A stretch of DNA of 55,709 bases from Tubiluchus corallicola (lineage: Eukaryota; Animalia; Priapulida), in the NCBI GenBank assembly GCA_030141605.1, contig JAQGDQ010001204.1:1-55709 (forward strand), in the 5' to 3' direction. This document shows positions 1 to 55,709 of the stretch, piece after piece. The notes below the pieces were generated by a model. It did not search any database and had not been told where the DNA came from. It saw nothing but the letters and a program-made list of their open reading frames with translations. Both the position numbers and the translations under genes were made by a program. How positions within the stretch are numbered: position 1 is the stretch's first letter; every line of letters begins with the position of its first letter.

Positions 1-2
1 CC

Positions 3-365
3 CAGCACAAGCGATCCACCTACAACTACCTAATCAGACACATACACGGCATCTCGTGGGAGGAGGGAATGATCGAGTACGCAGAATTGGAAAACATTCT
101 ACGACAGACCACCAGAGGCAGGATCACCTACGTCAAGGGTGCAGAGATGTACGATTTCGTCAAAAAACATCTCCCCAAAAATCGCGTGGTCATACGCGTA
201 GAGGATCTGGAAAGCGAGCACCCGCCGCCCGCCATACGTTGGCAGAGCAACGGACGAGGCAGAGCGATTCGGGCGTCCGAAACGATTGCCAACTACGTTC
301 TAACGTGTCAGTCCAAACGGTCAACATCGTCGCCACGGCTTCGTTCTCGCAGCGCTTCGATCTGA
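3..365 (+). CDS. 5'-truncated ORF, uncharacterised putative small nuclease-like protein of the element
   Basis: Frame is open from position 3: QHKRSTYNYLIRHIHGISWEEGMIEYAELENILRQTTRGRITYVKGAEMYDFVKKHLP..., stop TGA at 363-365. The HG(I/L)xWxxGxxxY...YVKG motif resembles a family I recall from Polinton-associated ORFs in invertebrates (not verified). Confidence 0.55.
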   Translation, partial: QHKRSTYNYLIRHIHGISWEEGMIEYAELENILRQTTRGRITYVKGAEMYDFVKKHLPKNRVVIRVEDLESEHPPPAIRWQSNGRGRAIRASETIANYVLTCQSKRSTSSPRLRSRSASI

Positions 366-886
366 ACGAACTCCGGTGGAGAATGGGCGGAAGACGCTAC
401 GAAAGGAAACCGCAAATGCTTCTGCTAAAGCGACTGGGCGGGACGCTGATGATTTTTGCCTCCGGCTCCGTGGTGGCCAACGGTTTTTCGGAGGAAAAAG
501 TACTACGCAATGCGATCGAAGAACTCTCGAAAGGTCTCGGACTGACGCCCGCCGACGGGATCGCAATTCGCACCATCACCGCCAGAGCCAAAATTCGCTG
601 CAGATTGAAACTGGGTGCACTGTACGAAGAACTCGTTCGTCCTTCGACGCATTCTTTTAGAGAAGTGTTTTACGAAGTGGAACTATTTCCCAAACTAACT
701 TGCAAATGCGAGCAAATTACTCTGAACATTTTTCACACAGGAAGCATAATAATGATGGGCGGGACAAAGGTCGAGGATTTCTCTCCCGTTTTCCGCAAAT
801 TTAACGAATTCGTTTTTAACAACAATAACGTTTGTCTGTATCGCATCGACGACAATCCATGTACTCGCTCGTCGTCATTAGTGTAG
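305..886 (+). CDS. Divergent intronless TATA-box-binding-protein-like protein (two TBP core repeats)
   Basis: NIVATASFSQRFDL, TLMIFASGSVVANG, YEVELFPKL and TLNIFHTGSIIMMG align with TBP NIVSTVNL..LDL, TALIFSSGKMVCTG, YEPELFPGL and VLLIFVSGKVVLTG. Start is uncertain: GTG at 305, first in-frame ATG at 383. Stop TAG at 884-886. Confidence 0.88.
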   Translation: MSVQTVNIVATASFSQRFDLNELRWRMGGRRYERKPQMLLLKRLGGTLMIFASGSVVANGFSEEKVLRNAIEELSKGLGLTPADGIAIRTITARAKIRCRLKLGALYEELVRPSTHSFREVFYEVELFPKLTCKCEQITLNIFHTGSIIMMGGTKVEDFSPVFRKFNEFVFNNNNVCLYRIDDNPCTRSSSLV

Positions 887-1021
887 TTTTACTGTAATTT
901 TTGTAATTTGTGTAATTTGCGAAAAAAACGTAAAATGTAGAACTATCATGTCACCATAATAATAATAATAATCTAGTTTTAACACGTATGTATTTTGCAT
1001 AAAAAATGTAAAAAAATTTTT

Positions 1022-1169
1022 TGTAATCCATCAATAAAAAAAGATTTGTGAAAATGCATTTATCGAACTTTGGCGTTTGAAATAAATCTCCACACCTGTA
1101 ATCCATCAATAAAAAAGATTTGTGAAAATGCATTTATCGAACTTTGGCGTTTGAAATAAATCTCCACAC
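1022..1169 (+). repeat. Near-perfect tandem duplication of a ~75-bp unit containing AATAAA motifs
   Basis: TGTAATCCATCAATAAAAAA(A)GATTTGTG...TCTCCACAC at 1022-1095 and 1097-1169, followed by a (CA)n tract to ~1209. Confidence 0.95.
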
Positions 1170-1176
1170 GCACACA

Positions 1177-1211
<35 letters not shown>

Positions 1212-1516
1212 CTAAACCCGCGAGAGAAGTGGTCGCGGAAAAGGGAAGGCACCCGAGAGAGAGAGAAGTGGTCGCGGAAAAGGGCCGGCACTGCGCGAGT
1301 GGCGGGAAAAAGATTTCCCTCATTGCCTGCAGTGGACGATTCCACGCGACGGAGGGGTGGGTTGCAGGGGGGGGTGTCCCCGACCCCCGGGACGGACGTT
1401 TGCATGCGGCGGAGGGGTGGCAGGGGCTCCCCAATTAGCGCCAATTAGCACTAATTAGTCCTCGGCGGGAACTCCACTTCTCCCTTTTTCTTCGTTTGAG
1501 GCGCTTTTTACCTCGT

Positions 1517-1614
1517 TTCACACACTTTCACACACTTTCACACGCTTTCGCGCGCTTTCACGCGCTTTCACGCGCTTTCACACACTTTCGCGCGCTTTCG
1601 AGCGCTTTCGCGCG
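1517..1614 (+). repeat. 10-bp tandem repeat (CRCRCTTTCR)n
   Basis: cacactttca / cacgctttcg / cgcgctttca units, about 9-10 copies. Confidence 0.9.
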
Positions 1615-1657
1615 GTTTAAAATGGGGCGTCAAAAAAAGAAGCCATCCAGGGGCCAG

Positions 1658-1699
1658 GGGTCAATGAACTTTGGTCACGTGACCTAGAGTTCAAGGTCA
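1658..1699. promoter_or_regulatory. Cluster of nuclear-receptor half-sites around a palindromic E-box
   Basis: GGGTCA-A-TGAACT (IR1) at 1658-1670, GGTCACGTGACC perfect palindrome at 1673-1684, TCAAGGTCA at 1691-1699. Function is inferred only. Confidence 0.35.
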
Positions 1700-2329
1700 T
1701 TCGATCCAAATGAAGCCATGCGGGAGGGAAAAACTGCAAAATTTTTACCTCGTTTCACACGCCTTTTCTTCGTTTTTCTTTGTTTTTCGCGCTTTTTCGT
1801 CGATTTCGGTCACGTGCGCACTTTCACACGGGTTTTCACACTTTTTTAGGGGTTTTCCCGGATCTTCGCACTTTTTTAGGGGTGTTTTTCCCCACCCCCC
1901 CGGGGAAATCCCCACCCCCCCGGGAAATCGGCCAGAGGTGTAACATCTATCCTACTTATAAGTATAAATATAAGATATAAATATAAATATAGATACAATG
2001 GGCAATTAATCAAACGCTGATTAAGTAACAGGCAGAACCTATATAAAATCCCTTCAGAAAGTAGATACGTCATATATAAGTTTAATAGGCACACGATTAG
2101 AAGTACTGTTAGCTATTGTAATGTATTCTTAATGCTTTTACATTAGGAATAGAATTACTGAAATTAGAAATTGAGCTTAACCTCACCAGTCGTGTGTACA
2201 TGTGTGACGAACAATAAGCATAAACAGCTTTCATGCCATAAAATAATTTGAAAAAATCATTAATTATCGGATGCCACATTAAAATGAACTTGGCTAATAA
2301 ATGCAAAACAGAGTGAACTGTAAAATAAT

Positions 2330-3002
2330 CGAAACAAACGTGTTCTCAACGTTTAGTGCGAATCCTTGATTTGGATTGATTTAAAGCAAAACCGGATCCA
2401 ATCTTAAACTATAGCTCAAAACAATCTACTCTTTAAAATATTGAAAGGAAACTTTACTATTTTTTAAAATTGACTTTGTGAAAGAACTGTTAAAACAAAA
2501 ACAATTTTGCGTTAGCGCCTCTAGTTTTTAGCTGTTAGTTGCATTTCGCCATTCGTCAGTTAGACGGGCACTAGCGCCTGCATTTCAGGAACGCATTTCC
2601 CGAAAACAGGTGCTGTACCTCTGAGTTCAGATGTGTTAGTTTGTGACGAACTGCACACGTTCGATAGCTCATGCGTGAGCACAGCGGTAAATTTGAAATT
2701 TGAATTTTTAAATTAAAACTTGCCTAGTTTTAGTACAACACACTGAATATCTTACAGTAGCACTGTACTTCAATTTTTGCTTTCGCAAACACGTGCAACA
2801 TGCTCATGGAATATTTTTGTTGTCGAAAATCATGTTAGTTTGTGACGTCATCAATAGTTGGGCTCGCCCACAGTTAATTAAGTTTTAAGTCTATTATTTA
2901 ATTATCAGAAACGCCTTTGCAGTATTAACTGTGTTAAAATGTATACTTTTGCCGGACTTGAAAATGGGGTAGTGTAGGAAAAATCATCCTGTCTTCCTTT
3001 AA
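2330..3002 (+). mobile_element. Interspersed non-autonomous DNA element (Kolobok-like end ...CCT|TTAA)
   Basis: Inverted copy at ~36130-36790; the same 3' end (CATCCTGTCTTCCTTTAA) recurs at ~43810-43930. Confidence 0.7.
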
Positions 3003-3224
3003 ACCAACAAACATAAAATCTTCAATCTCTGTCGGCTTAAACTAATTCATCTTAGAAGTCGTTGAAAATTGGTTATGTTCCAGTCCTGCCGGAAACAACG
3101 CAACGGCTTGCAGTGTGTGGAGCTGCACAAACAGCAAAACTAGAAAAGTAATGCAGATGCTACAAAGTCCAATGGAAAAGCGTCTATTTATTTCACAGCA
3201 CAAAAGACACTATTAAATTCGTTT

Positions 3225-3615
3225 TGAAATCTTGCATCATCTACACGTTGTCGTATTGACTACAGAGCTTGCATTGGCAGTAACGCAAAGCTCAGTAGTT
3301 TGTAAACTGGTAAATTTAAATACTGTTGAAAAGTTTGAATAAATAATCAGAGCATTCGCAGCATACACTTCACTAACTAAGCAAAAGTTTAAATTACTTT
3401 ATCTTGTCAATAAGATTACTAAAATTTTATTGATGAGCCAGTGACGTCTTTTGGTGTAGACTGTGATGTTCAATAGCTGGCACGAACATTTATATTACTA
3501 AGAAATTTCTTTTCCAGCTAGATAAGCCTCTCAAACAGGTAAGCGAAATGCTAACTAATATAACTTTATGTGGAAAGTTTTTTGAGATATACTTTAAAAT
3601 TTCCTTTTCTTCCCA
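3225..3615 (+). repeat. Interspersed repeat family, unclassified
   Basis: Homologous copies at ~11230-11707 and ~39020-39370 (shared ...ATCAGAGCA...TATCTTGTCAA...). Confidence 0.8.
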
Positions 3616-3829
3616 TTTAGATGTTTTTGTGGGAAAGATCCCTTATCTTAAAATAAAAATAATTACAATATCGAAAATGAAATTAGATTTTGTAGTTATT
3701 GCTTTATGCGTGATGTTAATTAGCAGTTTTTTTTATACAATTCGACAAACTGTAAACCAGAGAGTGTACTTAATGTGAATGCTTGTGGCGAGACCGGAAT
3801 TTAGCTCAGTATCAAGGATAATCGTGATA

Positions 3830-4330
3830 ACCTGGTGAGTTGGCTAATTCGTTGGTTGGTTGGTTGGTTGCTTGGTTGATAGCTTGGTTTATGGCAGGTT
3901 GATTAGTTCGCTATTTGGCTGGTTAGTTGGATGCTGGCTTTTTGACTGGTTGTTGGGTTGGTTTGTTGCTAGGTTGGATGCTGACTGGTTGGTGGGTTGG
4001 TTTGTTGCTAGGTTGGATGCTGACTGGTTGGTGGGTTGGTTCGTTGCTAGGTTGGATGCTGACTGGTTGGTGGGTTGGTTTGTTACTAGGTTGGATGCTG
4101 ACTGGTTGACTGGTTGTTGGGTTGGTTTGTTGCTAGGTTGGATGCTGGCTGGTTGACTGGTTGGCTGGTTGCTTGGTTGCTTAATTTGGTTGGTTGGTAT
4201 GTGTGCAAGGTGGTTGGTTCTGTTAGTTGATTTTTTTAGCTTGTTGGTAGTTTGGTTGGTTGGTTAGTTTGTTGCTTTGTTGATTGTTGTTGGCAGTCGG
4301 TCGGTTGGTTAGTCAGTTTTTAGTGGGTTC
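3830..4330 (+). repeat. (TTGG)n-derived satellite with a 39-bp higher-order unit
   Basis: GGTTGGTTTGTTGCTAGGTTGGATGCTGACTGGTTGGTG repeated about 5 times inside a degenerate TTGG tract. Confidence 0.9.
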
Positions 4331-4826
4331 ATCAGTAGAGTGGTTGACTGACCACTGTGTCCAAAAGTCATGGATCATTGTTTGCTGCTGTAAAATTAAA
4401 CTCTTCATTTAAAAGGAAAAACTACAAGCATATAATATATAGTGTACAGTAAGTGAAGTAATTTTATTAAGTAAAAAGTCAGTTTACACAATGTTTTCTA
4501 CAATAACAAACAGTAAGTGAAAATGCAGAGTTTATATTGCATTAAACTTGAATTGATTAAGGTTTTTAATCGTTAGAGAAATCACCCCCTCTTACAATTA
4601 GGCTACAGAGAGCAATTTCAACTAGGTTTATTTATCTATATGTTACATGCTATATATATATAGTGTTGTTACTACTAATTTGTATGTTATTACACTGTCA
4701 TTATTAGATTGTAATCATCACTTATTTACCCCACCAAAATAATAAAAATTATGATTAATATTATGATAATATCTTCAATATTATGATTATGAAATAACCA
4801 GTTTTCTTTTTCGATGATGTTGCAGG

Positions 4827-4980
4827 CTAATTGATATCACAGTGGCAGTACCAGGGATATTTGAATCCATAATGGTTAACTTGATTTGTAGTGAGGTCGA
4901 AACCATGGAGAAGTACTTCTCCATAGAGCTGACGGCAGCGACCATAACAATGCTTGGTATGAAGGCAGCTTGATCCAGGG
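4827..4980 (-). CDS. Spaetzle-like protein, coding exon 3 (terminal)
   Basis: TTTCAG acceptor, PGSSCLHTKHCYGRCRQLYGEVLLHGFDLTTNQVNHYGFKYPWYCHCDIN*. The CxQxY and FxxPxxCxC motifs are typical of Spaetzle-family knots. Minus-strand AATAAA at 4627-4632 and 4463-4468. Confidence 0.85.
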
Positions 4981-5024
4981 CTGAAATGATAGAATTTATT
5001 TATATTTTATTCTATAATAATGGG

Positions 5025-5495
5025 ATAATTATTATTGTTGTTACTGTTGTTACTGCTGCTGTAGTTTTCATCGTCATTGTCATTATTGTTGTGGTTGTCA
5101 TTGTCGTTGTTATTGTTGTTGTCGTCCACGCTGTCATTGTCATTATTATTGTGGTTGTCGTTGTCATCATTGTCGTCATCGTCATCGTTGTGATTGTACA
5201 GTAAAACTGGTGTACAATAATTTTAATTTATTTCAAGTATGCTGCAAATTACAGCACAAACAGGTGGACAGGGCGAAAAAGGCAGCGAGAGTGAGAGAAA
5301 GAGAGAGACAGAGACAGAGAAGGAGGCAGAAAGCTTATGAAAGAAAGAGAGTGAGAGACTGAGAGATTGACAGAGAGGGGAAGAGAAAGAGAGATACAGA
5401 AACGACAGGAATTCGCGAGAAAGGGGGAGAGGGAAAGACAGAGGGGGAAAAAGAGCGAGAGAGAGAAAGAATGAAAGAAAGAATAACGGGAAGAA
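5025..5495. repeat. Degenerate (TTG/TCG)n followed by a GA-rich low-complexity tract in the Spaetzle-like intron 2
   Basis: Direct inspection. Confidence 0.9.
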
Positions 5496-5555
5496 AATGA
5501 CGTTTCGGCTGTGCACAGATGTTTCACATACTCTATCATTGTTACGCAAACTTAC

Positions 5556-5771
5556 GTTTTACATCTCCGGACGTAGAGCTTTTGTCCAGGAAACACGACG
5601 ATGTTGTGACCATTACAAGATTGCACACAAATTGGCCAGTTTATGTTGTACCAGTAGTTCCATGCCGGGCACCCTTTTTGCGGTCCAGAACTTTTTGCGG
5701 TCCGAATCAGCAACCCATCTGCTGTTCCACTTGCTGCTGCCTGACGATTTGCGTTTGAATCAATCGCTGTT
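5556..5771 (-). CDS. Spaetzle-like protein, coding exon 2
   Basis: TTTGCAG acceptor and AC|GTAAGT donor, 216 bp, phase 2-2, open frame ...GCPAWNYWYNINWPICVQSCNGHNIVVFPGQKLYVRRCK. Confidence 0.85.
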
Positions 5772-6587
5772 CTGCAAATTTGATAGAGCTGTGATAATAA
5801 TTCCCTTGAAACTTATACAGGGCTGCCTTTCAAAGCCTGGCAGAAATAGCTACTGTACTTACAAATTACAGAGCGTTTTTCTTTTGAAACTTCATAAGCT
5901 TCGTTCCGAAATAAATAAGCCTTCTAACGGGTGTCAAGACAACAGCCTCAGTTTTGTGTACCACTCAGAAAACTGAAATAACCTTAGAATTGCGATCCTT
6001 TGGCCTTCTAATGACTTTGGACTTGAAGGAAACTCAGTAAGTACAACTTGCTTGATTCTAACCTTTCAGATTGCAGCATTGCAAACCATACTTTCTCACT
6101 GAACGTCATCAAAAAAAAAAAACACCCGGTTTCTAGTATTTTAATAAAAGACGTACCCCTCTTTCTGTACCAGCTTGAGTTCCTGAGATGGTTTCTTCAA
6201 CATCACAGTTGATAGTTGGTGCAAAGAGAAATTTCGAAGAGATAGTTTCAACACTACTCGACATATACTTCCAAATTTTTTAGATTTTAATTTTCGGTAA
6301 AAACAAACAAGTATGCTTCGAAAAATTATAGCTTTACCCAAGGGATACAGAGTATTTAATCTACAGGCAGTGTTATTTCACTGACCCATTGACGTCACTT
6401 TTTGTAATTATCCTCCCTACTAGATAGCTGAATTAATGGGACTACTTTTGTGGATTAATCTATAACAAGCCACCCATGCAGGATTGCCCTTATGGCCCAC
6501 CCTGTCATAATCTGATTCTACACCGAAATCATACCTAGACCATTTTTCGACCGCTTTGTGCGTTTGCGTAATCTAACAAGAACTTAC

Positions 6588-6823
6588 CTTTGAGAGGCCT
6601 GCAGATTGACACATCTTTTTGACGGACTGCTTGGGATCCTGTCGGTAGATATCAGTTGTCCGTCGTTTCCAAGTAGGTCGCTTAACGGCACACAGCAGAT
6701 GCTATTACCCACAGAGCTGCTTCTTGAAGCACTTCTTCCATAGCGGCTGCTTTGACCGCTGGTTAGCGAAAACAGTGTACAGACTAGCATAGCCAGCAGT
6801 ATTGCAGTCAGTGACGATTTCAT
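6588..6823 (-). CDS. Spaetzle-like secreted cystine-knot protein, coding exon 1 (signal peptide and prodomain)
   Basis: ATG at 6823, MKSSLTAILLAMLVCTLFSLTSG signal peptide, donor AG|GTAAGT (phase 2). An acceptor lies ~10 nt upstream of the ATG, implying a 5' UTR exon further up. Confidence 0.85.
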
Positions 6824-7414
6824 TGTTTAGATTCTATAAAGTTTAATGGAAAAAGGAATTACTTGTGGTTTTAGCAAATACTCCCCCAAATGGCATGGAA
6901 AAGATGTACCGAAGTTTTCATCACGATATTATAAAAACAAAACAATAAAATTGCCAGAAAATTACTAGATTGATAATACAGACACTTAAGTATAAATGTC
7001 AAAAATCTGAAGTCATTCCCTTAAATTTGTCCAAAGACACAAAAGTTTTAAGTCAACATGTCAAAAATGTAAATGCGGGAAAAATTTTTTGTCATTAATC
7101 ACTATTATTAAAATTTACAGCAAATGCTCTACGGGTCTATTCTTTTCACTGGAAATTTAACCAAGACGTTTCCTTCAAAAGCAGACACAGTTTCTCAAAT
7201 CTTTAAGGTGTGTTTGATCCCACCACTTAACAGCTCTTATCTTTACTTCCTTTGCATGAAACGGCTCTGTGTGGCCATTGTACACTTTCTCTTTAAGTGA
7301 ATTGCAGATGCTGTAATGCAGAGAGGATTAAGTCCCACTTTTTATTGGTAACAAATCTTTGCCAATGTCTTATTTTCTTTGGCGAATGCCATGACATAAA
7401 CGAATGTAGGTAAG

Positions 7415-7785
7415 AATGGTACAGGAAAAAAATGACTCGTTAAAAATGGCACGGTAAAAATGGTACAAGAAATGGCACAAATGGAAAAGTAGGGAAAAAG
7501 TCACAGGAAAAAATTGCACAAATTGAAAAGTAGGTAAAAATGGCACAGTAAAAAATGGGACAAATGGAAAAGTGGGTAAAGGTGATACAGGAAAAAAATG
7601 GCACAAATTGAAAACTAGGACAAATTGCACAGAAAAAATGGCACAACTGGAAAAGCAGGAAAAATGACACAGGAAAAAATGGCATAAATGGAAAAGTAGG
7701 AAAAAACGGCACAGGAAAAAAATGACACAGAAAAAATGGCACGGTAAAAATGGCACAGGAAAAAACGACACAAATGGAAAAGTAG
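7415..7785 (+). repeat. Degenerate AAAAATGGCAC(AGG) tandem array
   Basis: About 20 short purine-rich units. Confidence 0.85.
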
Positions 7786-8059
7786 ATATAAATTGTACAT
7801 GCACTGCTTTGATACAGATAATTTCAATAAGAAAGCAATTAAAATAATTATGATATGCATTTTTTCCTGTGTCGTTTTTACCTCGCACTGACATAAACTG
7901 TTTGATATCTTTATCGTTTTGCTTCCATGTATTAAGTGGTTTATAGATCAACGCCACTGTTTTTCAGTTGACGAATAGCTGACATTGTTCAGGCTTTGAA
8001 TTTTTTAGCATGCAAAATTTTTAGCCAAAATTTAAAAACCGCTGAAACCACAAATTTGT

Positions 8060-8545
8060 AACTATCACAGTCTAAAACTGATGTACTGTATTTTGACACT
8101 GTGAGGTTTCAGACGAATTACACCTTGTTATAAAATGCCCATATTACAATGATCTTAGAGGAAAATTATATAATCACATCAATGGAATTATACCAGAATT
8201 TTTCCTTATGAGCGATGCAGATAAATTTTTATTTTTGATGAGAAGTAATGATATAGAAGTATTTAAGGCATTTATTGAAAAAGCGTTTTCTAGACATGAT
8301 GAATATACCATGCCATGATCATATCATCGAAAGCGAGGCCAAATGTGTGACAATTTATTTTAAATACTAATCATTAAACTCTTGATTTAAACTCTTGATT
8401 TAAATAACTAACAGGAGCGATTTTATAATATTAATTTTGTTTTGTTTGCCTGCAGTGTCGCTATATTTCAAAATTGAAATTGTATGTATGTCTTGTTTTT
8501 GCTTGTATTGTATGTATTTTGGCACTAATAAATATGATTATGAAT
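8060..8545 (+). mobile_element. LINE (CR1/L2-group) 3' remnant
   Basis: Translates DELHLVIKCPYYNDLRGK, matching the E-H-xxx-CP-Y-xxR C-terminal motif; AATAAA with an ATT-rich tail at ~8527-8550. Confidence 0.55.
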
Positions 8546-8929
8546 ATTATTGTCTAAACCTCTTTCTGTGCCAACTGATGTGTGTACTTAGAATAACTTG
8601 CAGTCAATGTTAATGCGTACATAGCTAGCTTACCTGTATGAAGTTTCTACGCCTTCCTCTGTCAAACTTCAGATATCTGTGTCTTCAGTAACGTTCGTCG
8701 TTATTGGTTGTTCGGTCGCAATTTATAGTGTTGTCAACTTGTCCTGAATTTGAAAACTTGTAAGTTTGTAAATTTTATTATCTTTGCACGAATTCACAAG
8801 TATCTCTGCACGAATTCCCAATGTTTTCCACGAACCCATTTTTAATAGGTTTTTTAATTTTATGCATCAGTTACGACACCCATTTGCACGAGCTGATTTT
8901 ATAATAGTTCTTTAATTTTATGCTTACAA

Positions 8930-10085
8930 GACCAAGGCAGGAAATAACTCGTTGGGAAAAACCCGACGGCTTTGAAAGTTGACGGAGCAGGTTTTTCCCC
9001 ACGTTAAGAGGCAAAGCTATCTCTTAACTTAATATGTACTAAAGGGAAGTTTTTCTCCACGTATAGGAACCGGTTTTCTTCACGTAATAAAGACACCAAG
9101 TGTGTCGGGAATAAAGTATCCCAGGATGATATATTCCAAGCGAACGTATACTATATACACAAGATTTAGGATTAGTGCGCACAAATTGGATAGTGAGAGG
9201 GGAGGTATCATAAACAAACATACCTGCTCACCAAAGAATATGTGAGATGAATCAAGTAGAAGACGAAATGCATTTTTGCATGACATGTCCTGCTTATCAA
9301 AATGAGAGAAAAGTTGTATTTGAAAATATTTCCTCCTTTTGCAGATATGCCTGTAAGTGAATAGTTTGTTTATTAATGGCCTAAATGATGTAAAGATGAG
9401 ACCCTTAGTAATAAATTTTATACACGACATCAGTAAGAAAAGGGAAGAGAAACAGGATAACAAATAACTTCAATTTGAACTCGCAGCCTATAAATGTATT
9501 CTTTCTATTGTTCTTTTTTATGTGTTATTGTGCTTTTGTTAGTATTGTGCTTTTGTTAGTATTGTGCGTTTGTTATCATTGTGCGTTTGTTATCATTGTG
9601 CTTTTGTTAGTATTGCGTTTTTTATATAATCGTCCCTACTACGTTTGAGTCGCTTCATCCTATGTACAGGATCAATGTTTTTCTCCTTGTGTTGTATGTT
9701 CTTTATGTTGCGTGGTATGCTCAACGTCTGGATATTCATATATTGAATTGTTAACTTCGTGACACTGACTAACACTATTTTGTTTTGTTTACAGGTCATG
9801 TTGTGAAGTTATTATGTTGTTATGTCATGTCGTTATATATGAAGTGATAATGTAAATAAGCACATCGTGATGTTTTAACTCATTTGTTTACTGCTTTCAT
9901 TTACAAGCATATATAGATGACACGGCAATGGACATCAAACAGTAATAAAATACATTTCGAGAACAAATTTTAGATAAAACGTTTAGTTTGATACATCGAC
10001 TCTCCCACCTTTTCTGGGCTAAAAACGAAATAAGCGAGATCTAGGAACCAAAATAAATTCTCCGTTCTCGGCGAATGCCAGATTT
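8930..10085 (+). mobile_element. Interspersed element interrupted by a LINE fragment
   Basis: 8930-9060 and ~9760-10085 both match 37910-38550 in inverted orientation and conserved order. Confidence 0.7.
9140..9500 (+). mobile_element. LINE (L2/Crack-like) 3' remnant
   Basis: Broken frame FRISAHKL...GRY...VEDEMHFCMTCPAYQNERK. Confidence 0.65.
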
Positions 10086-10129
10086 ATTCTTATTCTCGAC
10101 AAATGCTTTGCTACGTCATTTCAAAAAAT

Positions 10130-10960
10130 GGGGTAATGTCGGACACTTGCAGGTAATGTCGGACAGTTAATAGGGCAACGTCGAACGTAATTAACAAAGT
10201 GGTTATGGCATTTAAATGGTTTAAAACTTCGAGATTGATCAGTGATGAGATGAGAGAAATATTATAGAATAGAATAAGCAACCGTCCTCACAGACATTTT
10301 TCTCTGTGTTGTTCATTTGTGAATAATATGCTTTGATAACAGATTACTTTCAATCATGGCTCAATCGTTGAAGTTTTCCTCTTTTATTCTTTGCGTTTTT
10401 TACATTTGCAGCATTTTACAAGCCGTTTCGATAAACGGTTTTCTCCCCATATTTCTAAAACGATCAGAATCATATTATTTTTACATTTTGGCTCAAATGA
10501 CCGAAAATATATGTGATTTATCTAAAAAAATTAATTCCGGCAGAAAGTCGGAACCAAAAGTTCAATTCTCCGACATTAGCCTAGGCTTTTGGGTAAAGTC
10601 GGGCACTGCTTCAGTTAGTTGTGTAATAAACAAACAAATATGGTGTTCTACAAAGTGTGGCATGAAAGCATCAGGTAAGAACTAACTTACAAAATAAACC
10701 ATTTCTGAAACAGATGCTGTAAATAATTAATGTGTTAGGTCTGTTTATGAGCAAATTAAAAAACATTATTACAGTTTGGAATAAGCGTACTCATTAAGTG
10801 AGCTTGTATGTTCACAACCATACGGTTTGCCAAATGATGAACTACCAAACAATGGTGAAAATGACAGTCTAAAGTATTAACAATGAAAGGAAAAAACAAC
10901 GTCCAGGTAATTTAATGGGTTTTAGGAAACCGCAAAACACATTGTCCGACATTAACCCTA
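10130..10960. mobile_element. MITE with inverted repeats GGGTAATGTCGGACA / TGTCCGACATTAACCC
   Basis: Inverted motif at both ends with further internal copies. Confidence 0.6.
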
Positions 10961-12335
10961 GCCATTGCACTACAGGGTAAATAGAATCAAAAAATGATAT
11001 TATGTAAGTACTATAAAATTCTTTCGTACAATCGATTCTTACGTAAAATTCTAAAATATTATTCATTAAAAAATTATTGTAAATTATAACGACTTCACGA
11101 ACACGCTTGTTTTCCACTTCAGAACTCTAACTGAAGAGAATTTTATGTACAGTTATTGTGTGAATTCAATAATTAGGATTAAAATTATAATCAATTATGC
11201 TAGTGTAGTTTACAGGAAGCTTAGTGCACAAGAAAAACCTCCACTTACATAAATCTTAAAAAAATCGTCTTGAAATTTTGTACCACTTACAAACTGCCCT
11301 TTTACATGCAGGGCTTGCGTCGGCAGTAACACTGTATAAAACCTGTAAATTTAAACTCCCACGACGACTGTAGGGCGCAGCCAATTTGATGGTAGGTTGT
11401 TTGAAATAAGTTTAGATAACATTGCGTGAAGTTTGGAAAAACAATCAGAGCACTCGTAGCACACACGTTACAACTAAGTAAAATTTTAAATTTCTGTATC
11501 TTGTCAATAAGATTAAAAATACGTTTTTGGTTAGTGAGTGGTGCACCCTGCAGAGTGAGTCAGCCAGCTTTTTACCAATCGGCACGAACATTTTAAATTA
11601 TTATTTTAGTTATGTAAGTTTTTCCAGTAGGTAAGCGAAATGCTAAGTAATATAGATTTGCATAGAAAGTTTTTTGGGATATAATTTAACATTTCCTTTT
11701 CTTCCCCTGATTTACCTTGTGCGTATATTACGTCACGTAATGGCGCGGTCGAAACAGTACTGTGGGAGATTTAAAATGAAAACAAACTAAAATTCCTTTT
11801 AACACGAGTACGATATATGCATAAAACTGCTTTAAAGTAATAATTATAATTTTTAAAGCGATTTTTCTGGAACCTACTTCAGGTGCCCCTTTTCTTGTTC
11901 TTTAACAGAATCAGCTGAAATTATCTTATAACTATTAATATTTCTAAATAATAATTCTTTATATTATCCTATTTATCTATTCTATTTATTCCCACAACGC
12001 AATAGCTAGACCTCTGTTTCAGGATGACTTGATTATGATTATTACCACACCTGCTCGTGATGACGCAAGCACAACGTCCTGTTCATTAACCTAGTCAAGG
12101 TAAAACACCGTATTTATAGGGATAAGTAGACAAGAGAGAGGTACTTATTCGAAGTTAAGTGGCATTAGTTGTGAATTATGCTAATTTAGCAATGTGACGT
12201 ATCTTAGAATCCTATTTTTAGATACTATTACGTTTCTTTGTTCACAGTATTTACATTGAGTAGCGTGAATCTTACACCTGCCTGATGGTATAACCGTAAT
12301 AAACACATATCCTGACTTTTCTGTTTATTGATTAA

Positions 12336-12868
12336 AGGAAAGGCCAAGCCGTATAGAAGATTAGGCTTATTTCAGTGTTCGCGAAAAATGTTAGAAAAAT
12401 TTAGTAATAAAACTTAACAAGCACCTCGTGTAACTAGTAAAATAACTTTAAAATCGCGGCCACTTCATACTTGGGCGCTCCCATTTTGAACGCCCATTCT
12501 TCTTCCAATGACGTCATCCGCCCTGAAAAGTAGCGCACTGTCAATCTTTGTCAAAGGTACAATAAATTCTTACAAAAAAATTAGATAGCTAATTTTGTAA
12601 CATTTGTGCTTGAATATTAGGAAAGCTGCAAAAGTTTGAATGAGTTAAAGTCACGTCACGCTTACGAAAAGTCATGAAGTCTCCCACTTACGTCATGATT
12701 TTCAAGTGATTGGGGGCACGCTTGGAAATTTGTATTCAGAGGTAGTACATTTTAAGCTTACGCTTTATAGACAGTTTTTGCAATTTTTTTTTGTTATATT
12801 TTTCTAAGTTTGAGTGATAACAGTAAAATATAATAAACCCAACATACTGAGTGACTTGGTCTTTCCTT
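12336..12868 (+). mobile_element. Kolobok-like non-autonomous element (TTAA|AGG...CCT|TTAA)
   Basis: TIRs AGGAAAGGCCAAG / CTTGGTCTTTCCT with TTAA flanks; inverted full copy at 36924-37377. Confidence 0.8.
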
Positions 12869-14699
12869 TTAACTTTGAGAAGTAAGCAAAATCGCACTGA
12901 TAGACTACGGTGGACCACTGCGATCTGCAAAAATGTGATTCATGTGATTCAATCTACTGTGTGTCATGGCATATTTCTTATTCCATTAATTAGAAATTTG
13001 TTTGCAGTGGCTGTATCAATACCATTTCAAAGTTCTTTGCGAAGCCAAAATGCAGCGCCGACTGTGAATTACTGAACAGAATCGGTTTTTTTCAAGATAT
13101 TGAGACTAATTTAGACCACCTTTTCTGTCCGCTTTTCGAAATATAAATAGGAATTAAAAACAATCAAAGCAATAAGCATTTTCACATTTCCAGCGATTGA
13201 CGATAATCATGATAATGTCAAAGGTTAAGTAATTTAAAAGTAAAGCCGGTATTTGTTGCTAAAAGCTCTGCCACCCATAACCCCACAACCGATTGATATG
13301 ACACAAATAAAGAAAAAACTTATTGACTTGAAGATGGTTTCTGATTTCTTGAGATAAAATGTGTTTCAAAAGAGAAGCTTCACTCTGACACGGACAGTTT
13401 TGTTAAAGCTAAATGTGATTCTGTTCTGCCTCCGCGAGGCCCAGGTTCCCGGGAGTCAGATACTAGTTCATTTCTGGGACAGTAGACTCGAATAGTTTTG
13501 CGCAACTGCAGAAAGAAAACCGCAAGGGGGACAGCTGCTGACTTACATCAATTTCATCCAAAAAGAACACACCATTAGATATCAAAGATACAGAGAAATG
13601 GGAGGTTGCGCGTGACAGGTGAGCATGGAATAAAGTGATCGGGAGGGTCATGTCAAACGACGTGTAACTCCAGAGATGAAATGATATTTACTGCGTACCT
13701 ACGCAGTAATTATATAGGTACTCTACCTTGACTGTTTCGTAGTAACCTGATAACAAGGCGGCAAATAACTTAGACGTTGCAACTAACACGCCACAAGGTG
13801 TTTTATTGAAGTTGCACAACGCATCTAAGACGCCACAAGCTGTTGTTTTAGAAGTTCATATATACATTTTGGTAAGACTAAGTTTACTGGGGAGAGTTGG
13901 GGTAGATCCTTGCTTCTTCAGTCAAGCAAATGTTGCCTCAGCAAGGGCTTATCCTTTCAACGATCAGCCCTTCACTGTTGTAAGACACAAGGTGCATCGT
14001 GCAGCCAGCTGTGAACTGGAGAACCACAGAATAGGTAATAGAGGGTAAGCTATGATCTACACTGCTGTAACTGTGCATGCGCCCGTTTGCGAGACGGGAG
14101 CGACAGGTTGATCCGATCTCCGAACTCGACCTTTTGATTTTTAAAACATAAAAGTTTCTCCTTCTAGACAATAGCGCCATTCGATGACATTTAGTTTTGA
14201 ATGGAAGAAGTTACTTGAGACAGGGGCGATATGTAACATCCTGTCTCCGAAGTCCAAATTTATTTCTTTTATTAATCTGTAATTATATGCGTAAAGTGAC
14301 TATAATGCCGGTGGAATTTTCACTCAATGTTTGACGGAAGTAGTTCTCAAGATAAAACTGAAATTCAAGCAGCGTACATAGTTGACTGATTTTCTAAATA
14401 TGTTGCTTCATAGCCACGGCTCAGACGGCGACGTGTAAAGGCTAGAATCGCAACCGTTGGAACAAAATTAGTTTAAATATATTTATTTTACAACCTTTGG
14501 ACACCACAGTGGTAATTCAGAGGTAATACAAATACAATACTTGAAAGACAAAGTGAAGAATTAAAATCTACGTAACAATTAAACAAGCTTATTAATTAAT
14601 AAAAGAAAATAGTCGCAATCTAATGAATATGAGGGAGTAGGATGCCCAGCCATATAGGCAGGCGAGCATTTAGGACAAAATACTTTAATTTAAAAAAAT

Positions 14700-15240
14700 T
14701 GTCAGCACCACTTCCGAATATATAGTAATATAACATTATCAACTTAACATATTGTATTTAGCTTAACTTAAAACGTTTAGTTTCTCCAATATAATTGTGT
14801 ACAGCAGTAAATATCCTACAATTTATTGTGATATTATCGACCTGGAGACCATTAAATAAAACGTGCATTTTGACTTTATTATTCAAGTTTTCAAAATTTC
14901 CAAGGTCTTCATTGAGAAACTCATTCGATATTGATAACAACATGCAACGTCTAGCAGCAACGTATCATAGGCAGTGAAATAAATAATGTTCAATACTTTT
15001 ACTATAGAAGTTTTTGAAACTAAGTTACTATCACCACATTTACAACCATGAAGATTTAAATTGCTGTTCAATTGTGAGAATCCAAACCTCATCTTGGCGT
15101 GATACATTGCATAAGGTCTTTCACCAAATGAATGAAACTTACGAGTTTCAACAAAACTGAAGCGTGACTTGAGGCGACGTGAGAGTATATTTACAGAGGA
15201 AGAATTTTTGATATAATCTGGTAACTCATTCCACAAACGT
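14700..15240 (-). mobile_element. LINE (CR1/L2-group) reverse transcriptase 3' remnant
   Basis: WNELPDYIKNSSSVN...HAKMRFGFSQLNSNL, typical of the CR1/L2 ORF2 C-terminus; frameshifted. Confidence 0.75.
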
Positions 15241-16688
15241 ACAAAGATGGAACAAAATTAAGTTAGTAGATTTCCAGATTTCGAACCCTTGATCACGGCT
15301 ACTTTGCTAATTGGTTTGATCTGTTAACTTGGCAGTAGCAATTTGTCAGCTAGAAAAAAGGAAAAAATATGCACGTGAATACCCAGAAATTCACTACGCA
15401 CGCAACTTTAACTGTGGAAGCTACTGAGGACAGGTTACGCAGAATCTGTGCACCAAATGTCCTGTCGTTCTACGGTAGATTCTACATAGAAAAAGTTTGA
15501 CGGTCATAGTAGAAAAGAAATGACGATTTCTACAAACGAAGGAACGGTTTATAGTTCGTGCGTTTTTATTTTTTACCAACAACTCAACAAGCATGCGGAC
15601 GTGTCAATAGTCTAAAAACATATAACGACTGGCCGAAGGGAGCTTATAAAATAAACTTTCAATAGCGACAAATTTTTCTTTTCTGCTACGTAATTGTGGT
15701 ATTTCCAAGAGCGTGCTTACGTCATAATGGAGGCGGAGCGATAGGCCAGTATGCTTTTCATCTGTATGTATACCTACATAATGTAAATACACGTATTATA
15801 TGTACAGATACATAATTTGTTTGTAAATGTATTTATTGTCATTTTTATATAGGGTCAAACTTGCGTAGCTGAATGTTTAAATTTTTAAAACGCTAAGTAC
15901 TTTTAATGTACGTCAATAAATTTTAAATAAAATTAATAAAAAATAATTGCATAATATATATATAATAACTAGTAGCAGCATTACAGTTAGATGAAAAGAT
16001 AGGTATTCACTTAAATTACGAATTGAAACACCTAAACTGACAGACTAAAGTGACTATCATGACTAAAGTTAAGCAAAGCCAAAACTCATTATGAATGGAT
16101 GGGTGACCACAAGGTTCAATTTTCGCTAGGGGATCTAGCAAATCAATCCACCATACCGATTCCGATTGTTTACCTTGCTGAGGAGGATGCAGTCACATCT
16201 GATCGTGAATGGGCCGCTTCTGCTGGTCCAGTGGCTCAGCAGAACTAGCGTTGATAATCAGCTAGGTTTAGGCCTGGCAAACCCTACAGAAATAAAAGAA
16301 GAAGAAGAATAATAATAACAATAATACTTTCATCTTTTACCACAAAGCGATTTGGAGCTTTTAGTCGACAGGCGTGTATAATTTCTGCAGGTCAATTTGG
16401 TTGAATGAACTTGGAATTTGAGAATTTATACAGGAAAATTACGTCGGATATGGTAATTTACCCTCTAAAAGCTAAAAACATTCTTTGCAATTGTATTCTT
16501 AGAAAAGTGTGAGGGAAATCAGATTACTTTACTAAAAATTTCCCCACCTCGAGAAAAGGTTCACTGACTTTGGATTATGGTAAGCGTTTATAATGCCCTG
16601 GAAACGTAACATTATGGTAGTTATTTTTAACGTAATTTTCACATGCGTAATAAACAGGTGCGTCGTCCTGAGGTTGTGAAGCACTGTG

Positions 16689-17312
16689 CAGCCGCGTCGC
16701 AAGTTGGGAGGGGGAGGGGGGACAAGGGGGCAATCGCCCCCGAGCGCAAGGGTGAGAGGGCGCAAAATTCTTCTAGAGCTCAATGACTGTTAATTATTAA
16801 TTACCAATGCGACAGTAACAAAACAATTAACAAAAGCTTTCAACCTGCAACAAAACTGTCTAATCAGAGATCATCGTAGCTGACTTAATTACTACATACA
16901 GTCTAGAAAAAGGCTGATGTTGTTACTTAAGGTGCGTGTAAGGTGTCATGTCGCTTAACAGATCGGTAATTTTGGCAGAAACAGTAGCGTTTGTATTATT
17001 TTGAAACTTGTAGTATTCTTTCACAGTCATAGCATGCAGTTAATGCTGGAGCTGAATGTTAAGCACTGTTGTGCTATGAACAACTTATGCATAGAAAAGA
17101 GTTACTTTGGTGCAGTACCGCAAATCAAACTCAGGCTGATTCTTAGAAAAAATTTGTTTTTCTAAGAATGACTGACTAAGAACAACAAGGCTGACTCAAA
17201 AAATGCATAATTTGTGGCTTTGCCCACGAAACAAATGATCAAAATATTAAAAGGGTGGAGCGCCAGAAGTCTTTCTGCCCCCGGGGCGTCACAAGTACGT
17301 GTTACGCCACTG
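16689..17312. mobile_element. hAT-like non-autonomous element (degenerate)
   Basis: CAG...CTG ends (CAGCCGCGTCGCAA / TTACGCCACTG) with GC-rich GCCCCC subterminal motifs; TSD is poor. Confidence 0.45.
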
Positions 17313-18214
17313 GAACCGTGCATGGCGTTACAGGGACTATCGGCTCAAGGGTGGTGCCTATTATTGATACTTATATACAGCTTACTGTTGACGCATGCGC
17401 AGATAATAGTAAAAGAAATATATGTATTAAATTTAAACACTTTTCCCCACGAGATTATAACCTAACTTTGCAAATATACAAAACATACAAACAGTCAAGT
17501 GTATACAAGCAAAAGAGAAATTAAACTGACAAAGAAATGAGAAAAGATAAAATGTGAAGAGAAGCAAACGTCATCAAAAGCCATGACGTCACGAACTGTG
17601 AACGTCGTTCGACTTTTGTCGTCTGACTAGACAAACAATAAAATACTGAACAAATTTAAATAAAATCAAATGTTTTAAATTTTAGAAGAAAACATTGTCG
17701 ACTGAGGCTGTCCACAGTTATTAGCTGCAGTCAGGCTGCTTGTTGTACTCGGAATCAGAACAATGTCACCCATCCAATCACTCTCCTTATCTAACCTTGC
17801 TAAACTTTAAAACAACACGTTTTTAAGTTCAGCCATCATTTTATTGAGTACACGCCGAGTGCACCAGTAATAAGGAACTTCTTTTCTGCTAAGAAAATCT
17901 GATGATAAAAAGGAAATCTAGTTTAAATCTCATTTCCGTTTTGCTGCAGACGGTAATTTTCACGTTTCTAATCGTCGCAGTGTAATCGTATCACGTTAGA
18001 TGACGCTAGTAGCAGGTGTCATATGTAATCTACTCGTGCGACAATAAAAACGAAATTGGATGGATTGAAACATTTTAGGAGAAGAAAATGACGTTGACGA
18101 GCGAATAAAATGTTTACAGTTGGAGACAGTTTGGCAATAAACACGCAGTTTATTGTTTATTTTTCCTTTTTTACAAATTGTTTACAATAGACGTTTGTAA
18201 TTCAGTGGTGTCAT

Positions 18215-18945
18215 CCAACACTCGTCCTTGCTATCATTAATGCTGCTCTCGTCATTGTTCTCATTAATGCTGCTCTCGTCCTTGCTATCATTAATGCTGC
18301 TCTCGTCATTGTTCTCATTAATGCTGCTCTCGTCATTGTTCTCATTAATGCTGCTCTCGTCATTGTTCTCATTAATGCTGCTCTCGTCATTGTCCTCATT
18401 AATGCTGCTCTCGTCATTGTTCTCATTAATGCTGCCCTCGTCATTGACCTCATTAATGCTGCTCTTGTCATTGTCCTCATTAATGCTGTACTCGTCATTG
18501 CTATCATTAATGCTGCTCTTGTCATTGTCTTCATTAATGCTGTACTCGTCATTGCTATCATTAATGCTGCTCTCGTCATTGTTCGCATTTATGCTGCTCT
18601 CGTCATTGTTCTCATTAATGCTGCTCTTGTCATTGTCTTCATTAATGCTGCTCTCGTCATTGATGTCATTAATGCTGCTCTTGTCATTGTTGTCATTAAT
18701 GCTGCTCTCGTCATTGTTGTCATTAATGCTACTCTTGTCATTGTTGTCATTAACGCTGCTCTCGTCATTGTTACCATTAATGCTGCTCTTGTCATCGTTC
18801 TCATTAATGCTGCTCTCGTCTTTATTACCATTAATGCTACTCTTGTCATTTTATCACGAACGCTACTCTCGTCATTGTTGTCATTAATGCTGCTCTCATC
18901 ACTGTTGTCATTAATGCTGCTCTCATCATTGCTATCATTAATACT
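18215..18945 (+). repeat. 27-bp minisatellite (ATTAATGCTGCTCTCGTCATTGTTCTC)n
   Basis: About 27 tandem units; explains the repetitive ORFs in the track. Confidence 0.95.
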
Positions 18946-19744
18946 GGTAGCAAAACTTCGGTATCTAATCATTATTGTTCCTAAAGACAAAGCAAGTGTA
19001 TCAATGTAGGTCTCAGCATCATCATCATCATCATAATCGGTAACGACGACCACCATGACAACAACAACAGCATTAACTTGCCAACATAAAACACGAACTT
19101 TGCCTTCATTACTATTACCATTATCATCACAGTTATCATCATCTTCCTCAACAACAACGACGACGATAACAACATCATCATCAATAACAACGACAGCAAC
19201 AACAAGAATACCATGTTGTCACTGTCACTGTTACCATCATCATCATTATTACCAGAAAGTTTTCCTTATCATAACCACGTGGCATGTTTGTTTGTTAAAA
19301 ATAACTATAAAGGTTGGAAGCAATGTCAAGGTCTTGGTCAACACGGTATTACAATTATCATCTCGTGACTGGAAATCTTCGGCATTAATCTGGATTAGTA
19401 GATTAAGACTGCCAAGGTCATGTCTAGTAAAGTGAATTCACGTGTACGGAAAATAAGAAAACCTTTTAGCCTCAGCTGAAAAGACATATTGTCGAGCGAT
19501 GACCGGTAAAGCCCGAGGGTCAGCAATCATGCTGTTTTTGAATGGTTATTGTGCCAAAATGTCAGATGGTAAAAGATGAAAGGTAGCCAAGACTGACCAG
19601 CCTTAACAGCCACGAGTGCACAGCAGTCGTCTAGGAGTTTTTTACCCGTAGAAACAGATGACCTTAGATAAATGATAGTAGAGATAAAGTATTCAAGGTG
19701 AACAATCGTTTACACAGCATATAATTTTTTCCATTTTCTTTTAG

Positions 19745-20235
19745 TGTTGCTGATGCTACTGTTGCCGTTGCTGCTGCTGCCGTTGCTGTTTATGCTGCTG
19801 CTGCCGTTGCTACCATTGCCACTGCTGTTGTTACTACTGCTGACGTTGCTGCTGATGCTACTGCTGCTGCTGCTACTACTACTGCTGCCATTGCTGCTAA
19901 TGCTACTGCTGCTCTTGCTGCTGCTGCTGATGTCTCTACTGCTGTTACTGCTGCTGCTGCTACTACTACTACTATTACTGCTGTTGCCGCTGCTGCCATT
20001 GCTGCTGCTGCTACTGCTGCTGCCGTTGATTGCTGCTCGTGGTGCTGATGGACGTGGTATTGCTGCTGCTGCTGCTGCTCGTGGTGCTGATGAGTGTGGT
20101 GTTGTTGCTGCTGCTGCTCGTGGTGCCTAGGGACGTGGTGTTGTTGCTGCTGCTGCTAGTCATGGTGCTGACTGACGTGTGTTGCTGCTGCTGCTGCTGC
20201 TGCTCGTGGTGCTGATGGGCTTGGTGTTGCTGCTC
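19745..20235 (+). repeat. (CTG)n degenerate microsatellite
   Basis: Direct inspection. Confidence 0.95.
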
Positions 20236-20987
20236 ATATAACTTCAGGCAGTTAAAGACACGATCATCTCTAAAAGCAACATCGTGACATCAAGAGCAGT
20301 ACGTTGCCTTGTAAAGTCATCAATACCTGCGATCCGTCATTATAAAAATATTTTTTTAATACTTTTAACAGCGTTGCTACGCACAATTACAATGAATTGT
20401 ATAAAAGCTAGGTTCGCTTGGTGGTATGGTCTAGTAATACTCGGCAATAACCAGTAGCTGACGATCATTCATTAGCTCCCCGAAATGGTCACTGAACGGT
20501 CATTAAAAGGGTCTTGACCACCAATGCTGCCAATACATAACAATCAATGATGATAACGTTCGGGGGTGCGCCAGTTTACCATACCTAATCACAGAAACGT
20601 GCTAATGTGCCCCTAGGCGACCGGGCAGAGATTAGCATTTTACGTACCTGGTAATAAAAAAAAGCAACAGGTATAAACGAATTCTGAAAGGTCAGGCTTA
20701 CAAATCGGGTTTTTAAAAAGCTTGTGCTGTTAAAGCCAGGGCGCAAAGCATCGAGTCCCGGATTACGCTGCATTAGTTCAATAAACCTATTAACTAATAT
20801 GGCGTTAATTCCTCAGGTGAGACTATAATACCTGTACAGGTAAAAACAATTAAGACGAATTCTACGACGTATCAGGGAATAATACGTACCTGGAAATCTA
20901 CGACCTTTCAAATAATTTTAGCTTACATGAAAAATTAGCTTTCTCTGTTACTACACACAGGCCTGCATATTTATGTAATAATAATAT

Positions 20988-21019
<32 letters not shown>

Positions 21020-21114
21020 CTTTAGTTAAAGACGGCTTTTAGGATGAACAATTAACATAAGTTCCAAAGAGCTTTTGGGCCGACTGTAAATAACAATCTA
21101 CAACTGCATGTCAG

Positions 21115-21250
21115 AGACTATTATTACCTCACTTTTACCCTAAATACCACGCGCCAGGCAGGGTAACAGCAAGTGCCATTTTTAACGTCTTTGGTACGAC
21201 CCGGCCGCAACTCCCGACCTCCCAGACGGAAAGTGGGCGCGTTACCCCTA
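21115..21250 (-). mobile_element. tRNA-derived SINE fragment, same family as 47367-47470
   Basis: Shares CCATTTTTAA(C/-)GTCTTTGGTA(C/T)GAC(C/T)CGG with the 47.4 kb copy. Confidence 0.6.
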
Positions 21251-22714
21251 GACTAAATTGACAGGTCGTAAAAGAGAAACAGTAAAATATATTTATTAGC
21301 AACGTTTAAAGTTTAAGTGAAAACAATACTCAAATCTCAATTTACTAGCACTATAATCTTCCTAGCAACCACCTGAGATCCCTGTAAAACTAATTTAATC
21401 TTTCGATTTGATTTTATATCAAAAACGTAACAGGCACAATTGCAGTAATATTTAAAGCTGAGTTGACAGGAGCATTTGTTAAACCCGACGCATGAAGGGG
21501 TTACCTAGACAGAATTGACATGGTACGGGACTCCTAAAAAATTCTATCCACAAGATATTTAAACATTTTTATTGCATAAGTAGAATTCGAGTATTGCACA
21601 AGTTATGCGAGTATAAATGTCTAGTGTTGTACATTTTGAAGTAAATTTTCATTATTATTTCAATAAAAGACATAATAATTTATGTAAATTCCTTTAAACA
21701 CGAAACAATTAGCTATGCTGCATTCCTAATATTTACAGGGTAATAACCTAGTCCTAGCAGATAATTCTAGCCCGGCATTGGACAGCATTCTTGTAGGATG
21801 GTCATTATTGGCAAGGTGCCAAAATTCGTGCGCGAACCTCTCACACCCCCCGCAGCGATTTTACAAACGTGATGTCATTGTAAATAACTTGAAAAAAGAA
21901 TCATTAACTTCTCTTCCTGTGTCGTGCAGTCAAACAAACAAACTGCAGGTTCTTAAGATGCCATAAATACCTCGGCTAACCACTTACTACGTCATAAACA
22001 TTTCGCAATATGTAACATAACAATGCAAAACGTGACTCTCTCAGTAGAGGTTGTCTAAAAATATCACAAGTCGTGTAGAGAGAATAGTGACACAATAACA
22101 CGCTTTGCTGACCTGTTGATTGACCACGGAAATTAGCAGACTCCGGATACCTAAAGTTGGTACATGTTCGTTGTCATGCTTTGCCGAAATATATTTTCTC
22201 GAGTAAGAGAAATATATAAAGAGCAGTCTTGATTATAATTCTTGTTTACTTGATTTTTTTAAAGTAAAAAAAATAAACAAATCAATTATCTTTTTGTGAA
22301 GGACACTGTCTAGTGTACTAATGCAGTGCGGATACGCCGGCGACCGGTAATAAGGTTAGAGGAAAAAAGTAACAATTAATTTATGGTAGCCGGAAAGTCA
22401 CGGGAAAAAAGTGAACTAATTCATGGTGGCCGGAAAGTCACAATTTTAGCTAGGAAAGCAAGTGAGGCAATCAAACAAAAATATTCAAGTCAGTTACAAT
22501 GTATTTAAGTACCATAAACAATTCTAGTAATAAAACAGAAAACATTTTAAATCAGTTATTAACTGGCAACGCATGATTTGCACACATTAACAAAACTATT
22601 TATAATTATTAACTATGATGGCATTACAGGTATGTGAAAAACGACGTTTTGTTTAATATCTTACGGTTACGGTTACTTTTTTTCTTATCATTTTTTACCT
22701 GTGATTTTGCTTGG

Positions 22715-22990
22715 GAAAAAGAAAAATGAACTAGGTAAGGTTCTAGCTAGCTGTTAAAACTGTTACTATTACAATAGCATGGACTGCGAGGCGTTGTCAA
22801 GTGTACACAAATGTGTTGTCTGGTTCACTTAACCTTTGACCTTTTCAAGACCGTCATCAATCGCTGGAACTGTGAAAAGGCTTATTACCGTTGTCGATAT
22901 GTCGCATCAAATTATTCCAAAAACGGCATATACATGCATCAGACCCGACAAGCGCCAAGCAGTCGAATTGAACCCGCAGCCCTCGCAAAA
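22715..22990 (+). repeat. Interspersed repeat family, unclassified
   Basis: Matches 41450-41630 (AAAAATGAACTAGGTAAG...CGCTGGAACTG); related pieces at 33850-33985 and 41270-41445. Confidence 0.75.
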
Positions 22991-23327
22991 GCAGCAAGTT
23001 GTTAAACACAACACATTCTGAACGTTCTGTGGTTACAATCAGCCCGAGCAGACATACCAAACTATTTAGTAGGAGTATTTAGTAACAGCAATAATTAGGA
23101 GCACTGCTAGTATAAACTCTTCCTGAGGTAAAGAAACAACAGTTATTAGCTGCATAGCAATCAGTATGATTATACTAATTACAATATGCACGTTTCCTCG
23201 TGTAACCCAGAAACCGTTATTTATGATTATTATGGCTTAGTACTACTCTCTAGGTAGTCTTTGTATACTGTTTAGATTTTTGCAGTTTGCTTTTCGAATT
23301 TGTTTTGGCACAAAGTTACAATTTTGA

Positions 23328-23586
<259 letters not shown>

Positions 23587-23854
23587 ATAACGTACGTCCT
23601 TTAAAACAGTATCTTTCTCGTGTTTTGATTTTAAATACAAAATTAAAATGTATAATAAATATGTTAAAAATTGTTTGGTACGTGTCACAGCACCTTTTTA
23701 TGTGCTTGCTCCCTCTAACTTTAGAACCTGGCTACGCCCCTGAATAAGTCACTTAACAGTCCGATACCACATTCTGCATGAAGACCAGATTACAAAATAC
23801 GAAAACACATGGCAAGGGGGTGCAGCATGGAGGAACAAAAAAATCATCGTTTAG

Positions 23855-24550
23855 GTAGTCACAGGAAAAAAGCACTGGAAAAGTCACAGGAAAATGGCAT
23901 TGGAAGTCACTGGAAAAGTCGCAGGAAAAGAGCCACTGGAAAAATCACAGGAAAAAAGGCACAGGACAAAAGCCACTGGAAAAGTCACAGAAAAAAGTCA
24001 CTGGAAAAGTCACATGAAAAAAGGCACTGGAAAAATCACAGAAAAAGTCACTGGAAAAGTCACAGGAAAAAAGTCACCGGAAAAGTCACTGGAAAAGTCA
24101 CATGAAAAAAGGCATTGGAAAAGTCACATGAAAAAAGGCATTGGAAAAGTCACATGAAAAAAGGCATTGGAAAAGTCACAGGAAAAAAATCACTGGAAAA
24201 AAGGCATTGGAAAAGTCACATGAAAAAAGGCATTGGAAAAGTTACAGGAAAAAAATCACTGGAAAAGTCACAGAAAAAGTCACTAGAAGAATCACAGGAA
24301 AAGTCACTGGAAAAGTCACAGGAAAAAAGGCACTGGAAAAGTCACAGAAAAAAATCACTGGAAAAGTCACAGAAAAGGGCACTGAAAAAGTCACAGAAAA
24401 AAAGCACTGAAAAGTCACAAAAAAGTTACTGGAAAGGTCACAGAAAGTCACTGGAAAAGTCACAGGAAAAAAGGCACTGGAAAAGTCACAGAAAGTCACT
24501 GGAAGTGTCACTGGAAAAGCCATAAAAAAGTCACTGGAAAAATCACTGAA
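23855..24550 (+). repeat. Degenerate (GGAAAAGTCAC[T/A])n tandem array
   Basis: About 50 units of 12-14 bp. Confidence 0.9.
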
Positions 24551-26237
24551 AATAAAGAAATAACCCTAACTCTACCAAAATCAAATAACTTTTTTCTCTG
24601 ACTTTATTACTAGTCACCAAACTTTTATAATGATTACAGACTTAAGTTGTGCTACATTATCTTTGAAGACTTTTTTCAAGTATTAGTTGGCAGTTCTGAC
24701 ATTCAAGAGCTTTTAAACAGTAACTCTGACTCGCCAGTGTTATTATCAATTTATACAACTTGTTAAAATAAATTAAAACAATTAGTAAGCAGATAAAGAC
24801 TTTTTATTATTTATTAACCTTTTATTTATTGATGGCGAACAAATCTGAAATGAAATGAAATTATGAATTTTTCAGTGACTCTAATGCTATTTCTGGCAGA
24901 TGATATTTTAACCAGGATTGGATGAAATGAAAATAAATATTATTTATTGAAGAATAAAATTCGTATTTTTCACCGGGGCATTATATACATTCCAGCAGGT
25001 GGGAAATGAAGAAAACGAACAAGTATTAAAATTCATGGCAGCAAGGCATTGCCATAATAATAAGCTTTATCCTGCAAACCGTATATCGTGTATCTAAATT
25101 TTCTGCTCCCACCTTTTTGCTTAAATAGGAATACTTTAGAATGGACTTAACACTAGGAATCCTTTTGTTGTTAACAGACCATATTGTTGTTACTGCATAT
25201 AAAGTCTACTAATGTTGTATATATCATGTAACGTCAGATATTCAGTTTGCATTTATTTTTACCAAAAGTCAATCATCTAAGTTATTCAGCTTTTAAAATC
25301 TCCTGTCCCTTTGTCATTTTATTTCTTGAATTAGAAAGCTTTGACTTGAAAACAGCTGTGTCAAATGAAATATCCAACTTCTTTGCACTTGCTAAATTTG
25401 TGCTTGCGGCTAGGTACACATATCATCAGAAAGTAAAAACTAGATTAAACAAATTACATTTACATAATAATAAATTTTATTATAAACACTATGCCCATTT
25501 GTTAATGTGCCCAATTCTACAATCTTTCTATAATAGTGGTCAGTCTAGTAAAGAGTTCATAGTAAGGAAATATGGAAAGGAAAATTTGCAGCACAAACCA
25601 ACATTATGGCATTTGCAGTAATAATGTGGTAGTTTTTATAATGTGCGTGTATTAAAACGTGACTAAGTTATTTTTTTAATTGGACAAAATTAGATCCAGA
25701 ATTCCACAGCAAGTTAAAAGTAGGCCTAGCAGAGCTTATAATTCACCAAACATACTCGAACCAGCTAGTGCACACTTTTGTCAATGTGTTTTTTCTGTGG
25801 CATTTTCAATATCGACCAAGAACAGTGTGCTACACTGCAACAACTAATCTCCAGAGCATAACAGAAAGACAATTTACTCATCCACTGTGCTACTAAAGCA
25901 TGGTGCAGTAACCACATACACCTCTACATTTTTGGATGAGGACTTATTATTGTATCAATGCACTAGTGCCATCTATCCACAGTTAAATATCAATGCAGAA
26001 GTGCCACCTACCCGCTGTTAAATATCAATGCACTAGTGTCACCTATCCACAGTTAAATAATGCTTGATGATAGCTGCAGAACGAAGGATAAACCTTTAAT
26101 GTATTTGAACTTCACATTTTTTGCTACAATGGCAAGTGCAGAGTTATTTGATGCCTCTATTGAGTGCTACATTCACTGGCCTAAAATGTCTCAAATCCAT
26201 AAAAAAAGTCTGCTCACTGCCAATGTATACACATTAC

Positions 26238-26497
26238 AAGGGCCAGATTAAGACCTCAAGTGGTCCTAAGCACTAAAAAGATTATTGTACCCCCATATGT
26301 GTGTAACTCAGAATAAAAACAATACTAAACTGTAAAAAGAAATCTTCGTATTGTCATATTGTAAACACACAGAAATCGACACACATATTCTGGTATATTT
26401 TACTTTTGGGTAATTATGTGACTTGAAAAAAACTTTGTGGGCTCCCCTGAGACCATAAGCATATGCCTTATTTTGCTTAATGGTTAATCCAGGGCTG
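26238..26497. mobile_element. hAT-like MITE
   Basis: Imperfect TIRs AAGGGCCAGATTAA / TTAATCCAGGGCTG; 8-bp flanks CACATTAC / CAAATTAC (7 of 8 match). Confidence 0.65.
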
Positions 26498-26540
26498 CAA
26501 ATTACAAAAATTAGTAAGCTGTACTAAGGAAATCTAAGTA

Positions 26541-27395
26541 CAGTAAACTATGTATAACTTGAACAATGTTCGTAAGAAAACAAGATTGAGTCACTCATCA
26601 ACGACGGACAATACAGTGCGGTCTGTGAAAATAACAAACTGAGCCTTTAATCAAATATCAAACAACAATTTTTTATGAATAATAAAAAATAAAATGACTG
26701 GTCCACTTCTTCTGTAGTCTGACTAGCATGGTTTATAGAACTTGGCAATAATAATATTGTTATCTACATTAAACCATGTTCGTTAAGCCACATTGTGTGC
26801 AGCGTTATGCTAAGGTAATACAAGAAATCTTAGCATTTTTCCTGAAACTTGCAGTTAAAATCGTAATGTGGTGCACACTTTCATGTAGGACTTCTTGCTT
26901 GGGAGGCTGTTCGAGACAGATGAGATAATTTCAATCAGATTCTTCAGAATTGTACTTGAAATTCGGTTCGAGTTACATGATAGTTCAAGTAACAGATTTC
27001 GTATTACACAATGTTCGTTAAAGACAAAAAGGAGGTGGAAAATCCGTTCCACGAGATCTGTTCAAGACACGCAAGAATTCAAGTTGTACCAGTTTGAGTT
27101 ATATGTAGCTTACCGTTTTTGTTTCATAAAGCAAAGTATGATATGCGAGGTGTAAACAAGATAATGTGATAATGTACATATTAAAATTATCATAATAATA
27201 TCATACTACATTACCAGTAGATATACAGACGCAGAATACTTAATGCTAACCTACCTTTCATTCAACTATGTAAATTAAGTCTGCAAAATCTCAACACTAC
27301 GGGCTCATATCTAACTGGCTTGTGCATATTAACAACAAATTTATACTACTCCCTTCTCTTTAAAATTGGTCTTATCAGATTAATAACAGATTAAC
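26541..27395 (+). mobile_element. Tc1/pogo-like non-autonomous element (TA|CAGT end)
   Basis: Inverted homolog at 53259-54126. Confidence 0.8.
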
Positions 27396-27647
27396 TTTTG
27401 TTAAAACAATTCCCGAATGCCAAACGCATTTCTTTATCTACACTATTAACAAGAGCACCCTTCATAGCAATTAGTACACTAATAACAGCAATAATATTGA
27501 CTATGAAAAATGCTTACCAATATGACAACACTTCCCAGAATGCCATAGTGATCACAAATGCTGAACAGTAATGTAGACCACACAAGAATAAATTTGTTCG
27601 TGTAAATTTAACGCAATTATTTGACACAGTTAAAACAATTAAATAAA

Positions 27648-28330
27648 CTCCTTCAGGACCGTAAGCGTTTGCTGCATTTTGCATGGGTTCATGAAAAACT
27701 GCTCTCACTACGCAGTGATTATGTTATATTTGATAATTTTTGTAGGTTTTTACTCCTCTAGCAATGGACATTCATGCAAATTTATATACGAAACATTTGC
27801 TTATTTTACACAAATTACAAATCGATTTGTGGCCAATAAGCTTTCAGTAACTGCAGTATTTGCACAATGTACAGTATCACTTGGGTGAAATTGGCTAATA
27901 CTGAAAATTTCAACTATCCAGAGACACAACATTTCGATAAACTTTGGTCTCTATTTTTAAGGAGAAATTCCTGCTAAAAAATGAGATGACCTTAATTTGT
28001 TCTTGGCTGATCGGTTGGCTTTTCCAGGAGGTCTGCACAGCAGAAGGTTCTCTTAGGTTGCAGCAAACAGGCGATCAATAAATTAGTGTGTACGATCACG
28101 CAAGTGTACACCAGACTAAGCTACTCAATAGGCTAAGTTGGACTGCTTGAGAAGGATGTCTTTCTTAACTACTTATAAATGTTTAAACAAATAGCAGGAT
28201 TGGATAGCCGAGAGTCTTCTTAATATAACAGTGCCTAATTTGTAATCATTTAGCTATGTCTGTGCTCATACAGTAGCAGAAAAGTCATAGGTCTATAAGA
28301 CCTATTTTGAGCGGTGCGGTCCTGAAGGAG
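27648..28330. mobile_element. piggyBac-like MITE
   Basis: TIRs CTCCTTCAGGACCG / CGGTCCTGAAGGAG, right flank TTAA, left flank TAAA. Confidence 0.65.
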
Positions 28331-28589
28331 TTAACAATGTGAACAACAATTCTTCTGAACTACTAACAGCTTACAAAATTGGCAACTCAGAGATGAATAT
28401 AATACAATCCTCTCTGAAGCAAATGTTTCAAGGTATTTGAGGAATTTGGTTAAACACGCTGACTATTTACTACAGACGAATATTTCTTGAGTTATTTTTG
28501 ATGCTTCTTGCAAATGAGGCAACACAGTAGCAATTTCATCTACAATCCACGTGTAAACGTCTAAATAATAATGTCAACTATGACTTACT

Positions 28590-29200
28590 GGCGCATTCAG
28601 ACTAGCGGGTTTTCTCTCTGATAGCAAACTCATAAGAGCGAACTGGTTTTCATGTTTCTGTCGGTATTGAATTGCAAACTCTCTGACAGTTACAGCAAGT
28701 TGATTCACTGTCTAGTGTGAACGCCTTGGTGAGTTACTTCCGATACTTCTGGCAGTGAATGGAGAATTGAGTGCCATCTTGCGCTTACTGCCATGGAGTA
28801 ACTAGCAACAAGTTTGCTCTCTAGGCTGAACATGCTTGCGTGTTACTCCTGACAATTCCCACGGTGAATAGAGAAGTGAGTGTCAATTAGTGTTTACAGT
28901 CGTAGAGTAACTCGACGCAAGTTTTGCTCGCTAGTCTGAACATGCTTGCGAGTTACTCTCGACAATTCTCGCAGTGGATAGAGAAGTGACTGTCAGCTTG
29001 TGCTTACTGTCAACTCACCACAAGTTTTGCTCTCTAGGCTGAACATGCTCGCGAGTTACTCTCGAGAATTTTGCAGTGAATGGAGAAGTGAGTGTCAGCT
29101 CGTGCTTACTGTCGTAGAGTAACTTGCCGCAAGTTTTGCTCTCCAGTCTGAACATACTTGCGAGTTATTTGACAAGAAAACTCACTAGTCTGAACACATC
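28590..29200. mobile_element. MITE containing an internal ~110-bp tandem array
   Basis: Inverted ends TTCAGACTAGCGGGTTTTCT / AGAAAACTCACTAGTCTGAA; unit starts at 28755, 28864, 28974 and 29076. Confidence 0.7.
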
Positions 29201-29287
29201 ATTACAAACTTATAGACGGAGAGTTAGTGGGAATAAAAAACTCAGATAATATCCTTCCTAATGCAGGGTGGCAAGCATAATGTGGTA

Positions 29288-55707
<26,420 letters not shown>

Positions 55708-55709
55708 CT

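Follow-up and report, generated by a model that had tools for sequence, protein, structure and literature searches.

What purpose could a homologue of the TATA-binding protein (TBP) serve at the very tip of an element lodged in an animal genome? The question is raised by the first 1956 bases of a contig from Tubiluchus corallicola (JAQGDQ010001204.1, positions 1 to 55,709; this whole stretch of 55,709 nucleotides is referred to as the window), which an earlier note had taken for the end of a Polinton or virus-like element encoding its own TBP. It bears on a more general problem, that of how Polintons, having no RNA polymerase of their own, activate their genes inside host chromatin. Taken together, the results assembled here (features in Table 1) identify the segment 1-1956 very probably as a Polinton end with a TBP from a Polinton-specific clade. 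The explanation that we favour, and regard as reasonably probable, goes further: the segment would form the right end of an animal Polinton/Maverick, of adintovirus type, that was amplified recently, and its last gene, the TBP, would act as a private promoter reader recruiting host TFIIB and RNA polymerase II.

Table 1. Features at the left edge of the window, with the observations on which each rests.
Feature	Position	Strand	Evidence or remark
Stop-free upstream stretch of the TBP frame, possible N-terminal extension	2..304	+	weakly supported; overlaps exonuclease gene
DEDD/DnaQ-fold exonuclease-like gene, 3' part	3..365	+	BLASTP to L010 ORF and P0111; 5' end beyond window
TBP-like gene, both lobes of saddle	305..886	+	Pfam, structure model, fold searches, residue map
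AT-rich 3' region	887..1210	+	four AATAAA (1033, 1081, 1108, 1155)
74-bp tandem duplication	1022-1169		within AT-rich 3' region
CA microsatellite	1165-1210		end of AT-rich 3' region
GC-rich subterminal region	1211..1950	.	short tandem modules: 31-, 27-, 10-, 20-bp units
Element terminus	1951..1956	.	5/6 match to (ACT)2-3' Maverick end motif; depth step
Candidate 6-bp target-site duplication	1957..1962	.	inferred from position; start of (TATAAA)n host repeat

The last ORF of the segment encodes a TBP homologue, as had been supposed, and family and fold assignments agree on it. Pfam family PF00352 is matched in two stretches of the frame 2..886 (E 2.2e-20), and again in two stretches when the part 290-883 is taken alone (E 4.9e-21); the score of 74.8 bits compares with a cut-off of 22.9. 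The AlphaFold (AF2) model of the protein (pLDDT 89.7) retrieves TBPs at ranks 1-44 of a Foldseek search of the PDB (19-27% identity, best E 1e-10, TM 0.7-0.8), and its VIA fit gives Z 14.7-17.5 for 38 TBP entries before dropping to 8.7, with an rmsd of 2.4-3.1 over 169-181 residues. Two TBP repeats build the saddle of the family, and 305-886 is a complete two-lobed TBP fold. At 22-24% identity to canonical TBP the frame is unbroken over 193 codons, with the structural residues all kept; an insert of ~8 residues ahead of the C-terminal stirrup is shared with P0003, the closest relative.

The last ~20 codons of an exonuclease-like gene overlap the TBP frame. The product of this upstream ORF, 3-365, has no Pfam match of its own and is recognised through two relatives, an ORF of the metagenome locus L010 (E 9e-8) and the protein P0111 (E 2e-8; 32% identity over 62 residues of the part inside the window), the BLASTP E-values being those of single pairs. 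The full-length relatives carry a D-x-E motif at their start. The model of P0111 (pLDDT 68) resembles oligoribonuclease, REXO2 and Maelstrom (E 5e-4), and it is in this relative that the DnaQ/DEDD fold and the ExoI D-x-E are seen; the window holds the C-terminal part only, which is devoid of the relatives' C-terminal His-Cys motif. Searches for further homologues returned 0/42 among longer proteins and none in PHROGs or PDB sequences. The order of exonuclease-like gene followed directly by TBP recurs in L010, the sole match among 82 loci (E 1.7e-4). Of the overlapping ORFs described in the earlier note, 3-365 and the TBP frame are supported, and the third, 304-660, has a best Pfam E of 0.29.

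Composition sets the segment apart from its host, in a pattern less simple than the GC- and CpG-richer cassette first described. GC content is 0.51 over 1-886 and 0.54 over 1201-1956, and 0.35-0.37 in host DNA (0.36 for 1957-10000); CpG observed/expected is 1.43 and 1.13 in the two element stretches and 0.74-0.78 in the host (0.74 for 1957-10000). The picture is not uniform, because the intervening 887-1200 is AT-rich (GC 0.29). The repeat modules said to follow the TBP gene are present at 893-1929. The sharp boundary at 1956 is borne out by a 5/6 match to the end motif, which has been reported for vertebrate Mavericks (PMC8097293), and by a fall in read depth from hundreds to single-copy level; the motif is short and meaningful through its position only, which coincides exactly with the boundary of composition and depth. 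A 14-base version of the terminus pattern gave 120 matches in IMG/VR, none of which was extended by blastn or tblastn, and these are put down to chance. The host side of the boundary conforms to the expectation of spliced genes, with two separate exons of Miro (mitochondrial Rho GTPase) at ~41.0 and 46.8 kb whose best match is animal Miro. No second element end is found within the window. The suggestion that ~1000-1956 forms a terminal repeat of ~1 kb gains no support from the X2 depth, which at 1741-1827 (384) fails to double relative to that of the gene (536-576); part of 1211-1950 may be a terminal inverted repeat.

Read depth characterises the segment as a member of a multicopy family. Four of the six public runs listed, which come from two studies, contain 62-69% of the sampled window words, and X1/X3 are possibly the window's source sample. 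In X2, the region 159-900 is covered by one contig of depth 536 that departs from the window at 6 letters and by a 9-base indel; a contig from the flank, 2062-2212, reaches depth 5. X1 has a summed depth of ~40,000 at a number of variant positions within both ORFs, compared with 88-123 for flank contigs, summed contig depth not being equal to copy number. The resulting excess of element over flank, ~100-fold in X2 and ~400-fold in X1, is a rough guide that may include free viral DNA, and it comes from a read-contig comparison in which 1949-2001 was skipped as repeat, contigs across the 1956 junction thus lying outside it. Sister contigs ~86% identical to the element accompany the depth excess, as in a dispersed multicopy family, and the second study contains the element at ~99% identity. 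At the end motif the depth changes by two orders of magnitude, likely the pattern left by a recently amplified element.

The relatives of the TBP gene place it more precisely. A search of 1.84 billion representatives yielded 101 matches, headed by P0003 at 60% identity and continuing with many short (160-190 residues), divergent TBPs mixed with cellular ones. An alignment of four such short TBPs led to 424 confirmed metagenome stretches, 80 of which were kept, and 18 loci, one of them from IMG/VR, were read for gene context. Next to a divergent TBP, L002 encodes a protein-primed PolB (pPolB; PF03175, E 3e-23); an rve plus chromo integrase lies near the TBP gene in L003, L005 and L008; L042 combines an rve-chromo integrase with a Pox_A32 ATPase, adenain (PF00770) and PC4; L078 has adenain and L011 a weak protease match. 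In L042 and L078 there are also ORFs without Pfam match that we take to be capsid-like. The TBP gene sits among the core genes in L003, L005, L008, L011 and L042. No hallmark gene was seen in the short loci L007, L009 and L012, and the loci read further include three with canonical TBP, the unclear L050 and the NCLDV-like L082. In IMG/VR, no relative turned up with the TBP, the upstream ORF or the alignments A2 and A8 as query, and A3 and A6 each led to one NCLDV-like locus; when metagenomes were scanned with P0003 and the window TBP together, the yield was 0/295 candidates.

Phylogeny assigns the window TBP to the same group as these loci. A quick tree of 76 rows was refined to a careful tree of 35 of them, the dropped rows being mostly short TBPs without context and redundant cellular ones. 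In the careful tree the window TBP pairs with P0003 and is then joined by P0004, P0005 and P0011 (98/96); these four nearest relatives have no known gene context. A 16-row group with support 100/98 unites the window TBP, P0003 and all 8 Polinton-context rows, L010 having received that label from its gene order alone, and leaves the NCLDV-like L082 outside. Placing the window TBP among the 12 canonical eukaryotic TBPs is rejected by the AU test (p 0.00036), where canonical is a label assigned by eye and the trees are without an animal TBP or TRF2 row. The TBPs of the hallmark-gene loci are just 19-26% identical to that of the window, a range in which long branches may attract. The phylogeny proposed as a check has in this way put the TBP inside a Polinton-borne clade and apart from canonical TBP, and the assignment as a Polinton or virus-like end gains from the concurrence of terminus motif, high depth, tree position and L010 gene order.

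What the protein might do is suggested by mapping the residues of 14 clade rows and 5 canonical rows on canonical TBP. In cellular TBP, the stirrup glutamates contact TFIIB, and a basic N-lobe patch receives TFIIA, TAF1, Brf1/2 and Mot1/BTAF1 (PMC7221094). Both TFIIB-contact glutamates are kept in all clade rows (14/14), the window protein included. The basic surface is reduced: the net charge of helix 2, +3 to +5 in 5/5 canonical rows, does not exceed +2 in 13/14 clade rows and is -1 in the window protein. The intercalating phenylalanines are retained unequally (Phe1 in 2/14, Phe2 in 13/14, Phe3 in 14/14, Phe4 in 13/14), and the window protein has three of the four, its first N-lobe Phe being replaced by Leu or Gln depending on the aligner. 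The FP motif of the C-terminal lobe and the stirrup motif Y-E-x-E-L-F-P are kept. At the position of the second DNA-reading Asn most clade rows have Thr or Ser, and the reading of TATA may therefore differ more than assumed. TFIIB was not matched in 77 ORF scans from 12 loci, which are partial elements, and by eye no shared promoter motif is evident in the 90-base upstream stretches of L003, L011 and L042.

In the mechanism that we propose, the C-terminal lobe, with both its Phe and the FP motif, would bind and bend an AT-rich element promoter, and the loss of one N-lobe Phe would shift or relax the specificity away from the host TATA box. The intact acidic stirrup would dock host TFIIB, so that the element would need no TFIIB of its own; use of the host factor is suggested by the glutamates, invariant in the clade, and by the lack of a TFIIB match in the partial loci. 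The neutralised surface of helix 2 would bring release from TFIIA, TAF1, Brf1 and the evictor Mot1/BTAF1, and element transcription would consequently be independent of host TFIID control. Judged from the residues, then, the protein is predicted to bind DNA and TFIIB, as a promoter reader that would borrow TFIIB and Pol II from the host and evade eviction.

Translation is the weakest step of the proposed explanation. In-frame ATGs occur within the window at 383 and 416 only, none of them ahead of the first TBP strand. Homologues start 2-8 residues before the V-N-I-V motif, and the window codon at the homologous position is GTG, at 305-307, with A at -3. In the abundant X2 contig 305-307 reads GTG as well, and 383-385 is changed; the GTG is accordingly a trait of the abundant family, and the ATG at 383, private to this copy, is rejected as start. 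At a 5% threshold, X1/X3 show no variant at 305 among the best-supported rows, beyond which lie 60 further rows. A canonical initiator does occur in one sister contig (depth 29.5), at the site matching 305. It falls on a CpG, in a decayed copy that has further CpG-type changes and a stop within the frame; a single X5 contig is likewise without a canonical initiator there, for which reasons a simple recent loss of the start is not clear. In another single X5 contig, read by eye, the first-strand motif is preserved via silent changes.

Other ways of supplying an N-terminus were considered. The frame 2-304 is free of stops, with stop-capable junctions used in 0/20 cases compared with 10/58 others (Fisher p 0.041). 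The signal is a weak one, because a control frame is similarly depleted (4/33 vs 32/96), which undercuts selection for an open upstream frame at nominal p 0.016-0.041. A scan of the sequence by eye revealed no canonical slippery heptamer for a -1 frameshift from the exonuclease frame. A splice acceptor at 309-311 after CTAAC was dismissed, the distance from branch to AG being only 8 bases and no strong donor being present in 1-300, though a donor further upstream is possible. Our single best guess, put forward tentatively, is low-level initiation at the near-cognate GTG 305. That a spliced leader supplies the start is conceivable and somewhat doubtful; an in-frame ATG upstream, outside the window, is unlikely, as is the lack of any full-length TBP product in this subfamily; some other recoding is very improbable.

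Substitutions between copies bear on the coding state of the frame. Against the sister contig, 6/14 differences in 366-445 are silent by hand count, 4 of these being common to 2-4 contigs; the excess at third positions is marginal (8/14, ~p 0.06 by hand), and the sister contig is itself decayed.

Among the rival explanations of the segment, those that dispute its origin fare worst. A host TBP or TRF2 gene that had been retrocopied, or duplicated and then decayed, within a repeat would be intronless, without a start ATG and with poly(A) signals downstream, all of which is the case here; the earlier note had named such a processed pseudogene, and a chimeric or contaminating join, as outcomes that would overturn its reading. 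A pseudogene of host TBP is rejected because identity to canonical TBP is 22-24%, in a frame that is moreover intact, and because of the AU test. An assembly chimera or contaminant is unlikely, given that the second study has a ~99%-identical element and that the end motif lies at the exact boundary; the depth, too, is far above single-copy. We consider this whole group of explanations scarcely credible. Better placed, and still quite improbable, is the end of some other endogenous DNA virus, such as an integrase-less MELD virus, a Polinton-like virus or an NCLDV fragment. No core gene is seen for the window copy, of which 1956 bases lie in the window; TBPs are common in NCLDV (BFVD matches; L001, L082); and a figure in Starrett 2021 puts a TBP label on a non-animal MELD virus. 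Against it stand the Maverick-type motif at the exact boundary, the hundreds-fold depth, the clade shared with integrase-bearing loci, the position of L082 outside that clade, and the identity of only 5-20% to NCLDV TBPs.

The Polinton end itself leaves room for two other views of its TBP. The protein might be a decoy that shuts off the host by titrating TFIIB or blocking host promoters, not driving element genes. An invariant TFIIB stirrup beside a reduced TFIIA/TAF1 surface on helix 2 would suit this role, as would a gene located, in the window element and L010, at the element end beside an accessory nuclease-like gene and not in a virion module. A pure TFIIB sponge would nonetheless have no need of three of the four intercalating Phe and the FP motif, the TBP gene lies amid core genes in five of the loci read, and host shut-off would presumably be of little gain to an integrated high-copy element. 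The residue pattern favours redirection of host Pol II over the decoy, which we consider rather unlikely. Alternatively, the TBP could be a passenger not translated in full, through loss of the start in the founder or through a product made from Met 416, in an element whose spread was helped in trans. The abundant contig without in-frame ATG before the core, the low-depth sister contig with its canonical initiator and the gene call of the 60% identical P0003, which is from an internal Met, all point that way; and of the 9 differences from the sister in the overlap 305-365, 5/9 fall by hand count on the wobble position of the exonuclease frame and 2/9 on that of the TBP frame. The intact 193 codons with every structural residue, the CpG in a stop-bearing sister, the X5 contig equally without initiator and the silent changes by which another X5 contig retains the first-strand motif argue against it, and the AF2 model implies that a product from 416 would be without the saddle's first strand and helix. 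The passenger is thus also judged unlikely, and the promoter reader that recruits host TFIIB remains the explanation we prefer. Extended to its limit, it would have animal Polintons share an old clade of stripped-down TBPs that use host TFIIB and evade Mot1/TAF1 as a one-protein pre-initiation switch, with dosage here throttled by a non-AUG or recoded start inside the overlapping exonuclease gene; we offer this broader version as a tentative possibility.

Should the preferred explanation hold, a TBP private to the element, with the contact to TFIIB retained and the host regulators shed, would be a concrete and cheaply testable answer to the question of how such elements are transcribed. Giant viruses have orthogonal pairs of TBP and TFIIB, and herpesviruses have large mimics; such a TBP would constitute a third viral design. 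With a depth hundreds-fold that of single-copy DNA, effects on host transcription could arise even from weak expression, and the absent canonical start raises the question of translational control in these elements.

How the window TBP relates to known systems can finally be specified. From cellular TBP (PF00352; yeast 1ytb, human 1cdw) it retains the two-lobed saddle (Z ~17) and the Y-E-x-E-L-F-P stirrup, differing in its 21-27% identity, the one replaced Phe, a helix 2 that is not basic, the insert of ~8 residues and the lack of a canonical start. With animal Polintons/Mavericks (PMC8097293) the element has in common the end motif near (ACT)2-3', compact intronless genes, and near-identical copies alongside decayed relatives; the eight core genes listed there exclude TBP, and the window copy is known from its right end alone. 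In the literature searched, in which few subscription papers were covered, no analysis of TBP in animal Polintons was found, and the only direct mention is in Starrett's figure legends, where a MELD virus whose PolB is adintovirus-like has a gene labelled TBP (PMC8502044, Fig. 5 legend; preprint 10.1101/697771, Figs 5-6 legends). One supplement of that study gave no TBP match, and the main texts of PMC7221094 and of the coral polintovirus paper PMC11131425 do not contain the words "Polinton" and "TATA", respectively. A TBP in such an element is hence less unprecedented than the earlier note implied. The MELD virus shares with the window a TBP-like gene carried by a linear dsDNA element of medium size from the Polinton/adintovirus group, there in the form of a figure label from non-animal datasets, without analysis in the text (PMC8502044); the window element, by contrast, is integrated and amplified in an animal, with its TBP placed in a clade and mapped by residue.

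The TBPs of large dsDNA viruses (PMC7221094) likewise keep the DNA-contacting Phe largely, have lost the N-lobe basic patch and are likely free of Mot1/BTAF1. They differ in that their TFIIB glutamates are ~40% conserved and a viral TFIIB occurs in almost all genomes, whereas in the Polinton clade the regulator patch alone is lost, the glutamates are complete and the partial loci gave no TFIIB match. KSHV ORF24 and the related TBP mimics of beta/gamma-herpesviruses (PMC12529657) are the same in principle, as a virus-coded TBP fold that could redirect Pol II; ORF24 is nevertheless large and multi-domain, makes direct contact with Pol II, is without the TFIIB glutamates and works with five partner proteins, unlike the window TBP, which is a bare domain of ~190 residues with the TFIIB stirrup kept. 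Viewed against these systems, the combination that appears to be new within viral TBPs is that of a protein predicted to be compatible with host TFIIB and blind to host regulators, encoded here without a canonical start.

In the public sequencing runs compared with the window, the element is accompanied, over window segment 62-690, by at least two more subfamilies, about 86% and 89% identical, together with a more distant one that matches in patches only. Run X5 carries only distant relatives, though its species label is that of run X1. Beside the element lies a separate, MITE-like host repeat, whose left ends are sharp at 2379-2381 in read contigs from these runs; it is found in X5 too, and its depth, summed over contigs and as such not a copy number, exceeds 1e6 in X1. 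A short Cys-rich frame follows in the flank, which we take to resemble the beginning of a THAP domain, and for which a Pfam scan returned no match at E 0.001. Mitochondrial Rho GTPase 1 (5ksz) is the top PDB match of the Miro exons (E 7e-16).

Features in the window and in metagenome loci with related, divergent TBPs
Feature	Location	Strand	Remarks
Segment with subfamilies	window 62-690
MITE-like host repeat	window 2380-2600		outside element; very high depth
Short Cys-rich frame	window 3046-3216
Host Miro (mitochondrial Rho GTPase) exons	window 40986-41228 and 46715-46903	-	PDB match
TATA-like box, ~18-base stretch	L010:440-495 and 930-985
pPolB	L002:1840-6600		N-terminal zinc finger; long Pro/Thr-rich region
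Double-PC4-domain gene	L042:1302-2731		directly before TBP; E 4e-21

Among the related loci, L010 has one TATA-like box ahead of the TBP gene and another ahead of the following ORF, each succeeded by a near-identical stretch immediately 5' of the ATG; this arrangement is a candidate element promoter. The pPolB of L002 additionally gives a weak endonuclease VII match. L042 is a near-complete Polinton and encodes PC4 domains, known from transcription coactivators or ssDNA binders. Its TBP retains, in the residue map, all four DNA-intercalating Phe and a basic helix 2, and the clade uniting the window TBP with Polinton-context TBPs therefore ranges from canonical-like to rewired forms. L007, L009, L010 and L012 encode shortened TBPs, 151-157 residues long, whose N-lobe helices carry deletions; the window TBP, by comparison, is full length.
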